Shown here piece by piece: positions 1-64,000 of a stretch of 64,000 nucleotides of DNA. The notes under the pieces were generated by a model, which was not told where the DNA came from, ran no database searches, and saw nothing but the letters and a program-made list of their open reading frames with translations. Numbering within the stretch: the first letter of the stretch is position 1; every line of letters starts with the position of its first letter. The DNA is from Desulfobacteraceae bacterium (GTDB lineage: Bacteria; Desulfobacterota; Desulfobacteria; Desulfobacterales; JAABSP01). Both the position numbers and the translations under genes were made by a program. The stretch lies in assembly GCA_011390135.1 (NCBI GenBank), contig JAABSZ010000004.1:130-64129 (forward strand), written 5' to 3'.

Positions 1-340
1 ACGCCATTAGATAGTTCTCTTCCCCGATCTCGGTGATACCGCCGCCGAATTCCGTGCCCCGGTGAACCGTTACATATTCACGGATAATGGTCTTTGCGCC
101 GATCTTTGCATATGTGATCTCCCCGCCGAACTTCAGGGCCTGGGGAACACCGCCGATTGCGGCAAAGGGAAAGATTTTGCAGTCAGGGCCGACCGTGGTG
201 TAGGGCTCGATCATGGCATGTGCGCCGACAACTGTCCTGGGGCCGATCGCGACATCCCGGCCGATAATGGCGTAGGGCCCAATCTCAACGCTTGCATCGA
301 TCTCTGCTTTAGGATCGACAATGGCTGTCGGATGAATCAT
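1..340 (-). CDS. lpxA: UDP-N-acetylglucosamine O-acyltransferase LpxA, N-terminal part (3' end outside window)
   Basis: Minus-strand translation from ATG at 340-338 reads [46 protein letters not shown]..., with hexapeptide-repeat character. The start overlaps the fabZ stop (ATGA). The order lpxD-fabZ-lpxA is canonical. It is absent from the ORF track because it runs off the window. Confidence 0.8.
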   Translation of the reverse strand, partial: MIHPTAIVDPKAEIDASVEIGPYAIIGRDVAIGPRTVVGAHAMIEPYTTVGPDCKIFPFAAIGGVPQALKFGGEITYAKIGAKTIIREYVTVHRGTEFGGGITEIGEENYLMA

Positions 341-867
341 GTGGGTCTCTCTCCGAACGCGGCCATCAGTTCGGCCTCGGCCGCTCGCTGCCCGTCGACA
401 CTGGCGACGCCGCTCAATTTGACGGCCTTTGCCCGGGCTTTTGTGATGTGAAGTTCCAGTATCAGTCGGTCACCGGGAACCACGGGCCTTCGGAAACGCA
501 CCTTGTCCAGCCCCATGAAATAGAGGGGCTGTCCATACCGCTCCGGGGGCTGGGCATCGATAACCAGGATTCCGCCGGCCTGTCCCATGGCCTCGACGAT
601 GAGCACCCCGGGCATGATGGGGAGTCCGGGGAAGTGGCCCTGGAAAAAGGGCTCGTTGATGGTGACATTCTTTAAAACCTTGATCCGCTCTCCGGGAACG
701 ATCTCCAGCACCCTGTCAACCAGAAGAAATGGATACCGGTGGGGAAGGTACTGCATGATCCGGCTGATATCGGGAAGGGAGATCTCGCCGGTATCTTGGG
801 TTGGCCCGTCCATCGCGTGTGCCGGATCTTCATTCTTCAGATTTCCGTTCTCCTGGCTCATCGCCAT
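337..867 (-). CDS. fabZ: 3-hydroxyacyl-ACP dehydratase FabZ
   Basis: 176-aa ORF with [15 protein letters not shown] and the hot-dog motif [15 protein letters not shown]. The start is uncertain: an alternative ATG at 813 would remove the overlap with lpxD. Confidence 0.9.
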
Positions 868-1981
868 CCTCCATCTCTTTCAACCGTTTTTCCACTTTTT
901 CCAGCCGCTTTTTCAGCTCAGGCAACTGGGGAACGACCCGCTGCACCCTAAGCCAGTTGCGATGAGGGATCTCCGGAGAGCCTGAGACCACCTGGCCGTC
1001 GGGAATCGATTTGCCGACGCCGCACTGGGGGCCGACCGTGACATTGTCGCCAAGGGTGAGATGGCCCGAAATTCCGGCCTGCCCCGCAAGGATCGCCCTC
1101 TTGCCGATCTTTGTGCTGCCCGCGATCCCCACCTGCGCCACCAGCACCGTATGCTCACCAATAGAGACGTTGTGGGCCACCTGAACCAGGTTGTCGGTCT
1201 TGACCCCCCTTCCGATCCGGGTGACGCCAAAAGTGGCCCGATCGATGGTGTTGCATGCGCCGATCTCCACATCATCTCCGATCTCCACAACTCCGATGTG
1301 AGGGATCTTGATATACCCTTCCGGAGACGGGGCATAGCCAAATCCGTCACTGCCGATAACGGTTCCGGCATGGATGGCCACCCGGTCTCCGATGCGGGTT
1401 CCCCAGCCGATGGTGACGCTGGGAAAGATCTTCGCATCCCGGCCGATGATCACATCATCTTCGATCACCACATGAGGATGGATAACTGCATTGGGGCCGA
1501 TCTTCACCCGGTCCCCGATAACGGCACAGGGGCCGATCCGGGCCTCCTCCCCGATATTCGTATCTCTTCCCACAACGGCAAGGCGGCTGATCCTTGACCC
1601 GGACTGGAATCCGACTCCGCCTCCCACCATATATCCCGGGAGCCGGGGCATGTAGAAGAGATTTGCGGCCCGGGCAAACGCGGCATAGGGATTCTCCACC
1701 CGGATCAGGGGCTTTTCGCCCCCCCCGATTTCCGATTGGATGTCCGATTGGATGTCCGGGGGGACAATCACCGCGCCGGCTCCGGTCTCTCCGATCCTTT
1801 TGATCCATTTGGCCTGCCCCGCCCAGGTGATCTGGTGGGAATCTGCCGACTCAAAAGGGGCCGCACCGGTAAAAACCCCTTCCGAATCCCCGATGATCTC
1901 CCCATCCAGATGTTCTGCGATCTCCCGGAGGGTGAGCCGGATCGCTCCGGAATCTTCTTTAGTTTCCTCTGTACCGGGCAT
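830..1981 (-). CDS. lpxD: UDP-3-O-acylglucosamine N-acyltransferase LpxD
   Basis: 383-aa ORF with an N-terminal LpxD-type domain ([15 protein letters not shown]) followed by long hexapeptide repeats. It sits upstream of fabZ. Confidence 0.9.
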
Positions 1982-2471
1982 CGTATTCCCTGATCAGCTT
2001 ATCGGTGATATCCACGGCATCCTGAGAATAGAGTACCCCGAGCTTTTCGATGATCAGGGTATATCCCTCCCGCTTGCCGATCTCGCCCACCAGGTCGAAA
2101 AAGTCCTTCTGGATTCTTCTGATGACCTGGGCTTCGGCCTCTTTGAAATCCTCCATATACTTCTTCTGCAGGGTCTTTGCATCATTGATCTTGATCCGGA
2201 TCTCCCGCTCCTTCTCCTCCCGTCGGTCCCGGCTCATGACCAGCGCGTCCTTCTCGAGCTGGTTCCGCATGGCCTCGATCTCGTTCTTTTTGGCCTCGAA
2301 ATCGCTCTCCATACCCTTGGCCTTTCGGGCAATCTCGGTCTGTGCGGCCTTTCCGGCCCTGGATTCCTTCAGTATCTGCTGAAAATCGACGATGCCGAGT
2401 TTGAAATCTGCGGCCCAAGAGGCCGTGGTCAAAAGCAGCATGCCGATGATTGTTATGGCTGTAATTCGCAT
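1959..2471 (-). CDS. skp: periplasmic chaperone Skp/OmpH
   Basis: Signal peptide [20 protein letters not shown], then a coiled, K/E-rich OmpH-like body ([12 protein letters not shown]...). It lies between bamA and lpxD. The start was moved to the ATG at 2471, which follows GGAGG; the track start at 2486 contains that RBS inside its own codons. Confidence 0.75.
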
Positions 2472-2528
2472 TGAACCTCCGTACAAAAATTTGGAATTAA
2501 GAATGAAAAAACAAATGACGCAATCGAT

Positions 2529-5201
2529 TTAAAAGGCTCCGCCCATGGTGAACTCCCATTTCCCGCTGCTGCTCTCATCCGCTTCGGGATCGAGAATATA
2601 GCCGTTTTCGATCCGGATGGGCCCCATGGGAGAGTACCACCGGAATCCGAACCCTGCACTCTCCCGCAGGTCAGACAGATCCATACTATCGTCGTCGTTA
2701 TAGACATTGCCGGTGTCGTAGAAGAGAACCCCCACAATGCCGGCCTCCCGGATCAGGGGGATCAGGTATTCGAGATTGAACTGGAGGAACTTGTTGCCGC
2801 CGATCTTGTCCCCGTTTTCATCATACGCGCTGATGTCCCGCCAGTCAAAGCCGCGCATGGAGTTGATGCCCCCGAGGTAGAATCGCTCGTAGTCTGGCAG
2901 CAGTCCATCTTCGGTGTCGGCCACATACCCGGCCTTGCCGTGAAGAAAGCCGACGGTTCCCCAGAAAAGAGGGACATACTGCCCCAATTCCCCAAGGTAT
3001 TTTGTAAATGCGATATCTCCGCCCAGTCCCGCATATTCGACGCTGATGCTGTGGTCCGAGCCCTCTGTCGGGTTGAAGACCCGGTCCCTGGAGTCAAACC
3101 GGAGGGTTGTGGCGATGCTGCTGGTGACATTCTCCCCCTCCATCTGCCTGACCAGGCTCGATGCATCCTCGTAGTCGATATTGGTGATCTCGCCGATGTC
3201 ATAGGAGTAGGCCAGATAGATCCGGGTGTAGTCGAAGACCGGATAGCCGAACCGGACCCCGCCGCCCTGGCTCTCCTTGTCATAGGTGTCGTAGTCCCGC
3301 TCCCAGTTGTAGAGGTCGAAGCCGGCCGAAAGCGGCATATCAAAGAGCCACGGCTCGGTGAAACTCAGGGTATAGCGGCTGGTGGTTCCCCCCACCTCGG
3401 CCTTGAGCTGCAGAACCTGACCCCGTCCGAAGAGGTTCCTCTGACTGATCGCGGCCATGGCAAAGAGGTTCTCCACGCTGGAATAGCCGCCGCCGAAGCT
3501 GAAGGTTCCGGTCGGCTTTTCAGTCACATCGATCTTCAAAACCTTCTGATCCCCCGCGCTGCCCGGAAGGGTATTGACCTGAACATCTTCGAAATAGTCG
3601 AGCCGGTAGAGATTGCGGATGCTCCGCTTCAGATCGCCGCCGCGGAAGAGATCCTGCTCCAGCACCTTGAGCTGGCGCCGGATCACCTTGTCCCGGGTCT
3701 TGGTGTTGCCGGTGATGAGGATCTTTTCGATATAGACCGGCTCCCCCTTTTCAATCGAATAGGTGATATCGACGCTCTGCCCCTCTTCTCTCTTCTCCCG
3801 CTTAGGAAGGATCTTCGCGTTGGCATACCCCACATTTCCGTAGATATCGGTCAGGGCCAGCACATCATTACGGACCCTCTCCTGGTTGTAGTATGCCTCC
3901 TCGTCGATGCCTACGGCCTTCATCATCTCGGCCTTTGGCCGGATCAGCTCGTCTTCGACGCTTTCGATTTCGACCTTTCCCACTTCATACCTAAGCCCCT
4001 CCTCCACCTTGATGGTGATAAAGATATCCTCGGCTTTGTATTCGATGATGGGATCGCTCACCCGGGCATCGATATAGCCTGTGTTGTGGTAGAATGCCCC
4101 GATCTTGCCGATATCCTGCTCAAGATCCTCCGGGTCCAGATCCCCGGCCGAGGTGAGCCATGACCAGAAGCCCCTCTCGGAGGTATTCATCAGCTTTTTG
4201 AGCCGCTTGTCGGTATAGGCGTCGTTCCCTTTGAAGGAGATCTCCTCGACCCGCACCTTCTCCCCCTCCCCGACTGTGAAGACGAGATCGGCCTGGTTGT
4301 TCTCCTGAGACTGAAGATCGTAGGTCACTTCCACATTGTGGTAGTTCTTCTCCTTATATAAGGTCTCGATCCGCTGGATGTTGTTCTGGATTGCAAAGAC
4401 GTTGACAATGGCCCCGGTTGCGATGGAGAGATTTTCCTGGATCTCCTCGTCATCGAAGATCCGATTGCCGAGGATGATGATGTTGCGGATGGTCGGCTTC
4501 TCCCGGACATGAAGAATGACGGACTTTCCGCCGCGCCGGTCCTCGGCCTCGACCCGGATGTCGTCGAAGTAGCCCATGTTGTAGATGGCCTTGATGTCGT
4601 CCGACAGGGATTTGGGCGTATAGGTCTCGCCGGGCGCGGTATCGATGATCCGCCGGATCGCATCGTCCTCGATCCGATCATTCCCCTCGATCCTGACCTC
4701 CACCACCCGCTCCCGCTTGAAGAGACGGAGCGCAAAATCCCGGGTCAGATCCCGGACAATGGAAGGAAGATTTTCAATGCTGTCTCCCTCCACATAGAAT
4801 GTCTTCACCGGTTCTGTGCCGTAGGGGTCGATCATCCGGGCATCGAGGCTGAACTTCTTCCCCACCCAGGTGAGGCTTCCCAGGATCACATAGTCTGCCC
4901 GGTTTTCGATCCCGACCTCCCTGACCCGTTCCGGAGAGGGCGTTTTCGCACTTTCCAGGGATTGTGCGGGTTCAACGATGACCGCGCCCTCCTCCCGGAG
5001 ATGATTTTGGATCACCTCGGGAATCCGGGTCTTCAGATATCCGAGATCCCGCTGTGCAAAGATCTCGAATGGCCAGACCAGCACCCGAACCCGCTCTTGT
5101 GCAGCCCCCACTTTCGGCAGAACTCCGCAGACCAGCAGCACCGCCATCAGGATCATCCCTCTCCCAAATCCCCCTGCACTCCACCCTCTCATCCGGATCA
5201 C
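2529..5201 (-). CDS. bamA: outer membrane protein assembly factor BamA
   Basis: 890 aa with a signal peptide, repeated POTRA-like segments (V.E..I.GN), a C-terminal beta-barrel and a terminal ...EFTMGGAF. Confidence 0.9.
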   Translation of the reverse strand: MIRMRGWSAGGFGRGMILMAVLLVCGVLPKVGAAQERVRVLVWPFEIFAQRDLGYLKTRIPEVIQNHLREEGAVIVEPAQSLESAKTPSPERVREVGIENRADYVILGSLTWVGKKFSLDARMIDPYGTEPVKTFYVEGDSIENLPSIVRDLTRDFALRLFKRERVVEVRIEGNDRIEDDAIRRIIDTAPGETYTPKSLSDDIKAIYNMGYFDDIRVEAEDRRGGKSVILHVREKPTIRNIIILGNRIFDDEEIQENLSIATGAIVNVFAIQNNIQRIETLYKEKNYHNVEVTYDLQSQENNQADLVFTVGEGEKVRVEEISFKGNDAYTDKRLKKLMNTSERGFWSWLTSAGDLDPEDLEQDIGKIGAFYHNTGYIDARVSDPIIEYKAEDIFITIKVEEGLRYEVGKVEIESVEDELIRPKAEMMKAVGIDEEAYYNQERVRNDVLALTDIYGNVGYANAKILPKREKREEGQSVDITYSIEKGEPVYIEKILITGNTKTRDKVIRRQLKVLEQDLFRGGDLKRSIRNLYRLDYFEDVQVNTLPGSAGDQKVLKIDVTEKPTGTFSFGGGYSSVENLFAMAAISQRNLFGRGQVLQLKAEVGGTTSRYTLSFTEPWLFDMPLSAGFDLYNWERDYDTYDKESQGGGVRFGYPVFDYTRIYLAYSYDIGEITNIDYEDASSLVRQMEGENVTSSIATTLRFDSRDRVFNPTEGSDHSISVEYAGLGGDIAFTKYLGELGQYVPLFWGTVGFLHGKAGYVADTEDGLLPDYERFYLGGINSMRGFDWRDISAYDENGDKIGGNKFLQFNLEYLIPLIREAGIVGVLFYDTGNVYNDDDSMDLSDLRESAGFGFRWYSPMGPIRIENGYILDPEADESSSGKWEFTMGGAF

Positions 5202-5899
5202 CTTTCGGCTTGGGCCGCGTCCCCGTTGACGAGCGTAATGCTCCGGGACATGTATGCGGCCAGTTCCATGTTATGGGTCACCACCACCATCGCCATTTCA
5301 AACTCCCTGTTCAACTCCTGCAGCAGATCATGGACCTGACGGCTGTTCTTCCGATCCAGGTTCCCGGTCGGCTCGTCCGCCAGCAGCACCCGGGGTTTCA
5401 AGACCAGGGCCCGGGCCAGGGCCACCCGCTGCTGTTCGCCCCCTGAAAGATCCGTCACCCTGTGGAAGCGCCGGTTCTTCAGCCCCACCCGGTCCAGAAG
5501 CGCCTGGGCCCCGGCCTCGGCCTCTTTTTGTTCCATCCCCCGGATGAGCCCCGGCATCATGGTATTCTCCAGGGCAGTAAACTCCGGCAGGAGATGATGA
5601 AACTGAAAGACAAAGCCGATGGTCCTGTTTCGGAAGCGGGCCAGCCCCTCATTGTCCATCTTGAAGATATCCCGGCCTTCGTAGAGAATCCGGCCCCGAT
5701 CGGGCCGGTCCAGCGCGCCGAGAATGTGGAGCAGCGTCGATTTCCCGATGCCCGAGGCCCCCACCACTGCAAGGGTCTCCCCCGGCGCAAGCACGAGATC
5801 GAGACCCGAGAGGATCTCCAGCCGTTCCCCATTGCCGCCGGGCGCGGGATATCCCTTGTGCAGATCCTCGATCTGAATCAGCGGCGCTCGATCATCCAT
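5198..5899 (-). CDS. lolD: lipoprotein-releasing ABC transporter ATP-binding protein LolD
   Basis: Walker A GASGIGKST, signature LSGGEQQRVALARAL and Walker B LLADEPTG. The start is set at ATG 5899 (MDDRAPLIQIEDL), which overlaps the lolC/E stop in ATGGATGA. The track ORF extends further, to 5962. Confidence 0.8.
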   Translation of the reverse strand: MDDRAPLIQIEDLHKGYPAPGGNGERLEILSGLDLVLAPGETLAVVGASGIGKSTLLHILGALDRPDRGRILYEGRDIFKMDNEGLARFRNRTIGFVFQFHHLLPEFTALENTMMPGLIRGMEQKEAEAGAQALLDRVGLKNRRFHRVTDLSGGEQQRVALARALVLKPRVLLADEPTGNLDRKNSRQVHDLLQELNREFEMAMVVVTHNMELAAYMSRSITLVNGDAAQAER

Positions 5900-7133
5900 A
5901 GCGGAGCGCCTCCACCGGATCGAGCCGGGATGCCTGCCGGGCCGGATAAAGAGTGGCCACAAAACAGATGAAGAGGGCCGCGGCCGCGATCAGGATCATG
6001 TCCCACGGCGCAAGCTGCACCGGAAGCGTCGGGATGTAATAGACATCGGACGGCAGCTCGATGAACTTGTACCGCTTGAGCAGAAGGCAGAGGACCAGCC
6101 CCAGAATCTCCCCCAGTGTCGTGCCGATGATACCGATGGTCATCCCCTTGAAGACGAATATCCGCCGAATGCTCTTGTCGGTCGCGCCCATCGCCTTCAG
6201 TATCGCGATATCCCGGGTCTTCTCCATCACCATCATGATCAGAGAGCTTGCGATGTTGAAGGCCGCGACCAGCACGATCAAGGCCAGAATGATGAACATC
6301 ACCACCTTCTCCAGCTTGAGCGCGGAGAAAAGATTCCGGTTCATCTGCATCCAGTCCTTGGTCCAGTAGGGAAATCCCAGCTCCGCCTCGATCTTCTCGC
6401 CGATCCGGTCCGCGGCGTAAACATCATTCACCCGGATCTCGATGCCGGTGACCCCATCATCCATCCGGAGCATCCGTTGAGCGTCTGAAAGATGGATATA
6501 GGCAAGAGAGCCGTCATACTCATACATTCCAGACTCGAAAAGCCCCACGATCTCGAAACGGGTCATGGCCGGCATGTGGCCCACGGGCGAGAGCATCCCT
6601 CTCGGGGAGATTATATAGACCGCATCCCCCTTTCCCGCGCCAAGATTTGCGGCCAGCTCCTTGCCGAGAACGATCCCTGCTTTGACTCCCTCGGTCCGAT
6701 CCTGTCGGGCGCGGTCCGCCAAGGCATCCAGTGCATCCTCCCCAAAGTTGGCGATGACCGATCCTGCGCTCTCCGGATCGATCCCCCGCAGTACCCCGCC
6801 CGATATCCCTGTGGCGCTCCGCAGCATCACCTGGGAATAGATGAAGGGGGTGGCCGCCTCCACATCCTCGACCCCCCGCACCCGGTTCAAAATCTTCGGA
6901 TAGTCGGAGATCCCGTCGCCGTGGCGCAGGAGAATGATATGGGATTCCACCCCGAGAATCCTGTTCTTCAGATCCGACTCAAAGCCGGCCATCACCGCGA
7001 TGACCACGATGAGCGCCATTACCCCCACCGTCACCCCTGCAACGGAAAGAAAGGTGATCAGGGAGATGAAGCCCTGCTTCCGCTTTGCCCGGAGATAGCG
7101 CCGGCTGATGAAGAGTTCAAAAGACATCCGCAA
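5892..7133 (-). CDS. lipoprotein-releasing ABC transporter permease, LolC/E family (FtsX/MacB-type)
   Basis: 413 aa. The N-terminus FELFISRRYLRAKRKQGFISLITFLSVAGV is typical of LolC/E. It has a periplasmic domain and a C-terminal FtsX-like 3-TM bundle, and is adjacent to lolD. Confidence 0.85.
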   Translation of the reverse strand: MRMSFELFISRRYLRAKRKQGFISLITFLSVAGVTVGVMALIVVIAVMAGFESDLKNRILGVESHIILLRHGDGISDYPKILNRVRGVEDVEAATPFIYSQVMLRSATGISGGVLRGIDPESAGSVIANFGEDALDALADRARQDRTEGVKAGIVLGKELAANLGAGKGDAVYIISPRGMLSPVGHMPAMTRFEIVGLFESGMYEYDGSLAYIHLSDAQRMLRMDDGVTGIEIRVNDVYAADRIGEKIEAELGFPYWTKDWMQMNRNLFSALKLEKVVMFIILALIVLVAAFNIASSLIMMVMEKTRDIAILKAMGATDKSIRRIFVFKGMTIGIIGTTLGEILGLVLCLLLKRYKFIELPSDVYYIPTLPVQLAPWDMILIAAAALFICFVATLYPARQASRLDPVEALRYG

Positions 7134-7142
7134 TATATCCGC

Positions 7143-8672
7143 CTATACCGCTTTCTCTTTTTCAGGATCGGTTTTCATGATCCCGGTCTTTGTGTGAAGG
7201 CGCATGTGGGGGAAGAGGATCACCTCCCGGATGGAGGCCGCGTCCGTCAGCAGCATCACCAGCCGGTCGATACCGACGCCCTCGCCCGCGGTGGGCGGCA
7301 TCCCGTACTCCAGAGCCTCGATGTAATCCTCATCCATGAGATGGGCCTCCGCATCTCCGGCCGCGCGATCCTCCACCTGCTGCTGAAAACGGCCCCGCTG
7401 GTCCTCGGGATCATTGAGTTCCGAAAAACCGTTCGCTATCTCCCGGCCCCCGACAAAAAGCTCGAACCGGTCCGTCAGATCCGGTTCTGCATCGTTTCTC
7501 CGGGAGAGGGGGGAGACCTCCACCGGATAGCCGGTGATGAAGGTGGGCTGGATCAGGTGCGGCTCCACCAGCGCGTCAAAGAGCTTGGTGATGATCTTGC
7601 CGATCCGGCCCGTCTTGGTGATCTTCACGCCCTTCCTCTCGGCAAAGTTCAAAAGGCCTTCCCGATCCCGGAGAATATCCGGATCGACACCGCCGATCTC
7701 GGTCAGGGACCCGAGCAGGGGCAGCCGGCGCCACTTTCCCCCCAGCTCGATGGTCTCGCCCCCCCAGGGAACCTCGGTGCTTCCGAGAACCGTCTGTGCG
7801 GTATGCGCGAACATCTCCTCGGTGAGATCCATGAGATCCTCGTAGGTGGCGTAGGCCTGGTAGAACTCGAGCATGGTGAACTCCGGATTGTGCTGGGTCG
7901 AGACCCCTTCGTTTCTGAAGTTCCGGTTGATCTCGAAGACCCGCTCGAATCCTCCCACTACCAGACGTTTGAGGTAGAGTTCGGGCGCGATCCGAAGAAA
8001 AAGATCCATGTCAAGAGCATTGTGGTGGGTCTTGAAGGGTTCGGCCTCGGCCCCGCCCGGAATGGCCTGCATCATCGGCGTCTCCACCTCGAGGTAGCCC
8101 CGGGCCAGAAGAAACTCCCGAACCGCCTGGATGATCCGGCTCCGTTTGATGAAGATCTCCCGGACATCCGGGTTCATGACCAGATCCAGATACCGCTGCC
8201 GGTACCGCTTTTCCGGGTCCTTGAGGCCGTGGAACTTCTCCGGCAGGGGACGGGTCGATTTGCAGGCCAGGGAGAATCTTTTGACAAAGAGGGTCCATTC
8301 CCCGGTCTTTGTCCGGAAGAGCCCTCCCTCGAGCCCCACATAATCGCCGATATCGAGCTGCCGGAACAGGGAATAGGCATCTTCGCCCACCTCATCCTTT
8401 CGGATGTACGCCTGCATCTGGCCAGTATAGTCCCGGAACCGGATAAAGGTGGTCTTGCCGAAGCGGTTAAACGCGACGATGCGGCCGGCCGCGGCCATAA
8501 CCGGCTCGTCCTGGTTCAGCCCATCCGGGTCTTTTTCGATCCTCTCCTGGATCTGTGCAACTGTATGGGAGACCCGAAAATCATTGGGGAAGGGATTTAC
8601 GCCGGCCGACCGGAGATCGGCCAGTTTTTCTTTTCGTTTTGAAAGGATATCGTTTGTCTTTTCCGTGTTCAT
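7143..8672 (-). CDS. lysS: lysine--tRNA ligase (class II)
   Basis: 509 aa with an OB-fold N-domain and class II motifs (FRNEGVSTQHNPEFTMLEFYQAYA, GIDRLVMLLT). Confidence 0.95.
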   Translation of the reverse strand: MNTEKTNDILSKRKEKLADLRSAGVNPFPNDFRVSHTVAQIQERIEKDPDGLNQDEPVMAAAGRIVAFNRFGKTTFIRFRDYTGQMQAYIRKDEVGEDAYSLFRQLDIGDYVGLEGGLFRTKTGEWTLFVKRFSLACKSTRPLPEKFHGLKDPEKRYRQRYLDLVMNPDVREIFIKRSRIIQAVREFLLARGYLEVETPMMQAIPGGAEAEPFKTHHNALDMDLFLRIAPELYLKRLVVGGFERVFEINRNFRNEGVSTQHNPEFTMLEFYQAYATYEDLMDLTEEMFAHTAQTVLGSTEVPWGGETIELGGKWRRLPLLGSLTEIGGVDPDILRDREGLLNFAERKGVKITKTGRIGKIITKLFDALVEPHLIQPTFITGYPVEVSPLSRRNDAEPDLTDRFELFVGGREIANGFSELNDPEDQRGRFQQQVEDRAAGDAEAHLMDEDYIEALEYGMPPTAGEGVGIDRLVMLLTDAASIREVILFPHMRLHTKTGIMKTDPEKEKAV

Positions 8673-8755
8673 TTACCGTCCGCTCTCTCAACCTCAGAAG
8701 GGTTCAGACAAATCACAGGGTATCTGCCCGAATCAATTATAAATTAAAATTTTAT

Positions 8756-8784
8756 ATCATAGAGGAATTTCAAAGCGGTGTCAA
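8756..8784 (-). promoter_or_regulatory. sigma70-type promoter candidate for lysS
   Basis: The minus strand reads TTGACA (8784-8779), a 17-nt spacer, then TATGAT (8761-8756). It lies just downstream of the kinase stop and about 85 nt upstream of the lysS start. Confidence 0.5.
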
Positions 8785-8786
8785 GG

Positions 8787-10085
8787 CTAAGTTGGCGGGG
8801 CCGCCCTTTTCAGGTTTAAAATGAAGGTTGTGCCTTTCTTCTCTTCGCTTTTGACATTGATCCAGCAGTCGTAGGATTCTATGATCCGATGCACCACCGA
8901 AAGCCCCAATCCCGTGCCCCGGGCTTTGGTGGTAAAAAAAGGATCGAAGATCGATTCCAGCACATCCGGGGGAATGCCGCAGCCGGTATCGGAAACCTGA
9001 AGCACGGCATGATCGGGCCGTTCCGGAAAGACCTCGATGGTAATCCGCCCATGGTCCTCGATGGCCTCGGCCGCATTGAGCAGGAGATTCCAGAGAATCT
9101 GCCGGAGATGCGTCGGGTCCATCTCCACCCAGACCCCCGGTGCCAGGTCCGATTCCATGCGGATGGCGTGGAAACGTCTGTCCCGCTGGAAAAGGGAGAG
9201 TGTTTCGGCCAGGGCATGGGAGAGATCAAAGACCTCCCGCCGGCCGGCCGGGGGTCGGGCAAAGAGGAGAAAGTCGCTGACGAGCGCGCCGAGCCGGTCA
9301 GCCTCCCGGAGAATAATGCGCATAAGCTTCTGATCGTCCGGATCTGCAATGCTCTCCTCCAGCATCTGGATGGAGCCCCGGAGGGAGGCCAGCGGGTTTT
9401 TGATCTCATGGGCAAGTCCCGCGGCCATTTCTCCGATTGCAGCCATCTTCTCGACCCGGCGCACATGTTCGCCCATCGCTTTCAGCTCCTCCCTGCTCTG
9501 CCGGGTCTGCTCTGAAAGGAGTCCGCTCAGAAAGGCCACACCAAAGCAGGCGGTCATCATCGCGATGATCTTCAGCAGGATATGGCTGCCGGTAAAATCG
9601 GACAGCGGAACGGTCCATGCCCCTTCCCCAAGGGGACGGATCAATCCGTAGTACTCCAGATCGATCAGTATCCCGTAATGGATGCTGCTCAGTGCCGCCA
9701 TCACCATGCTGCCCCGCCGGTAGAGGAGGATGCTGGCATAGATGATCACCAGCAGGTAGAGAAAGGAGAAGACGCTGGAAAAGCTGCCGGTGAGAAAGAC
9801 GATGAGGGTTACGGCAAGGGTGTCGATTCCGATCTGGATGTAGGCGAAGAGGAGCAGACGCCGAATCCGGTTGAGCAGCAGGGAATAGAAAAAGGAGAGG
9901 AGAAAGATCGCGCCGATGAGCCCGTAGAGGAAGAGCATCGACGCGGAAAGCGGGGATGCGGTCCTTCCGAGCTGGACAATTGCGGTGGAACCGAGGAGCA
10001 GGGTGAAGAAGAGCACCCGGAAGAACATCAGCCATTTCAGCCTCCGGTAGAGTTCGGCCCGTGGTGCTCTTTGGGTCTTGTTCAT
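8787..10085 (-). CDS. membrane sensor histidine kinase, PilS-like
   Basis: 432 aa with a polytopic N-terminal domain of about 6 TM segments, an H-box AHEIKNPLASLRGS, and HATPase_c motifs (DTGCGIP, GTGLGLSVV). It is directly downstream of pilC. Confidence 0.8.
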   Translation of the reverse strand: MNKTQRAPRAELYRRLKWLMFFRVLFFTLLLGSTAIVQLGRTASPLSASMLFLYGLIGAIFLLSFFYSLLLNRIRRLLLFAYIQIGIDTLAVTLIVFLTGSFSSVFSFLYLLVIIYASILLYRRGSMVMAALSSIHYGILIDLEYYGLIRPLGEGAWTVPLSDFTGSHILLKIIAMMTACFGVAFLSGLLSEQTRQSREELKAMGEHVRRVEKMAAIGEMAAGLAHEIKNPLASLRGSIQMLEESIADPDDQKLMRIILREADRLGALVSDFLLFARPPAGRREVFDLSHALAETLSLFQRDRRFHAIRMESDLAPGVWVEMDPTHLRQILWNLLLNAAEAIEDHGRITIEVFPERPDHAVLQVSDTGCGIPPDVLESIFDPFFTTKARGTGLGLSVVHRIIESYDCWINVKSEEKKGTTFILNLKRAAPPT

Positions 10086-10097
10086 GGAAAAGAGAAA

Positions 10098-11303
10098 TCA
10101 GACCGCGCCGGCCATCGAGAAGATGGGCAGGTACATGGCCACCACCAGTGTACCGATGACCCCTCCGAGAAAGACCATCATCATCGGCTCGATCATCTCC
10201 GTGAGATTATTGACGGCCTCGTCCACCTCGTCGTCATAGAAGTCCGCGATCTTTCCGAGCATGACATCGAGGGCTCCCGTGGCCTCTCCGACCGCGATCA
10301 TCTGGCAGACCATTGGAGGAAAGACGCCGCTTTCCAGCAGGGGCTCGGCCATGGTGCGGCCTTCGGAGATGTCCGTGCGCACCTCATAGATGGTTCGTTC
10401 CACGGTCCTGTTGCCGGCTGTCCGAGCCACGATCTCCAGAGAATCCAGGATGGCCACACCACTTTGCAGCATGGTTCCCATAGTCCGGGTGAACTTGGCC
10501 ACCGCGACCTTTCTCAGCAGCATTCCAAAGACCGGAGCCTTGAGCATCAGGTCATCGATGATTATCTGCCCCCTGTCTGTTTTGTAGAACTTCTTGAAAG
10601 AGACGAAAGCCAGCACCACACCGATAACGATGAAGATGATATTGCCCTTGATGAACCGGCTCATGTTGACAACTATCTGAGTCAGTCCCGGCAGTTGGCC
10701 CCCGAGGCCGGAGAACATGTCCTCGAAGACCGGGATGACGAAGACCATGATTACCATGACCACCATAACGGCCACAATGACCGTGATGGTCGGATAGACC
10801 ATCGCACTCTTCACCTTGGCCTTTAGTTTTGCGGCCTTCTCCAGATGCTCCGAGAGCCGCCGGAGAATGGTGTCGAGGATACCGCCGGCCTCCCCGGCCG
10901 CGATCATGTTGACAAAGAGGGTATCGAACTGCTCCGGATACTTTTTCATGGATTCGGCAAGGGTATCTCCGCCTTCGACCGAATTCTTGATGTCCTTGAT
11001 CGCGTTTTTGAAGCGGGGATTCTCCTGCTGGGAGGAGAGGATCTCGAGACACTGGATGATTGGAAGCCCCGCATCGATCATGGTGGAAAACTGCCGGCAG
11101 AAGACGATGACATCCTTCTGGCTGATCTTGGGCTGCATAAAGGAGATGTTTGCAAAAAGATCCTTGGGCTTCTCCTTGATCTTTATATCGCTGATGCCCC
11201 TCTTTTTGAGATTCGCCTCGGCCGCCTTTATATCTGTGGCCTCCACATCCCCCTTCTGGGATCGTTTCCGCCTGTTCACTCCCTTCCATTGGTAAATCGG
11301 CAT
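10098..11303 (-). CDS. pilC: type IV pilus assembly platform protein PilC (GspF family)
   Basis: 401 aa with two GspF-type repeats (FCRQFSTMIDAGLPI... and FTRTMGTMLQSGVAI...), 3 TM segments and a C-terminal ...AMYLPIFSMAGAV. Confidence 0.85.
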   Translation of the reverse strand: MPIYQWKGVNRRKRSQKGDVEATDIKAAEANLKKRGISDIKIKEKPKDLFANISFMQPKISQKDVIVFCRQFSTMIDAGLPIIQCLEILSSQQENPRFKNAIKDIKNSVEGGDTLAESMKKYPEQFDTLFVNMIAAGEAGGILDTILRRLSEHLEKAAKLKAKVKSAMVYPTITVIVAVMVVMVIMVFVIPVFEDMFSGLGGQLPGLTQIVVNMSRFIKGNIIFIVIGVVLAFVSFKKFYKTDRGQIIIDDLMLKAPVFGMLLRKVAVAKFTRTMGTMLQSGVAILDSLEIVARTAGNRTVERTIYEVRTDISEGRTMAEPLLESGVFPPMVCQMIAVGEATGALDVMLGKIADFYDDEVDEAVNNLTEMIEPMMMVFLGGVIGTLVVAMYLPIFSMAGAV

Positions 11304-11469
11304 AAGCCCTCCTTGAATCGGATGGATGAAGGTTCGATTCGGACCCGTTAATTCTCTTTACGCTGATCTGCAATCCTAATAGCATTTTCAAATAAATGCA
11401 ACAACAGGATAAGCATCTTATTCCCAATGTTTTTTTCTTGACATCCGGCGCGGGAATTGGTCCATCCTT

Positions 11470-11516
11470 ATGGATGAAGAAGATGGATGAGAAAAATGGA
11501 TGAGGAAGATCGATGA
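11470..11516 (+). repeat. 13-bp head-to-tail ATGGATGA array in the TerD leader/promoter region
   Basis: The units are ATGGATGAAGAAG, ATGGATGAGAAAA, ATGGATGAGGAAG and ATCGATGA, starting at 11470, 11483, 11496 and 11509. A further ATGGATGA copy sits at 11322. Confidence 0.8.
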
Positions 11517-11544
11517 ATCAACCCCAAAAAACGGAGGTGAAAGG

Positions 11545-12708
11545 ATGGAGCTGAAGCAGAAAGGAGAGAAGGCCGATATCGGGGCATTCAAACAGTTGAA
11601 GGTCTCGCTGGTTTGGACTTCGGCAGTGGATCTGGATCTGATGGCCTTCTACAGGACCAAAGATGGGCGGACCGGCGGGATCTATTCGGACAACTATGCC
11701 GGGGGGACTCTGGGAGATCTCGATGCCTTCCCCTTTGTCGAGCTTTCAGGAGATGAGGGCGTCGGCGCGGGCGGCGGTGCAAAGCGGGAGGAGATGCGGG
11801 TGGCAAAGCTGGATGATTTTGCCGAACTCTTTATCTGTGCCCTCAATTTTACCGATGCCTCCTCGGGTCAGAACCGGACATTTGCCGACTATGATGCCCG
11901 TGTGGAGGTGATGACGGATAAGGGGGAGTCCCACACGGTGGCACTCGACTCCAATGACCCGGGCGCGGTCGCGATGATCGGCAAATTCGAGGCCGGTTTT
12001 ATTTCGACATCCCTGATCAATGAGAGCGAGGTGATGGGATTGGAGGACTTCCGGGCAAAGATTCCCGGGGCATCGGAGTTGAAGATCGCCTCCAAAGTCA
12101 CCCTCAAGACCAAAGGGGACAGCTTCGACATCAAGCCGAAGGTGACGACCGGTGAACTCCTCATCAACCTCAACTGGAACCAGAAGCCGGACGGTAAATC
12201 CTCCGGGGGCCTCTTTTCAAAGCTGCTGGGCGGGGGCGGCGGCGGCGGGATCGATCTGGATCTGGGCTGCCTTTTCGAGATGGAAAATGGTCTGAAGGGG
12301 GCCATCCAGCCCCTGGGAAACTCCTTTGGCGGGTTCGACACGCCGCCCTATATCCAGCACATGGGCGACGACCGAACCGGCTCATGGTCCCAGGGGGAGA
12401 ACATGAAGATCAATTTAGCCCGGATCGGAGAGATTCGCCGGGTGCTCTTCTACACCTATATCTATGAGGGGGTTCCCAACTGGGGGGCCACCGACGCGAT
12501 CGTGACGGTAAAAGTTCCGGGGCAGCCGGTAATTGAAGTGCCCATGGGCGCTCAGAGCGACACCAGGCCATTCTGCGCGATCGCACTGATGGACTTTTCG
12601 GGAAACCAGATCAAGGTGACCAAGGAGGTGACCTTCCACAAAGGCCATCCCGAGTGCGATCAGATGTACGGATGGGGGCTGAAGTGGGTGGCCGGCTCCA
12701 AAGACTGA
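11545..12708 (+). CDS. two-domain TerD-family protein
   Basis: MELKQKGEKADIG... follows GGAGG. Domain 1 carries LSGDEGVGAGGGAKREEM and domain 2 carries the TerD-type Ca-loop MGDDRTGSWSQGENMKINL. The track start at 11500 lies inside the ATGGATGA repeats and was rejected. Confidence 0.8.
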   Translation: MELKQKGEKADIGAFKQLKVSLVWTSAVDLDLMAFYRTKDGRTGGIYSDNYAGGTLGDLDAFPFVELSGDEGVGAGGGAKREEMRVAKLDDFAELFICALNFTDASSGQNRTFADYDARVEVMTDKGESHTVALDSNDPGAVAMIGKFEAGFISTSLINESEVMGLEDFRAKIPGASELKIASKVTLKTKGDSFDIKPKVTTGELLINLNWNQKPDGKSSGGLFSKLLGGGGGGGIDLDLGCLFEMENGLKGAIQPLGNSFGGFDTPPYIQHMGDDRTGSWSQGENMKINLARIGEIRRVLFYTYIYEGVPNWGATDAIVTVKVPGQPVIEVPMGAQSDTRPFCAIALMDFSGNQIKVTKEVTFHKGHPECDQMYGWGLKWVAGSKD

Positions 12709-12744
12709 CGGGGGAATCGATCGAGGAGATGTTCATCAGAACCG

Positions 12745-13581
12745 CTATCGATCCAGGGATTCGAGGATGAACCCGATCTGGGCATCGATGGCCCGAAAGC
12801 CTTTCCAGGAGAAGCCGGGAGCGCCCCGGCAGAGGGCCACGATGTCCAGGGCTGCCATCTCCAGGGCCTTGAACCGGATCGGGATCATGGGGTGGGTGCG
12901 CATCCATCTGTAGGCATCCCGCCCCTTGCGGATGCCCCGCTCCAGCTCCTCATACTGACCCCGGAACGAATCGAGAATCCGATCCACATGGATGCCCCTC
13001 AGGCCGCTTGCGGTCTTGAAGAGCGCGGTGACCGCGGGGGTCAGCCCCCCGCAGCAGAGCAGTCCGATCCGATCCGCGGAGACCTCGGCCGCCCTGGACC
13101 AACTGAGAAGCAGTGATCCGATCTCCGGCGGGATCTCCCTCAGATGGCTCAGGATCTCATGGATCGGAAACCGGGAATGCTCAAAGGCCACATGCCCCAG
13201 TTCATGGCCGATCACAAAGCGGAGTTCATCGATGGTAAAATCGTTCAGCAGCCCTGAATGGATGAGCAGGTCGAACTTTCCTTCGTGCGCGAAGACACTC
13301 GCGTTGTAGGTCGGGCTCTGGCGGACGAAGAGATCCCCGGAATAGGCCCCGCGGAAGAGATCGAGGCAGAAGCTGTAGGCCGTATAGACTTCGGGCAGCA
13401 GATCGGCCGTGATCCGGACCGCATCTCCGAGCAGATCCTGACGCCGGCCATCGAGAAGGCGCTGGGCATCTGAGAAATCCCGCAGCGGAATGGGTCCGGC
13501 CCGCTCGGTGATCCGCCGGAGAAGGCTCTCCTCATAGCCGAACCGGAGAGCCTCGAAATCTTCGATGACCGGCCGTTTCAC
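12745..13581 (-). CDS. soluble M48-like zinc metallopeptidase
   Basis: 278 aa with HExxH (VIGHELGHVAFEH) and a downstream EVSADRIGLL, matching the M48-type third-ligand region. No TM segment is seen. It has a GTG start and is the last gene of the TerD string. Confidence 0.65.
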   Translation of the reverse strand: MKRPVIEDFEALRFGYEESLLRRITERAGPIPLRDFSDAQRLLDGRRQDLLGDAVRITADLLPEVYTAYSFCLDLFRGAYSGDLFVRQSPTYNASVFAHEGKFDLLIHSGLLNDFTIDELRFVIGHELGHVAFEHSRFPIHEILSHLREIPPEIGSLLLSWSRAAEVSADRIGLLCCGGLTPAVTALFKTASGLRGIHVDRILDSFRGQYEELERGIRKGRDAYRWMRTHPMIPIRFKALEMAALDIVALCRGAPGFSWKGFRAIDAQIGFILESLDR

Positions 13582-13602
13582 CCCGGGGTCATTTGGCGAT
13601 TC

Positions 13603-14694
13603 TCAATCCAGCACAGGCTCATCCCGCCGGACCTGGTTGACATTGATCAGTTGCGCGCCCCCGGGGCCGCTGTTGTCGATCCGGGCGATGAGACACCAGC
13701 TTCCCGGGCTCGACTCGGTAAGGGGGACCTCGATCTCCCGGCCCCCGCCCCGGACCATCACCCGGCCGTCATATGCGGAAAAGTTGGAATTGGGCTTGTT
13801 GAAGATGTTGGCCGCGATCAGGGCATGCTCGATGGTTTCCAGCCGGGTGAAGTAGAGGTTCTCCTCATTGTCTCCCCCCTTGTCACCGACCCCGGCATCC
13901 TGATCCAGATAGACCCAGGGCGCGTTCTCCCGGCTGCCCCGGTCTCCGAAATAGACATGTCCCCTGCCCGAACCACTTCCCCCCAGCAGCTTTCCCATCA
14001 GCCCCTTCTTGGCCGGGGCCGCATCTGCCTTCAGCCGGTAGAAACAGTGGAGATCGAGATCCACCGCGGTCTTCCAGCGGAGAATCGCATGAAAATCCTT
14101 TCCGGAGAGGGGGGCCTTCTGCCCCTTCTCCTTCAACACGATCTTCGAAGCGACCTTCAACTCCGATGCACCCGGAATATTTGCCCGAAAATCCTCCAAC
14201 CCCATCACATCGCTGCTGTTGGCAATAGATGCGCCCATAAAGCTGCTTTTGAAGGTACAGATAACCGCGACTGCGCCCGGTGTTTTGGAGTCGAGGGTGA
14301 CAACATGGGTCTCGCCCTTGTCCGTGACCACCTCGACACTGGCATCATAGTCGGCAAAGACCCGGTTCTGCCCAGTGGATGCATCCGTGAAGTTGAGCGC
14401 ACAGATGTGAAGCTCCTCGAAATCGTCGAGCCGGGCCACCCGGAGTTCCTCCCTTTTAGAGCCGCCCCCTGCGCCCACCCCCTCGTCTCCGGAGAGCTGA
14501 ACAAAGGGAAAGGCATTGAGATCGCCGAGTGATCCGCCGGCATAATTGTCCGAATAGATCCCGCCGGTTCGGCCGTCTTTGGTCTTGTAGAAGGCCATCA
14601 GATCAAGATCCACTTCCGCGGTCCAGATCAGAGATACCTTCATCTGTTTGAAATTGCCGATAACGGCATCGGCCCCCTTCTGCTTCAGATCCAT
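13603..14694 (-). CDS. two-domain TerD-family protein
   Basis: 363 aa starting MDLKQKGADAVIGNFKQMKV... It carries the loops LSGDEGVGAGGGSKREEL and LDQDAGVGDKGGDNEENL. It is a paralog of 11545-12708. Confidence 0.8.
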   Translation of the reverse strand: MDLKQKGADAVIGNFKQMKVSLIWTAEVDLDLMAFYKTKDGRTGGIYSDNYAGGSLGDLNAFPFVQLSGDEGVGAGGGSKREELRVARLDDFEELHICALNFTDASTGQNRVFADYDASVEVVTDKGETHVVTLDSKTPGAVAVICTFKSSFMGASIANSSDVMGLEDFRANIPGASELKVASKIVLKEKGQKAPLSGKDFHAILRWKTAVDLDLHCFYRLKADAAPAKKGLMGKLLGGSGSGRGHVYFGDRGSRENAPWVYLDQDAGVGDKGGDNEENLYFTRLETIEHALIAANIFNKPNSNFSAYDGRVMVRGGGREIEVPLTESSPGSWCLIARIDNSGPGGAQLINVNQVRRDEPVLD

Positions 14695-14815
14695 ATGCGC
14701 TTCTCCTTACATCGAAGGTCTTTCATTTGTCCGGTTTTCCATCAGGAATGCCTCCGGGACGGCCGGTCCGTCTGCCTCCTGCCGGCCCGGTGCATTCCCA
14801 TTTCCCTCAGTGGTT

Positions 14816-15349
14816 CTATTCCTGAATCACATCCAGAAGATCCTGGAGCTTGTTGAGTCCCTTCAGAGTCCCGGCCTTGCTGGTATTGACAAGCTTTGCT
14901 CCGATCGGGGTTGAATTGTCGATGGTGGCGATCAGGGCAAAATTGCCCATATCCCCGGTATCGAGATTCACCTCATGAGCGGTTCCCTTGTCGTCCATCA
15001 CCGAAAGGGTCACGTCGCTGTCGTTGAACCGCGCGGCCGATCCTTCCTTGATCTTCCCGTAGTCCCAACAGATGAGCCAGACATATTTCATGTCGTCGAG
15101 CTTGGTGATCCGGAGGACCTCCTCGTTCTCGCCGCCCTTGTCCCCCACCCCTTCATCCCCCGAAAGCTGCATAAAGGGAGGAGCGTTCAAGTCTCCCAGC
15201 TCGCCGAAATAGACGAGCCCCTGCTTTCCGCCCTTCTCCTCATAGGCCGCGGCCAGATCGAAATCGGCCGCTGTGGTCCAGCGCATGGCAACCATAAGCT
15301 GCTTGAATCCACCGACATTTGCCTCTTCGCCCTTCTGCTTCAGTTCCAT
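14816..15349 (-). CDS. single-domain TerD-family protein
   Basis: 177 aa, MELKQKGEEANVGGFKQLMVAMRWTTAADFDL...LSGDEGVGDKGGENEE. It is the same length as, and closely similar to, 15452-15985. Confidence 0.8.
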   Translation of the reverse strand: MELKQKGEEANVGGFKQLMVAMRWTTAADFDLAAAYEEKGGKQGLVYFGELGDLNAPPFMQLSGDEGVGDKGGENEEVLRITKLDDMKYVWLICWDYGKIKEGSAARFNDSDVTLSVMDDKGTAHEVNLDTGDMGNFALIATIDNSTPIGAKLVNTSKAGTLKGLNKLQDLLDVIQE

Positions 15350-15416
15350 ATGTTCATAACCTCCTGTTGATGTTTTTTTTGATGACCCTTTTTCTTTTAC
15401 AAAGGATTTCCGATTT

Positions 15417-15458
15417 CTATTGTACGATTCCTATTGTCTATTGTCTATTACCTATTGA
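15417..15458 (-). repeat. 7-bp tandem array (CTATTGT on plus, ACAAUAG on the mRNA strand) between the TerD paralogs
   Basis: CTATTGT occurs at 15417, 15431 and 15438, followed by CTATTAC at 15445 and CTATTGA at 15452. The last unit contains the upstream gene's TAG stop. Confidence 0.75.
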
Positions 15459-15985
15459 TTGATAATGTCGATCAACTGCTGCAGCTTGGCCAGCCCTTTC
15501 AGGGTGCCTGCCTTGCTCGAATTGATGATTTTGGGCCCGACCCCGCCCGAATTGTCGATGGTGGCCAGCAGCGCCACATTGCCCATGTCCCCGGTATCCA
15601 GGGTCACATTGTGGGAACTCCCCTTGTCGTCGATGACAGAGAGGGTCACATCACTCTCATTGAACCGGGCCGGCGCGCCGTCCTGTACTTTGCCGTAGTC
15701 CCAGCAGAGAATCCAGACATATTTCATGTCATCGAGCTTGGTGATGCGCATGGTCTCCTCGTTGTCACCGCCCGAGTCGCCCACGCCCTCATCCCCGGAA
15801 AGCTGCATGTGGGGAAAGTTGTTGAGATCTCCCAGCTCGCCGAAATAGACGAGCCCCTGCTTTCCGTTCTTATCCTCATAGGCCGCTGCCAGGTCGAAGT
15901 CCGCAGCGGTTGTCCACCGCATGGAAACCATCAACTGCTTGAATCCGCCGACATTTGCCTCCTGCCCTTTCTGCTTCAGATCCAT
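15452..15985 (-). CDS. single-domain TerD-family protein
   Basis: The start is set at ATG 15985 (MDLKQKGQEANVGGFKQLMVSMRWTT...), preceded by AGGAGG. The track ORF extends to 16069 with no homology support. It is a tandem paralog of 14816-15349. Confidence 0.8.
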   Translation of the reverse strand: MDLKQKGQEANVGGFKQLMVSMRWTTAADFDLAAAYEDKNGKQGLVYFGELGDLNNFPHMQLSGDEGVGDSGGDNEETMRITKLDDMKYVWILCWDYGKVQDGAPARFNESDVTLSVIDDKGSSHNVTLDTGDMGNVALLATIDNSGGVGPKIINSSKAGTLKGLAKLQQLIDIINQ

Positions 15986-16088
15986 GAAGACCTCCTTTTC
16001 AATAAGATTCGATTCTTTGAATACTTTCTTCTCAATATGTATATAATCTGCGGCCATTTCCGTCAACAAAAACCGAAGGAAGCTCAGA

Positions 16089-17330
16089 CTACCGAAGGTA
16101 GAGCAGCGGAATCATGAACCCCAGCCACAGGCTGATGAGAAGCGCTCCGGTGAGATTGAGCAGAAATCCGGCCACAAGCATCCGCTTCAATGAGGTTCCC
16201 TTCATCTCACCAAAGGCAAGTGCGTTGCAGGGAGTGGCCACCGGGGTCATGAACGCACAGGTGGACGCGGCCGAAACAGCGATCATCAGGATGAGCGGAG
16301 CCAGGCCGTAGCTCTCCCCGATAAATTCCACCAGAGGGAAAAAAGCCGCAGAAACCACGGTGTTGCTGAGGATTTCCGTGAGGAAGGTCACCGCAGCCGA
16401 GACCGAGATCACCACCAGAATCGGAGGGACCCCAGGGTGGATCAGACCGGAGAGCAGCGCCGGAATATACTGTTGGAGCCCCAGCTTTCGAACCCCCCAG
16501 ACGATCACGACAAGAAGCCCGATAAAGAGAAGCCCCCTCGCGGGAAGATCGGTGAAGACATCCTTTGGCCGAAGCAGAGGACGGGGAGCGGGGCCAGGCG
16601 GAGAGACAAAGCTCATGTACAGAAACAGGAGAAAAAAGAGGATGGCCGGGATGGGAAGGTACTCCTCGATGCCGAAGGATGGGCTTTCCAGCAGCGACAG
16701 GATGATCCAGAAGATGATGAAGATCCCGAAAAGCCAGGCCGCGGAACGCTGTTTCGAATTCAAACAGATCCGGGCTTCCCCCATCGCCACCCTAAGAGAG
16801 CGCAACTCTTTGGGAATCCCGAAGAGGATCACGACCCGCCACGCCAACAGGGAAAAGATGGCCACCAGCGGCAGGGACCAGAGAAACCAGTTGAGAAAGG
16901 TGATTTGATCGCCTCCGGGAACCTTGAAGAGATCGAGCGCGGCGATGAGCATCAGATTGGCGGGGCTGCCGATCAGAGAGCCCATTCCGCCGATATTGGC
17001 CCCATATATGGCAGAAAGGGTCAGCGCGGTGGTCAGCCGTTTCCCGTCCGTCTGGATGCGGATATCCCGGTCCAGCAGCTTCAGGGAGGGCAGAAGGATC
17101 AGAATGGTCACCGCATTGGGGATGAAAAAAGAGATGACCGCGGCAGTAGCGATGATGTAGAGGGAAATCCGGCCGATGCGGCCTCTGCTCCGCCGGAGGC
17201 TCCAGGAGACAAAGACATCCGTCAGTTGCGTCACCACAAAGAGGCGATAGATGAAGTAGCCGTTGACGAACATCAGGATCAGCGGCAGGCGGTTCCAGTA
17301 ATAGGCGTCGAGGATGTCGGCCGGTTCCAA
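16089..17330 (-). CDS. polytopic anion permease (ArsB/NhaD-DASS/SLC13-like superfamily)
   Basis: 413 aa, all-membrane, with two re-entrant-type motifs GSLIGSPANLM and TPVATPCNALAFGEM. It has a TTG start with no clear RBS, so the start is uncertain. Confidence 0.6.
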   Translation of the reverse strand: MEPADILDAYYWNRLPLILMFVNGYFIYRLFVVTQLTDVFVSWSLRRSRGRIGRISLYIIATAAVISFFIPNAVTILILLPSLKLLDRDIRIQTDGKRLTTALTLSAIYGANIGGMGSLIGSPANLMLIAALDLFKVPGGDQITFLNWFLWSLPLVAIFSLLAWRVVILFGIPKELRSLRVAMGEARICLNSKQRSAAWLFGIFIIFWIILSLLESPSFGIEEYLPIPAILFFLLFLYMSFVSPPGPAPRPLLRPKDVFTDLPARGLLFIGLLVVIVWGVRKLGLQQYIPALLSGLIHPGVPPILVVISVSAAVTFLTEILSNTVVSAAFFPLVEFIGESYGLAPLILMIAVSAASTCAFMTPVATPCNALAFGEMKGTSLKRMLVAGFLLNLTGALLISLWLGFMIPLLYLR

Positions 17331-17378
17331 GTTAGAGGTCTCTCCGAATGTATTGTGGAGGCAAAAGCTTACTGTCGA

Positions 17379-17407
17379 ATTCTAAACCATGAGGTATGGC
17401 GTGTCAA
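17379..17407 (-). promoter_or_regulatory. near-consensus sigma70 promoter upstream of the permease/TerD/M48 gene string
   Basis: The minus strand reads TTGACA (17407-17402), a 17-nt spacer, then TAGAAT (17384-17379). It lies about 50 nt upstream of the permease start. Confidence 0.55.
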
Positions 17408-17436
17408 ACCCGGATATAACCGCATATAAAAGGATA

Positions 17437-17979
17437 TCAGGGAGAAGCAGCAGCGCCCTTTTCTTTTTCGGCCTTCTCCCGCGCGGCGATCTCGGCCTTC
17501 TTCTTCTGGATCCGCTCCAGCATGTTATCGTAAAGTTTTTGATCGAAGGTATCGATGGCCCGCGATTGGAGCTTGTAAACCTGAACCGAATACCCGGCAT
17601 CGTTGATCCATTCCTGCCCGAGGCTCGCTTCGAACCAACTGAGGGTGCTTTGGATCGACTTTTCAAAGATCTGCCGGCGGTATTCCTCGTGGGCCGCTTC
17701 ATCGAAATTTCCGGCCTCGATGGCATTGCTGCGCCATATATTGAGCGCGGCCCGGGCAGAGGAATAGGCATCCCGCTGGATGGCCCGCTTCAGGCGCCAG
17801 AGGCTGTCTGCGGCTCTTCGGGTGATTCTCGGGTCGATCTTCTCCTTTTCCGCGGCCTTCTCTTCCGCCCCCAAAGCCGATTCCGGGAAAAGGGAGAGGA
17901 AAGAAAATCCGCCCGAAACCAGCAGAAGAAAAAGAGACGCGCACAGAAGGGATTTGCGAAAGCGTCGTTTCATCATCAT
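17437..17979 (-). CDS. secreted/periplasmic hypothetical protein
   Basis: 180 aa with signal peptide MMMKRRFRKSLLCASLFLLLVSGGFS and a helical, charged body. No family was recognised. Confidence 0.55.
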   Translation of the reverse strand: MMMKRRFRKSLLCASLFLLLVSGGFSFLSLFPESALGAEEKAAEKEKIDPRITRRAADSLWRLKRAIQRDAYSSARAALNIWRSNAIEAGNFDEAAHEEYRRQIFEKSIQSTLSWFEASLGQEWINDAGYSVQVYKLQSRAIDTFDQKLYDNMLERIQKKKAEIAAREKAEKEKGAAASP

Positions 17980-17982
17980 TTT

Positions 17983-19548
17983 CTACTCCCGAACAAGGTT
18001 GCGCCGCTGCTCTCCCTTGAGCCAGGTAATATTGTACAGATCGAGCCGGCGGCTCTTCAGGTTCCGGACGCTTCCGGTCTGGCGCAGCTCTTTCAACAGA
18101 TCGAGATCCAGATCCACCATCAGCGTCATCTCCGTGTTGGGGGTGGCCTCGGCCGCGACCGCATCATGGGGAAAGGAGAAATCCGAAGGGGTGAAGATCG
18201 CGGACTGGGAGTACTGGATGTCCATATTGGCCACTCTGGGCAGGTTGCCGACGCTTCCGGAGATCGCGACATAGCACTCGTTTTCGATGGCCCTGGCCTG
18301 TGCGCACCGCCGCACCCGGAGGTACCCGTTCTTGGTGTCGGTCCAATACGGAATGAAGAGGATGTTCATCCCCTGATCCGCGAGATACCGGCAGAGTTCC
18401 GGGAACTCCACATCATAGCAGATCAAGATCCCGATCCTGCCGATGTCTGTCTCGAAAACCCTGAGATCGTCGCCCCCTTGCAGCCCCCAGTACTGCTGTT
18501 CATCCGGGGTGATGTGGAGCTTGTACTGGGATTCCCATGTCCCGTCTCTCCGGCAGAGGAAGGATACGTTGTAGAGGCGCTGGTCCCGGTATTCGGGCAT
18601 GCTGCCGGTGATGATGTTGATATTGTAGGAGATGGCCATATCCGCAAATGCCTGGCGCAGGGTTTCGGTATATCCGGCCAGAGAGCGCATGGCCTCTGGC
18701 GGATCTTCCTGATTGAACCCGGCCATGAGAGGAACATTGAGCAGCTCGGGAAAGAGGACGATGTCGGAGTTGTAGCCGGAGACCGTGTCGATGAAGAACT
18801 CGGCCTGGGCAAGAAAGTCCTCCGGAGAGGAGAAGTGGCGCATCTGCCACTGGACCACAGATGTCCGGACCGTCGATTTCCGGCCCCCAAAGAGCGGTTT
18901 TTTCCGTGCCTCATAATAGATGTTGTTCCACTCCAGCAGAACCCCGTAGGCTCTTGACTGTCGATCCTCGGGAATGTAGCCGGGCATCACCTTCTTGATG
19001 TGGAAGTCGTTGGAGAGCTGGAACGTGAGCACCGGATCGACGACCTCCTTGTTTTTGACCATCTGGCAGTACTGGAAGGGCGACATTTTTGAAGCGTATT
19101 CCCGATAGGAGGGTATCCGCCCCCCCAGAAGAATCCCCTTCAGATTGAGCTGCTCGCACAACTCCTTTCTCGCGTCATAGAGGCGCCGCCCCAGGCGCAT
19201 GCCCCGGTAATCCGGATGGACAAAGACATCGATGCCGTAGAGATAGTCACCGTCCGGATCATGATTCTCCAGTTTGCCCTCGCCGATGATGTCCTCATAG
19301 GTATGCTGATCCCCGTATTCGGAAAAGTCGATGACCAGGCTCAGGGCCGCAGAGACGATGGTCCCCATGTCCTCGATGCAGATCTGCCCCTGGGGAAAGC
19401 GGGCCAGCATGGAGGAGAACTCCTCGAACTTCCAGGAGCCTCCCATACCCCGATAGACCCGGTTCATGATCTCCCGGATGTCGTCGAAGTCGGAGAGCCG
19501 AAGGTTTCGAAGCTTCAGCTTGTGTTCCGTAACAGGCGTATTTTCCAT
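17983..19548 (-). CDS. GNAT N-acetyltransferase / carbon-nitrogen hydrolase (nitrilase-superfamily) fusion protein
   Basis: 521 aa. The N-terminal GNAT part carries VHPDYRGMRLGRRLY. The C-terminal CN-hydrolase part carries VLFPEL, ICYDVEFPE and the catalytic Cys context. Confidence 0.75.
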   Translation of the reverse strand: MENTPVTEHKLKLRNLRLSDFDDIREIMNRVYRGMGGSWKFEEFSSMLARFPQGQICIEDMGTIVSAALSLVIDFSEYGDQHTYEDIIGEGKLENHDPDGDYLYGIDVFVHPDYRGMRLGRRLYDARKELCEQLNLKGILLGGRIPSYREYASKMSPFQYCQMVKNKEVVDPVLTFQLSNDFHIKKVMPGYIPEDRQSRAYGVLLEWNNIYYEARKKPLFGGRKSTVRTSVVQWQMRHFSSPEDFLAQAEFFIDTVSGYNSDIVLFPELLNVPLMAGFNQEDPPEAMRSLAGYTETLRQAFADMAISYNINIITGSMPEYRDQRLYNVSFLCRRDGTWESQYKLHITPDEQQYWGLQGGDDLRVFETDIGRIGILICYDVEFPELCRYLADQGMNILFIPYWTDTKNGYLRVRRCAQARAIENECYVAISGSVGNLPRVANMDIQYSQSAIFTPSDFSFPHDAVAAEATPNTEMTLMVDLDLDLLKELRQTGSVRNLKSRRLDLYNITWLKGEQRRNLVRE

Positions 19549-19723
19549 TGATCCTCATTTCAGTGATCTATATTATCATGTTTGAAATCTTTGCCGCAAA
19601 AGATCACACGCAATCAAATCGCACGCCAGGATGATCTTTTTTTATGATTTTATCATAGAATAGATACGTCAAAAGATCAACAGCAAGCCGAAGGAGCGGA
19701 ATCGGAGCCCCCTCAAATTTTCC

Positions 19724-19753
19724 TTGCAAGAGGCTGTGCGGATAGGATATATT
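19724..19753 (+). promoter_or_regulatory. sigma70 promoter candidate for the receiver gene
   Basis: TTGCAA (19724-19729), an 18-nt spacer, then TATATT (19748-19753), in an AT-rich divergent spacer. Confidence 0.3.
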
Positions 19754-19831
19754 AAATCCGTCAACGAACCCAAAACCTTATCCGTAATCGCTCTGGTATC
19801 ATAAGGACTGTCTTACAAAAGGCTGAAAGCA

Positions 19832-20215
19832 ATGGATTCCTCTTCAAAAAAACTGCGTATACTCATCGTGGATGACCATGCCATGATGCGGGACAGTCTT
19901 CGATTGATCTTAAACGATATGAACGATATGGCCGTGGCTGAAGAGGCCGGCACCGGGGCACTGGCACTGGAACTCTGTCGGAAACAGTCTTTTGATGTCA
20001 TCCTGCTGGATCACCGCCTCCCGGACATGACGGGTCAGGAGGTTGCCCGGAGGATAAAGAAATTGGGGACCAAGACAAAAATAGTCGCGATCTCCATGAA
20101 CGATGATGAGTGGGTCAGACAGGAGATGCTGGGTGCGGGCGCGGATCTTTTTGCCGCAAAGACGGATGCGATCAAAATGCTTCCGGATTTGATCCGCAAA
20201 TCGATTTCGGGGTGA
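19832..20215 (+). CDS. stand-alone response regulator receiver protein
   Basis: 127 aa with LRILIVDDHAMMRDSL...DVILLDHRLPDMTG..K, which are receiver acidic pocket and Lys motifs. There is no output domain. Confidence 0.85.
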   Translation: MDSSSKKLRILIVDDHAMMRDSLRLILNDMNDMAVAEEAGTGALALELCRKQSFDVILLDHRLPDMTGQEVARRIKKLGTKTKIVAISMNDDEWVRQEMLGAGADLFAAKTDAIKMLPDLIRKSISG

Positions 20216-20303
20216 TGTGGAGAGCGTAAAAAAGGAATAGGCCAGGGAGACAATTCGATATTGCCTCCCTTCTTTTATGCCATAACGCCTTCAGAATCCG
20301 CTG

Positions 20304-22415
20304 TCAGGGCTTCTCCTTCAGAATCACGGACGCATCCACAGCAATCGGCGATCCATTCCGAATGATCAGCGGGTTGATATCGACCTGTTCGATGTTTTCG
20401 TAAGCCGCTCCCAAATCCCCCAACTGCACCAGGGCCTGCGCCAGTGCATTTCGATCCACAGGCGAGGTTCCGCGGAAGCCATCCAGAAGCTTTTGCGCCT
20501 TGAGACGGCCGATCAGCGCCAGCGCCTCTTCATGGCTCAAGGGGGCCATTGCAAAGGCCACATCCGCGATGACTTCTGCCAATATCCCGCCGAAGCCGCA
20601 CATCACGCAAGTCCCGAACTGCGGGTCCCGCACCAGCCCCGCGATCAGCTCCAGATCGCCTTTGATATGGGGCTGCACCAGGATCTCTCCCCTGTCGCTC
20701 ATCTCCCTTGTCAATTCCTCGAAGGTTCTTCGAACATCTTCTGATGTCCTGATATCGAGCCGGACGAGGTTCTTCTCCGTCTTGTGGACCTCTCCCGGAA
20801 GCAGCCCTTTCATGACCACGGGAAGTCCAAGTTCCGATGCGGCCTTTTCTGCAGATTCGGGCGTTTTCGCAACCCTCTCTTCGACAACGGGAATTCCGGC
20901 CGCAGAAAGGAGCTTCTTGGAAAGATGTTCATCCAGAACACCGGCCAGAACTCCGGATGATTCAAAGAGAAGCTTCTGCTGCGCATCATCCAGGGGAAGT
21001 GCGCCGGCCGCAGGCATTTCCGTCGCTTTCGGAACCGCTTTGGGAACCGGCCGGTTGAAGAGAGCCCCCATGCACTCCACAGCCCGGTATATCTCCCTAT
21101 AGACCACCATCCCAAGTTCCTGCGCCTCCTGATGAAATTCCCTGGCTGCGTCTATGGTTCCCAGCAGCCAGATGAAGACCGGCTTGCCGGCCCCCTTTGC
21201 GGTCTCTGCCATGCCAGCCAGATCCGGCTTCAGGGCAAAGCCCCCGGCAAAGGCATGGATCAGCACCGCATCCACGCCCGGATCGCTGCAGACCGCTTCC
21301 AGCGCCACGCCATAGGTCTTCTCCGCACCGTTTCGCTCCACCGCAGGCCATAGATCGACCGGGTTGGAGATCGGCATCCACTCCGGAAAGACGGTCTTGA
21401 GCTTTGCCCGGCTCTCTTCGGAAAGCAGAGCCGGCGCAAGCCCGAGCCCATCCATGAAATCGACCGATACGATCCCGGCCCCGCCCGTATAGGTGAGCAC
21501 CGCGACCCGGGCATCCTTTTTCGGGGCCGTGTCCGGAAAGGCCGCCAGGGCCCGGCAGATATCCATCATCTGTTTGAAATCATTTGCCTCGGTTACACCG
21601 GACTGGGCCATCGCACCCCGGATCACTGCCCCGTCTCCGGCAAGGCTTGCGGTGTGGCTCATGGCAGCCTTTGCCCCGATTTCACTCCTGCCGCCCTTCA
21701 AAATCACGATCGGCTTCTTGGATCGCCGGCAGATGTCGGTGAAGCGCCTCCCATCTGGGATGGCCTCCAGATAGAGACCGATGGCCCCTGTATCCGGATC
21801 ATCGACCAGATACTCTAAAAGATCGCACTCATCCACATCCATCTTGTTGCCGATGGAGCAGACCTTGCTGATCCCCATCACCCCGTGGGTCATCAGATCC
21901 ATCAGAAACGCGCCCGAAAGCATCCCGCTCTGGACCACGAGAGAGACATCCCCCGGCGTCAGCCCCTCCTGCCAGATCATGGGAGAGACAAAGGAGAAGA
22001 CATACCTCTTTACAGCATCCACCAGCCCCATACAATTGGGGCCCCAGAGGCGGATGCCGGTCTCCTTTCGGATCTCCAGAAGCTCCCCCTGAAGGGCTGC
22101 GCCCCCCTCCCCGGTCTCGGAGAAGCCGCCGGATTCGATCATCACCCCTTTTATCCCTCTATCTGCACAGGCTCGGACAACCCCCGGCACATGGGGCGCG
22201 GGCACGAAGACGATGGCGAGATCGACCGGGTCGGGAACATCGGCCACTGTCGGATAGCAGCGGACCTCTTCGATGGTCTCATACTTGGGATTGACCGGAT
22301 AGATCCCGCCGTCAAAACCGGTGATCAGATTTTTCAAAATCGAATTGCCCCCTTTGAATGGGGTGGCGCTTGCACCGATCAGGGCGATGCCCTTGGGTCT
22401 GAAAAAAAAATTCAT
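20304..22415 (-). CDS. acetate--CoA ligase (ADP-forming) family protein (fused CoA-binding/ligase-CoA/ATP-grasp)
   Basis: 703 aa. The N-terminus reads FFRPKGIALIGAS....GG..ILKNL...F.G.IYPVNPKY, followed by succinyl-CoA-synthetase-like flavodoxin domains and a C-terminal ATP-grasp. Confidence 0.85.
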   Translation of the reverse strand: MNFFFRPKGIALIGASATPFKGGNSILKNLITGFDGGIYPVNPKYETIEEVRCYPTVADVPDPVDLAIVFVPAPHVPGVVRACADRGIKGVMIESGGFSETGEGGAALQGELLEIRKETGIRLWGPNCMGLVDAVKRYVFSFVSPMIWQEGLTPGDVSLVVQSGMLSGAFLMDLMTHGVMGISKVCSIGNKMDVDECDLLEYLVDDPDTGAIGLYLEAIPDGRRFTDICRRSKKPIVILKGGRSEIGAKAAMSHTASLAGDGAVIRGAMAQSGVTEANDFKQMMDICRALAAFPDTAPKKDARVAVLTYTGGAGIVSVDFMDGLGLAPALLSEESRAKLKTVFPEWMPISNPVDLWPAVERNGAEKTYGVALEAVCSDPGVDAVLIHAFAGGFALKPDLAGMAETAKGAGKPVFIWLLGTIDAAREFHQEAQELGMVVYREIYRAVECMGALFNRPVPKAVPKATEMPAAGALPLDDAQQKLLFESSGVLAGVLDEHLSKKLLSAAGIPVVEERVAKTPESAEKAASELGLPVVMKGLLPGEVHKTEKNLVRLDIRTSEDVRRTFEELTREMSDRGEILVQPHIKGDLELIAGLVRDPQFGTCVMCGFGGILAEVIADVAFAMAPLSHEEALALIGRLKAQKLLDGFRGTSPVDRNALAQALVQLGDLGAAYENIEQVDINPLIIRNGSPIAVDASVILKEKP

Positions 22416-22629
22416 CCTTTATGCCTCCTGAATTATGAATGGCGGTTCATTTTTGTTTCTCCTCTTTTACCCCTAAGCGCACGTTCCGTCAAGGAATCAA
22501 ATAATCCTTTACAATATACTATACTTGTGGAAATATATACGTCTTTGTGGTGAAAAGTATGATGCGGAAGGGCATGATGCCCATGCCGTCTGAAGCCAAC
22601 ACCATATTATATCCAAGGACAGCCAAAAC

Positions 22630-23712
22630 GTGTTAATCGATACATTTGAGCAGACCGCTTCGATCCGGGAGACCTTCGAGGAACGGGAGAAGGGGTTTAT
22701 CTCCCCGTATGGGTGTCTCAGCTCCTGCTCCCGGGGCCGAAGCCGCCCCGAGCCCGAGTGTCTGATCCGAACCGCGTTTCAGGTGGACCGGGATCGAATT
22801 CTCTTCTCCAACGCCTTCAGACGATTGAAGCACAAGACCCAGGTCTTTCTCTCCCCCTTGGGGGATCAGTACCGGACAAGGCTCACCCACACCCTCGAGG
22901 TGGCACAGATCTCCAGAACCGTGGCCCGGGCCATGCGGCTCAACGAGGATCTGGCAGAGGCCATCTCGCTGGGCCATGATCTGGGGCATACGCCCTTTGG
23001 ACACTCCGGAGAGACGGCCTTAAAGGAGATCTTCTCTCCCGATTTTGCCCACAACGAACAGAGCCTCCGGGTGGTGGAGGTGATCGAAAACCGGGGCCGG
23101 GGGCTCAACCTCACCTGGGAGGTGCGCAACGGCATCCGGAAGCATTCCAAGGGGTACGGCAAGATCATCCCGGATGATCCGGACGAGCAGCCCGCGACCG
23201 TGGAGGGGCAGGTTGTGCGGGTGGCCGACATCGTTGCATATCTGAACCATGATCTGGATGACGCGATCCGAAGCGGTGTGATCGGCGAAGATCATGTCCC
23301 CGGCGTCTGTAAAGAAATTCTGGGGAAAAACCATTCCCAGCGGGCCTCCACCATGATCCGGGATCTCGTCTTTTCAAGCACAGTCGAAGATGGTGAATTC
23401 AGACTCAAGATGAGCGAGGAGGTCTATGGCGCGATGACTACGCTGCGGATGTTCCTCTATGAGAATGTTTACCGCTCCGATCATGTCCACCAGGAGTTCG
23501 TCAAGGCCAAGAAGATCCTCTGCGAACTCTACCAGTATTTCATGGAGAATTTGGAGATGGTTCCGGATGAGCTGGAGAATATGGAACTGCAGAGCTATGC
23601 CCATTACCAGCACTCCCACGAGCGGATCGTCGCGGATCTGATCGCGAGCATGACGGACCGGTACGCGCTGGATCTCTACACCGCCCTATTCTTTCCCTCC
23701 CCCCTCGTATAG
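22630..23712 (+). CDS. dGTP triphosphohydrolase-like HD-domain protein
   Basis: 360 aa with RTRLTHTLEVAQISRTVARA, LGHDLGHTPFGHSGE and VVRVADIVAYLNHDLDD. It has a GTG start. Confidence 0.8.
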   Translation: MLIDTFEQTASIRETFEEREKGFISPYGCLSSCSRGRSRPEPECLIRTAFQVDRDRILFSNAFRRLKHKTQVFLSPLGDQYRTRLTHTLEVAQISRTVARAMRLNEDLAEAISLGHDLGHTPFGHSGETALKEIFSPDFAHNEQSLRVVEVIENRGRGLNLTWEVRNGIRKHSKGYGKIIPDDPDEQPATVEGQVVRVADIVAYLNHDLDDAIRSGVIGEDHVPGVCKEILGKNHSQRASTMIRDLVFSSTVEDGEFRLKMSEEVYGAMTTLRMFLYENVYRSDHVHQEFVKAKKILCELYQYFMENLEMVPDELENMELQSYAHYQHSHERIVADLIASMTDRYALDLYTALFFPSPLV

Positions 23713-23721
23713 GAACCTCTT

Positions 23722-24336
23722 TTGATGATCGATACCATTGCCGCCCTGGCCAACAGGATGCAGCCCCACGATCTTATATACGACCCTCTGTTGGAAGAAC
23801 TCGGCCACCTCTTTTCCCGGATGGATGGGGGGTATGATGATGCGGCCCGGCAAGCCGGTTTCCACTGCAGCGGGTGCGATAATAACTGCTGCCGCAGCCT
23901 CTTCTATCATTATACGATGGTGGAATATCTCTATCTGCTGAAAGGTTTTTCAAAACTTTCAACCCAAGCGCAGAAGCGGATCATGGCGCGGGTGAAATCT
24001 CCCGAACATGAAACGGACAGGCGGCCCCTCTGTCCGGCCAATGAAAAGGAGCGCTGCCTGCTCTATCCGTACCGGCCCATGATCTGCCGGCTCCACGGCA
24101 TACCCCATTTCCTGTCCCGGCCCGACGGAGCCCGGGTCGAAGGGCCCGGATGTGACGCCTATTACAGAAGCAACACAGGCGAGAATAGACATCTGCTGGA
24201 TCGAACCCCCTTCTACCGGGAGATGGCGGCCCTGGAGGCAGAAATCCGGGGAAAGACCGGCTTCAGCGGAAAAATCAAAATGACCGTCGCGGAGATCCTC
24301 GCGGCGCACAAGAGCGATCAGAACCTGATTTTATGA
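23722..24336 (+). CDS. YkgJ/UPF0153 family cysteine-cluster protein (paralog 1)
   Basis: 204 aa with FHCSGCDNNCCRSLF and a second motif CLLYPYRPMICRLHG. Confidence 0.7.
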   Translation: MMIDTIAALANRMQPHDLIYDPLLEELGHLFSRMDGGYDDAARQAGFHCSGCDNNCCRSLFYHYTMVEYLYLLKGFSKLSTQAQKRIMARVKSPEHETDRRPLCPANEKERCLLYPYRPMICRLHGIPHFLSRPDGARVEGPGCDAYYRSNTGENRHLLDRTPFYREMAALEAEIRGKTGFSGKIKMTVAEILAAHKSDQNLIL

Positions 24337-25124
24337 AGTATATCGAAAATATCGAAGAGATAGATCAACTGCCGGGCCGGCGGATCGAGCCGGGCGACAC
24401 CTTCCGGTTCCGGTGCCATCCGGATGTGGCCTGTTTCAACCGGTGCTGCCGGAACCTCAACCTCTTCTTGTACCCTTATGATCTGATCCGGCTGAAAAAA
24501 CGGCTGGGGATCTCCTCGGATCGTTTTTTGGAGGAGTATGTGGATGTGGTCCTGCGGGAGGGGAGCCACTTTCCCGAGGTACTGCTCCGAATGGCCGACA
24601 ATGAAGAGGCCACCTGCCCATTTCTGAGCGATGCCGGATGCAGGGTCTATCCGGACCGGCCCGGAACCTGCCGATCCTATCCGGTGGAACATGGGGTCCG
24701 GTTCGATGGCAAAACCGGTAAGACGACGCTGGTCCACTTTTTCCGGCCCCCTGAGACCTGCCTCGGCGCGAATGAAGATCAGGAATTGACCATCGATGAC
24801 TGGTTGGCGGATCAGGAGGCAAAGGATTATCACCGGATGACCCTGCGCTGGGCAGAGGTCAGGGCGCTCTTTTCGGCAGACCCGTGGGGACATGAAGGGC
24901 CCAACTGCCCCCGGGCCAAAATGGCCTTTATGGCGGCTTACAACATCGACGCGTTCCGGGAGTTCGTCTATAAAAGCTCGTTTACCAAACGGTACAAGGT
25001 GAAGCCGGAGGTATTGAAGCGGGCGCGCCTCGATGACGAGGCGCTGTTGAAGATAGGCTTCGAGTGGATCGAATTCTTCATCTGGGGAAAAAAGCCGGCC
25101 TCGTTCAAGCCGAAAGGCAAATAG
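24333..25124 (+). CDS. YkgJ/UPF0153 family cysteine-cluster protein (paralog 2)
   Basis: 263 aa with FRCHPDVACFNRCCRNLNLFLYPYDLIRLKK and CPFLSDAGCRVYPDRPGTCRSYP. Its start overlaps the stop of paralog 1. Confidence 0.75.
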   Translation: MKYIENIEEIDQLPGRRIEPGDTFRFRCHPDVACFNRCCRNLNLFLYPYDLIRLKKRLGISSDRFLEEYVDVVLREGSHFPEVLLRMADNEEATCPFLSDAGCRVYPDRPGTCRSYPVEHGVRFDGKTGKTTLVHFFRPPETCLGANEDQELTIDDWLADQEAKDYHRMTLRWAEVRALFSADPWGHEGPNCPRAKMAFMAAYNIDAFREFVYKSSFTKRYKVKPEVLKRARLDDEALLKIGFEWIEFFIWGKKPASFKPKGK

Positions 25125-25133
25125 AAGGATTCA

Positions 25134-25258
25134 GGCGGCTTTCCGGAATTGAAATCCCCTGTAAAAAGGACGAAAAAATGGACGGAGTGGACAGAGCGGA
25201 CATAGTGGCGGTTGAAACCCCAAGAGCTTTGCCGGGATCTTCATTTCCGGAATTCACC
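25134..25258 (+). repeat. TIR-bounded intergenic repeat element with 9-nt phased GGAC core (copy A)
   Basis: The ends TTCCGGAATTGAAATCCCC (25141-) and GGGATCTTCATTTCCGGAATT (-25255) are inverted repeats. GGAC occurs at 25168, 25180, 25189 and 25198. The element aligns along its whole length with 45147-45274. Confidence 0.75.
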
Positions 25259-26104
25259 TTACAATACCCCGGGCGGCATGGGGCCCGTCCGCTCTCCGCC
25301 AAGCACATACCCGCCGTCGATCCGCAGCACCGACCCGGTCATGAAGGGCGCATCGGAAATCAGGAACCGGACCGCACGGATAAGATCGTCGATCCTTCCG
25401 AACCGTTCCAGAAGGGTGTGTTCCCGCAGCGCATCCTTCTGCGGATCGGTCAGCAGCCCCCAGCCCCGGGTTCCCTCACCGTGCCGGGTCTCGAAGATCC
25501 CGAGCATGATCTCGTTGACCCGCACCTCGGGGGCCCCCATCCGGGCCCATGTCTCGGTGAGCAGCGAGACCCCCCGGTTGGCCGCGGCATAGCCGTCGTT
25601 GAAGATGATCTGCGCCGGCCCGGACCGGCCCACCATCCCCGCAATGGAGGAGAAATTGATCACGACCCCGTCCCCGGACCGTTTCAGATGGGGCAGGGCC
25701 GCTTCAAAGACCCAGCGCTTTGCCCGGAGAGTTGTCGCCATCTCCAGGTCCCACTGCTCCGGCACATAGGGCCCATGGACCACGGGCCACCCGCCCCGCT
25801 CGATGTTGTTGACCAGGATATCGAGGCCCCCCAGACGTTCCACGGCCCCATCCACCATGGAAAGAATCCTGTCTGATTCGAGAAGATCCGTTCTGAAAAG
25901 GTGGTATTCTCCGCCCGTATCGGCAAAATCTTCCTGCATCCGGGGAATGGCTTCCTCCCAATCATAATAAGTGGCCGCCACCCGTGCCCCCCGGCGAACC
26001 AGATCCAGCCCGATCCCTTTGCCGATCCCCTTGACCGCCCCCAGCACCAGGGCCCGCTTCCCCCCAAGCGCACCCTCCCCTGCCTGCGCCCGCCCCGGAT
26101 TCAT
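25259..26104 (-). CDS. short-chain dehydrogenase/reductase (SDR) family oxidoreductase, atypical active-site string
   Basis: 281 aa with a Rossmann motif LVLGAVKGIGKGIG and NNIE...SSIAG. The YxxxK position reads YAAAN, so the Lys is not in its usual place. Confidence 0.75.
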   Translation of the reverse strand: MNPGRAQAGEGALGGKRALVLGAVKGIGKGIGLDLVRRGARVAATYYDWEEAIPRMQEDFADTGGEYHLFRTDLLESDRILSMVDGAVERLGGLDILVNNIERGGWPVVHGPYVPEQWDLEMATTLRAKRWVFEAALPHLKRSGDGVVINFSSIAGMVGRSGPAQIIFNDGYAAANRGVSLLTETWARMGAPEVRVNEIMLGIFETRHGEGTRGWGLLTDPQKDALREHTLLERFGRIDDLIRAVRFLISDAPFMTGSVLRIDGGYVLGGERTGPMPPGVL

Positions 26105-26862
26105 CGCACCGCTCCGGCTTTTTCAACCATCTTTTCGGTCCTTTGAAAAAGCGCGGTAGGCATCCATTCCAGAACGGCTTTCAAAAAAACCGTATCATCA
26201 CATTCTATGCCATTTCTCACGGCCGAATCAACGTCAAACTCCTTTCCCTCCCCATTTTCCCGAAGCCGGGTCCGGAAGGCGTCGATATCATAACAGGCCG
26301 AATAGAAAAGCCGGCCGGCCACCATCGGCAAAGGGCCCGGATGCAGCCGGTTTTTGGCCGCGATGACCCCCATCATAAGATCGTTCATTTCATTATAAGG
26401 GCCGATCCTCTGGGATTCGACCCACTCTTCCGGAGTCTGGGCAGATTCGGCTTCAAAGCCGAAGCAGTGCCCCTCCTGCATCAGAAAATACCGCTCCGAC
26501 ATCCGCCCCGCGGCCCGATCCCGGGAGAGAAGCCGGACCAGCGGATAGGTCCGGCAGGAGCCGGGCCGGTCCTCATAGACCCGACACCCCTCCGTCGTCA
26601 CAAAAGGGCATTTCCGCTCGGGTCCGGGAAGCGGCTTCAGCGTAACCACCGGAAGTCCGGTCTCGGGCCCCGTATGCTGATGGGTATAGCGGGCCAGAAA
26701 TTCTCCCGATTCCATCCCGAGGCCGTTTTTCAGCCGGAGAATATCATACGGGGTCAGGGGCTGGTTAAGATCCCGGCAGCACTCGTTGAAGCACCGAACC
26801 CGCGCAGAACAGGCAAAATTGAAGACCTCCCCCGGATAAACAGGAACTATCTCGTTTTCCAT
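26101..26862 (-). CDS. YkgJ/UPF0153 family cysteine-cluster protein (paralog 3)
   Basis: 253 aa with FACSARVRCFNECCRDLNQPLTPYDILRLKN and CPFVTTEGCRVYEDRPGSCRTYP. It is collinear with paralog 2 and its stop overlaps the SDR start. Confidence 0.75.
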   Translation of the reverse strand: MENEIVPVYPGEVFNFACSARVRCFNECCRDLNQPLTPYDILRLKNGLGMESGEFLARYTHQHTGPETGLPVVTLKPLPGPERKCPFVTTEGCRVYEDRPGSCRTYPLVRLLSRDRAAGRMSERYFLMQEGHCFGFEAESAQTPEEWVESQRIGPYNEMNDLMMGVIAAKNRLHPGPLPMVAGRLFYSACYDIDAFRTRLRENGEGKEFDVDSAVRNGIECDDTVFLKAVLEWMPTALFQRTEKMVEKAGAVR

Positions 26863-27018
26863 AAATTTTTTTCAATCCCTTCTTGATTTGTGCGTCGATT
26901 TAATATAAATCGTTCTATTCCGGTGAGGATGTACCAGAATCCGGAGAAGGGCGCAAGCCGTCATCCGAATTCCCCGGCCTCTCCTCCCCTGCCGGAAAGA
27001 GAGTGCGCACAAAAAGTC

Positions 27019-27048
27019 TTGACAGACCGAAAAAATAAATGTTATACG
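27019..27048 (+). promoter_or_regulatory. sigma70 promoter candidate for aprBA (long leader)
   Basis: TTGACA (27019-27024), an 18-nt spacer, then TATACG (27043-27048), about 250 nt upstream of aprB. Confidence 0.35.
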
Positions 27049-27071
27049 TCCTCTCTGTTTGTATTAGGTTT

Positions 27072-27108
27072 ATATGATTGAATTTTTAAGTTCATATGAT
27101 TGAATTTT
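27072..27108 (+). repeat. two exact 15-bp direct repeats ATATGATTGAATTTT, 22 bp apart
   Basis: The copies lie at 27072-27086 and 27094-27108 in the AT-rich region upstream of aprB. Confidence 0.85.
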
Positions 27109-27294
27109 ATGAATATCCAAAACTGAACCGCCTTCAGAGACTGAAGAAGGCACTATTTGCAGATCCTTAGCAGATTCATCGGCCCGAAAGGCCGGTCACA
27201 GTCACGAAGGGAGGTGCAAAAGCGGTTAAGCATAACAGTCAAAGTGAACAGTGTTGTAAACGGTAAACAACAATTTAGCGAGGAGGTATTGTAG

Positions 27295-27732
27295 ATGCCA
27301 AGTTTTGTAATCAATGAGAAGTGCGACGGGTGCAAGGGCGGCGACAAGACCGCATGTATGTACATCTGCCCCAACGACCTGATGGTGCTGGACCCGAACT
27401 CGATGAAGGCCTACAACCAGGAGCCGGATCAGTGCTGGGAGTGCTTCTCCTGCGTCAAGATCTGCCCGACCCAGGCCATCGAAGTCCGCGGCTATGCCGA
27501 CTTCGTGCCGCTGGGAAGCTCCATCATGCCCATGATGGGTACCGAAGATGTGATGTGGACCTGTAAGTTCAGAAACGGAACCATCAAGCGCTTCAAGTTC
27601 CCCATCCGAACCACCGCAGAAGGTGCCGCAAACGCCTATTCCGAGCTTAAGGGCAAGGATCTGGACAGCGAGTTTCTGGCCACCGAGGAGTCCGAAGGCT
27701 ACAAGATGCCCAAACCCCAGGCCACAGTCTAA
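27295..27732 (+). CDS. aprB: adenylylsulfate (APS) reductase beta subunit
   Basis: 145 aa, MPSFVINEKCDGCKG..KTACMYICPNDLM...CWECFSCVKICP, with two 4Fe-4S motifs. AGGAGG RBS. Confidence 0.95.
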   Translation: MPSFVINEKCDGCKGGDKTACMYICPNDLMVLDPNSMKAYNQEPDQCWECFSCVKICPTQAIEVRGYADFVPLGSSIMPMMGTEDVMWTCKFRNGTIKRFKFPIRTTAEGAANAYSELKGKDLDSEFLATEESEGYKMPKPQATV

Positions 27733-27854
27733 GTGTTTTTTAATCCTTAACTTTTTAGGGATTACGGCAGGACAGTGATCTGTTACAAGTGATTAATCTC
27801 GCCGGATTAGAATGGCCAATTCGATCTGGCGTCATCTCCTAAGGAGGTTGTTAA

Positions 27855-29831
27855 ATGGCAATTCCGAACAAACCGAAGGGCGAACTCAAGGCGGTACGGG
27901 ATCCTGAAGTCGAGGAGCGCGAAGTTGATATTCTTATCGTAGGCGGCGGTATGGCGGCCTGCGGCTCGGCCTTCGAGGTCAAAAAATGGATGAGCGACGA
28001 CCAGACCTGTCTTCTCGTGGACAAGGCCGCGATGGAGCGTTCCGGTGCTGTGGCACAGGGCCTTTCCGCAATCAATACATACATCGGCGACAACAGCCCT
28101 GACGACTACGTCCGGATGGTCAGAAACGACTTGATGGGCATCGTCCGTGAGGACCTGATCTTCGACCTCGGCTGCCATGTGGACGATTCTGTCCATCTGT
28201 TCGAGGAGTGGGGACTGCCGGTATGGAAGAAGACCGACGATGGGAAGAACCTGGACGGAAAGAAGGGCCTGAAACAGGGAACCCTGAAAGGCGGCGCCAC
28301 CCCGGTCCGCACCGGAAAATGGCAGATCATGATCAACGGCGAGTCCTACAAGCGGATCGTGGCCGAGGCCGCGAAGAAGGCGATCGGAGAGGACAACATC
28401 CTCGAGCGGGTCTTCATCGTCGAGCTGCTGCTGGACGCCAAACAGGAGAACCGGATCGCGGGCGCGGTCGGCTTTTCCGTGCGTGAGAACAAAGTCTATA
28501 TCATCAAGTGTAAGGCCATGATGGTTGCCTGCGGCGGCGCGGTCAACATCTATCAGCCCCGTTCGGTCGGCGAGGGCAAGGGTCGTGCATGGTATCCGGT
28601 ATGGAACTCCGGCTCCACCTATTATCTGTGCATGAAGGTCGGTGCGGAACTCTCCATGATGGAAAACCGTTTCACCCCGGCCCGTTTCAAAGATGGTTAC
28701 GGCCCGGTCGGCGCATGGTTCCTCCTGTTCAAAGCCAAGGCTCTCAACGGACTGGGCGAGGCATTTGCCGGCTCCGATGCGGCCAAGAAGGAGCTGGAGA
28801 ACTACGCACCTTACGGAACCGCCGCGATCACCCCGACCTGTCTGCGGAACCACCTGATGCTGTTCGAGATGAAAGAGGGCCGCGGCCCGATCATCATGGA
28901 CACCGTGACCGCTCTGGCCGAGATCGGGAAGACCATGGACAAGAAGGAGCTGAAGCACCTCGAGTCCGAGGCATGGGAAGACTTCCTCGACATGACCTGC
29001 GGCCAGGCCAACCTCTGGTGCGCCACCAACACCGAGCCCGAGAAGAAGAACTCCGAGATCATGCCGACCGAGCCGTACCTGCTCGGCTCCCACTCCGGCT
29101 GCTGCGGTCTCTGGACCTCCGGCCCCGACTATGACTGGATTCCGGATTCCTACAAGATCAAGTACAACGGCAAGATCTATAACCGGATGACCACGGTCAA
29201 CGGTCTCTTCACCTCCGGTGACGGCGTCGGCTGTTCCGGCCACAAGTTCTCCTCGGGCTCTCACGCCGAGGGTCGTATGGCCGCAAAATCCATGGTCCGT
29301 CTTGCAAGAGACGACAAGGATTACAAACCGACCCTGGCCCAGAGCAAGGAAGAGCTGGTCGAGCTGGTCTACAAGTCTGTCCGGGTCTATCTGGAGAACT
29401 GTCAGTACACCACTGCCGAGGACATCAACCCGAACTACCTGAAGCCGAACGGGATGATGTACCGGATGATGAAGGCCACCCACGAGTACGGCGCAGGAAC
29501 GTCCACCTACTACATGACCACAAGCAAGAATCTCGAGATCGTCATGGATCTTCTCGAGACCATGCGCGAGGACTGTGAGAAGCTGGCTTCCGGCGATCTG
29601 CACGAGCTGATGAGAGCATGGGAGATCATCCACAGAATCTGGACAGTGGAATCCCACCTGCGGCACATCCAGTATCGGAAAGAGACCCGCTATCCGGGCT
29701 TCTACTATCAGGCAGATTATCCGAATCAGGATGACGAGAACTGGTTTGCCTTCACCAACTCGAAGTATGATCCCAAGGCCGGTAGCTGGGATGTATTCAA
29801 GAAAGAGTACGTCCAGATCATCCCGACCTGA
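27855..29831 (+). CDS. aprA: adenylylsulfate (APS) reductase alpha subunit
   Basis: 658 aa with an FAD-binding N-terminus DILIVGGGMAACGSAFE and the typical AprA length and capping region. It immediately follows aprB. Confidence 0.95.
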   Translation: MAIPNKPKGELKAVRDPEVEEREVDILIVGGGMAACGSAFEVKKWMSDDQTCLLVDKAAMERSGAVAQGLSAINTYIGDNSPDDYVRMVRNDLMGIVREDLIFDLGCHVDDSVHLFEEWGLPVWKKTDDGKNLDGKKGLKQGTLKGGATPVRTGKWQIMINGESYKRIVAEAAKKAIGEDNILERVFIVELLLDAKQENRIAGAVGFSVRENKVYIIKCKAMMVACGGAVNIYQPRSVGEGKGRAWYPVWNSGSTYYLCMKVGAELSMMENRFTPARFKDGYGPVGAWFLLFKAKALNGLGEAFAGSDAAKKELENYAPYGTAAITPTCLRNHLMLFEMKEGRGPIIMDTVTALAEIGKTMDKKELKHLESEAWEDFLDMTCGQANLWCATNTEPEKKNSEIMPTEPYLLGSHSGCCGLWTSGPDYDWIPDSYKIKYNGKIYNRMTTVNGLFTSGDGVGCSGHKFSSGSHAEGRMAAKSMVRLARDDKDYKPTLAQSKEELVELVYKSVRVYLENCQYTTAEDINPNYLKPNGMMYRMMKATHEYGAGTSTYYMTTSKNLEIVMDLLETMREDCEKLASGDLHELMRAWEIIHRIWTVESHLRHIQYRKETRYPGFYYQADYPNQDDENWFAFTNSKYDPKAGSWDVFKKEYVQIIPT

Positions 29832-29875
29832 TTTGAGCGGGCTGGTTTATAGAGTAGTGAAGTAAACCGATAAAA

Positions 29876-29917
29876 AGCCTCCAGGTGTCACTTTTTCTGA
29901 TGCCTGGAGGTTTTTAT
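29876..29917 (+). terminator. intrinsic terminator/attenuator after aprA
   Basis: CCTCCAGG (29878-29885) pairs with CCTGGAGG (29903-29910) and is followed by TTTTTATT. Confidence 0.7.
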
Positions 29918-29947
29918 TAAGTGCCTGTACATTTATTCCCAAGAGAA

Positions 29948-30030
29948 GGTGAGAGGCAAGGGGCCAGCGGCAAAAGAACCAGTTTAAAAAATCTTAAAAT
30001 GCTTTTGCCCCTCGCCTTTTGCCTCTCACC
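29948..30030 (+). other. long imperfect stem-loop (29-nt arms) in the aprA-qmoA spacer
   Basis: The arm GGTGAGAGGCAAGGGGCCAGCGGCAAAAG (29948-29976) pairs with CTTTTGCCCCTCGCCTTTTGCCTCTCACC (30002-30030). There are 12-bp and 8-bp perfect segments, and the middle is mostly paired including G-U. The loop is 25 nt and AT-rich. Confidence 0.7.
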
Positions 30031-30056
30031 ATTGAATACTATCAAGGAGGGATAGC

Positions 30057-31334
30057 ATGACAGAATCGACACAAGCCCTCGGAAACGGAACCATTCTCGT
30101 TGTCGGAGGGGGCATCGGCGGGTTGACCACGGCCCTGGAAGCAGCAGAAGTCGGGTACGAGGTTTTCATCGTTGAAAAGAATCCTTACCTGGGTGGAAGG
30201 GTAGCACAGCTCAATCAGTATTTCCCCAAGCTATGTCCTCCCACCTGCGGCCTTGAAATCAACTTCAAGCGCATCAAGAACAACCCCCGTATCCATTTTT
30301 TCACACTGGCCGAGGTGGAGAAAGTAAGCGGCTCCCCCGGCAGCTATGACGTGACGGTGAGGCTCAACCCCCGGTATGTCAACGAGAACTGCACCTGCTG
30401 CGACGAGTGCGCCAAGGCCTGCAAGATGGAGATCACCGACGAGTTCAACTTAGGGATGAGCCGGCAAAAGGGCGCGTACCTGCCCCATGAGATGTCCTTT
30501 CCGTCCAGGTATGTGATCTCACCGCAGATCATCGGAACAGAAGATGCCCAGCGGTGCAAGGATGTCTGCAAATACGATGCGGTCGATCTCGACATGGAGA
30601 CCAAAACCATGGACCTGCAGGTGGGCGCGATCGTCTGGTCCACCGGATGGGTCCCCTACGATGCGGGCCGGATCGACAACCTCGGCTTTGGCCGGTACCC
30701 GAACATCATCACCAACATGATGATGGAGCGGATGGCGGCCCCCAACGGCCCCACAGAAGGCAAAGTCCTGCGGCCCTCGGACGACAAAGCCCCGGAAAGC
30801 GTGGCATTTGTCCAGTGCGCCGGCTCCAGAGACGAGAACCACCTCCCCTACTGCTCCTATATCTGCTGCATGGCCTCGTTGAAGCAGGCCACCTATGTCC
30901 GGGAGCGGTATCCCGATGCAAAGATCTACATCTTCTACATCGACCTGCGGGCCCCGGGCCTAAAGTACGAGCAGTTCTACCAGAAGATCAAAGAGGATAA
31001 GAATGTCTTCTTCATCAAGGGGAAGGTCGCGGAAGTGAGTGAGGACCCGGATTCCAAGGGGATCACCGTGACGGCCGAAAATGCGATGACCGGAGAGAAG
31101 ATCCACCAGACCGTCGATATGGTCGTCCTGGCCACCGGCATGCAGCCGAGTGCGGCCACGGCCAAGCTCCCCGCGGATCTGACGTACAATGCAGACGGCT
31201 TTATCGTCAACGACTTCAAGAAGGGTGGAATGTTTGGCGCGGGATGTGCCAACCGGCCGGCCGACGTCATGTCTTCCAACCAGAATGCGACCGGTATGGC
31301 CTTAAAAGCGATTCAAACCCTTGTGAAGCGCTAG
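30057..31334 (+). CDS. qmoA: quinone-interacting membrane-bound oxidoreductase subunit QmoA (HdrA-like flavoprotein)
   Basis: 425 aa with ILVVGGGIGGLTTALEAAEVGYEVFIVEK. It is first in qmoABC, downstream of aprBA. Confidence 0.9.
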   Translation: MTESTQALGNGTILVVGGGIGGLTTALEAAEVGYEVFIVEKNPYLGGRVAQLNQYFPKLCPPTCGLEINFKRIKNNPRIHFFTLAEVEKVSGSPGSYDVTVRLNPRYVNENCTCCDECAKACKMEITDEFNLGMSRQKGAYLPHEMSFPSRYVISPQIIGTEDAQRCKDVCKYDAVDLDMETKTMDLQVGAIVWSTGWVPYDAGRIDNLGFGRYPNIITNMMMERMAAPNGPTEGKVLRPSDDKAPESVAFVQCAGSRDENHLPYCSYICCMASLKQATYVRERYPDAKIYIFYIDLRAPGLKYEQFYQKIKEDKNVFFIKGKVAEVSEDPDSKGITVTAENAMTGEKIHQTVDMVVLATGMQPSAATAKLPADLTYNADGFIVNDFKKGGMFGAGCANRPADVMSSNQNATGMALKAIQTLVKR

Positions 31335-31347
31335 GAGGTTTTATCTA

Positions 31348-33684
31348 ATGGACAAAAAGTACGGCGTATATATCTGCACAGGATGCGGAATCGGGGAGTC
31401 TCTCGACATTCCGAAACTCTGCGATGTCCCCGAAGAGGAAGGGCTCACCTGCAAGACCCACGGCCAGTTCTGCGGCAAAGAGGGCCTCGAGATGCTGAAG
31501 CAGGAGATCGACGGCGGGGTCAACACCCTGATGATCGCGGCCTGCTCCCCCCGGGTCAACTATGACACCTTTGATTTCCCGGGCTGCATAGTGGACCGGG
31601 TCAATATCCGGGAGCAGGTGGTCTGGTCCCACCCGAGGGACAAGTTCCCGGCACTGACCGAGGAAGAGAAAGAGGATGAGGAGAAGTTCGACCGGGTTCA
31701 GATGATGGCCGAGGACTACCTCCGGATGAGCATGGCCAAGACCGAGAGGATCATCCTGCCCGAGCCCTATAAGCTCGAAGAGGAGATGAGCAAAAAGATC
31801 CTGGTCATCGGCGGCGGCGTCACCGGCATCACGGCTGCAATGGATGCGGCAAAGGCCGGCTATGAGGTCACCCTGGTGGAAAAGGAGGAGAAGCTGGGAG
31901 GCTATGCAGCCAAAATGCGGAAGCAGATCCCGGTGGACGAGCCCTATGAGAAGCCGATCGAGCCGATAATCGGGGGGCTGATCGACGAGCTGAACGGCCT
32001 TTCCAACGTCACGGTCAAGACCGGCGCCGTGGTGGCCCGCCTCGCGGGACAGCCGGGCGAGTTCTTTGTCACCTTCAAAAAGCCGGGCGAGAAGATCGAA
32101 TTCGACGTTCCCTATCCGCTGCCAGAGGAGATGACGCTGGATGAGAGCGGCAACGAACTCGATGCCGAGACCCTGCACCAGAAGTTTATGGAGTACAACG
32201 AGGGCCGGAAGGACATCCTGACCATCGACCCGAACGCGGAGAAGTTCGGCGCGGTGGTACTCGCGGCCGGCTGGAAGCCCTACAAGCCCAAAGAGGGCGA
32301 GTTTGCGCACCTCGGCTTCGGCGAGAGCCCGGACGTGATCACCAACTACCAGTTCGAGGAGATGGCGGCGGCCGGCAAGATCACCCGCCCCTCGGACGGC
32401 AAGGCAGCCAAGTCTGTGGTCTTTGTCCAGAGCCCCGGAAAAGAGGATGATGCAGACTTCTCCTACAGCGGCTCGACCGCAAGTCTCGTGGCCTTGAAGC
32501 ATGCCACCTATCTGCGGGAGGACTACGACGACGCCAAGGCGTACATCTTCTATCAGCACATGCGCACCCCGGGACTTTCCGAGAACTTCTACAAATCGGT
32601 TCAGCAGGACACGGGGATCTTCCTCTCCAAGGGGAGGGTGAGCGCTGTCTCGAAAAACGGCGACGGCCTGACGGTCGAGGCTGAGGATACCCTTCTGGGG
32701 GAGAAGATCGGGGTCAAGGCCGATCTCGTTGTTCTGGGAACCGGCATGGTGCCGGCCACCAAGGATGATCCTGTGGTCAACATGGCCTACCGCCAGGGCC
32801 CGGGATTCAGGGACATCGACCTCTTCAATGGGTATGTGGACTCCAACTTCATCTGCTTCCCCTACGAGACCCAGCGGACCGGCATCTACGCGGCCGGCAC
32901 GATCCGCCGGAACATGACAATGGGCGAGTGCATGGAGGATGCGGCCGGCGCGGCCCTGAAGACGATCCAGTCTCTGGAATCGGTCAACCGCGGCGTTTCG
33001 GTTCATCCCCGCTCCGGCGACATGACCTTCCCGGACTTCTTCTTCCAGAGATGCACCCAGTGCAAGCGCTGCACCCAGGAGTGCCCCTTTGGCGCGCTCG
33101 ATGATGATGCCAAGGGCACACCCAAGCCGAACCCGACCCGGTGCCGGCGCTGCGGAACCTGCATGGGCGCCTGTCCCGAGCGGATCATCGGCTTTGCCGA
33201 CTACAGCATCGACAGCATCGGCTCCATGGTCAAAGCGGTAAAGGTTCCCTCGGAGGACGACTATACCGAGCCGCCTTTCCGGGTTCTCGGGATCGTCTGC
33301 GAGAACGACGCGTATCCGGCACTCGATATAGTCGGGTTGAACAAGGGCGCTTTCTCTGCGGATGTCCGTCTCATCCCGGTGCGCTGTCTCGGCTCCATGA
33401 ACGTCATCTGGATCAAGGACGCGCTCTCCCAGGGAATGGACGGTGTCTTCCTGCTGGGCTGCAAGCACGGGGATGATTATCAGTGTCACTTTGTCAAGGG
33501 AAGCGAGCTGGCCGACATCCGGGTGAAGAAGATCGGTGATGCGCTCGCGAGCCTCGCGCTGGAGCAAGAGCGGGTCGCGCAGTTCGAGGTGGCCATCGAC
33601 GACTATGACAAGCTGCCCAAGATCATCAATGATTTTGTGGAATCCATCGAGGCTCTGGGGCCGAATCCGTTCAAGGGATTCTAA
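31348..33684 (+). CDS. qmoB: QmoB (HdrA-like flavoprotein with FeS clusters and MvhD-like C-terminus)
   Basis: 778 aa, MDKKYGVYICTGCGIGESLD..., with an FAD motif ILVIGGGVTGITAA and ferredoxin motifs CTQCKRCTQECP / CRRCGTCMGACP. Confidence 0.9.
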   Translation: MDKKYGVYICTGCGIGESLDIPKLCDVPEEEGLTCKTHGQFCGKEGLEMLKQEIDGGVNTLMIAACSPRVNYDTFDFPGCIVDRVNIREQVVWSHPRDKFPALTEEEKEDEEKFDRVQMMAEDYLRMSMAKTERIILPEPYKLEEEMSKKILVIGGGVTGITAAMDAAKAGYEVTLVEKEEKLGGYAAKMRKQIPVDEPYEKPIEPIIGGLIDELNGLSNVTVKTGAVVARLAGQPGEFFVTFKKPGEKIEFDVPYPLPEEMTLDESGNELDAETLHQKFMEYNEGRKDILTIDPNAEKFGAVVLAAGWKPYKPKEGEFAHLGFGESPDVITNYQFEEMAAAGKITRPSDGKAAKSVVFVQSPGKEDDADFSYSGSTASLVALKHATYLREDYDDAKAYIFYQHMRTPGLSENFYKSVQQDTGIFLSKGRVSAVSKNGDGLTVEAEDTLLGEKIGVKADLVVLGTGMVPATKDDPVVNMAYRQGPGFRDIDLFNGYVDSNFICFPYETQRTGIYAAGTIRRNMTMGECMEDAAGAALKTIQSLESVNRGVSVHPRSGDMTFPDFFFQRCTQCKRCTQECPFGALDDDAKGTPKPNPTRCRRCGTCMGACPERIIGFADYSIDSIGSMVKAVKVPSEDDYTEPPFRVLGIVCENDAYPALDIVGLNKGAFSADVRLIPVRCLGSMNVIWIKDALSQGMDGVFLLGCKHGDDYQCHFVKGSELADIRVKKIGDALASLALEQERVAQFEVAIDDYDKLPKIINDFVESIEALGPNPFKGF

Positions 33685-33705
33685 AGCGAAAAAAGGAGGT
33701 TTTGA

Positions 33706-34845
33706 ATGGCAGACCGATATATGATCGAGCCCGATCTGAACTTCATCAAAGAGTTGAACGGGATGGGGGCCGATACGCTCAAGAAGTGTTATCAGTGCGC
33801 CACTTGCTCGGTGGCCTGTCCCATCTCGCCTGATGACCGCCCCTTTCCCCGAAAGGAGATGATCGCGGCCTCCTGGGGGCTCAAGGATAAGCTGATCAAG
33901 AGCGGCGACATCTGGCTGTGCCACAACTGCGGGGACTGCACCACCATGTGTCCCCGGGGGGCAAAGCCGGGCGATACTCTGGCCGCGCTGCGCACCTATG
34001 CCATCATGGATTACGGAAAGCCGAGAGCATTGGCAGAGGCGGTGAACGACCCGAAAAAGCTCCCGATTCTGCTGCTGATTCCCGCGGTGATCTTCGTGAT
34101 CGTGGGGCTGATTACAGGGCTTCTCGACTTCACCCCCGGGGGAAGCGAGATCGTCCATTCCCATTTCTTCTCGAGTTGGCTGGTCGATCTTATCATGGTG
34201 CCGGCCTCGATCTGGACTGTGGTGATCTTTGCCATCGGCATCAAGGGGTTCATGAAGGACATCCATGAGAATGCGGTGGCCGAGGGGAAGACGCAGAAGG
34301 AGAAGCTGGAGATCGGGCCCTTTTTGAAGTCGATCGTAAACGTGATTCCGAAGATTTTGAAGCACTCCAAGTTCTCCGAGTGCGGCGAGAATGAGGAGCG
34401 GGCAACGTCGCACATGATGGTACTCTTCGGCTTCATCGGCCTTTTCATCGTCACCAGCATCTTCTTTGTGACCATGTACGGCTTTGGGATTCATGGACCA
34501 TATTCGCAGTTGAACCCGGTCAAGTGGCTGGGGAACATCGCGGGTGTGGCGCTGGTGATCGGCAGTGCGCTGATGATCAAGAACAGGTTTGCAAAGCAGC
34601 CGGATCAGAACACCACCTATAAGGACTGGTCCTTGATCGGGCTGGCGCTTGCGCTGGGTTTGACCGGTATGCTGACCGAGATGAGTCGGCTGGCTGGGGC
34701 TGCGGGGCTTTCATACACGATCTATTTCATCCATCTGATGTTCGTGTTTGCCCTGTTCGTGTACCTGCCCTACTCGAAGCTGGCGCATCTGGTCTATCGG
34801 ACCCTGGCGATGGCGTATGCGGATTACAGCGGGAGGAAGTTCTAA
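33706..34845 (+). CDS. qmoC: QmoC (HdrC-like FeS domain fused to HdrE/NarI-like membrane cytochrome b domain)
   Basis: 379 aa with CYQCATCSVACP and CHNCGDCTTMCP, followed by about 6 TM helices. Confidence 0.9.
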   Translation: MADRYMIEPDLNFIKELNGMGADTLKKCYQCATCSVACPISPDDRPFPRKEMIAASWGLKDKLIKSGDIWLCHNCGDCTTMCPRGAKPGDTLAALRTYAIMDYGKPRALAEAVNDPKKLPILLLIPAVIFVIVGLITGLLDFTPGGSEIVHSHFFSSWLVDLIMVPASIWTVVIFAIGIKGFMKDIHENAVAEGKTQKEKLEIGPFLKSIVNVIPKILKHSKFSECGENEERATSHMMVLFGFIGLFIVTSIFFVTMYGFGIHGPYSQLNPVKWLGNIAGVALVIGSALMIKNRFAKQPDQNTTYKDWSLIGLALALGLTGMLTEMSRLAGAAGLSYTIYFIHLMFVFALFVYLPYSKLAHLVYRTLAMAYADYSGRKF

Positions 34846-34912
34846 GGGTAGTTTGAAAAGCAGCTTTAGCAGGAAAAAGATGATCTGATCTTTTTCAGAT
34901 TATTTCTTAAAA

Positions 34913-34947
34913 GGGCGTGTCGGGGTTTTCCCGGCGCGCCTTTTTTA
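34913..34947 (+). terminator. intrinsic terminator after qmoC
   Basis: GGGCGTGTCGGGG / CCCGGCGCGCC stem (with G-U pairs), followed by TTTTTTATT. Confidence 0.7.
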
Positions 34948-34949
34948 TT

Positions 34950-35350
34950 GGTTAAAAGGGGGATAGGGTGAAAGGAGAACGGTGCTGTTTTTTGCCGGAA
35001 GAATGGGCCGGTCATCGGCTGAAGGAAAAGGACGAAAAGGAGAGAGTGGTTTTGGGATCAGATGGATTTGGTCGGCTGGCGGTGTCAGGGGCGGCCTGAT
35101 CGATTCCTTTGTTGAGGTGTAACAGATGGAATCAGAGCTGATGATGATTGGGGCAGATGATAATGGGGTCAAAGGGGAAGAGTTGCCCTTTATGAACGGA
35201 TCTGACAAAAGGGCAAAGGGAAAGAATGGAGAGGGGAAGGGGAGAAGAAAGGTCAAAGCCGTCATAGTCTATACTTATAGCGGTGCGGCCATCTTGGATC
35301 TTCAAGCCACAAACGAAAAAAGGCCGGAAGCAGATGCCTCCGGCCTTTTT
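34950..35350 (+). ncRNA. candidate GGA-rich small RNA (hypothetical)
   Basis: About 0.4 kb with no credible ORF, bracketed by two intrinsic terminators and purine-rich on the plus strand. It has 16 GGA trinucleotides between 34951 and 35315, plus one in the terminator stem, and includes the AAGGACGAAAAGGAG core shared with the dispersed repeat family. Confidence 0.2.
35316..35350. terminator. bidirectional intrinsic terminator (porin gene on minus; candidate RNA on plus)
   Basis: AAAAAA-GGCCGGA(35322-35328)...TCCGGCC(35339-35345)-TTTTT. It lies 33 nt downstream of the porin stop. Confidence 0.75.
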
Positions 35351-35382
35351 GTACTCAATGGAAAACTAACTAAAGGATCAGC

Positions 35383-36681
35383 TTAGAAGCTGAGGGAGAG
35401 ACGGGTTCCCAGCTCGTAAGGATCGGCATCGTCCTTCGCTCCGCCGGTAGTTGCATCGCCTGCGAACAGATATGCTCCGACCAGGTCGATATTCATGCCC
35501 GGAACGAGCTGATAGGTAATTCTAAGATCAAGCTCGATGCCCAACTCATCTTCTTCCATGCTGGACTTAAATTTATCATCTCGGCTTTCATCATAGCTGA
35601 ATTTGATATCATTATCTTTTCTGGCATACCAGGCATCAAATGCCACGGTAAGCTTGTCCATCGGCTTGACGGTCACACCGATATTGGCCGCCATAATGTC
35701 AGAGATCTGATCGCCAGGCGCATTGGCAGATTTCTGACGGTCGAAGATCCCTAAACCCATGATTTCCGCCCAGTAGTAGGAATCCATAGAGGTCGGCACA
35801 TTGAAGGTCTCGTAGTCATCATCCGCCTTATCATCACCGGATGCCCAGAAAGCCTGACCGTGAACATCTCCGAAGGAGAGATTGACTTTGAAGCCGAGGG
35901 CTGCCAGGAAAGCGCTGGAATCGATGGTTGCATTCGGATTCGCGACAGGGGTCATCTCGCCGCCCTGATAGATACCGGTCAACCAGACAAAGACCGTGTC
36001 GAAATCCATGTCGATGTCCATACCAACGTAGTAGAGATCCAGCTCGTCAGTATCTTCGAAGAAATCCCGGGCATTGTCGGAATAGAAATAGAGAGCGTAG
36101 GGGTTGACCACGAAGTTGCCGAACTCGAATGCCGGGGCAAGTCCGAAGACATCAACATCCCGAGCATTCAATCCCATACCGCCCTCATAGGCTTTCATCC
36201 AGATGAACGGAATTGCGACCATATCTGTTCTGAAATTGAGAACTGCGGCAGCAGCATCGGTGTCCGCCAGAAAACCCCTGGCCAGATAGACACCCTGCAC
36301 ACCGACTTTGGCATTCAATGCGCCAAGATTGAAATCGGCATAGGAGTTTTTGATCAAAAAATCATTGCCATCCGCTCCGATGTCCCCATATTGTTTAGCG
36401 TAAGGTACATCTGGATCTTCTTCAAGTCCCCATGTGGCATTCATCTCGAACTTGTTGACGAACTTCAGGTTCTCATGGAAAACTGCGGTCAGATAGAGTC
36501 GGGTACGAGTATCCACGCCGGTCCAGTCCTTGGATTCGGTCACATCCTCGCCGGTAAAATTCTGGTTCGTATAAGCCCTCGTCCGCCAATACCCCCCAAA
36601 CTCAAACTCCATCGCGGCCACGGGAAGCACGAATGCCACCACGAGCAACGCCGCAAGTGCCAACACTGCAAATTTCTTCAT
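35383..36681 (-). CDS. outer-membrane beta-barrel porin (family not recognised)
   Basis: Signal peptide MKKFAVLALAALLVVAFVLPVAA, alternating beta-strand pattern, aromatic girdles and a terminal ...RLSLSF. The start is set at ATG 36681, behind AGGAGG; the track start at 36699 contains that RBS. Confidence 0.7.
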   Translation of the reverse strand: MKKFAVLALAALLVVAFVLPVAAMEFEFGGYWRTRAYTNQNFTGEDVTESKDWTGVDTRTRLYLTAVFHENLKFVNKFEMNATWGLEEDPDVPYAKQYGDIGADGNDFLIKNSYADFNLGALNAKVGVQGVYLARGFLADTDAAAAVLNFRTDMVAIPFIWMKAYEGGMGLNARDVDVFGLAPAFEFGNFVVNPYALYFYSDNARDFFEDTDELDLYYVGMDIDMDFDTVFVWLTGIYQGGEMTPVANPNATIDSSAFLAALGFKVNLSFGDVHGQAFWASGDDKADDDYETFNVPTSMDSYYWAEIMGLGIFDRQKSANAPGDQISDIMAANIGVTVKPMDKLTVAFDAWYARKDNDIKFSYDESRDDKFKSSMEEDELGIELDLRITYQLVPGMNIDLVGAYLFAGDATTGGAKDDADPYELGTRLSLSF

Positions 36682-36807
36682 CTTTTTTTCCTCCTTCATT
36701 TGTTAAAACGTACAAATACGCAGAAAACCTAATAACCCTTCAAACTACAAGTGCGGTTGCCCTTCACCTCCTTTCATCTATTCGGTCCTTTTATATCTAA
36801 CGGTTTT

Positions 36808-36858
36808 CGATCTCTTCATCCATATCCTTATCTTTATCCTTAATCCTCATCCTTATAT
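36808..36858 (-). repeat. GGAT-rich degenerate array upstream of the porin gene
   Basis: The minus strand reads TAAGGATGAGGATTAAGGATAAAGATAAGGATATGGATGAAGAGATCGA. It contains ATGGATGA (36823-36816) and AAGGATGA (36854-36847). Confidence 0.7.
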
Positions 36859-37023
36859 ATCACATTTCCACCGATTTGCAAAATACCATATAACGCTTGC
36901 TAACAGTCCCCCTTTGACATGTCAAGTTTTTTTTACTATTATGGAGACCGTCAGCAGGGCATGGTTCTCCACAAGATGCCCTATTTCCCTATATACCGTT
37001 TTGAAAAAATCTTCAACTGTAAA

Positions 37024-38313
37024 ATGAAATATTTGCCGATTGATCTAAAATTATTTCAGGAGAACCGGAGGAGGTTCGTCCGTAACCTCGAGTCCGGTTC
37101 CATTGCCGTCTTCAATGCCAACGACATCATGCCCACCAGCGCGGACGGCATCCACGCCTTTGTCCAGAACACCGACATCTTCTACCTCTCCGGCATCGAC
37201 CAGGAGGAGACGATCCTCCTCCTCTTTCCCGATGCGGTCGAGGAGAAGCACCGCCAGATCCTTTTTCTACGGGAGACCAGCGAGCAGATCGTCACCTGGG
37301 AGGGGCACAAGCTGACAAAAGAGGCCGCGACACAGATATCCGGAATCGAAACGATCCATTGGACCTCCGAGTTCGAGCGGATCTTCCGGCCACTGGTCTT
37401 CGAGGCCGGCCGCATCTACCTCAACACCAACGAACACTCAAGAGCCGACACGACCGTGGAGACCCGGGACGCCCGCTTTATCCGCTGGTGCATGGGGCAG
37501 TTTCCCCTGCACCGGTACGAACGGGCCGCGCCGATCCTGCGGGATCTTAGGGCCGTCAAATCCCCCATCGAGATATCCCTGATCCGCAGCGCGTGCGAGA
37601 TCACCGAAACGGCCTTCGGCCGGCTGCTCTCCTTTATCCGGCCCGGGGTCTGGGAGTTCGAGATCGAGGCCGAGATCGTCCATGAATTTTTGAAAAACCG
37701 CTCCCGGGGGCCCGCATACGAGCCGATCGTGGCCTCCGGAGAGAACGCCTGCGTCCTCCACTACGTCAAAAACGATCAGCAGTGCATGGACGGGGATCTG
37801 GTGCTGATGGACTTCGGGGCAGAATATGCCAACTATGCCTCGGACCTGACCCGGACAGTCCCGGTCAACGGCCGCTTCACTCCCCGGCAGCGGGCCGTCT
37901 ATGACGCGGTGCTGCGGGTCCAGCGGGGGGCCATCGAGATGCTGCGGCCCGGAAATATCTTAAAGGATTATCAGAAGGCCGTGGGAAAAATGATGGAGAA
38001 GGAGCTGATCGATCTCGGGCTGCTTGATGCGGGCGATGTCAAAGATCAGGACGAGAAAAAGCCCCTCTACCGGAAATATTTCATGCACGGGACCTCCCAC
38101 CATATGGGGCTGGATGTCCATGACCTCGGGGATCTCCACCGGAAATTTACGCCGGGGATGGTCTTCACCTGCGAGCCCGGGATCTACATCAAGGAGGAGA
38201 AGATCGGGGTCCGGCTGGAAAATGATATCCTCATCACCGAAAACGGTCCAGTTGACCTGATGGAGACGATTCCGATCGAGGCAGAGGAGATCGAGGATCT
38301 GATGAATGCGTGA
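37024..38313 (+). CDS. pepP: Xaa-Pro aminopeptidase (M24B)
   Basis: Creatinase-like N-domain plus pita-bread domain with metal ligands (VLMDFGAEY..YASDLTR, HGTSHHMGLDVHD, EPGIY, LENDILIT). The start is uncertain: ATG 37024 (MKYLPIDLKLFQENRRRF) is chosen over the track start at 36919. Confidence 0.8.
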   Translation: MKYLPIDLKLFQENRRRFVRNLESGSIAVFNANDIMPTSADGIHAFVQNTDIFYLSGIDQEETILLLFPDAVEEKHRQILFLRETSEQIVTWEGHKLTKEAATQISGIETIHWTSEFERIFRPLVFEAGRIYLNTNEHSRADTTVETRDARFIRWCMGQFPLHRYERAAPILRDLRAVKSPIEISLIRSACEITETAFGRLLSFIRPGVWEFEIEAEIVHEFLKNRSRGPAYEPIVASGENACVLHYVKNDQQCMDGDLVLMDFGAEYANYASDLTRTVPVNGRFTPRQRAVYDAVLRVQRGAIEMLRPGNILKDYQKAVGKMMEKELIDLGLLDAGDVKDQDEKKPLYRKYFMHGTSHHMGLDVHDLGDLHRKFTPGMVFTCEPGIYIKEEKIGVRLENDILITENGPVDLMETIPIEAEEIEDLMNA

Positions 38314-38367
38314 TCTGACATTAGGCCCCAGCCGCCGATCCCGGCATCGGGCCCGACATTGGCCCGG

Positions 38368-38398
38368 CTATCGGATAGACCCGATCCGCTTTTTTTCA
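38368..38398 (+). terminator. weak intrinsic terminator candidate after pepP
   Basis: A 5-bp stem CGGAT/ATCCG (38372-38388) followed by CTTTTTTT. Confidence 0.3.
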
Positions 38399-38433
38399 AA
38401 CCTTTTTTCGAGAAGATGTGCTAAGATTTTCCC

Positions 38434-38931
38434 ATGATAGAAACGACACTGCTCATTCTCTGGTTCATTCTCGGCTTTGCACTGATCGTTGCCGGGATCG
38501 CGTTCTGCATCATGCCGGTGCTTCCGGGGCCGCCGATCAGCTTTGCGGGCCTGATCCTGCTGGCATGGGTTCGGGACTGGACCCCCTTTTCGGGCCGATT
38601 CCTGATCATCATGGCCGGGCTGATGCTCTTCGTGCTTCTCCTCGATTCCATCGTCCCGCTGCTGGGGGCCAGAAAATTCGGGGCTTCCCGGCAGGGGCTA
38701 TGGGGCTCCGTTCTGGGGATGTTTGCCGGGATCTTCGTCTTTCCGCCGTGGGGGATCATCATCGGCGCGTTTGTGGGCGCGATGATCGGCGAGATCGCAT
38801 CGGGAAAGGAGCGCAAAGAGGCGGTCCGGGTCGGCTGGGGGATCTTCATGGGAACCCTGGTCGGCGTCGGGATGAAGCTGGCCTACAGCCTCTCTGCCCT
38901 CTTCTTCTACATCCGGGGAATGATGGTCTGA
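38434..38931 (+). CDS. DUF456-family membrane protein
   Basis: 165 aa with 4 TM segments, GIAFCIMPVLPGPPISFAGLILLAW and GARKFGASRQG. Confidence 0.7.
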   Translation: MIETTLLILWFILGFALIVAGIAFCIMPVLPGPPISFAGLILLAWVRDWTPFSGRFLIIMAGLMLFVLLLDSIVPLLGARKFGASRQGLWGSVLGMFAGIFVFPPWGIIIGAFVGAMIGEIASGKERKEAVRVGWGIFMGTLVGVGMKLAYSLSALFFYIRGMMV

Positions 38932-38943
38932 TCTGGTTGAAAT

Positions 38944-39081
38944 CTGGGGTTGAAACCCCAGGCTAAATCATTCAAAACCGGCTGAAAGCCGGTTCGGATT
39001 CCCGATTACCCCCCACGCTCCCATCGCCATAACCGGCTTTCAGCCGGTTTTTCGGGTTCAGCCTGGGGTTTCTAACCCCAG
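38944..39081. repeat. symmetric nested palindrome: four hairpins forming back-to-back terminators
   Basis: Left arm CTGGGGTTGAAACCCCAGG...AACCGGCTGAAAGCCGGTT (38944-38994). Right arm AACCGGCTTTCAGCCGGTT...CCTGGGGTTTCTAACCCCAG (39031-39081). The arms are near-exact reverse complements around a 36-bp core, and the inner hairpins are each followed by a T-run on their own strand. Confidence 0.8.
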
Positions 39082-39819
39082 CATCCGCCGCAAATTTCCC
39101 CCCACCAGCCCTTCCTGCACATCTTCCGGCAGCTTCATCTTCAGCACCTTCTCCAGCTCCTCTTCCGGATCTCCGAAGGGAAAATCCGAGCCGAACATCA
39201 GCCGCTCATGGCCGTATCGGTTCAGATAATCCGCGATATCCGATGCCGGAGCCAGCGCGGTGTCCGCGTAGATGTTCTCCATCTCCCAGATCCCGTGCCG
39301 CTTCAGGGCATCATAGCCGCCATTCAAAAGCCCTAAATGGGGGATGATCAGCCGAACCCCGGGCGCGATCTCGCGGATGAATCTGAGGGTGTTCTTCAGC
39401 TCCTCCTCGAACACCACCGGCAGGTTTCTCTCCCGAATGACCTCGATCGCGTTTGCGCACTCCGGCGCATCATAATGATAGACCGGCTCCCCCGGGTGGC
39501 GATGCCACTTGATCCCCTGATGATCCTCCGATAATTGGTCCACCGCAAAATCGTTCCAGATGAAAAAATAGGGGATCACCGGAAAATCCTCGTCCCCCGC
39601 GGTCAGCAGATACCGGTTGGCCCGCCGGCGCCGTTCCTGCCATTGGAAGCTGTCTTCGAAACCGGGATCATGCCGGTCATATATCTCCATCACCGGCGGA
39701 AACATGACCACCGATCCTATGCCGCCCCCTCTTGCCCGTTCTGCGTAATCGCGGAAGGACTGGGGCGGGTTCCGGTCCTGAATTCCGCCGTGGGCGTGCG
39801 CGTCGATAATGCTCTTCAT
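39058..39819 (-). CDS. amidohydrolase-family metal-dependent hydrolase (TIM barrel)
   Basis: 253 aa with an N-terminal IIDAHAHGG (HxH) and later H and D ligands (IIPHLG, FGSDFPF). The last 7 codons (LGLETPG*) lie inside the palindromic element. Confidence 0.7.
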   Translation of the reverse strand: MKSIIDAHAHGGIQDRNPPQSFRDYAERARGGGIGSVVMFPPVMEIYDRHDPGFEDSFQWQERRRRANRYLLTAGDEDFPVIPYFFIWNDFAVDQLSEDHQGIKWHRHPGEPVYHYDAPECANAIEVIRERNLPVVFEEELKNTLRFIREIAPGVRLIIPHLGLLNGGYDALKRHGIWEMENIYADTALAPASDIADYLNRYGHERLMFGSDFPFGDPEEELEKVLKMKLPEDVQEGLVGGNLRRMLGLETPG

Positions 39820-40403
39820 AAATCCTCTTCCGATCGTTCTGGTTCTGAGTTCTCGGTCTGGGGGTGTTCATCTCCCAGCACATTCATGCCGATATAGATG
39901 TAGTGGAGCCCGGAGATCGAGGTCAAAATCGCGGTCAGGATGTAGAGGCCGTACTGGAACGGAAAATTTCTGTCGAGAAGGATCACGAATACAGTGAAGA
40001 GCTGGGCTGTTGTGGTCATTTTGCTGGCGATGCTGGGCCTGACCTCCATTCCGAGATCCATCAGCTTGAGGGTCGCCACCCCTAAAAAGATCAGAATATC
40101 CCGGCTGATGACGATCACCGCAAGCCAGTCCGGAACCAATCCCATAAAACCGAGGCAGATATAGGAGGCAAGGATCAGGAGTTTGTCCGCGATGGGATCG
40201 AGATATGCCCCGAGCAGGGTTCTCTGGTCCAGCCATCTTGCGGTGATCCCGTCCAGCGCGTCGGAGATGGCCGCGATGATGAAGATGAAGAGGGCAAAGG
40301 AGAAGATCCCCTTCAGCAGCGCGATGACAAAGAGCGGCGTCAGCAGAATCCGGATCAGGGTCAGGATGTTGGGTATGTTGATGGTCAGCCGGGGCGCTCT
40401 CAT
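39816..40403 (-). CDS. pgsA: CDP-alcohol phosphatidyltransferase (PgsA-like)
   Basis: IPNILTLIRILLTPLF and DALDGITARWLDQRTLLGAYLDPIADK (the D..DG..AR...G...D...D motif). The start is set at ATG 40403; the track ORF extends to 40532 and would overlap the upstream gene. Confidence 0.8.
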   Translation of the reverse strand: MRAPRLTINIPNILTLIRILLTPLFVIALLKGIFSFALFIFIIAAISDALDGITARWLDQRTLLGAYLDPIADKLLILASYICLGFMGLVPDWLAVIVISRDILIFLGVATLKLMDLGMEVRPSIASKMTTTAQLFTVFVILLDRNFPFQYGLYILTAILTSISGLHYIYIGMNVLGDEHPQTENSEPERSEEDL

Positions 40404-40431
40404 GATCCCGCTCTCTTCCTTCTGCCGGAGA

Positions 40432-41715
40432 TTATTTGGGAACCAGCTCGATCCGCAATTGATTATCGAAATTGGGGCCGGTCTCGTGAAATCGGATCTC
40501 GAAGCTCTCGAAGATTTCGGCACGGATCGCATTCAGCAGCTTCTCCGGTTCCGGCCTCTCCATCTCCACCTCGATGGTGGCCTCGTTGGACTGGAGCCGG
40601 CGGATTCGGATCTCCTTCACAGCCGGCATTCCGGAGAGGGCCTTTCGAAACATCACGAAATTGCCGAGATTACCGGTTCCCATGACCACCAGTTGGATGG
40701 GCCCGTCAGGGGCGAGCCCCGTATCCGGATCGGCCCCCATGACCTGCGCCAGCACTCCGGCCGCAGAAATGGATGCGGCCCGGATCGCGGATGTCGCGCC
40801 CTCTTCGGGTTCAAAGGCCGATGCGGTTTCGGTCTCGGTCACTTCACCGATGGCCTGCCCCGTGTCGGTGCGGTAGGCCCGGGCCGATACGGTGCTGCTG
40901 AAGGACTTGATATTTTCCGGGGCCACATCAAAGCCGACCCGGGCCGCGGCCGTTCCCACAACAACGATGTCCGCGCCCAATGCACGGGCAGCGGCCACTG
41001 CACTGGCGGCATCCGGATAGGGATTGCCGACCAAAGGCGTCAGAGCGTCCGGATTGGAGATCTTGACCTTGTCGTTGGCCACGGCAAATCCCTGTTTGGA
41101 AAGAACCTGAGCCATGACGGTCTCTGCGAGCACCGGCTCGGGCCGGCCGTCTCCCCGCCACCAGAAGCGGACCGGTTCCCCTTCCAGCCGCTGTTCCGCG
41201 ATGAAGAAGATCAACCGGGGGGCTTCGACCGTTTTCGGCCCTTCGAGCAGACCGGCCCCGATCATCTTCTCTTTGATCTTTTCCGGCAGGACCTCGGCCT
41301 CCACCAGAATCCGCAGGGTATCGCCCACCACGACCTCAGTGGTCAGTGCGGAATAGCTCTGGATAAAGGACTGGGCATTGCCGAAAAGCGTCCGGCTGAC
41401 CCCGCTGAAACGGGAGACAGCGACGTCAGGCGGGAGGAGTTCCAGCGCAACATTCTCCACCGCAGCCAGCAGCCCGTTTTCCACGGCGCTTGCTTTTGCA
41501 GCCGACAGATCATTGTTTTGGACAGTGCTCCATCCGACCGCGCGGACCGTCTTCGGCCCCAGGGGCTCCTCAGCGCGGGCGATTCCGTCAGAAAACAGGG
41601 AAAGGACCAGCAAAAGTCCGCAGAGGAGCAGAATAGTCGATAGTAGCGGAATGGGAAAACAGGGCAATCGCATCTTCATTTCAAGTGGCCAAAAAAATTT
41701 TGAGTGAATATTCAT
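40432..41715 (-). CDS. periplasmic/secreted hypothetical protein
   Basis: 427 aa with an N-terminal hydrophobic signal/anchor (LLSTILLLCGLLLVLSLF) and an Ala/Val-rich alpha/beta body. No family was recognised. Confidence 0.55.
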   Translation of the reverse strand: MNIHSKFFWPLEMKMRLPCFPIPLLSTILLLCGLLLVLSLFSDGIARAEEPLGPKTVRAVGWSTVQNNDLSAAKASAVENGLLAAVENVALELLPPDVAVSRFSGVSRTLFGNAQSFIQSYSALTTEVVVGDTLRILVEAEVLPEKIKEKMIGAGLLEGPKTVEAPRLIFFIAEQRLEGEPVRFWWRGDGRPEPVLAETVMAQVLSKQGFAVANDKVKISNPDALTPLVGNPYPDAASAVAAARALGADIVVVGTAAARVGFDVAPENIKSFSSTVSARAYRTDTGQAIGEVTETETASAFEPEEGATSAIRAASISAAGVLAQVMGADPDTGLAPDGPIQLVVMGTGNLGNFVMFRKALSGMPAVKEIRIRRLQSNEATIEVEMERPEPEKLLNAIRAEIFESFEIRFHETGPNFDNQLRIELVPK

Positions 41716-41805
41716 TATAGAGTATCCGTCAAGCCGTTTTTTGATTTTATCAGTTTTCGCGGATAAGAGACAATACAGTCGGGAATTCCACCAATGAAGA
41801 ATTTT

Positions 41806-42786
41806 TTACACTTTCCGGGACAGCGCATAATCCGCGATGTCCACCAAAGTCGTCTTTGCCGGGGATGGGGGGAAAATATCCAGGGCGTTCTTGGCTTTTT
41901 GCACATGGCATTCGGCCTGGTTCCGGGTGTATTCGAGGCCGCCGCAATCCTCCAGGATACAGGTCAGTGACCGGAAATCTTCCTCGCAGATTTCAGACTG
42001 GCCGATCATCTCCTCGATCTCCTCCCGATCCGAAGGGCCGGCCTTCTGGAGGGCATGGATCAGGGGAAGGGTCATCTTCCCCTCTTTCAGATCCGCGCCC
42101 ACGGCCTTTCCCAGCAGATCCGCATCCGCGGTATAGTCGAGAAGATCGTCTGCCATCTGGAACGCGACGCCGAGATGGTGGCCGTATCGGCCCAAAGCCT
42201 CATCCTGCGCGGCCGTGGTTCGGGCCAGCAGCCCTCCCACCCGGCATGCGCCCTGAATGAGGACAGCGGTCTTTCGGCGGATCACCTCCAGATACTCTAC
42301 CTCACAGAGATCCCGATCTCCTTTCCGGATCAACTGATGGATCTCCCCCTGGGACATCTCCTCGGTGATCTGCGCGAGGATCTCCATGATCTTCAGATTT
42401 CCGGTCCGCACTCCGATGGAGAGGGCTCTGGCCAGAAGGAAATCCCCGGCCAGCACCGCGATGGAATTGCCCCAGACCGCATAGGCCGCGGGCCGGTTCC
42501 GGCGGAGGGGCGCGCCGTCCACCAGATCATCGTGGAGAAGGGTGGCCGCGTGGAGGTACTCGAAGACCGTGGAGAGGGTGTAATCATAATCTCCGCGATA
42601 GCCGCACATCCGCGCACAGAGGACCGTCAGCAGGGGCCGCAGCCGCTTTCCCCCGGCAAAGAGGATATGGCTTGCGGTGTCGTTGACGATTTCGAGGTGC
42701 GCGCCGAGGTTTCTTTTCAGCTCGATCTCGATCTCGGCAAGATCGCTCTTCACCGCAGTCAGAATTTTGGCTTTCGGATCACTCAC
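41806..42786 (-). CDS. polyprenyl diphosphate synthase (trans-IPPS, octaprenyl/heptaprenyl-like)
   Basis: 326 aa with the first DDxxD in LLHDDLVDGAPLRR and the second in FQMADDLLDY. Confidence 0.85.
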   Translation of the reverse strand: MSDPKAKILTAVKSDLAEIEIELKRNLGAHLEIVNDTASHILFAGGKRLRPLLTVLCARMCGYRGDYDYTLSTVFEYLHAATLLHDDLVDGAPLRRNRPAAYAVWGNSIAVLAGDFLLARALSIGVRTGNLKIMEILAQITEEMSQGEIHQLIRKGDRDLCEVEYLEVIRRKTAVLIQGACRVGGLLARTTAAQDEALGRYGHHLGVAFQMADDLLDYTADADLLGKAVGADLKEGKMTLPLIHALQKAGPSDREEIEEMIGQSEICEEDFRSLTCILEDCGGLEYTRNQAECHVQKAKNALDIFPPSPAKTTLVDIADYALSRKV

Positions 42787-44114
42787 AGCGCATCCCCCAC
42801 CAGATCGTATTCCAGGGCTTCGGTGATCCGGACATCGGCAAAACGGCCCACCATCAGGTCATGGCCGTGGAGATAGGTGATCCCGTCAACCTCCGGGGCC
42901 TGGAACTGAGTTCTTCCGATATAGAGGCCCGGCTCCGGGTTCTCCTCCAGCAGGATTTTGTAGGTCTTTCCCTGCCGGTCCTGGTTCTTCTCCAAAGAGA
43001 TCTTCTGCTGCAGGGACATGAGCCGGTGGTATCGGGACTGAGCCCGCTTCTTCGAGACATGGCCGTCGAGCCGGTGGGAGGGAAGATCGTCCGCGTCCGA
43101 ATAGGTGAAGACGCCCAAGTGGTCGAAGCGGACCGTCTCCACAAAATCGATCAGCGCGCGGAAGTCCGTATCGGTCTCCCCGGGAAAGCCGACGATGAGT
43201 GTGGTGCGCAGGCTCGCCTCCGGAACCTGTTTCCGGATCTTTTCAAAAAGGCGGTAGAGTCCCTCATGGTCATAGGGCCTCCCCATCCGCCGGAGTATGG
43301 AAGGGCTGGCGTGCTGCACCGGAATGTCGAAATAGGGGCAGAGGTCGGCACGATCGGCCACGACATCCAGGGTTGCATCGTCGATGCTGTCGGGATGGCC
43401 GTAGAGGAATCGAATCCATACGCCCTCTGATCGTTCCGAAAGCGCGATAAGCAGGTCCGAAAGCCCCTTGCCGTCGGAGAGATCGCTGCCGTAGGCCGTG
43501 GTATCCTGGGCCACCAGCACCAGCTCCTTTACCCCCTCTTTGATCCGCGCTTCGGCCTCCTTCAGGATCGCGGGGAAGGGCCGGCTCTTCTGACCGCCCC
43601 TGAGCTTGGGAATGATGCAGTAGGTGCATCTGCGGCTGCATCCTTCGGCAATCTTGAGGTAGGCCATGTGGGGAAAGGTCGATTTTCCGACGGGCGTGTC
43701 GGCCGAGACGTCGATGGCGTCCGGGTCCGGCAGCAGGCAGTTGCTCGATCCAATCTCTCCCCTGGCCGCAGCCGCGATCCGGTCAAAGGCCCCCGTGCCC
43801 AGGAAGAGATCCACCTCCGGCAGGCTCTCGGTCACCTTCTCGCCGTACCGCTGGGGGAGGCATCCGGCAACGATCAACTGCTCGCATTCCCCCTCCTCCT
43901 TGTAGCGGGCAAGCTCCAGGATAGCGTCGATCGACTCCTCGGCCGCGGATTCGATGAAGCTGCAGGTGTTGACCACGATGACATGGGCCGCGGCCGGGTC
44001 CGGGGTGGCCTGCAGCCCCGCATCGGCAAGCCTTCGGAGCATTCCCTCGCTGTCCACGAGGTTCCGGGCGCATCCCAGGCTCTCCAGATAGACCTTCCGG
44101 ATCACGGCCACCAC
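42783..44114 (-). CDS. rimO: ribosomal protein S12 methylthiotransferase RimO (radical SAM)
   Basis: 443 aa with an N-terminal SLGCARNLVDSE, a radical-SAM CSRRCTYC motif and a C-terminal TRAM. The length and N-terminus fit RimO rather than MiaB. Confidence 0.8.
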   Translation of the reverse strand: MVAVIRKVYLESLGCARNLVDSEGMLRRLADAGLQATPDPAAAHVIVVNTCSFIESAAEESIDAILELARYKEEGECEQLIVAGCLPQRYGEKVTESLPEVDLFLGTGAFDRIAAAARGEIGSSNCLLPDPDAIDVSADTPVGKSTFPHMAYLKIAEGCSRRCTYCIIPKLRGGQKSRPFPAILKEAEARIKEGVKELVLVAQDTTAYGSDLSDGKGLSDLLIALSERSEGVWIRFLYGHPDSIDDATLDVVADRADLCPYFDIPVQHASPSILRRMGRPYDHEGLYRLFEKIRKQVPEASLRTTLIVGFPGETDTDFRALIDFVETVRFDHLGVFTYSDADDLPSHRLDGHVSKKRAQSRYHRLMSLQQKISLEKNQDRQGKTYKILLEENPEPGLYIGRTQFQAPEVDGITYLHGHDLMVGRFADVRITEALEYDLVGDAL

Positions 44115-44147
44115 ATCCTCTCTTCTTTACCGGCTCGGCGTCTCAAA

Positions 44148-45110
44148 TCAGCCCTTTGCGGCCTTTACCGCGGCCGTGATGGCCGGGACCACCTCTTGAA
44201 GATCTCCCACAATCCCGTAGTCTGCCTTTGCAAAGATGGGAGCCTCCGGATCTTTGTTGACCGCGACGATCACCTTGGAGGAGGACATGCCGGCAAGGTG
44301 CTGGATCGCGCCCGAGATCCCGCAGGCCACATATAAATTGGGCGAGACCACCTTGCCGGTCTGTCCCACCTGATCCGAATGGGGCCGCCACCCCTCGTCC
44401 ACTGCGGAGCGGGAGGCGCCGACCGCGCCATCCAGTGCGGCCGCCAGTTCCTCGATGATGGTAAAGTCGGCCCCGCCCACGCCCCGGCCACCGGAGACGA
44501 TCACATCGGCTTCGGTCAGCTCCATTTTGCCGGTTTCAAGCTGCTTCTCCACAAAGGTGAGGGAGACCTCCCCCGGGTCCGCGTCCGCGGCCTCCACATC
44601 ACCCTCCCCTTTTGTCTCTTCAATCTTGACCGCATTGGGCCGTACCGCGACGATCTGCGGCTTTCCGCTCAGCGCGACCTCCGCGATGACCTTGCCGCCG
44701 TACATGGGCCGGGTTCCGATGATGTTTCCGTCTTGGACCCGGACCGAGATGCAGTCCATGGCAAGGGGGGCATCGAGCCGGGCTGACAGCCGCGCGGCCA
44801 GATCCTTGCCCTGTGCCGATGCGCCCATCACCACGACCCCAGGCTCGATCTTTTGGATCAGCTTTTGGGCCACGGTCGTATACGCGTCGGTGAGGTATTC
44901 GGCAAGTTTCTCGTTTTCCGCGGTGTAGATCGTATCGACGCCGTACCGGCCGAGTTCCGCGGCAATCCCCTTTATATCGGCGCCGAGAACCAGGGCAGCG
45001 GTCTTTCCGCCGGTGGCATCCGCGATGGCCCGGGCCTGGGTCGCGGCCTCATAGGTCACCTTCCGAAAAGCGCCGTCCCGCTGTTCGGCGATGATCAATA
45101 CCGTTGACAT
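44148..45110 (-). CDS. etfA: electron transfer flavoprotein alpha subunit
   Basis: 320 aa with a C-terminal FAD domain: [19 protein letters not shown]...[21 protein letters not shown]. Confidence 0.9.
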
Positions 45111-45146
45111 ATCGTTTTTTCCCTTCTATATCCTTGCTTAATCTTA

Positions 45147-45274
45147 GGCCGTTGTTCGGAATCAAAATCCCCTTTAAGGGGCGAAAAAGTGGACGAAATG
45201 GACAAAATGGACAGAGTGGAGGTCTAAATGAAACCCCACGACCTCTGCCGGGATGTTCATTCCCAAAATTCACC
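45147..45274 (+). repeat. TIR-bounded intergenic repeat element with 9-nt phased GGAC core (copy B), between etfB and etfA
   Basis: It aligns with 25134-25258. GGAC occurs at 45191, 45200 and 45209, and GGAG at 45218, an exact 9-nt period. The ends GTTCGGAATCAAAATCCCC and GGGATGTTCATTCCCAAAATT are inverted repeats. Confidence 0.75.
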
Positions 45275-46053
45275 TAAATGACCTTGGCCTCTTCCCGCAG
45301 AAGACGGACCAGCTCCTCGGCCTTGGCCTGGGGAGAATCCCCCTCGATGATCCTGCCGGCCTTTCGCTCCGGCGGGGGCGTCATCTTAAGGATCTTGACC
45401 TTGGGAGCCACATCCTCCTCCTTCAGTCCGAGATCGGACAGGCTTTTTGTGTCGATCGGCTTCTTCTTGGCTTTCATGATGCCCATCATGGAGGCGTACC
45501 GGGGTTCGTTCAGGCCCCGCTGGGTGGTCAAGAGCGCGGGAAGCGGCGCCTCCATGACCACGGTTCCCCCCTCCACGGTCCGGGTGCATCGGATCTTCTT
45601 CTCCTCGATCTCTGCCTTGATCACCAGTGAGATATTGGGGATGCCCAACAGTTCCGCGACGGCCGGGCCCACCAGATAATTATCATCGTCCACGGCCCGC
45701 TGGCCCGCAAGAATCAGATCATGAGGCATGGTGCGGATGGCAGCCGCAAGGGCTTTGGCAATCCCTAAACCGTCGGCCCCTGCCACAGCGGGATCGTTGA
45801 TCAGAATTCCTTTGTCTGCGCCCATGGCCATTGCGGTTCGAACCGCCTCCTGAGCCTTGTCGGTCCCCGCACAGATGACCGTTACCGTGCCCCCGGATTT
45901 CTCCTTGATCCGGAGAGCCTCCTCCACCGCAAACTCGTCATACGGGTTGATGACCCATTTGACCGCGTCGGTCTTTATCGAAAGGCTGTCGGCCGCGATC
46001 TCGATGAGCGATTCGGTGGCCGGAACCTGTTTGAGCAGTACGATGATATCCAC
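45274..46053 (-). CDS. etfB: electron transfer flavoprotein beta subunit
   Basis: 259 aa, MDIIVLLKQVP..., INPYDEFAVEEALR, with typical EtfB length and layout upstream of etfA. Confidence 0.9.
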   Translation of the reverse strand: MDIIVLLKQVPATESLIEIAADSLSIKTDAVKWVINPYDEFAVEEALRIKEKSGGTVTVICAGTDKAQEAVRTAMAMGADKGILINDPAVAGADGLGIAKALAAAIRTMPHDLILAGQRAVDDDNYLVGPAVAELLGIPNISLVIKAEIEEKKIRCTRTVEGGTVVMEAPLPALLTTQRGLNEPRYASMMGIMKAKKKPIDTKSLSDLGLKEEDVAPKVKILKMTPPPERKAGRIIEGDSPQAKAEELVRLLREEAKVI

Positions 46054-46180
46054 AACAAAGCATCCTTTCCCTGATTCAAAGCGGATAAAAAATCAAAACA
46101 GTATCTCTAAAAGCATAAATCCGATTAAAGGCCCAAACCTAAAGGAATCCTCTCCCCTTGTCAACTCCTTGTCTGCAAAA

Positions 46181-47236
46181 TCATGAAGGGGGAGGCGCAT
46201 ATCCGGGAAAGCCGGAGGAGAAGTGATCTTTCAAGGTTCCGTTCGGCCGCAGGATCACCACCATGCACTCCACATCTTCAAGGGACTCGATCAGGGCAAT
46301 CCCCTGTTCGGGCCCCATAACCATCAGCGCTGTTGCCAGACCATCGGCAAATGTGCAGGTATCCGCGATGACCGATGCGCTGACCACGCCCGTGTTCGCG
46401 GGATAGCCGGTTCTCGGGTCGATGATGTGAGAGTAGCGCTTTCCCTCTATCTCGAAGAAGAGACGATAATTCCCGCTGGTGGCCAGTGCCCCGGTTTCGA
46501 GGGAGAAGGCGTGATAGACCGCATGGGTCTGCGCACCCGGCAGGGGAAGGTTGATGCCTACCCGCCAGGGCTTTCCGTCGGCCTGGGTCCCGGATACGAA
46601 GATCTCCCCGCCGATCTCCACCAGATAGTTATGGACCCCCTCCTTTTCCAGCAGCTCCGAGATCTGATCGACACCATACCCTTTTGCCACAGAAGCAAGA
46701 TCGAGCGTGACCTCCGGGATCTTCTTCTTCAGACGCCGGTTCTCAAGCATCTCGATCCGGTCGAAACCGACAAGTGCGCTGCGGGACTCTATCGCCTCTT
46801 CAGGCGGCGGCTCGATGACAGATCCCTCCCGGCCAAAGCCCCAGAGCGTAACCAATGGATCGACCGTGCCGTCCCATGCGCCCCCTGTAAGCCGGTACAG
46901 TTCCCTTGCCATGATCATCACCTGCATGAAATCATAGGAGATCTCAAAGGGCGCATCGATATCGACCCATTCATTGAAACGGCTGATCTCGCTTTCCGGA
47001 TCATAGGTTGACATGCTCCGGTTGATGGCCCCAAGACGGGCTGCGATCTTCTCCTGAAGCCTTTCCGGGGATCGGTCCGTCACCAACCGGATGTTGTAGG
47101 TGGTTCCCATGGTTCTGCCCGAAAGGATATACTCCTTTTCCCTGCATCCGGAAGAAAAGAGCAGAAGAATGGAGAGAAGGATCGCGATCAGGATCGGAGA
47201 AGTTCTTTGGCGGGTCATCCGGGTCATATTTTTCAT
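46181..47236 (-). CDS. apbE: FAD:protein FMN transferase ApbE (lipoprotein)
   Basis: 351 aa with a lipobox LLFSSGC, MGT...I, ATSGNYRLFFEIEGKRYSHIIDPRTGYP. Confidence 0.85.
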   Translation of the reverse strand: MKNMTRMTRQRTSPILIAILLSILLLFSSGCREKEYILSGRTMGTTYNIRLVTDRSPERLQEKIAARLGAINRSMSTYDPESEISRFNEWVDIDAPFEISYDFMQVMIMARELYRLTGGAWDGTVDPLVTLWGFGREGSVIEPPPEEAIESRSALVGFDRIEMLENRRLKKKIPEVTLDLASVAKGYGVDQISELLEKEGVHNYLVEIGGEIFVSGTQADGKPWRVGINLPLPGAQTHAVYHAFSLETGALATSGNYRLFFEIEGKRYSHIIDPRTGYPANTGVVSASVIADTCTFADGLATALMVMGPEQGIALIESLEDVECMVVILRPNGTLKDHFSSGFPGYAPPPS

Positions 47237-47250
47237 GAGGATTACGCTAT

Positions 47251-48366
47251 TCAGCAGATTCTCGGCAGTTGTTCTCCGGCCAGCATGTCAACAATCCGTG
47301 CGCCCCCGATAGGGGTCTCCATAAAGACCCTTCCGGGATGGTCATCCACAACCTCGCCGATGATGGCCCCATCCTTTCCAAAGGGATCGGCCCTCATGGC
47401 AGAAAGCACCGGCTCGGCATATTCCGGGGGCACAAATGCGAGCAGTTTTCCCTCGTTGGCAACATAGAGCGGGTCAAACCCGAGAAGATCGCAGAGGCCC
47501 GCGACGGCCGGCTTCACCGGCAGATGCGCCTCATAGATCCGAATGCCCTTTCCGGACGCGGCCGCGATCTCATTCAGGGTGGTCCCTACGCCGCCCCGGG
47601 TCGGGTCCCGAAGCACATGGAGATCGGGACAGACCGAAAGCATTTTCAAGACCAGGCCATTCAAGGCTGCGGTGTCGCTCTGCAGAGGGGCATCAAAGGC
47701 CATTCCCTCCCGCTGGGTCAGGATGGTCACGCCGTGGTCCGCCATTGTGCCGCTGAGGATGATCTTATCCCCGATTTGAGCCCGGGTCGAAGCCACATCC
47801 ACCCCGTCCGGAATCCGGCCGATGCCGGAGGTATTGATGAAGATCTTGTCGGCCGCGCCTCTGGGAACGACTTTGGTATCTCCGGTGACGATCTTCACCC
47901 CGGCCTTTTCCGCGGCCGCGGCCATGCTCTTGATGATCCGCCGGAGATGGTCCATGGGAAATCCCTCCTCCAGAATGAGCCCTGCGCTCAACGCCAGCGG
48001 AATCGCGCCGCACATGGCCAGATCATTGACGGTTCCGTTCACCGCAAGCTCTCCGATATCTCCGCCGGGAAAGAAGATGGGATCGACCACAAAGGTGTCG
48101 GTGGAAAACGCGATCCGGCCTTTCTCAACCGCAAGCATCGCGCCGTCATCCAGGGCAGAGAGGGTTGGATTGTCAAAAGCGGGAATCAGCATCTCCTTCA
48201 CCAACTGGTGGGAGAGCTTTCCGCCGCTGCCGTGATCCAGAAGGATCGTTTCGGAAGCAGATGTCCCGGAGGAGCCGGAGGAGAAAGTTTGAGGGGATTT
48301 GGGTTTTGCCATTCTCTCTTCTGCTGCGTCAGGATGGGGGGCCGTGAAATTTATGATATGCCGCAC
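47251..48366 (-). CDS. hypE: hydrogenase maturation carbamoyl dehydratase HypE
   Basis: AIR-synthase-like fold (LDHGSGGKLSHQL) and a diagnostic C-terminal ...EQLPRIC. The start is uncertain; ATG 48312 is also possible. Confidence 0.9.
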   Translation of the reverse strand: MRHIINFTAPHPDAAEERMAKPKSPQTFSSGSSGTSASETILLDHGSGGKLSHQLVKEMLIPAFDNPTLSALDDGAMLAVEKGRIAFSTDTFVVDPIFFPGGDIGELAVNGTVNDLAMCGAIPLALSAGLILEEGFPMDHLRRIIKSMAAAAEKAGVKIVTGDTKVVPRGAADKIFINTSGIGRIPDGVDVASTRAQIGDKIILSGTMADHGVTILTQREGMAFDAPLQSDTAALNGLVLKMLSVCPDLHVLRDPTRGGVGTTLNEIAAASGKGIRIYEAHLPVKPAVAGLCDLLGFDPLYVANEGKLLAFVPPEYAEPVLSAMRADPFGKDGAIIGEVVDDHPGRVFMETPIGGARIVDMLAGEQLPRIC

Positions 48367-49438
48367 AGGTTCCCTCGCTGGATACCATGCAGGGACCCAC
48401 CGGTTCGAGGGGGGTGCAGACCTTGTCGAAGAGCGGACACTGGGGCGGGATCATCTTTCCGGTGAGGATCCGGCCGCAGGCGCACCCTCTGGGCGGCGGG
48501 ACATCCGAGATTTCGATGCCGAAATGGACTGCCGCGTCGAAATCGGCAAATTCTTCTCTTATTACAAGGCCGCTGCCGGGAATAGTTCCCAGCCCCCGCC
48601 ACCGGGCATCATCGGCTGCAAAGACCTGTTCCATCACCGCGATCGCCTTCTGGTTTCCCCCTGGGGTCACGGCCCGGCCATAGCCGTTTTCAAGAAGAGG
48701 CTCTCCTTTTTCAATGGCCGAGATCAGCATCCATACCGCCAGCAGAATGTCGGCCGGCTCGAAGCCCGCGATCGCGCAGGGTATCCGGTGCCGTTCGAAC
48801 AGGGGGCGATACGCCTCGCTTCCGATGATCACCGATACATGCCCCGGCAGGATAAAGCCGTCGATCTCCACGGCCTCGGTCTCCAGAAGAGCGGCCAGTG
48901 CCCGGGGAACGGTCTTGTGGGCAGAAAAGACGAAGAAGTTCTTCAGATCCAGGGATCGGGCCGTCAGGATCGCGGCCGCGATGGCCGGAGCAGTGGTCTC
49001 GAACCCGATGCCGGGAAAGACGATCTTTCTCTTTGGATTCTCCCGGGCAATCGCCACCGCATCCATCGGAGAGTAGACTGCACGGATGTCTCTTCCCGCG
49101 GCCCGCTCCTTCAAAAGGGTCGATCCGCTGCCTGGAACCCGGAGAAGATCCCCGAAGGTTGCGGTGATGACCTTCTCCTCCCGGCTGAGACGGATAAAGG
49201 CATCGATCTCTCCCTGATCCGTGACGCAGACCGGACATCCGGGGCCCGAAAGAAGAGAGATGGTCTCCGGCAGCAGGCTCCTGATCCCGCTTCGGAATAT
49301 GGAGACCGTGTGGGTCCCGCAGACCTCCATCAGCCGGACCGGCTTCAGGCCGGCATCCCGGATCTTTGCAATCAACTGTTTTGCGATTGCCGGATCTTTG
49401 AACTGGTCTCTATCTTCGATGGTCAAACCGTCTTTCAA
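48329..49438 (-). CDS. hypD: hydrogenase maturation factor HypD
   Basis: 369 aa with LMEVCGTHT, GPGCPVCVT, GFETTAP and PGHVS motifs. Confidence 0.9.
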   Translation of the reverse strand: MKDGLTIEDRDQFKDPAIAKQLIAKIRDAGLKPVRLMEVCGTHTVSIFRSGIRSLLPETISLLSGPGCPVCVTDQGEIDAFIRLSREEKVITATFGDLLRVPGSGSTLLKERAAGRDIRAVYSPMDAVAIARENPKRKIVFPGIGFETTAPAIAAAILTARSLDLKNFFVFSAHKTVPRALAALLETEAVEIDGFILPGHVSVIIGSEAYRPLFERHRIPCAIAGFEPADILLAVWMLISAIEKGEPLLENGYGRAVTPGGNQKAIAVMEQVFAADDARWRGLGTIPGSGLVIREEFADFDAAVHFGIEISDVPPPRGCACGRILTGKMIPPQCPLFDKVCTPLEPVGPCMVSSEGTCAAYHKFHGPPS

Positions 49439-49442
49439 CTCC

Positions 49443-49802
49443 TTACAGGCTGAGCACCGCGCTGGTAAAGGAGAGTTCGATCAGCTCGTTTGCCGTGGCA
49501 AGTCTTGCCCCCTCGATCAGATCCCCCTCGTCAAAGCACCTCGATTTGACGCACGGGGTGCAGGCCAGGATGGGAACCTCGAACTCCTGCAGCGTAACCA
49601 GGTGATCGTCTGCGGAATCCCCGGTCGCGGCCCGGATGTTGAGGCACATCCCCTTTTTGGCCAGATAGACCCCCTCATCCAGCAGAAAAACGGCCGCCTT
49701 CTTCCCGGCCTTTGCGGCAAAGGCCGCCATCTGAAGCCCCCGGGTGGCCCGGTTCGGATTGTCGGTTCCGCAGGAGATTACCACCAGAAACGTATCTGCC
49801 AT
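49443..49802 (-). CDS. DsrE/DsrF-like family protein
   Basis: 119 aa, MADTFLVVISCGTDNPNRATRGLQMA..., with a small DsrE-fold pattern including a conserved Cys near the N-terminus. It lies 4 nt upstream of hypD. Confidence 0.6.
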   Translation of the reverse strand: MADTFLVVISCGTDNPNRATRGLQMAAFAAKAGKKAAVFLLDEGVYLAKKGMCLNIRAATGDSADDHLVTLQEFEVPILACTPCVKSRCFDEGDLIEGARLATANELIELSFTSAVLSL

Positions 49803-49904
49803 GTCTGCCTCCTTGAATTTTTGAAAAAATCTTGTCCAACGATCTGTCGCCTCACCCTTCTTATCCTATTTTTCCTTTGTATGCAAGCGGATAGCTCGAT
49901 TTGC

Positions 49905-49934
49905 TTGTCTTTTATGGCCTTGAAGTTATATAAT
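49905..49934 (+). promoter_or_regulatory. sigma70 promoter candidate giving a leaderless AI-2E transporter mRNA
   Basis: TTGTCT (49905-49910), an 18-nt spacer, then a perfect TATAAT (49929-49934). The ATG at 49941 is 7 nt after the -10 element and no RBS is present. Confidence 0.45.
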
Positions 49935-49940
49935 GGGTCA

Positions 49941-51038
49941 ATGAATACAAAAGCAGAAACTCAATCCGATACGGAAGAGACATCTTTTGCAAAACGGGCG
50001 CTGATCGCGACCGGGGTCGGGGCATCGCTCATACTTCTGCTCATCTTTGCCTGGCAGGCGATCCAGATCCTGCTGCTGCTCTTTGCCGGGGTGATGGTGA
50101 GCGTCGTGCTGCAGGGCGCATCCGGCTTCATCAGCCACAGATCCCGCCTCTCTTATAAGATATCCCTTGTGCTGGTCATCCTCCTGATCATCGGGATCGT
50201 CGCGGGACTGGTGATCCTGCTCACCCCCAAGCTGTTTGATCAGGCGGTTCAACTCCCCCAGGAGTTTGCAAAGGCATGGGATTCTCTGGAGGATTATCTG
50301 AGAAAGTTTCAATGGGGGGATTCGATCCTCAAACGGCTCAACCCGGAAAATATCTTCAATAACAAAGAGGGGAACGGCTCCGGGATCGGTTCGAGCCTCA
50401 TCGGCATCTTCTCCTCTACTGCGGGCCTGCTCTCCAGCTTTGTGCTGATCGTGCTGGTGGGGATCTATCTTGCGGCCGAGCCCGATGTCTATAAAAGCGG
50501 TCTGATCCGCCTGATCCCGAAAAAGAGACGGGAGAGAGGCGCCCGGATCTTGAATGAACTCTACCATATTCTTCTGGGCTGGCTCGCGGGGCAGTTTCTC
50601 TCCATGACCATTCTGGGCGCGCTCATGATGACGGGCCTCTGGTTTCTGGATGTGCCTTTGGCCCTGATGCTCGGCCTCTTCATGGGGCTGATGACCATCA
50701 TTCCCTATCTGGGCCCGATCATCTCGGGATTTCCGATCCTGCTGATGGCTCTCTCCAAAAGCCCCACCACCTTTTTCTATGCCGGTATCCTCTTTTTCTT
50801 CGCCCAGAACCTGGAGGGGTATTTCCTCTCTCCTCTGGTGCAGCGAAAAGTCATCTCCCTTCCGCCGGTGCTGATTCTTCCGGCCCAGGTGCTGATGCTC
50901 AACCTCATGGGATTTCTGGGCATTCTCATTGCAACGCCCCTTGTGGCCTGCATCATGGTGCTGGTCCAGCGGATCTACATCGAAGATATCCTGGGCGGTT
51001 CCATGGAGACGACGCCGAAACCCATCGAATCTGCTTGA
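49941..51038 (+). CDS. AI-2E family transporter (PerM-like permease)
   Basis: MNTKAETQSD... followed by about 8 TM segments with the characteristic IIPYLGPI.SG.P motif. The track ORF start at 49221 is an unsupported 240-codon extension running antisense through hypD and the dsrE-like gene. Confidence 0.8.
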   Translation: MNTKAETQSDTEETSFAKRALIATGVGASLILLLIFAWQAIQILLLLFAGVMVSVVLQGASGFISHRSRLSYKISLVLVILLIIGIVAGLVILLTPKLFDQAVQLPQEFAKAWDSLEDYLRKFQWGDSILKRLNPENIFNNKEGNGSGIGSSLIGIFSSTAGLLSSFVLIVLVGIYLAAEPDVYKSGLIRLIPKKRRERGARILNELYHILLGWLAGQFLSMTILGALMMTGLWFLDVPLALMLGLFMGLMTIIPYLGPIISGFPILLMALSKSPTTFFYAGILFFFAQNLEGYFLSPLVQRKVISLPPVLILPAQVLMLNLMGFLGILIATPLVACIMVLVQRIYIEDILGGSMETTPKPIESA

Positions 51039-51099
51039 AAAACCTTTTCGCCTCTGGTAGAGTTCAAAGGGATTGGATCACCTTTCAAGGAGGATAAGC

Positions 51100-53919
51100 A
51101 TGCCCAAGTGGATAAAGTGGATCATCATCTTGCTCGTTGCACTGCTGGGAGTGGCCGCGGTCTTTGTTCTGATCAGCCTTCTTCTGGTCGATTTCATCGT
51201 CGATTACTGGTGGTTCAGCGCCAGAGGATACGGATACTACTTCTTTCTCCGGCTTCTCTATAAGTACCTGATCTTCCTCGGCGTCACCGCGTTCTTTTTT
51301 GGAATCTTCTTTTCCAACTTCTGGGTCGCCTCCCGCTATCTGGGAACCCGGAGCCCCAAAGGAGGAGCCGGGAATCGGCGGGCCCGGTATCTGCTGAAGA
51401 TGTTCAGGACCGGCTCCATGAAGGTCTATCTCCCCTTATCCCTGATCCTGGGGGCCGTCATCGCGATCCCATTCTACATGAACTGGGAGCAGGCGATCCT
51501 CTTTATCTTCGGCCCGGACGCGGGTCTGGAGGACCCGGCCTACGGGATCGACATCAGCTTCTACCTCTTCGACTATCCCATTTTTCTGCTGATCCAGTGG
51601 CATCTTCTGATCACCTTCGGCCTGCTCTTTATCAGCCTTGCACTGCTCTACTGGATCGAGAACCGGATGCTGGCTACCACGGAGTTCAGCCTTCCAAAAG
51701 GTGCGAGAATCCACCTGACCGTCATCATCCTCATCGTCATCGGCATCCAGATATGGGGGTTCATGCTGGAGCAGTACGGTCTGCTCTATTACAATGATCC
51801 GGACAGGGTCTTCTTCGGCCCCGGGTATGTGGAGATGTACTTCTTACTGCCGCTGATCTGGGTCAAGATATTCCTCTTCACGGGCGCGGCCTTATCCCTC
51901 ATCTTCATGATCCTTCGCTACAGAGGAACCCGGCTCTTTGCCGCCTTTGTCCTCCTCTTCGGCCTGACGCTGATTGCGGAAAAGACCCATTTCATATCCG
52001 ACACGCTCGAAAAATACATCGTCGAGCCCAACGAACTGGTAAAGCAGTTGCCCTTCATCTCCAGAAATATCGACGCCACCCTCGATGCCTACAAGCTCAA
52101 CGATATCGAAACCCGGGAGTATATCATCGATCCCATCTCCGTGGTTTCCGAGACCGATGACCTGGTCAAGAACCTCCAGAACATCCCGGTCTGGGACAGG
52201 GAGCTGCTCGATGATGTCTATGAGGAGCGCCAGGCTATCCGCCCCTACTACTCCTTTCCCGGCATCGACATCGACCGCTACACCGTGAACGGCGTCCACC
52301 AGCAGGTCAACCTGGCTGCCCGCGAGATCATGACCCGGAAGCTGCCCCCCCAGGCCGCGAACAGTTGGATCAACAAACGGCTCCAGTACACCCACGGATA
52401 CGGCCTGGTCATGAACCCCGCGGCCCAGGGCGGGGATAAGTCCATACGCTGGTTCGTCCAGGACATCCCCCTGCGCTCCGACTTCGGCTTTGCGATCAAA
52501 CAGCCGGCCGTCTATTACGGGCTGGAGGAGTACGAGTATGTCATAGCTCCCTCGGAACTGGGGGAGATCCACTATCCGGAGCGGGAGGGGAACGTGCTGA
52601 TCCATTACGACGGAAACGGCGGGGTTCCTATGAACAACCTCTTCAGAAAGCTCCTCTTTGCGGTTCACTACAAGGAAAGAAACATCTTCTTCACCACAAA
52701 GACCACCGAAAACAGCCGTATCCTGTTCCGGCGGAACATCCTGAAGGCGATCAATATTCTGACCCCCTTCTTCCGCCTCGACCGGGACCCCTATGTGGTG
52801 ATGACCCCGGAGCGGATCTACTGGATTCAGGATGCCTACACCACATCGAAGTCGTATCCGTATGTCCATGAGTACCAGGGGGAGTTCAACTATATCCGCA
52901 ACTCGGTCAAGATCATCGTGGATGCCTACAACGGGGATATCTTCTTCTACACCTTCGACCCGGATGACCCGATCATCCGCGCCTATGAACGGGCCTATCC
53001 GAACCTGCTCAGGCCCCCGGAGGAGATCCCCGAATACCTGCGGCCCCATATCCGGTATCCCAAAGACATCTTCGATGCTCAGATGGATGTCTACACCAAG
53101 TACCACCAGATGGACCCGGAACTCTTCTACCGCCAGGAGGACCACTGGGAGTTTGCGGGGATCGAGACCGCGCTCATGCGCTCCTACTATCTGACCCTGA
53201 ACCTCATCAACGAGGACCGGCACGAATTCATCCTGATCTCCCCCATGAGCCCCATGAACCGGGACAACCTGCGGGCCATGCCGGTGGTCGGGTCCGACGG
53301 AAAGAATTACGGCAGGATACTGATCTACAACTTTCCAAAGGGCCAGCAGGTCTATGGGCCTGCCCAGGTGAGTTCCCTCATCGATCAGGACACGGCCATC
53401 GCGCAGGAGTTCACCCTCTGGGATCAGGCCGGCTCACAGGTGATCCGGGGGCGGATGATCGTCCTGCCGGTGGAGAATGTCATCCTCTACATCCAGCCGG
53501 TCTATCTCGTCTCCTCCACAAGGCTCAAGATCCCGGAGCTGGTCCGGCTCATCATCAGTGAAGGAACCGCTGTAGTTATGGATAGGGATCTTATGGAAGG
53601 ATTGCGGAAACTGGAGGCCCGGGTGCTGGAGAGAGGAGAGCCGATGGATGGCCGGTTTCCCAGCCAGGCTACGGCCGAAGAGATTCCGGCCGAAGAGGTT
53701 GGGGCCGAAGGGGAAGGGATTCCGGTTGAAGAGATCCCGGCCGAAGAGGTTCCGGCCGAAGAGATCCCAGCCGAAGAGATCCCTGCCGAAGAGATCCCTG
53801 CCGAAGAGATTCCTGCCGAAGAGATTCCTGCCGAAGAGATTCCTGCCGAAGAGATTCCCGGCGTGCCGGATGAGGCGCTGCCGGAGACCGGCGAGGCCCC
53901 GACGCCGGGGAATCCATAA
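51100..53919 (+). CDS. UPF0182-family large membrane protein with repetitive acidic C-terminal tail
   Basis: The ATG at 51100 follows AAGGAGG. There is an N-terminal bundle of about 7 TM segments, then a large soluble region containing IYWIQDAYTTSKSYPY, and the tail is an EEIPA repeat. Confidence 0.75.
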   Translation: MPKWIKWIIILLVALLGVAAVFVLISLLLVDFIVDYWWFSARGYGYYFFLRLLYKYLIFLGVTAFFFGIFFSNFWVASRYLGTRSPKGGAGNRRARYLLKMFRTGSMKVYLPLSLILGAVIAIPFYMNWEQAILFIFGPDAGLEDPAYGIDISFYLFDYPIFLLIQWHLLITFGLLFISLALLYWIENRMLATTEFSLPKGARIHLTVIILIVIGIQIWGFMLEQYGLLYYNDPDRVFFGPGYVEMYFLLPLIWVKIFLFTGAALSLIFMILRYRGTRLFAAFVLLFGLTLIAEKTHFISDTLEKYIVEPNELVKQLPFISRNIDATLDAYKLNDIETREYIIDPISVVSETDDLVKNLQNIPVWDRELLDDVYEERQAIRPYYSFPGIDIDRYTVNGVHQQVNLAAREIMTRKLPPQAANSWINKRLQYTHGYGLVMNPAAQGGDKSIRWFVQDIPLRSDFGFAIKQPAVYYGLEEYEYVIAPSELGEIHYPEREGNVLIHYDGNGGVPMNNLFRKLLFAVHYKERNIFFTTKTTENSRILFRRNILKAINILTPFFRLDRDPYVVMTPERIYWIQDAYTTSKSYPYVHEYQGEFNYIRNSVKIIVDAYNGDIFFYTFDPDDPIIRAYERAYPNLLRPPEEIPEYLRPHIRYPKDIFDAQMDVYTKYHQMDPELFYRQEDHWEFAGIETALMRSYYLTLNLINEDRHEFILISPMSPMNRDNLRAMPVVGSDGKNYGRILIYNFPKGQQVYGPAQVSSLIDQDTAIAQEFTLWDQAGSQVIRGRMIVLPVENVILYIQPVYLVSSTRLKIPELVRLIISEGTAVVMDRDLMEGLRKLEARVLERGEPMDGRFPSQATAEEIPAEEVGAEGEGIPVEEIPAEEVPAEEIPAEEIPAEEIPAEEIPAEEIPAEEIPAEEIPGVPDEALPETGEAPTPGNP
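53674..53860 (+). repeat. 15-bp coding tandem repeat (pentapeptide EEIPA/EEVPA units)
   Basis: GCCGAAGAGAT(T/C)CC(N) is repeated, with seven consecutive EEIPA units plus degenerate flanking units. The copies differ mainly at synonymous third positions. Confidence 0.9.
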
Positions 53920-53934
53920 AAAGGAATGATATCC

Positions 53935-55515
53935 TTATGACCGGGGCAGTTCGACGGTGAACCGGGTCCCTGCCGGGGAGGTCGAAACAGAGACCTCTCC
54001 GCCGTGGGCCTCGGTGAACTGCTTTACGATGGCCAGCCCCAGGCCGGTTCCCTTGGACTTTCCGTAAGTGGAAAAGGGAACGAAGAGGTGTTCTCTGATC
54101 TCCTCGGCAATCCCCCCGCCGTTGTCGGAGACCTCGAATCGAACCTTCCCCTCCTCTCCATCCGTCACCTTCAGAAGAATGGAAGGCGCATCGGGCTTTC
54201 TCTTCTCAACGGCCTCGGCCGCATTCCTTATCAGATTGACCATGACCCGAAAGATCTTTCTCTCATCTGCGGGAAAGGGAGTATCCGAATCCATCTCCAC
54301 CTTCATGGGGACAGACAACTCCCGGAGATTTTCCGCCACCGATCTTGCCACCGATTCCACAAATGGCCCCATGAGGATGGTATCTTTGGTCAGCTCCGCA
54401 TTATGGGTGAAGTCGAGGATATCCTCAACCAGGGCCAGCGCGGCCACGGCCTGCTCGTCGATGAGCCGGTGGATCTCCTTTACCGCGTCCGGATCATCGG
54501 CCATTTCGGCCGCCATTGACGTTGCGCTGCAGATGCTGCCGATGGGCCCCCGGAGATCATGGGCCACCATGCCGATCGCCTTCCCCACCGCGGAGAGCTT
54601 CTCGTTTCGGATCAGGGTCTCCTGAAGATCGACATTCGCGATGGTCAGAGCCGCCTGCTCCAGAAAGAGGCGCACCAGATAGATCCGCTCGATGTTGATG
54701 GACCGGACCCCATCCTGCAGCAGCGCGACGATCCCGTACCGGCCCAACTGGAAGAAGAGGAATCTCTCGGCATAATGGGTCATCCGCTCGGGAAAGCCGG
54801 TTTTTTCCAGCTCCAGGATATACTCGTTCTCCGAACCGGTCTCGGCAAGGGCCCCGATGCTGATCACTTTGTCGAAAAACCCTTTGCTGTTCTGCACCAC
54901 CAGCATCGCGGAAAGGGTTCCCAGCATATCGGCCACCTGCTGAAGGATGTTGTTTAGCAGCGGCTTGAGCTGCCATCGGCTGGCCCGGAGATGGGAGGTG
55001 ATCTCGATGAGATCCTCCAGGCTTCTGGCCTTGTTCCACTCATAGACCGCCTTTGTGGCGATCTGGCGCACCTCCTCCACGGAAAAAGGCTTGCAGTGGT
55101 AGCTGACATTCATGCCGGCCCGGGCCACCACCTCTTCGATGCCGTAGTCGCTGTATGCGGTGACAAAGATGATCTCGGCCCGCTCATCCACATCCCGAAT
55201 CCGCTGAACAGTCTCCAGGCCATCCCATCCCGGCATCCGCATGTCCACAAAGATTGCGGCAAAGGGCTGCTCTTTTTCAATGGCCTCTTTAACCATTTCA
55301 AAACCTTCGATGCCGTTGGCAGCTACGGAAAGCTCAAACCGGAAAGAGTTCTCCTCTTTCCGGTCCCGGGCCGTCCCCTTCCCGAAAAGAACCTCCGATG
55401 CCCGATCCAGCGAATAGGAATCCCGGCGCTTGGGAACCAGAATATCCCGGAAACTGTCTCTTATGGTTTCATCATCATCGATGACCAGAATGCGGTTGTT
55501 GAAGACATGTCTCAT
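53935..55515 (-). CDS. hybrid signalling protein: N-terminal receiver + sensor region + histidine kinase
   Basis: 526 aa with a REC domain (ILVIDDDETIRD...FVDMRMPGWDG), an H-box AHDLRGPIGSI and HATPase_c motifs (DNGGGI, GTGLGLAIVK). Confidence 0.85.
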   Translation of the reverse strand: MRHVFNNRILVIDDDETIRDSFRDILVPKRRDSYSLDRASEVLFGKGTARDRKEENSFRFELSVAANGIEGFEMVKEAIEKEQPFAAIFVDMRMPGWDGLETVQRIRDVDERAEIIFVTAYSDYGIEEVVARAGMNVSYHCKPFSVEEVRQIATKAVYEWNKARSLEDLIEITSHLRASRWQLKPLLNNILQQVADMLGTLSAMLVVQNSKGFFDKVISIGALAETGSENEYILELEKTGFPERMTHYAERFLFFQLGRYGIVALLQDGVRSINIERIYLVRLFLEQAALTIANVDLQETLIRNEKLSAVGKAIGMVAHDLRGPIGSICSATSMAAEMADDPDAVKEIHRLIDEQAVAALALVEDILDFTHNAELTKDTILMGPFVESVARSVAENLRELSVPMKVEMDSDTPFPADERKIFRVMVNLIRNAAEAVEKRKPDAPSILLKVTDGEEGKVRFEVSDNGGGIAEEIREHLFVPFSTYGKSKGTGLGLAIVKQFTEAHGGEVSVSTSPAGTRFTVELPRS

Positions 55516-55525
55516 TCCTGCTCCT

Positions 55526-57628
55526 TTACTGTTCTGTTCGCTCTTGTTGCTCTTGAATTACAGGCTCCTGAACGGTCGGCAGTTCCATGACCACCGTGGC
55601 CCCTTTTCCTTCTCCGTCACTGTCGAGAAGAAGTGTTCCGCCGTGGCTTTCCACAATGTTTCGGCACTGGTAGAGGCCGATTCCGGAATTGCGGTTTTTG
55701 GTGCTGTATCCTTTTTCAAAAAGCTTTTCACCCTGTTCCGGTGAAAAACCGCATCCATTGTCAGCAATGGTGATCCCGATCCGCTCTTTCCACGGGATGT
55801 TTTCAATGTCGATGTCGATCACCGGCTCCGGGGGCACATCTTTGACATCAAATGCTTCGCAGACATTTTTGAGCAGGTTCAAAAAGACCTGCATCAGCCG
55901 GGTCCGGTCTCCGGAGACCCGAGAAAGATTTCCGTCGTACTTTCTCCGGATCTTGATCTTCCGCTTTTGAAAGCCGCCGATATTCATGGCAATGGCATCT
56001 TCGATCAACTCCGGAATATCGATATAGACCTTTTTCCCCATCCGCCCCTCCTGGGCATACTGGCGCTGGAGGTGAAGGATCTCGTTGATATGGCCAAGGG
56101 TCTTTGTCATCCGCTCCACATTCCCCCGGAATTCCAGGAAGCGGTTTTCCAAACTGCTGTTCAACTCCCGGACAAATGTGATCAGCGCCTCTCCCTTTCC
56201 GGGCCCCAATGCTGTTTCCAGGGAATCCTTCTGCCCTTCGAAAAGCCTCTGAAGGCGCTCCATCGCATCCCGTTCGGGCCACTGCTCCCCCAGCAGACCC
56301 GTCAGCAGTGTCCCCAGCGCGGTGACCGCATTGCCGATATCATGGAGAACACTGGAGGCCATCTCTATCTTCCCCTGCTGCATGGCCTCCTGCTGCATGG
56401 CCTCCACGATCTTCTTCTTGATCTGAACCTCTTCGGTGTTGTCGAGGATTGCGCCTTCGGTATATCCTCTTTCCCCATAATGGGCCGCGCTCAGGATCAG
56501 CGAGCGCTCGTTCCCGTGCCGATCCCGGACCGCGAGATCGAGATTGTCCACCTTCCCCTCGGTATCGAGGATCTTCTTGAGCCGATTCCGATCCGCGATG
56601 TTGATATAGCAATTTCGGGGAACCATCTCGGCCTTCATCTTTGCCGGGGAATCATAGCCGAAGATCTTTGCCGCGGCCGGGTTTGCCTCCAGCACGGTCG
56701 ATCCGTCCGGCGTGATTCTGAAGATCCCCACCAGTGCGGTGTCGAAAAGATTCCGATACTGCGCCTCCCGCTCCTTGAGCTGGGAGAAGATCAGCTTGAA
56801 AGGCTTTCTCAAACCAGTCTCCACAATGGCCTTGTAGATCATATAGTAGGAGGCGAACTTCAAAAAGTGCCCCACGAGATTGGAAAGGCCGTAGGCGCTG
56901 ATATAAAGGGTAAGGATGAATTCGCTGATCATGGTCAAAAAGATGGCCCCCGAAATCAGCAGGTAGAGATTCTGATCAAAGCGATTCCGGTTCCGGTAGA
57001 TATGGATGAGGGCAGCAATCAGAATCAGGCAGATGATGTATTCGCCGGCAATCTTGAAGGGGGTTTGACTCAGACCCGGGACCAGGCATTCGGGGAAAAT
57101 ATCCCAGATGAAGATCGACATCAGTAAAAAGGCGGTCACCGCCCCCAAAAAGGTAAAAAAAGCGCCATAGGAGATCCGGGGCTTTGTGCCGAAAAAAAGA
57201 GGTATCCCCAGCAGCGTCAGGCTCTCCATAAAGCGGGCAGCAACCCAGAGCTGGACAGAATACCCCTCGCCTTGGGCCAGGATGTCCATGCCGCTGTAGC
57301 TCAGGGTATGGAAGAGATCGAGTACCGAGATGAAGAGATAGGCGATCCCTGCATAGACCAGGACCTGATTTTCCGTGAGGTCCCTGGCATTCCAGGAGAC
57401 CAGAAAGACCGCAAAAGCGATGACAATGCTGAAGATCTCCGCAAGGGTATGGAAAAGGAGGTAATTATGGATGGAGATAAGAAAGAACAGCAGTCCCAGC
57501 AGAAGGAAGAAGGTCACCTTCTGCAGGAAGCCCTTCACTTCTTTTCCGACTGCGGTATCTGACGACATGCCCGATCTTCCGGAAAACTTCAATATCCACG
57601 ATCCCTTTCCGAACATATCTTCTATCAT
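55526..57628 (-). CDS. MASE3-PAS sensor histidine kinase
   Basis: 700 aa with an N-terminal polytopic domain carrying LFHTLAEIFSIVIAFAVF (MASE3-like), a PAS segment and a divergent HisKA/HATPase_c (DNGCGF, GIGLYQCR). The start may instead be ATG 57568. Confidence 0.8.
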   Translation of the reverse strand: MIEDMFGKGSWILKFSGRSGMSSDTAVGKEVKGFLQKVTFFLLLGLLFFLISIHNYLLFHTLAEIFSIVIAFAVFLVSWNARDLTENQVLVYAGIAYLFISVLDLFHTLSYSGMDILAQGEGYSVQLWVAARFMESLTLLGIPLFFGTKPRISYGAFFTFLGAVTAFLLMSIFIWDIFPECLVPGLSQTPFKIAGEYIICLILIAALIHIYRNRNRFDQNLYLLISGAIFLTMISEFILTLYISAYGLSNLVGHFLKFASYYMIYKAIVETGLRKPFKLIFSQLKEREAQYRNLFDTALVGIFRITPDGSTVLEANPAAAKIFGYDSPAKMKAEMVPRNCYINIADRNRLKKILDTEGKVDNLDLAVRDRHGNERSLILSAAHYGERGYTEGAILDNTEEVQIKKKIVEAMQQEAMQQGKIEMASSVLHDIGNAVTALGTLLTGLLGEQWPERDAMERLQRLFEGQKDSLETALGPGKGEALITFVRELNSSLENRFLEFRGNVERMTKTLGHINEILHLQRQYAQEGRMGKKVYIDIPELIEDAIAMNIGGFQKRKIKIRRKYDGNLSRVSGDRTRLMQVFLNLLKNVCEAFDVKDVPPEPVIDIDIENIPWKERIGITIADNGCGFSPEQGEKLFEKGYSTKNRNSGIGLYQCRNIVESHGGTLLLDSDGEGKGATVVMELPTVQEPVIQEQQERTEQ

Positions 57629-57683
57629 ATTCCGAAGAGGCTGTTTTCGTCAAATAAAATGGATGAATCCGTCGGTTTAAGGG

Positions 57684-57711
57684 GCATCGGGAGTTTTCAG
57701 GCTCCCGATGC
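57684..57711. other. GC-rich 10-bp stem-loop between the small ORF and the MASE3 kinase gene
   Basis: GCATCGGGAG (57684-57693) pairs with CTCCCGATGC (57702-57711). No U-tract follows on the minus strand, so it is not a classical terminator. Confidence 0.5.
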
Positions 57712-57718
57712 GCGGGAT

Positions 57719-57871
57719 CTACTTATCCGGATTTTCCGCGGGCTTTTTCTTTTTGTCTGTCACCTGACAGGCATCACGCACTCAGGTGGAGACGCCCATT
57801 TTGGGAAGGATATATCCCTGCAGCAGAAACCATATACCGATAAAACCGAGAAATATCAGAATCTCTTTCAA
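57719..57871 (-). CDS. candidate small membrane selenoprotein (50 codons if TGA-30 is read as Sec; 29 aa if it is a stop)
   Basis: TTG start at 57871, 7 nt after AAGGAGG. The product reads MKEILIFLGFIGIWFLLQGYILPKMGVST-[TGA 57784-57782]-VRDACQVTDKKKKPAENPDK-TAG. A hairpin CUGUC-AGGU-GACAG (57770-57757) begins 11 nt after the UGA. Confidence 0.35.
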
Positions 57872-58058
57872 ACCAACACCTCCTTTTTCAAAGAATTTTC
57901 CCTTGTCTCTTCTTCCGATGGAATATAAAGTATAAGATGGCTCCGCCCCCGGTGCAAGGCTTAATAAGCCCTTTTAACCGGATATTTTCTTTTGACGGCA
58001 CAGATGCTATAGAAAGATGCCGTATACTTGTAAGCAGAACACTTCAGCGGAGGAGAGG

Positions 58059-59549
58059 ATGCGTTTTTTAAAGCGAGTCGGAAAAAGGAGCATTCGGATC
58101 AAGCTGATGCTGCTGGTGTTATTGAGCATCGCAGGGATCGGCGCGATCACCGGCATCAACATCTATCTGGACAGGATGATTCAAAAGGATCTGGATATCG
58201 GAACCCTGAGCCAGGAATTGGTCCGGGATGTTCTACAGGTGATGATGGTGGAGGCCGACTATCTCTACCAGAACCTTCCCGAACTTCTCGATGAGTATGA
58301 GCAGGTCGATGCCTCGCTGCACAGGACCATCGAAGAGATCCGGGGGATCACCGACAATCCCGAGGTCATGGAGCAGATCAGAGGCATACTCCGATTGGAC
58401 GAAAAGCGCCAGGAACTCTTCGGCAGAGCCCGGGACAATATCGGGAAGATGAACCAGTACAAGACTATGCTCGAATCGACTCCGCAGCTCAACCGGCTCG
58501 AGGCGGAGATGAGAGCGCTCCGGAATGCCGACAATTCCCTTTGGAAAGAATTGAAGGCCGCGGGGATGGCGGTTCGGGACAAGGCCCTGGAGATCGGCCG
58601 GATGAGCCGTGAGACGGTCCGGAAGAGTACAGAGCTGAGAAGCAGGGCCGGCATCGGCTTCACCCTGGCCGCGGCTGCGGCCCTGATTCTGTTGAGCGTT
58701 CTCCTCTACCGTTCGATCATCAAACCGGTCAAGGGAACCGTTTCGGGCATCGACATCATCACCGCGCAGGTGCTCTCCGCGTCCAATGAGCTGGCCCGGG
58801 CCAGCCAGAGCCTATCCGAAGGCGCTTCGGAACAGGCGGCCGCGCTGGAAGAGATCGCTTCGGCCATCGAAGAGATGTTCGCGGTCAGCCGGAAGGTGGT
58901 AATGGACACGGAGAACGCCAACCAACTGATGAACGAAAACATGGAAAAATCGGGGCAATCCCTCAAGTCTCTGGTAGATCTGACCCGGAGCATGACCGAG
59001 ATCGAATCGGACAGTGACCGGATCGGCGGCATCATCAAGACCATCGACGGGATCGCGTTTCAGACCAATCTTTTGGCCCTCAATGCCGCAGTGGAGGCGG
59101 CCCGGGCCGGAGATGCCGGCAGCGGATTCGCGGTGGTGGCCGACGAGGTCAGGAATCTGGCCATCCAGACCACCGAGGCCGCCAAAAGGACCCAGGATCT
59201 GCTCAATGCCACCATCGGCCGGGTGATGGAAGCGGCCAAAGCCATCAAAGGGATCAACACCGACTTCGAGGGGATCATCGAATCGGCCACGATCATGGGA
59301 GAGAAGAGCCAGTCCATCTCCAAGTCCAGCCGGATGCAGAACCGGGGGCTTGAAAGCATCAATCTGGCCTTACGGGAGATGGATAAGATGACCCAGCAGA
59401 ATGCGGCCAGCGCACAGGAGTCGGCCTCAACCTGCCAGGAACTGCGGAATCATGCCGAGAAGATGATGGAGATCGTGGATGAACTCTCCGCGCTGGTGGA
59501 AAGAGGAAACTCAGGAAACCCGGGGGCCGACGGGAACTATTCCCGGTAA
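58059..59549 (+). CDS. methyl-accepting chemotaxis protein
   Basis: The ATG at 58059 follows GGAGGAGAGG. The protein has an N-terminal TM, a helical sensor, a second TM and an MCP signalling domain ([37 protein letters not shown]). Confidence 0.9.
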
Positions 59550-60928
59550 TCGTCCGATCTTATCCCGTAACGCCGCATGACCTGTTGCAGGGACTGCCGC
59601 TCCAGACCGCACATCTTCGCGGCCTGGGTCACATTCCCCCCGCTTTCCATCAGCAGATGGCCGATATAGGCCCGGTTGAACCGGCTCAGGATCTCCTCCT
59701 TGGCCTCCTTGTACGGCAGCACCAAGGTATCCTCGGCAACCCCTCCGGCTTTGGGCGCAGCCGGCTTCAACCCCACATCTCCGGGGAGAACCATCTCTCC
59801 TTTTGAGAAGAGGATCCCCTGGATTATGATATTCTCCAGCTCCCGGATGTTCCCCTCCCACTTTCGATCCAAAAAGATATCCATCAGCTCCGAAGAGATG
59901 CTTTTGAGCGGCTTTGAAAGCTTTGTGCAGTGCTTCTCCAGAAGATGATCGGCCAGCAGCGGAATATCCTCTTTTCTCTCCTGAAGCTGCGGCACCACGA
60001 TCGGCAGCACATTCAGCCGGTAGAAAAAATCATCCCGGAACTCCCCTTTTCGGATCTTCTCCTTAAGATCCTGGTTGGTGGAGGCGATGATCCGGACATC
60101 CACGGTGATGGCCCGGGTATCGCCAAGAGGCTTGATCTCCTTCTCCTGAAGCACCCGGAGAAGCTTTGTCTGCATGGCCGGGCTGATATCGCCGATCTCA
60201 TCCAGAAAGATGGTCCCCCCGTGCGCCTCCTGAAAGAGCCCGATCCGGTTCTGTGTCGCATGGGTGAATGCCCCCTTCCTGTATCCGAAGAGTTCGCTCT
60301 CCAGGATATGCTCCGGAACCGTAGGACAGTTCACGGCCACAAAGGACTTCCCCGCTCTTGGGCTAAGCCGGTGAACCGCCCTTGCGGTCAATTCCTTTCC
60401 CGTGCCCGACTCGCCCGTGATCAAGACCGTCACATCGGTCTTTGCCACCATCCGGATAGTCTCGTAAACCCTTTGCATGGCGGGGCTTTTGCCCACGATA
60501 TTCTCCAGCCCTTCGGCCCCCTTACATACCTTTTTCAGCCGGATATTCTCCTGTAAAAGGGTGCTGCGCTCCAGCGCCTTTTCCAGCCGCAGGATCAGCG
60601 CATCATGGTCAAAGGGCTTGGTGATGAAGTCATAGGCCCCCTGTTTCATGGCCGAGACCGCGATATCAATGCTGCCGTAGGCCGTCATCATCATGACGGT
60701 CGTCTCGGGATGGTTCTGCCGGATCAGCCCCAGCAGCTCCAGCCCGTCCATGCGGGCCATCTTGATATCGGCCAGCACCAGATCCACAGGCGCTTTGGAA
60801 AGCATCTGAAGCGCAGCCTCCCCCGAAGGGGCCGTCTTCACAACACAGTCCAAGTCCGGCTCCAGGCTCCGCTTCAGCAGCACCAGCATATCAGGCTCAT
60901 CATCAACGATGAGAATCGTCTGCGCCAT
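59537..60928 (-). CDS. sigma54-dependent response regulator (NtrC family)
   Basis: REC ([10 protein letters not shown]...[11 protein letters not shown]), an AAA+ domain with GESGTGKE and GAFTHA, and a C-terminal HTH ([24 protein letters not shown]). Its 3' end overlaps the convergent MCP gene by 13 bp. Confidence 0.9.
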
Positions 60929-62177
60929 CACGCCCCCCCTGCACTTCTCCTATCCTCTCCCTCCCTCCATCCGGTCCTTTTCGTCCTTTTTGTCCTTTTG
61001 GTCCTTTTTTATACTCGGTTTTAAACCCGGTTTTTTCCGCTAAAACCGCCGGCAGCCACACCGTAAACGCAGCCCCCTCCCCCGGCAGACTCTCCACTTC
61101 AATTTCACCGCCATGATTCTTGATGATCCCGTAGCTCACCGAAAGCCCCAGCCCGGTCCCCTCTCCGGTCGGCTTGGTAGTAAAAAAAGGGTCAAAGATC
61201 CGCGGCAGGTTCTTTGCCTCGATCCCGTATCCGCTGTCTTCCACCCGGATCGCCACAAGCCTTTGTTCCCCATCCCACCTTGTGGAAAGGAAAATCCTTC
61301 CGGCCGCTCCCACGGCATGGCGGGCATTCATCATCAGATTCACCAGCACCTGCCGCACCTTCTTCTCATCCAGATATAAGGGCGGCACCGCGGGATCATA
61401 CTCCCTTACAATCTCCACATCCTCCAGCCGGGAGTGGTGACGAATGAAATTTATCCCCTCATCGATGATCTCATGGATCTGAACCATCTCCTTTGCCGGA
61501 GGCGCGCTCCGGGCGAAATTGAGCAGATCCTCCACAATGGCCTTGCAGTTCTTAACATGCTTTTCGATGATCTTAAGATCTTCATATTTCTGGGACTCCC
61601 GATCCTCCCCCCGCAGCAGCAACTGGGTATATCCCAGGATGATCCCCAGCGGGTTGTTGATCTCATGGGCAATCCCCGAAGAGAGCTGCCCGATCGAGGC
61701 CAGCCTGTCCGCCTGGACCATCTGTTTCTCTGACCGGGCCAGCGCCTCTGTCCGCTCCGCCACCAGCTTTTCAAGGTTCTGGTTCATGAAGATCAGTTCC
61801 CCGTGGGCCTCCTGCAGGGCTCTTTTGTCTGAAAGAATCCGGCCGTAGATGCTCCAGATCCGTTCGAAGAAGAGCGTCACCGAGGCCACCAGAATCAGGG
61901 TGAAGGTGTTGATGGTTCCGCTGTATGCAGCGATATCACTCCAGATCTCTTCATGCCCTGCCAGCAGAAGGATCTGCTTTAAAATATGTCCGGCCGACCG
62001 GGAGACCGAAAATGCCCCGAGGCCGTAGCAGACCCAGAGGAGATAGGTCCAGATCAGATTTCCCGGATCTTTCCGCTTGAGCATCCGGACCAGATCGAGG
62101 CAGAGAAATGAGAAGACGATCATCAGCACCGATCCGACCAGATCGACCAGCAGGATGGGAATGGCCGTCACCACCAT
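60903..62177 (-). CDS. membrane sensor histidine kinase (partner of the sigma54 regulator)
   Basis: 424 aa with 4 N-terminal TM segments, an H-box AHEINNPLGII and HATPase_c motifs (DSGYGI, GTGLGLSVSYG). About 45 residues of low-complexity tail follow ...FTVWLPAV. Confidence 0.85.
   Translation of the reverse strand: MVVTAIPILLVDLVGSVLMIVFSFLCLDLVRMLKRKDPGNLIWTYLLWVCYGLGAFSVSRSAGHILKQILLLAGHEEIWSDIAAYSGTINTFTLILVASVTLFFERIWSIYGRILSDKRALQEAHGELIFMNQNLEKLVAERTEALARSEKQMVQADRLASIGQLSSGIAHEINNPLGIILGYTQLLLRGEDRESQKYEDLKIIEKHVKNCKAIVEDLLNFARSAPPAKEMVQIHEIIDEGINFIRHHSRLEDVEIVREYDPAVPPLYLDEKKVRQVLVNLMMNARHAVGAAGRIFLSTRWDGEQRLVAIRVEDSGYGIEAKNLPRIFDPFFTTKPTGEGTGLGLSVSYGIIKNHGGEIEVESLPGEGAAFTVWLPAVLAEKTGFKTEYKKGPKGQKGRKGPDGGRERIGEVQGGRDGADDSHR
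60974..61004 (-). repeat. 9-bp phased GGAC repeat (minus strand AAAAGGAC x4) inside the kinase 3' tail / ntrC-type leader
   Basis: GTCC occurs on the plus strand at 60974, 60983, 60992 and 61001. The repeat translates as KGPKGQKGRKGP in the kinase frame and contains the same AAGGACGAAAA core as 25166-25176 and 35028-35038. Confidence 0.8.
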
Positions 62178-62178
62178 T

Positions 62179-62655
62179 TCACCCCTCCTTTTCCGGAACG
62201 CTCTCCCCGCCCTTTTCGTGAACCAGCCCTTTCAACCCCATATAGAGCAGAATCAGCGCGGGTACGCAGAGGAGATGATCCAGTTTGGCCGTATAGTAGA
62301 GGGGGATCAGCCATTGGAGGCCCGCATCGGTATCGATGGCCATCTCCAGACTCCCGATCCGCCGGGTCCGGATCAGCTCGAGCTGCTCATCCAGCAGATG
62401 GACGAAAAAGGCATCCGATGTCCATAAAATGAAAAACATCGCGGAATAGCCGATGCATCGCCACCCCGGCTTTGCCGTCAGCCCGCGGTTCTTCAGCCAG
62501 TAGATGAGAATCCCCATCGAAATAAAGAAGAAGATGTGGGAGAGCTGGTGGATATATAACCCCTCCCGCCCCCCGTGGCCCTGAGTGGCCAAGGCCGAAC
62601 CCGGAAAGAGAAGAGAGATGAGGAGAAAGGAAAACAGAAAAAGAAAGGCACCCAT
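62179..62655 (-). CDS. small polytopic membrane protein, His-containing, unknown family
   Basis: 158 aa with a signal-like N-terminus and ATQGHGGREGLYIHQLSHIFFF, about 4 TM segments. Its stop is 1 nt from the kinase start. Confidence 0.5.
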   Translation of the reverse strand: MGAFLFLFSFLLISLLFPGSALATQGHGGREGLYIHQLSHIFFFISMGILIYWLKNRGLTAKPGWRCIGYSAMFFILWTSDAFFVHLLDEQLELIRTRRIGSLEMAIDTDAGLQWLIPLYYTAKLDHLLCVPALILLYMGLKGLVHEKGGESVPEKEG

Positions 62656-62672
62656 AGAAAAGCCGATCGCTC

Positions 62673-63275
62673 TCAGCCCTGTTTGGTGGCCTTTTGAGGC
62701 CCGATATCCCCAAATCTGATGAGCGGTTCACTTTCGGCCTCCCCTTCCCGGACCCATTTCCCGATGTTTCGGAAGTAGGGAAGCCGATGCTTGACCTTTC
62801 CGAAAAGGATATAGACGAGAATGTAGAGGGGAATGAAGCTGAAGGAATAACCTACCGCGTCTCCTATCAGTGGGAGTGATACGGGCAGGGCAAAATCGAC
62901 GTCGGCAAACCGCGTCTGCATCCATCCCAGTGCAAAGGGGATGGGCCAGAGGGAAGAGATGGAGAGGGCAACCTGGGAGAAAAAGACCTTTCCGAACGCG
63001 TCATTGGCTACCTTGTTGCATGCCTTGTAGGCATTCTTGTCCTTTGCCAGCAGCGCGCGCACCGAAAGGTTGTGCATCCGGACCATCTCCCGGTTGTCGC
63101 CCATTAGCCACTTCCGGTTGGCCCGAAATGCGACCGAAAGGGTGAACTGCCCCACCAGCACACAGAGAATGGCCAGCCAGAAAGAGCCTAATAGGAACCC
63201 GAAGATGGGGATCTCCAGCATCCGGTAAGGGTAGATGAGAAACGCATCGATCAGCAGATGTGCCTGATGCAGCAT
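62673..63275 (-). CDS. polytopic membrane protein, unknown family
   Basis: The start is set at ATG 63275 (MLHQAHLLIDAF...), behind AAAGGAG. It has about 5 TM segments. The track start is at 63311. Confidence 0.5.
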   Translation of the reverse strand: MLHQAHLLIDAFLIYPYRMLEIPIFGFLLGSFWLAILCVLVGQFTLSVAFRANRKWLMGDNREMVRMHNLSVRALLAKDKNAYKACNKVANDAFGKVFFSQVALSISSLWPIPFALGWMQTRFADVDFALPVSLPLIGDAVGYSFSFIPLYILVYILFGKVKHRLPYFRNIGKWVREGEAESEPLIRFGDIGPQKATKQG

Positions 63276-63407
63276 ATGGTCTCCTTTGGCTGCCTGTAGA
63301 GACAGCCGCATAAACTTCCCATTATGATTGGATGGGGCGGAACGCGCGGAGATTTCCGCCCCGAATCCCTTAACCTGCCTTTTCCTGCCTTCTTCAGCAG
63401 CGGATGG

Positions 63408-64000
63408 TCAGAACGGCGGAACGATGCTGTAGCCCAGAAATCCCTTGGTGGTGTAGCGGATACCCACATAGAGGGCCAGCACCACGAAGAGGCGCTTGAG
63501 CCAGATGTCCGGGATGTATTTCGATGTTCTGGGGCCGATCATGGAGCCGACGAAGATCCCCACCAGCTCCACGCCGATGAGGGCCCAATAGATCGGTACG
63601 CTCTTGATGACCATATAGGTGAAGATACTGGTGATCATGCCGATGAGCACCGTCAGCGCGGAAGTGCCGGCCACCAGGAACATGGGCAGGCCCGCGATGC
63701 TGGTGAGAAACGGCACAAAGAGAAAGCCGCCGCCGATCCCCAGAAACGAGGCGATGCCCGCGATGAAGAAGCCGCCGATGAGGGGGATGATGGGATTGAA
63801 GGAGAACTCCACGCCGTAGAAGGTGAAGCGGACTCTTTTGAAACTCCATTCCACGACCTTGACGCCGCCCTCCTCGGTCGATGCCGAGGAACTTTGGGCG
63901 ATATTGGCCTCCTCGAACCGCTTGGCCGCGGCCTTGGCCTCCTTTTTCCGGTTCTGCCCCCGGGGCGTGGTCTCATAGAAGAGAAAAGCGCCGATGACAA
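63408..64000 (-). CDS. TauE/SafE-family sulfite/anion exporter (5' end outside window)
   Basis: The C-terminal half reads ...IIPLIGGFFIAGIASFLGIGGGFLFVPFL...VGSMIGPR. The reading frame stays open upstream of the track GVG-type start to the window edge (VIGAFLFYETTPRGQNRKKEAKAAAKRFEEA...). Confidence 0.75.
   Translation of the reverse strand, partial: VIGAFLFYETTPRGQNRKKEAKAAAKRFEEANIAQSSSASTEEGGVKVVEWSFKRVRFTFYGVEFSFNPIIPLIGGFFIAGIASFLGIGGGFLFVPFLTSIAGLPMFLVAGTSALTVLIGMITSIFTYMVIKSVPIYWALIGVELVGIFVGSMIGPRTSKYIPDIWLKRLFVVLALYVGIRYTTKGFLGYSIVPPF

Follow-up and report, generated by a model that had tools for sequence, protein, structure and literature searches.

A probable lineage-restricted MITE with a 9-nt minisatellite core in an uncultured Desulfobacteraceae bacterium

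A short intergenic sequence that occurs twice in the analysed DNA is very probably a copy of a lineage-restricted MITE with a minisatellite core, a reading to which we assign a probability of roughly 0.88. The window, by which we mean the whole 64,000-nucleotide stretch, corresponds to bases 130-64129 of contig C276 in a MAG of 4.10 Mb (343 contigs, 91% complete, 55.9% G+C). An HMM search of the window returned two full copies only, both on the plus strand. Copy A occupies positions 25134-25258 (125 bp; E = 3e-38, model positions 1-124), and copy B, located in the etfB-etfA intergenic spacer, positions 45147-45274 (128 bp; E = 1e-30). In the preliminary description, these two stretches had been judged to be alike over their whole length, and they do align end to end with a mean column identity of 81%.

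Copies are also dispersed through the remainder of the genome. Copy A, used as a BLAST query against its own genome, returned 45 matches, and three rounds of nhmmer at a threshold of E < 1e-3 returned 38, of which about 25 score above 70 bits and are regarded as good copies. The further genomic copies anticipated in the preliminary description are thus found, and since they lie on more than 20 contigs, the repeat formed by copies A and B is real, far beyond chance, and not local; the simple segmental duplication named there as a competing explanation is ruled out by this spread. Copy A shares 98% identity with the copy on contig C44 and 97% with that on C225. The repeat family is also present in a sister MAG, Desulfobacteraceae bacterium S15.Bin039.

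The aligned copies yield the family consensus (TAA/TTA) GGCGATTTTCCGGAATCAAAATCCC ACTGAAAAGGGACAAA (GAGTGGACR)n GAGTGGAGGC TGAAACCCCAAGACCTTTGCC GGGATCTTCATTTCCAAAATTCACC (TAA/TTA). The element is non-coding and 106-141 bp long, and its interior consists of the 9-nt repeat and ~45 nt of conserved sequence. Its ends had rightly been recognised as terminal inverted repeats (TIRs); they are imperfect and ~25 bp long (left, GGCGATTTTCCGGAATCAAAATCCC; right, as the reverse complement, GGTGAATTTTGGAAATGAAGATCCC), and in this genome they occur as inward-facing pairs 106-141 bp apart. Within the family, conservation is highest in the right TIR. When a helix between the TIRs is imposed on 19 copies, its 21 pairing positions are paired in 82.7% of cases. 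The 9-nt unit has the profile R-A-R-T-G-G-A-C-R and is present ~2-7 times per copy, and the length differences among copies come almost wholly from the number of these units.

In copy A, the left TIR (GGCGGCTTTCCGGAATTGAAATCCC; 25134-25158, plus strand) departs from the TIR consensus at four positions and pairs with 25234-25258 in the predicted fold. The latter segment is the right TIR (minus strand; reverse complement GGTGAATTCCGGAAATGAAGATCCC). Between them, sequence and unit profile place the 9-nt array at 25164-25213 (plus strand), where one AAAAGGAC-type unit is followed by three R-A-R-T-GGAC-R units and a degenerate GTGGCGG unit. The array of copy B, read from the sequence, spans 45184-45226 (plus strand). 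The phasing of GGAC reported in the preliminary description is exact, with a 9-nt spacing, at 25180, 25189 and 25198 in copy A and at 45191, 45200 and 45209 in copy B; a fourth GGAC given for copy B at 45218 is in fact GGAG.

As had been described, each of the two copies runs up to the stop codon of a gene on the minus strand. According to Pfam, copy A lies between convergent genes, one with a CxxCxxCC domain and the other an SDR gene (25259-26104, minus strand), and its right target triplet TTA (25259-25261) supplies the latter gene's TAA stop codon. On the left side of this copy, the triplet (TCA, 25131-25133) has one mismatch to the right one. Copy B is flanked by etfB (45274-46053, minus strand) and etfA (Pfam ETF and ETF_alpha), with its GGAC strand antisense to the operon. 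Its target triplets are TTA on the left (45144-45146) and TAA on the right (45275-45277), and the TAG stop codon of etfB (45274-45276, minus strand) is composed of the last base of the copy and the TA of the right triplet. By the calls of a crude, home-made codon-usage gene caller, ~11 of the 25 good copies abut a stop codon (within 1 nt, with one at -5), seven copies lie between convergent and two between divergent genes, and in co-directional contexts the GGAC strand is sense in six copies and antisense in six, which amounts to no orientation bias. That copies abut stop codons, and are tolerated at gene ends, is explained by a TAA target which is duplicated upon insertion.

Evidence for mobility comes from the flanks. 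Of 17 complete copies, 8 have the same 3-bp triplet on either side (TAA/TAA or TTA/TTA), and in most of the remaining ones the two triplets are one base apart; two internally deleted mini-copies (C299:41228 and C308:4500) have retained TTA on both sides. A 2-bp duplication of TA in the style of IS630/mariner can be ruled out, as it would require TAA on the left together with TTA on the right, a combination that occurs 0 times compared with eight instances of identical triplets. We also compared seven 8-kb loci of S15.Bin039, whose flanking DNA is 85-99% identical to that of our genome, and obtained one clean pair of an empty and a filled site. At C176:2097-2099, our genome reads ...CCCGTCCGGC TAA AGAAAAAAAAGCCCGG..., with a single TAA, and the counterpart in S15.Bin039 (L036), with near-identical flanks, reads ...CTGTCCGGC TAA (116-bp element) TAA AGAAAAAAGCCCGG.... 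Three sites are filled in both genomes and carry unlike numbers of units (for example C95 and L039). One further candidate for an empty site (L043 versus C51) was set aside: although the alignment is interrupted at the element, no synteny remains on its far side. When one genome per GTDB species was scanned for the exact 21-nt right arm, genuine copies were found only in S15.Bin039; elsewhere, the 21-mer matches by coincidence alone in Nitrospira, Verrucomicrobiia and two JGI metagenome contigs, where no element surrounds it, and a wider host range was therefore rejected.

The preliminary description had offered a MITE as one of its alternatives, and this one is strongly supported by the multiple copies, the TIRs, the 3-bp TWA target duplication and the empty and filled states of an orthologous site. 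The repeat combines the attributes of a MITE, being short, non-coding and dispersed in many copies, with TIRs, a target duplication and, at one site, an insertion polymorphism; the attribute for which we have no match in this fragmented MAG is an autonomous IS bearing the same TIRs. Points that sit less easily with a MITE are that the 3-bp duplication is imperfect in about half of the copies, that no autonomous parent was found, and that the empty and filled sites form a single clean pair.

We envisage the element as a non-coding passenger: a DDE-type cut-and-paste transposase, acting in trans, would recognise its two imperfect ~25-bp TIRs and insert it at TWA, mostly TAA, duplicating those 3 bp. 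In a genome of 56% G+C, stop codons offer a ready supply of TAA, and the duplicated triplet restores the stop, so that insertions at the exact ends of genes are tolerated. The minisatellite of 9-nt GAGTGGACR units would grow and shrink by slippage, which is the presumed cause of the variable unit number and would give rise both to the ~2-7 units per copy and to the unlike counts at orthologous sites.

The ends of the element also occur in other genera of the order. We scanned 200 of the order's genomes for a degenerate TIR pattern, allowing up to three mismatches, and obtained 39 matches in our genome, 51 in a genome from another genus of the same family (G002), nine in G100 and three in G152, with 0 matches for reversed-pattern controls. 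The loci that we fetched contain elements of 125-290 bp with the same ends and TAA/TTA flanks, enclosing unrelated interiors that mostly form long hairpins. Because elements of other genera have like ends and flanks but unrelated interiors, the 125-bp element represents a single lineage-specific family of a broader MITE superfamily in the order that the TIRs define. For the same reason, the ends and the target are the conserved, transposase-facing part and the interior an interchangeable cargo.

The type of transposase can be approached through the target. Elements of the IS5 family (IS1031, IS427 and ISL2 groups) and of PIF/Harbinger have short TIRs and a TA-centred target duplication of 2-3 bp (TNA/TWA). 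Our element likewise has short TIRs and a TA-centred duplication within that size range, and it is this TWA duplication, as the one indicative feature, that points to an IS5/PIF-Harbinger-like transposase. It differs from MITEs of these groups in that our genome holds no transposase of the corresponding Pfam types, and its membership in the family is thus presumptive. PF01609 is absent from this fragmented, 91%-complete MAG; it is present in G152, G100, G002 and G170, and none of the 30 loci fetched there has the TIR. PF13586 is absent from our genome and from four related ones, and PF13359 occurs, among our own and the related genomes searched, in G100 only. There, in a member of a related family, a DDE_Tnp_4 IS of 1,359 bp (L098:1436-2794) has perfect 26-nt TIRs and AAT/ATT flanks; it is a weak lead, sharing with the TIR of our element only a CGGAAAT core and ~12 of 23 positions. 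A search of our genome for TIR pairs 0.6-6 kb apart, as expected for an autonomous parent, found none, with low power in a fragmented assembly that is 91% complete. Given this state of the assembly, the absence of a transposase gene is weak evidence either way.

The preliminary description had also proposed a family of structured regulatory RNAs, in which a closing helix displays single-stranded GGA motifs that sequester a CsrA/RsmA-type protein. The GGA(C) motifs are indeed evenly spaced and predicted to be mostly unpaired inside the terminal helix, AAGGAC is compatible with the loose A(N)GGA motif of CsrA, and several GGA motifs in one short non-coding stretch are reminiscent of the CsrB/RsmZ small RNAs. 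However, PF02599, the CsrA family, has no match in our 91%-complete genome, with E. coli, B. subtilis and T. maritima as positive controls. RNAalifold, applied to 19 complete copies from both genomes, gave -8.7 kcal/mol, did not recover the terminal helix and found 0 compensatory pairs. The imposed TIR helix is paired no better than in shuffled alignments (82.7% of cells compared with 82.4 +/- 0.3%, with 150 of 500 shuffles as high), and four of its positions are mismatched in the majority subfamily. Minimum free energy folds of both copies on both strands are ordinary, with z-scores of only -1.0 to -1.7. No promoter- or terminator-like sites beyond shuffle expectation were detected inside the element, and Rfam returned 0 matches in the window at the gathering threshold, the best sub-threshold hit scoring 16.6 bits compared with a cut-off of 78.3 bits. 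In these respects, as in the lack of csrA and of conserved GGA stem-loops and in the presence of copies on both strands, the element is unlike CsrB/RsmZ. Together with the even split between sense and antisense copies, the negative results for fold, covariation, Rfam, promoter and csrA mean that there is no support for a structured or CsrA-binding RNA. From its target duplication and its empty site, it is evident that the element spreads as DNA. We regard this alternative as highly improbable.

No more credit can be given to a REP/BIME-type extragenic palindrome spread by a RAYT, an IS200/IS605-like tyrosine transposase. The element resembles such repeats in being intergenic, short and multi-copy, often at the 3' ends of genes, and in its capacity to form a hairpin. 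REPs, however, are 20-40-nt palindromes without target duplication. Our element is built differently: 25-bp inverted ends lie ~75-90 bp apart around an interior that is a direct repeat and not a palindrome, the 3-bp target duplication is specific, and the empty site is well defined. We consider a REP origin very unlikely.

Phased GGA(C) motifs do recur beyond the element, as had been claimed, in a form that differs from what had been supposed. Three GGAC motifs at an exact spacing of 9 nt occur 115 times in the genome, whereas other spacings occur 0-11 times, save for 18 nt (25 times), which is the double period, and GGAC ranks first among all 4-mers for 9-nt phasing. The genome contains 73 arrays with at least three units, of which 18 lie within copies of the element and 55 stand alone. 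The units of the stand-alone arrays have the profile N-A-A-W-GGAC-N. Their flanks are unrelated, which rules out that the arrays are pieces of a second, larger repeat family. One of them accounts for a supposed partial copy of the element in the window: positions 60974-61004 (minus strand) hold a four-unit AAAGGAC array (AAAAAGGACCAAAAGGACAAAAAGGACGAAAAGGACC), ~45 nt upstream of the start codon of a response regulator, that is not a copy of the element (HMM E = 0.45). The other supposed partial copy, at ~35020-35050 (plus strand), is a degenerate trace of phased GGA with one GGAC and has no HMM match. The AAAGGAC unit is one base off the Shine-Dalgarno core AAAGGAG.

Arrays of this kind are plentiful in the host family. 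A four-unit pattern matches 47 times in our genome and 84, 44, 110, 68 and 13 times in G002, G003, G005, G007 and G008 of the same family; it is rare in G004 (five matches) and has 0 matches in G001 and G006, also of this family. The 51 genomes examined from the order's other families have essentially no matches. Reversed patterns, used as controls, gave ~0-3 matches per genome, the exception being G021 (23 and 11). In G002, the arrays have the unit NNNGTGGAC and form convergent inverted pairs that fill intergenic gaps; in that sister genus, the same hexamer, laid out as convergent inverted arrays, could form periodic hairpins instead. Our genome has only three convergent pairs, each consisting of a stand-alone array followed by an inverted copy of the element. 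A literature search for described nonamer arrays returned nothing relevant.

The stand-alone arrays sit preferentially just 3' of stop codons, on the sense strand. With array boundaries based on TRF, a stop codon on the 5' side of the array lies within 30 nt in 14 of 25 cases, compared with 3 of 24 for a stop codon on the 3' side (Fisher p = 0.002; Mann-Whitney p = 0.0015). The upstream genes are mutually unrelated, so a dedicated gene beside the arrays is ruled out, and coding or read-through tails were likewise rejected, as the reading frame beyond the stop codon is not constant across loci. Arrays are in some cases traversed by ORFs as (K-G-X)n, but most calls that place an array inside a gene look like artefacts of a longest-ORF caller. 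Searching the assembly for a DnaA-box cluster or oriC revealed none, the one cluster match being a coding 15-nt repeat. The GTGGACA units had been considered as DnaA boxes by comparison with the high-G+C box TTGTCCACA; the AAAGGAC units are unlike DnaA boxes. That arrays originate from amplified excision footprints (TAA plus GG...ACC) is pure speculation.

The resemblance of the element's minisatellite to the free-standing GGAC arrays of the host family makes it most likely, by analogy with a described MITE that trapped a 23-nt repeat (see below), that the array was captured from such a pre-existing array. The order of units fits a capture: inside the element, AAAGGAC-type units come first and GTGGAC-type units follow, as they do in some stand-alone arrays (e.g. 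on C314).

These observations allow a further reading, in which the element remains a MITE and its GGAC array, far from being neutral cargo, serves the host as a functional cis-module: a docking platform for a lineage-specific nucleic-acid-binding protein acting at mRNA 3' ends or on DNA. The 9-nt phasing, the 55 arrays in unrelated surroundings, the abundance in five other genomes of the family (13-110 each) with near absence from the other families of the order, and the polarity relative to stop codons all speak for it, as does the conservation of a core next to two to three positions per unit that vary freely. The MITE might then seed regulatory sites across the genome, in the way that sites for IHF or RNase travel with Correia and ERIC elements, and MITE-borne functional sites do have precedents (PMC10969869). 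Against it, no binding protein has been identified, the number of units varies freely, the genes upstream of the arrays are mutually unrelated, and the genes were called with a crude, home-made program; furthermore, as the element has no orientation bias, a role of its array at the RNA level would be lost in half of the copies. We therefore regard a functional module as possible but doubtful. As a family-wide cis-element, with a core of A-R-W-GGAC and two to three free positions per unit, the 9-nt arrays are putative protein docking platforms, and we propose this function only tentatively. Because the arrays directly follow stop codons on the sense strand, their polarity suggests an action at the mRNA 3' end, such as stability, 3'-end processing or the handling of ribosomes after termination. 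If the arrays are docking sites, the MITE may be the vehicle that captured one of them and copies it to new gene ends.

Among known systems, the closest described analogue of the element comes from Porphyromonas gingivalis. This MITE, BrickBuilt, has IS5-like TIRs around a 23-nt minisatellite of strain-variable copy number; in its authors' interpretation, a MITE took up a direct repeat and disseminated it (Klein et al. 2015; PMC4596501). Both are non-autonomous, have short inverted ends and a layout of leader, tandem minisatellite and tail, occur in about 20 intergenic copies within a narrow host range, and differ in repeat number among copies and, at one locus, among strains. The BrickBuilt unit, however, has 23 nt, can be repeated more than 20 times and extends the element up to ~1 kb, compared with 9 nt, 2-7 repeats and 106-141 bp here. 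Its TIRs match IS5-family ISPg elements in the same genome, for which our element has no equivalent, and its target duplications are inconsistent, whereas the 3-bp TWA duplication is clear in our case. BrickBuilt also carries promoters, and none were detected in our element. Judged by the unlike unit length and TIRs alone, there is no sign that the two are related in sequence.

The Correia elements of Neisseria and the ERIC elements of Enterobacteria are MITEs that can carry sites for host factors, namely IHF or RNase III/E, and they are often co-transcribed with neighbouring genes (PMC10969869). Our element shares with them the small size, the TIR-bounded structure and an intergenic location at TA-containing targets. 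Unlike our element, they have no internal minisatellite, and they differ in their TIRs and hosts and in having demonstrated promoter or RNase effects.

For the stand-alone arrays, a parallel exists in the STRR sequences of cyanobacteria, which are lineage-specific arrays of heptamers, dispersed over many loci per genome, mostly intergenic and of unknown function. The GGAC arrays are similarly lineage-specific, dispersed and mostly intergenic tandem arrays of a short unit at many loci. Their unit, however, has 9 nt instead of 7 nt and combines a fixed core of 6-7 nt with two to three free positions, and they are set apart from STRR by their polarity with respect to stop codons.

Seen as a MITE, the element is ordinary selfish DNA, and a tempting but unsupported annotation as a "CsrA sponge" is removed. 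What is gained is a repeat family with clear boundaries, whose ends are defined, whose target is TWA and whose core varies in unit number; it can be masked in annotation, is usable as a strain marker for this uncultured lineage of sulfate reducers, and accounts for contig breaks in these MAGs; in addition, a TIR-defined superfamily of MITEs is documented across the order. Of wider significance are the free-standing 9-nt GGAC arrays, with their abundance, their restriction to a clade and their stop-codon polarity; they are the more interesting part and are worth following up. If they are indeed binding platforms, the arrays would point to a so far unrecognised level of regulation at gene ends in the host family, and the MITE would be a natural example of a mobile element that spreads such sites.

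Outside the copies of the miniature element (MITE), about 55 free-standing arrays with a 9-nt phase and an invariant GGAC core occur in the whole genome. Their units are mainly of the type (A/T)AAAGGACNN, with GTGGAC or ATGGAC types in some, and examples are found on contigs C8 (2842–2878), C51 (5663–5708) and C314 (12631–12739). These stand-alone arrays favour the sense strand, 1–30 nt 3′ of stop codons (14/25 versus 3/24, Fisher p = 0.002). The window holds one on its minus strand, at 60974–61004 (C276:61103–61133). At a few loci, this one and C224:20020–20050 among them, an ORF extends across an array close to its 3′ end, which would yield a (G-P/Q/R/H-K)n tail such as GPKGQKGRKGP; these tails may either be translated or represent ORF-calling artefacts.

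Three element copies in this genome, and one in the sister MAG S15.Bin039, each lie in reverse orientation downstream of a free-standing AAAGGAC array, about 50 nt away from it (C8:2842–3034, C95:6121–6346 and C332:81–286 here; locus L043:7765–7925 in the sister). No convergent array pairs other than the three on C8, C95 and C332 occur in this genome. An array of the GTCCTTTAC type, with a higher-order unit of ~24 nt, adjoins the site that is empty in this genome (contig C176) and filled by the element in the sister MAG (locus L036). It has several extra units here (C176:~1920–2010) compared with the sister (L036:~5830–5860), and this difference in unit number shows that stand-alone arrays, too, change copy number rapidly.

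The phased GGAC pattern is plentiful in five other genomes of the same family (G002, G003, G005, G007 and G008; 13–110 four-unit matches per genome; example loci L103–L109), and is almost missing from other families of the order. Arrays in G002 have the unit NNNGTGGAC, and convergent inverted pairs of them fill intergenic gaps.

The terminal inverted repeats (TIRs) and TAA/TTA flanks of the element are common to other MITE families (L056–L067, from G002, G100 and G152), elements of 125–290 bp whose interiors differ and are mostly long hairpins. Such shared ends around differing interiors indicate a TIR-defined MITE superfamily that spans the order. Genome G100 also carries an insertion sequence (contig C138; L098:1436–2794) that is 1,359 bp long, is bounded by perfect TIRs of 26 nt and codes for a DDE_Tnp_4 (PIF/Harbinger-type) transposase; its TIR core, ATTATCGGAAAT, bears a faint likeness to the MITE ends.

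A large coding gene contains ~11 units of the 15-nt tandem repeat TCACCTTCATCCACA (C318:12722–12872); the match of this stretch to a DnaA-box cluster is false. In many intergenic regions across the genome, on contigs C142, C9, C224 and C280 among others, the GGAC arrays are adjoined by further short tandem repeats, for example ACCACTGACC, GATGATGAGG, GGGGTTTGGCC and CCGGATGAATAGA. Intergenic micro- and minisatellites appear to be unusually plentiful in this lineage.

Follow-up and report, generated by a model that had tools for sequence, protein, structure and literature searches.

The window examined here, the whole stretch of 64,000 nucleotides that was analysed, very likely contains a real but unannotated minus-strand gene for a 50-residue selenoprotein, which is the best overall explanation of a short open reading frame (ORF) that continues past an in-frame TGA. 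Comparison with homologous loci indicates that the UGA at codon 30 is, in all probability, read as selenocysteine (Sec) by means of a minimal SECIS hairpin directly downstream. An earlier note on this DNA had proposed Sec decoding and a membrane protein, both of which are borne out by the analysis, together with a novel selenoprotein family and a role as accessory to a neighbouring kinase, neither of which is supported.

The ORF, its Shine-Dalgarno sequence, the UGA, the hairpin and the final TAG were all present on the minus strand at every coordinate given for them previously (Table 1). The 28 codons after the TTG translate as KEILIFLGFIGIWFLLQGYILPKMGVST and are followed by the TGA, while the 20 sense codons between the TGA and the TAG translate as VRDACQVTDKKKKPAENPDK, so that the full product reads MKEILIFLGFIGIWFLLQGYILPKMGVST-U-VRDACQVTDKKKKPAENPDK. 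The TTG aligns with an ATG start in 44 homologues and with a GTG start in one other (L043), and most homologous loci carry purine-rich GGAG-like boxes at the position equivalent to the Shine-Dalgarno sequence. Codons 2–29 show third-position wobble of the coding type (entropy of 0.69, 0.26 and 1.36 at positions 1, 2 and 3, respectively). A sigma-70-type promoter upstream of the small gene is proposed with low confidence; the close relative L001 retains an equivalent, TTGCGC-N17-TATATT, the −35 box of the window site matches the consensus at 3/6 positions, and the consensus promoter scan did not report it. A search upstream of the small gene for a sigma-54 promoter (TGGCAC-N5-TTGC) returned nothing relevant, though many loci have an upstream sigma-54 regulator. 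The hairpin 3′ of the ORF is unusually stable (−21.7 kcal/mol, z = −3.9, equalled by 0/200 shuffles) and conserved in L001, and it may terminate transcription ahead of the kinase gene that follows or insulate the two genes from each other. Canonical hairpin-plus-T-run terminators are located 3′ of the extended ORF in four relatives (L007, L009, L013 and L014). A scan of the window for further ORFs split by a single TGA proved too noisy at 57% GC.

Table 1 Features of the putative selenoprotein gene and its surroundings in the window
Feature	Position	Strand	Remarks
Candidate sigma-70-type promoter (low confidence)	57957-57929	minus	TTGCAC 57957-57952, 17-nt spacer, TATACT 57934-57929
Shine-Dalgarno AAGGAGG	57885-57879	minus	7 nt 5′ of start codon
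Putative selenoprotein ORF, complete, 50 residues	57871-57719	minus	TTG start, Sec codon 30, TAG stop
TTG start codon	57871-57869	minus	
Predicted single transmembrane helix, codons 2-24	57868-57800	minus	Conserved G-x-W-x-L-L-Q...I-L-P-K motif
In-frame UGA, codon 30, putative Sec	57784-57782	minus	Conservation; TGT/TGC in Cys homologues
SECIS-like hairpin	57773-57754	minus	Core CUGUC-AGGU-GACAG 57770-57757, 11-nt spacer after UGA
Cys-35 codon UGU, partner in U-x4-C	57769-57767	minus	Cys at +5 in 45/47 Sec forms
True stop TAG	57721-57719	minus	Read from sequence
Strong 10-bp hairpin 3′ of ORF, no U-tract	57711-57684	minus	GCAUCGGGAG...CUCCCGAUGC

The case for Sec begins with the codon itself. 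Among homologous genome loci, codon 30 is TGA in 46/46 and TAA or TAG in none, while the terminal stops of the same 46 genes vary (TAA 24, TGA 15, TAG 7). Beyond the TGA, every one of these loci has at least 16 further codons in frame without a stop; the two other frames are open for at least 15 codons in 7/46 and 22/46. Metagenomic loci were located with a narrowed profile, and 48 of the 76 resolved loci have TGA at the Sec position, with TGT or TGC in the remaining 28. The cysteine codon at the aligned position was verified in the DNA of seven loci encoding Cys homologues (L047, L049, L051, L053, L054, L055 and L057). The earlier note had suggested looking for homologues with Cys or TGA at codon 30 and for conservation beyond it; both kinds were found, and the Cys at +5 is kept. 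A single contig of 569 bp has CGA (Arg) at the Sec position. In database proteins that appear to be full length, W at this site stems from translation of the TGA with genetic code 4, and an alternative genetic code was rejected, as TGA is also the true stop in 15/46 of the same genes.

Downstream of the UGA, the core hairpin consists of a 5-bp stem and an AGGU loop starting at a distance of 16 nt from the UGA; beyond a C/A mismatch, further G-C and U-A pairs can lengthen the stem. The covariance check proposed in the earlier note came out clearly in its favour. Across 40 sequences, pairing in the five-pair core amounts to 98.5%, and two of the five pairs show compensatory changes (C-G to U-A in 11 sequences, U-A to C-G in 11 others), and the stem covariation score was reached by 0/500 shuffles; controls slid along the sequence were only 28–89% paired. 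The outer three pairs are weaker (53–73% paired). The choice between UGU and UGC for the Cys codon, which is synonymous, covaries perfectly with Thr or Ala three codons on (29 U-A, 11 C-G, 0 mixed), and the loop nucleotides vary less than the encoded amino acids would allow (CAG in 38/39, GUG in 35/39). The residues QV[T/A] after the second Cys occur in 37/45 Sec forms and in 1/54 Cys forms, which shows that the RNA imposes them, whereas the C-x4-C spacing, retained in 53/54 Cys forms (54 cluster representatives) while the residues after the motif drift, is imposed by the protein.

The same association holds over greater distances. Among distant metagenomic relatives a bSECIS-like hairpin was found in 43/47 TGA forms versus 2/28 Cys (TGY) forms, with mean hairpin energies of −8.6 and −1.0 kcal/mol, respectively. 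Across these subfamilies both the hairpin sequence and the residues that it encodes change, other examples being GACCG-AGUU-CGGUC and GACGUCGA-GUC-UCGACGUC with loops starting at 16–26 nt, and a hairpin is maintained in TGA forms only. Taken alone, the hairpin in the window is not unusually stable, as the folding energy of the 50 nt from the UGA onwards, −8.3 kcal/mol, equals the mean of 200 shuffles (z = 0.00), and the case for a SECIS element is therefore comparative rather than thermodynamic. The published bSECIS model specifies a loop of 3–9 nt, a stem of at least 4 bp, G in the first two loop positions, a distance of 16–37 nt from the UGA and a minimum free energy of −7.5 kcal/mol or below. 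The window hairpin fits this model with a marginal energy (−7.5 to −8.3 kcal/mol), and many hairpins of the family lie at or below the −7.5 kcal/mol cut-off.

According to the decoding model that we favour, the ribosome would initiate at the TTG and translate one transmembrane helix, after which the hairpin, with its 5-bp stem, AGGU loop and 11-nt spacer, would recruit SelB carrying Sec-tRNA(Sec) to UGA-30; Sec would be inserted in place of termination and 20 further codons would be translated as far as the TAG. Desulfosarcina and other Desulfobacterales are listed as Sec users with 24–63 selenoprotein genes, among the richest. Within the 64-kb window there are no tRNA genes and no Rfam matches at the gathering threshold, and a tRNA-Sec search of 55 related loci found none.

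Termination at the UGA would instead leave a 29-residue membrane peptide as the real product, with the hairpin acting as a regulatory RNA (attenuator, terminator or processing site) and the open frame beyond being incidental. Public annotation does contain such 29-aa ‘hypothetical proteins’ (e.g. DENIS_2149), the window hairpin is thermodynamically unexceptional, and some 29-aa product is to be expected in any case, given that Sec insertion is never fully efficient. We nevertheless regard this explanation as highly unlikely: it does not accommodate an invariant TGA beside variable true stops, a frame that is always open, conservation of the Cys at +5 past the ‘stop’, TGT/TGC homologues that form one continuous ORF, or a hairpin that tracks TGA, and the real terminators sit after the second stop rather than after the TGA. 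Less credible still, and rejected, are two tiny coupled ORFs in a TGA-ATG arrangement, in which a hydrophilic peptide of ~20 aa would re-initiate at the ATG or GTG adjacent to the 29-aa reading frame; the codon after the TGA is indeed ATG in 29 of 47 sequences and GTG in four, including the window, yet in 14/47 it is a poor start or none (CTG, CTC, TTT or ATA), the residue is simply hydrophobic, being M, L or V also in Cys forms with a continuous ORF, and neither the exclusive use of TGA nor the tracking of TGA versus TGY by the hairpin is explained.

Read through the UGA, the gene would encode a single-pass membrane protein of ~50 residues with the U-x4-C pair beside the membrane, as had been suggested. 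The pair is retained in 45/47 sequences, and Cys and Sec forms share the motif LPxxGxxT[C/U]xxxxC. An AlphaFold2 model of a Cys homologue, based on a 20-sequence alignment, predicts a helix over residues 2–24 (pLDDT about 85) followed by a disordered tail (overall pLDDT 67), the U-x4-C region being without structure. Flanking the helix, the net charge is close to 0 at the N-terminal end and about +2 at the C-terminal end, and a basic hydrophilic tail is present in all sequences compared. By the positive-inside rule the protein would thus adopt an N-out/C-in topology, with a short N-terminus outside and the Lys-rich tail inside, which would place U-x4-C at the cytoplasmic face of the membrane. 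Two alternative topologies were considered and rejected. A lipobox has the form [LVI][ASTVI][GAS]C with uncharged preceding positions, and a secreted peptide would be expected to have a short h-region and small residues at −3 and −1. Neither a lipoprotein nor a secreted peptide cleaved before the Sec/Cys fits the sequences, which have an invariant Thr at −1, a conserved Lys/Arg at −6, a hydrophobic stretch of ~20 residues, which is of transmembrane length, and flanking charges that favour an inside tail.

The earlier note had recognised no described selenoprotein family in this protein, which turned out to be incorrect. BLASTP aligned the window product with a Desulfosarcina ovata entry listed in deep-Sep Data S1 at 71% identity over 41 residues (E = 2e-23), Sec facing Sec, and the family appears in Table S3 of Peng et al. 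(2016) as ‘Unknown (Geobacter lovleyi)’. Judged by sequence similarity, the window gene is a member of this already predicted family and not of a new one. Another listed member, more divergent in sequence (...VLPRMGVKTUMSSACEPEDR...), corresponds to the metagenomic subfamilies of this analysis, and the family comprises at least 1,634 clusters at 50% identity, with abundant Cys homologues. Its first description is probably that of Zhang & Gladyshev in 2010 in J Biol Chem; that probable description aside, we found no published statement on the membrane topology, SECIS covariation or gene neighbourhoods of the family. Searches of Pfam and NCBIfam gave no matches for the window protein at E ≤ 10 and only noise for ten Cys homologues, PADLOC and PDB sequence searches with the Cys homologues and with the Sec form (U replaced by C) gave no matches, and the 119-family table of the 2026 review contains neither a name nor a motif that fits the family.

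The proposed function is drawn from gene neighbourhoods. In 18/47 Sec loci the genes immediately following the small gene encode an ECF sigma factor and a soluble zf-HC2 anti-sigma factor, and Cys-form loci show the arrangements Trx-sigma-ZAS-small gene, sigma-Trx-small gene and Trx-small gene. Genes directly adjoining some 70 metagenomic members include DUF302 (8), thioredoxin (7), rhodanese (7), YgaP-like_TM (6), Lactamase_B/PDO (4), zf-HC2 (3) and TauE (2). Neighbours are heterogeneous, extending to a CopA-type ATPase (5 loci), MobB, HD and sigma-54 regulators, and the window itself has none of the redox neighbours. Since many of the loci counted belong to closely related species, these counts are not independent. 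From this gene context we consider it about an even chance, at best, that the protein is a membrane-tethered selenol/thiol pair facing the cytoplasm and taking part in a thiol-oxidative or reactive-sulfur stress response. The pair would cycle between the reduced form and a selenenylsulfide, or carry sulfane sulfur, and would be recycled by thioredoxin, with no partnership with the adjacent MASE3 kinase.

The strongest competitor to such redox or sulfur chemistry, in our judgement an unlikely one, is binding or hand-over of soft metals (Cu(I), Hg, Zn or Cd) at the inner membrane face. In five Sec loci a CopA-type P1B ATPase with two HMA domains is immediately upstream and co-oriented, ArsR/SmtB regulators and CzcB/RND or CusB-like efflux genes adjoin Cys forms, and metals account for about 70% of predicted Sec-ligand contacts (2026 review). 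Against this, the CopA association is limited to one clade, the ArsR-type regulators of these loci belong to persulfide-type operons, and thioredoxin, rhodanese, persulfide dioxygenase, DUF302, TauE and ZAS neighbours are commoner than metal genes.

A more specific role is conceivable for the Desulfosarcina-type loci, though we think it improbable. There the selenoprotein may serve an ECF sigma/ZAS redox switch as a membrane-proximal, Sec-based receptor of oxidants or persulfides that relays oxidation to the zinc-thiolate anti-sigma factor. The sigma start codon lies inside the selenoprotein tail ORF in another frame, 38 nt beyond the UGA and with 35 nt left to the real stop, and the SECIS loop is the only SD-like sequence near the sigma start, from which it follows that sigma translation could depend on the UGA being read as Sec; a stress regulon would in that case be coupled to selenium status.

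The proposal that the selenoprotein serves the adjacent MASE3 sensor kinase as an accessory subunit responsive to redox state or selenium is very improbable and was rejected. In the window the downstream gene, a MASE3/PAS/HATPase_c kinase, is co-oriented with the small gene at a distance of 90 nt, and the same arrangement is present in L001. However, a full-length kinase orthologue 3′ of the gene was found only in the window and in L001, which is 97% identical, while the kinase is missing from 45 further genome loci and from some 76 metagenomic loci. In addition, the −21.7 kcal/mol hairpin and a promoter-like site separate the two genes, and several relatives have the small gene as a monocistronic unit that ends in its own terminator.

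The family was previously predicted, and the understanding of Sec decoding itself is unchanged. The practical consequences concern annotation: standard pipelines miss the gene or cut its product to 29 aa, genetic codes 4 and 25 misread the TGA as Trp or Gly, and no Pfam or NCBIfam model exists for the family. A simple model would correct thousands of records. The membrane-tethered protein may rank among the smallest bacterial selenoproteins, and the contrast between TGA and TGY hairpins within one family offers a clean natural control for SECIS function. The thioredoxin, persulfide dioxygenase-rhodanese, DUF302, YgaP-like, TauE and ECF/ZAS genes next to Cys and Sec forms make it a tractable candidate for a hitherto unrecognised part of membrane thiol or reactive-sulfur stress handling.

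Compared with known systems, the putative SECIS resembles the bSECIS consensus and E. coli fdhF in being a stem-loop within the coding region directly after the UGA, with a 5-bp upper stem and a 4-nt apical loop that has G at position 2 followed by another G. It differs from the bSECIS model in being very small and at the lower limits (distance 16, about −7.5 kcal/mol). The minimal fdhF element has the same 11-nt spacing and a bulged U, which the window hairpin does not have. At the protein level, the architecture MKEIL...LLQ.YILPK.G..T-U-xxxxC-QVT is shared with the listed Desulfosarcina ovata entry, from which nothing structural differs. The ECF sigma factor, soluble anti-sigma factor of 83–89 aa (H-x3-C-x2-C, zf-HC2) and thioredoxin that recur beside family members in three distant lineages are reminiscent of SigR-RsrA-type thiol-stress modules, of which, by contrast, the small membrane protein is no described component; the sigma/ZAS association covers 18/47 Sec loci, mostly of one clade, plus a minority of Cys loci, and is absent from the window. 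The LULAXC-motif selenoprotein TsoA (NF045695) is likewise small, occurs in the same organisms and has Sec and Cys a few residues apart (U-x3-C), but is unrelated in sequence, soluble, about 150 aa long (deep-Sep Data S1) and differently spaced. With regard to overall design, the predicted protein is distinct in sequence from eukaryotic SELENOK/SELENOS, whose SECIS is in the 3′ UTR. These eukaryotic proteins have a similar outline, being anchored in the membrane by a single pass and bearing Sec on a disordered cytosolic tail; their Sec lies near the C-terminus, whereas that of the window protein would be positioned at the membrane interface and followed by a Cys five residues later.

Comparative sequence evidence makes it very probable that the small gene decodes UGA-30 as selenocysteine (Sec), as the earlier note had proposed; the support comes from an invariant TGA, an open frame beyond it, covariation in the hairpin and the restriction of that hairpin to TGA-containing loci, and taken together these results cover all that the field asks of a selenoprotein gene on computational grounds. 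The elements described in that note, from the Shine-Dalgarno sequence and TTG start through the helix, TGA, tail and TAG to the hairpin, are all present on the minus strand. The TTG aligns with an ATG start in 44 homologues and with a GTG start in the Chloroflexota locus L043, and codons 2-29 show the third-position wobble usual for coding sequence.

Features of the small gene and its surroundings in the window
Feature	Position	Strand	Remark
Shine-Dalgarno AAGGAGG	57885-57879	minus	7 nt ahead of TTG
TTG start	57871	minus	followed by 28 codons encoding one hydrophobic helix
In-frame TGA	57784-57782	minus	after the 28-codon hydrophobic helix
TAG stop	57721-57719	minus	reached after 20 sense codons past TGA
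Hairpin CUGUC-AGGU-GACAG	57770-57757	minus	11-nt spacer from UGA
10-bp GC-rich hairpin, no U-tract	57684-57711	minus	7 nt past TAG; -21.7 kcal/mol, z = -3.9
MASE3/PAS/HATPase_c histidine kinase	57628-55526		next gene downstream of small gene
Hybrid kinase/receiver	53935-55515	minus	signalling neighbour
Methyl-accepting chemotaxis protein	58017-59549	plus	divergent signalling neighbour
Sigma-54 response regulator	59537-60931	minus	signalling neighbour
Histidine kinase	60903-62177	minus	signalling neighbour

A first protein search returned only four 29-residue proteins, all ending at the same point. When one genome per species was scanned for the sequence pattern, 46 homologous loci were recovered, mostly in Desulfobacterales (Desulfosarcina MAGs and the Desulfonema magnum chromosome among them), with a few from Syntrophales and one from a Chloroflexota MAG. 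TGA follows the motif ...LPK[ML]G[IV]ST in 46 of 46 loci and is the sole codon used at position 30. The frame past it is open for 16-35 codons in every locus (median 24), compared with at least 15 open codons in just 7/46 and 22/46 for the control frames, and the Cys at +5 is kept in 45 of 47 sequences. The real stops of the 46 genes are TAA (24), TGA (15) and TAG (7), with one unreadable; since TGA terminates 15 of these genes it is an ordinary stop in these genomes, and a reassigned genetic code was rejected.

On its own the window hairpin does not stand out: the folding energy of the 50 nt from the UGA, -8.3 kcal/mol, equals the average over 200 dinucleotide shuffles (z = 0.00), so the argument for a SECIS element must be comparative. 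It satisfies the published bSECIS model (loop of 3-9 nt, stem of at least 4 bp, G within the first two loop positions, distance to the UGA of 16-37 nt), although its own distance (16 nt) and energy (about -7.5 kcal/mol) place it at the lower limits. Across 40 sequences aligned without gaps, pairing at the five core pairs reaches 98.5%; at the three extra outer pairs of the extended hairpin it is just 53-73%. The outermost core pair occurs as C-G (26 sequences) or U-A (11), and the fourth is always either U-A (29) or C-G (11), never a mixture. This covariation was reached by 0 of 500 column shuffles, and sliding the 3' arm as a control lowered pairing to 28-89%. The 5' base of the fourth pair falls on the third, synonymous position of the Cys codon (UGU/UGC) and the 3' base sets Thr versus Ala three codons later; a silent change tied in this way to an amino acid change is explained solely by constraint at the RNA level. 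Within the loop, Gln is CAG in 38 of 39 sequences and Val is GUG in 35 of 39, and the loop nucleotides are fixed beyond protein-level need. Entropy at third codon positions is 1.36 upstream of the TGA but only 0.78 downstream.

A profile search yielded 2,249 relatives at 90% clustering and an exhaustive HMM search 1,634 representatives at 50% clustering, the majority of database relatives being truncations of 29 or 34 aa. Many "full-length" entries have W or G at the Sec position, where the DNA is TGA under genetic code 4 or 25; these are systematic mis-annotations that incidentally expose the read-through ORFs. Dozens occur in metagenome gene calls (for example protein entries P0005 and P0007-P0017, and locus L065 at 109-273), the gene caller having picked code 4 or 25 on short contigs. 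True Cys forms also exist, with TGT or TGC (TGY) confirmed in DNA. The recent Sec-to-Cys converts L051 and L057 retain the hairpin, a "fossil SECIS" in the term of Zhang et al. (2006), which is lost in divergent Cys forms. When Cys forms alone were used to seed a metagenome scan, 80 further loci were obtained, with TGA in 48 and TGT/TGC in 28. A hairpin with a perfect stem, G within the first two loop positions and a loop beginning 16-26 nt past the codon was found in 43 of 47 TGA loci but only 2 of 28 Cys loci, with mean energies of -8.6 and -1.0 kcal/mol, respectively. Hairpin sequences and encoded residues vary among subfamilies (for example GACCG-AGUU-CGGUC, GACGUCGA-GUC-UCGACGUC, GCCGC-GGUC-GCGGC and GCUUCC-CGUGA-GGAAGC); across them structure, not sequence, is conserved, and this holds solely for loci with UGA. 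The tripeptide past the second Cys is QV[T/A] in 37 of 45 Sec forms and QVT in 1 of 54 Cys forms, while C-x4-C is kept in 53 of 54 Cys forms. The second Cys is therefore a requirement of the protein, and "QVT", nearly confined to Sec forms, a by-product of the SECIS.

The Cys-form ORFs and the TGA/TGY hairpin contrast contradict a 29-aa product ending at the UGA and followed by a regulatory hairpin, and this reading fails. Two coupled ORFs, with termination at TGA and a restart at ATG or GTG, fail as well, as 14 of 47 sequences have CTG, CTC, TTT or ATA at the restart site.

Other codons and arrangements were seen at individual loci. On a 569-bp metagenome contig (L064, 295-456) CGA (Arg) replaces TGA with the CUGUC-AGGU-GACAG hairpin intact, and database representatives include five with R and one each with S, L and K at the Sec position; sequencing error, recent mutation or pseudogene formation could account for these. 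The divergent L043 (5001-5140) has a Cys three residues before Sec (G-C-S-T-U, a CxxU motif), lacks the downstream Cys and has unrelated residues past the UGA, followed by a 7-bp hairpin, CGCGUCC-GGA-GGACGCG, with its loop start at 20 nt.

AlphaFold2, run on a 20-sequence alignment, predicted one helix (residues 2-24, pLDDT about 85) followed by a tail without order. In both Sec and Cys forms the net charge rises from about 0 ahead of the helix to about +2 over the 22 residues that follow it, from which, by the positive-inside rule, the tail with its U-x4-C pair is predicted to lie at the membrane surface and face the cytoplasm. The invariant Thr at -1, the Lys/Arg at -6 and the 20-residue hydrophobic core make a lipoprotein or a secreted selenopeptide unlikely.

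In 18 of 47 Sec loci the genes directly downstream encode an ECF sigma factor and an anti-sigma factor, the latter a soluble 89-aa zf-HC2 (H-x3-C-x2-C) protein. Cys-form arrangements include thioredoxin-sigma-anti-sigma-small gene-ArsR-RND, sigma-thioredoxin-small gene and thioredoxin-small gene, and one Cys-form locus runs ArsR (three copies), rhodanese/YgaP, peroxiredoxin, persulfide dioxygenase-rhodanese, small gene, CMD, TauE. When the 124 genes immediately next to about 70 metagenomic members were tallied by Pfam, the commonest families were DUF302 (8), thioredoxin (7), rhodanese (7) and YgaP-like_TM (6), then Lactamase_B (4, persulfide dioxygenase-rhodanese fusions), zf-HC2 (3), hemerythrin (3) and TauE (2); several lie on the same strand just 2-38 nt from the small gene. 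Such recurrent neighbours belong to the responses to thiol-oxidative and sulfide/persulfide stress. By this association the small protein may, tentatively, be a membrane-tethered, cytoplasm-facing selenol/thiol pair that thioredoxin would recycle and that would either form a selenenylsulfide or carry sulfane sulfur. Metal handling is the main functional rival, based on five loci with an upstream CopA-type ATPase and on neighbouring efflux and ArsR genes, and is doubtful as the role. Both readings are guilt by association, many of the counted loci being from related species, and the window itself has none of the redox/stress or metal neighbours. A DUF302 gene ends 2 nt ahead of the small gene in L074, L099, L115, L121 and L136, all of one GC-rich TGA subfamily (...GVPT-U-MSGxCDVESRR), which points to a tight DUF302-selenoprotein operon there; DUF302 lies downstream in three Cys-form loci.

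In L012, L016-L023, L026-L028, L032, L036, L038 and L040 the ECF sigma ORF begins within the selenoprotein tail in another frame (about 5088-5165 in locus coordinates, e.g. 5128 in L016), its ATG 38 nt past the UGA and 35 nt ahead of the tail stop, and the anti-sigma ORF overlaps the sigma gene end by 14 nt. About 15 nt ahead of this ATG, the SECIS loop AGGU(GA) provides the sole Shine-Dalgarno-like sequence. L012, L016-L023, L027 and L028 conserve, about 60-95 nt before the small gene's own ATG, the motif GTAACC-N15/16-GTCTC, which resembles an ECF-type promoter (AAC...GTC) and suggests that the selenoprotein may be the first gene of an autoregulated sigma operon; L032, L036, L038 and L040 have a sigma-70-like box, GGACA-N17-TATAA(A/T). 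With the sigma start codon inside the tail ORF, Sec decoding could gate sigma translation in Desulfosarcina-type loci, the selenoprotein acting as sensor of the adjacent switch, although we consider this very improbable.

The suggestion that the protein is an accessory of the MASE3 kinase did not hold, a full-length kinase orthologue lying downstream only in the window and the 97%-identical L001. A hairpin and a promoter-like site intervene between the two genes; the hairpin, also kept in L001, may be a terminator or RNA-stability element parting them. L007, L009, L013 and L014 have a canonical terminator after the small gene's second stop. In the window the gene is set amid dense signalling genes (58017-62177 and 53935-55515, plus the MASE3 kinase); 12 other Sec loci also have a sigma-54 regulator upstream of the small gene, though it shares no more than about 39% identity. 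A convergent neighbouring plus-strand ORF beginning before 52786 encodes a long C-terminal acidic tandem repeat, PAEEI/PVEEI (about 12 copies, about 53700-53919).

The small protein had no match in Pfam, NCBIfam, PADLOC or PDB, and the 119-family table of a 2026 review holds no fitting entry and the review no mention of G. lovleyi. A string search of the deep-Sep supplement found family members from Desulfosarcina ovata (...MKEILTLLAVLGIWVLLQAYILPKLGITTUMRDACQVTSKK..., 71% identical to the window protein) and D. widdelii (MKGIEMKEILTLLAVVGVWILLQAYILPKLGISTUMRNACQVTSKQ...), and a divergent entry (...VLPRMGVKTUMSSACEPEDR...). Peng et al. (2016) list "Unknown (Geobacter lovleyi)" in their Table S3, with 5 sequences in 5 organisms. 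The claim of a novel family is therefore not supported: this is an already predicted, obscure and uncharacterised selenoprotein family. The present analysis leaves current knowledge standing and adds the membrane topology, covariation, TGA-versus-TGY control, large family size, absence of any HMM and stress-gene neighbourhoods, with the window gene as a further member.
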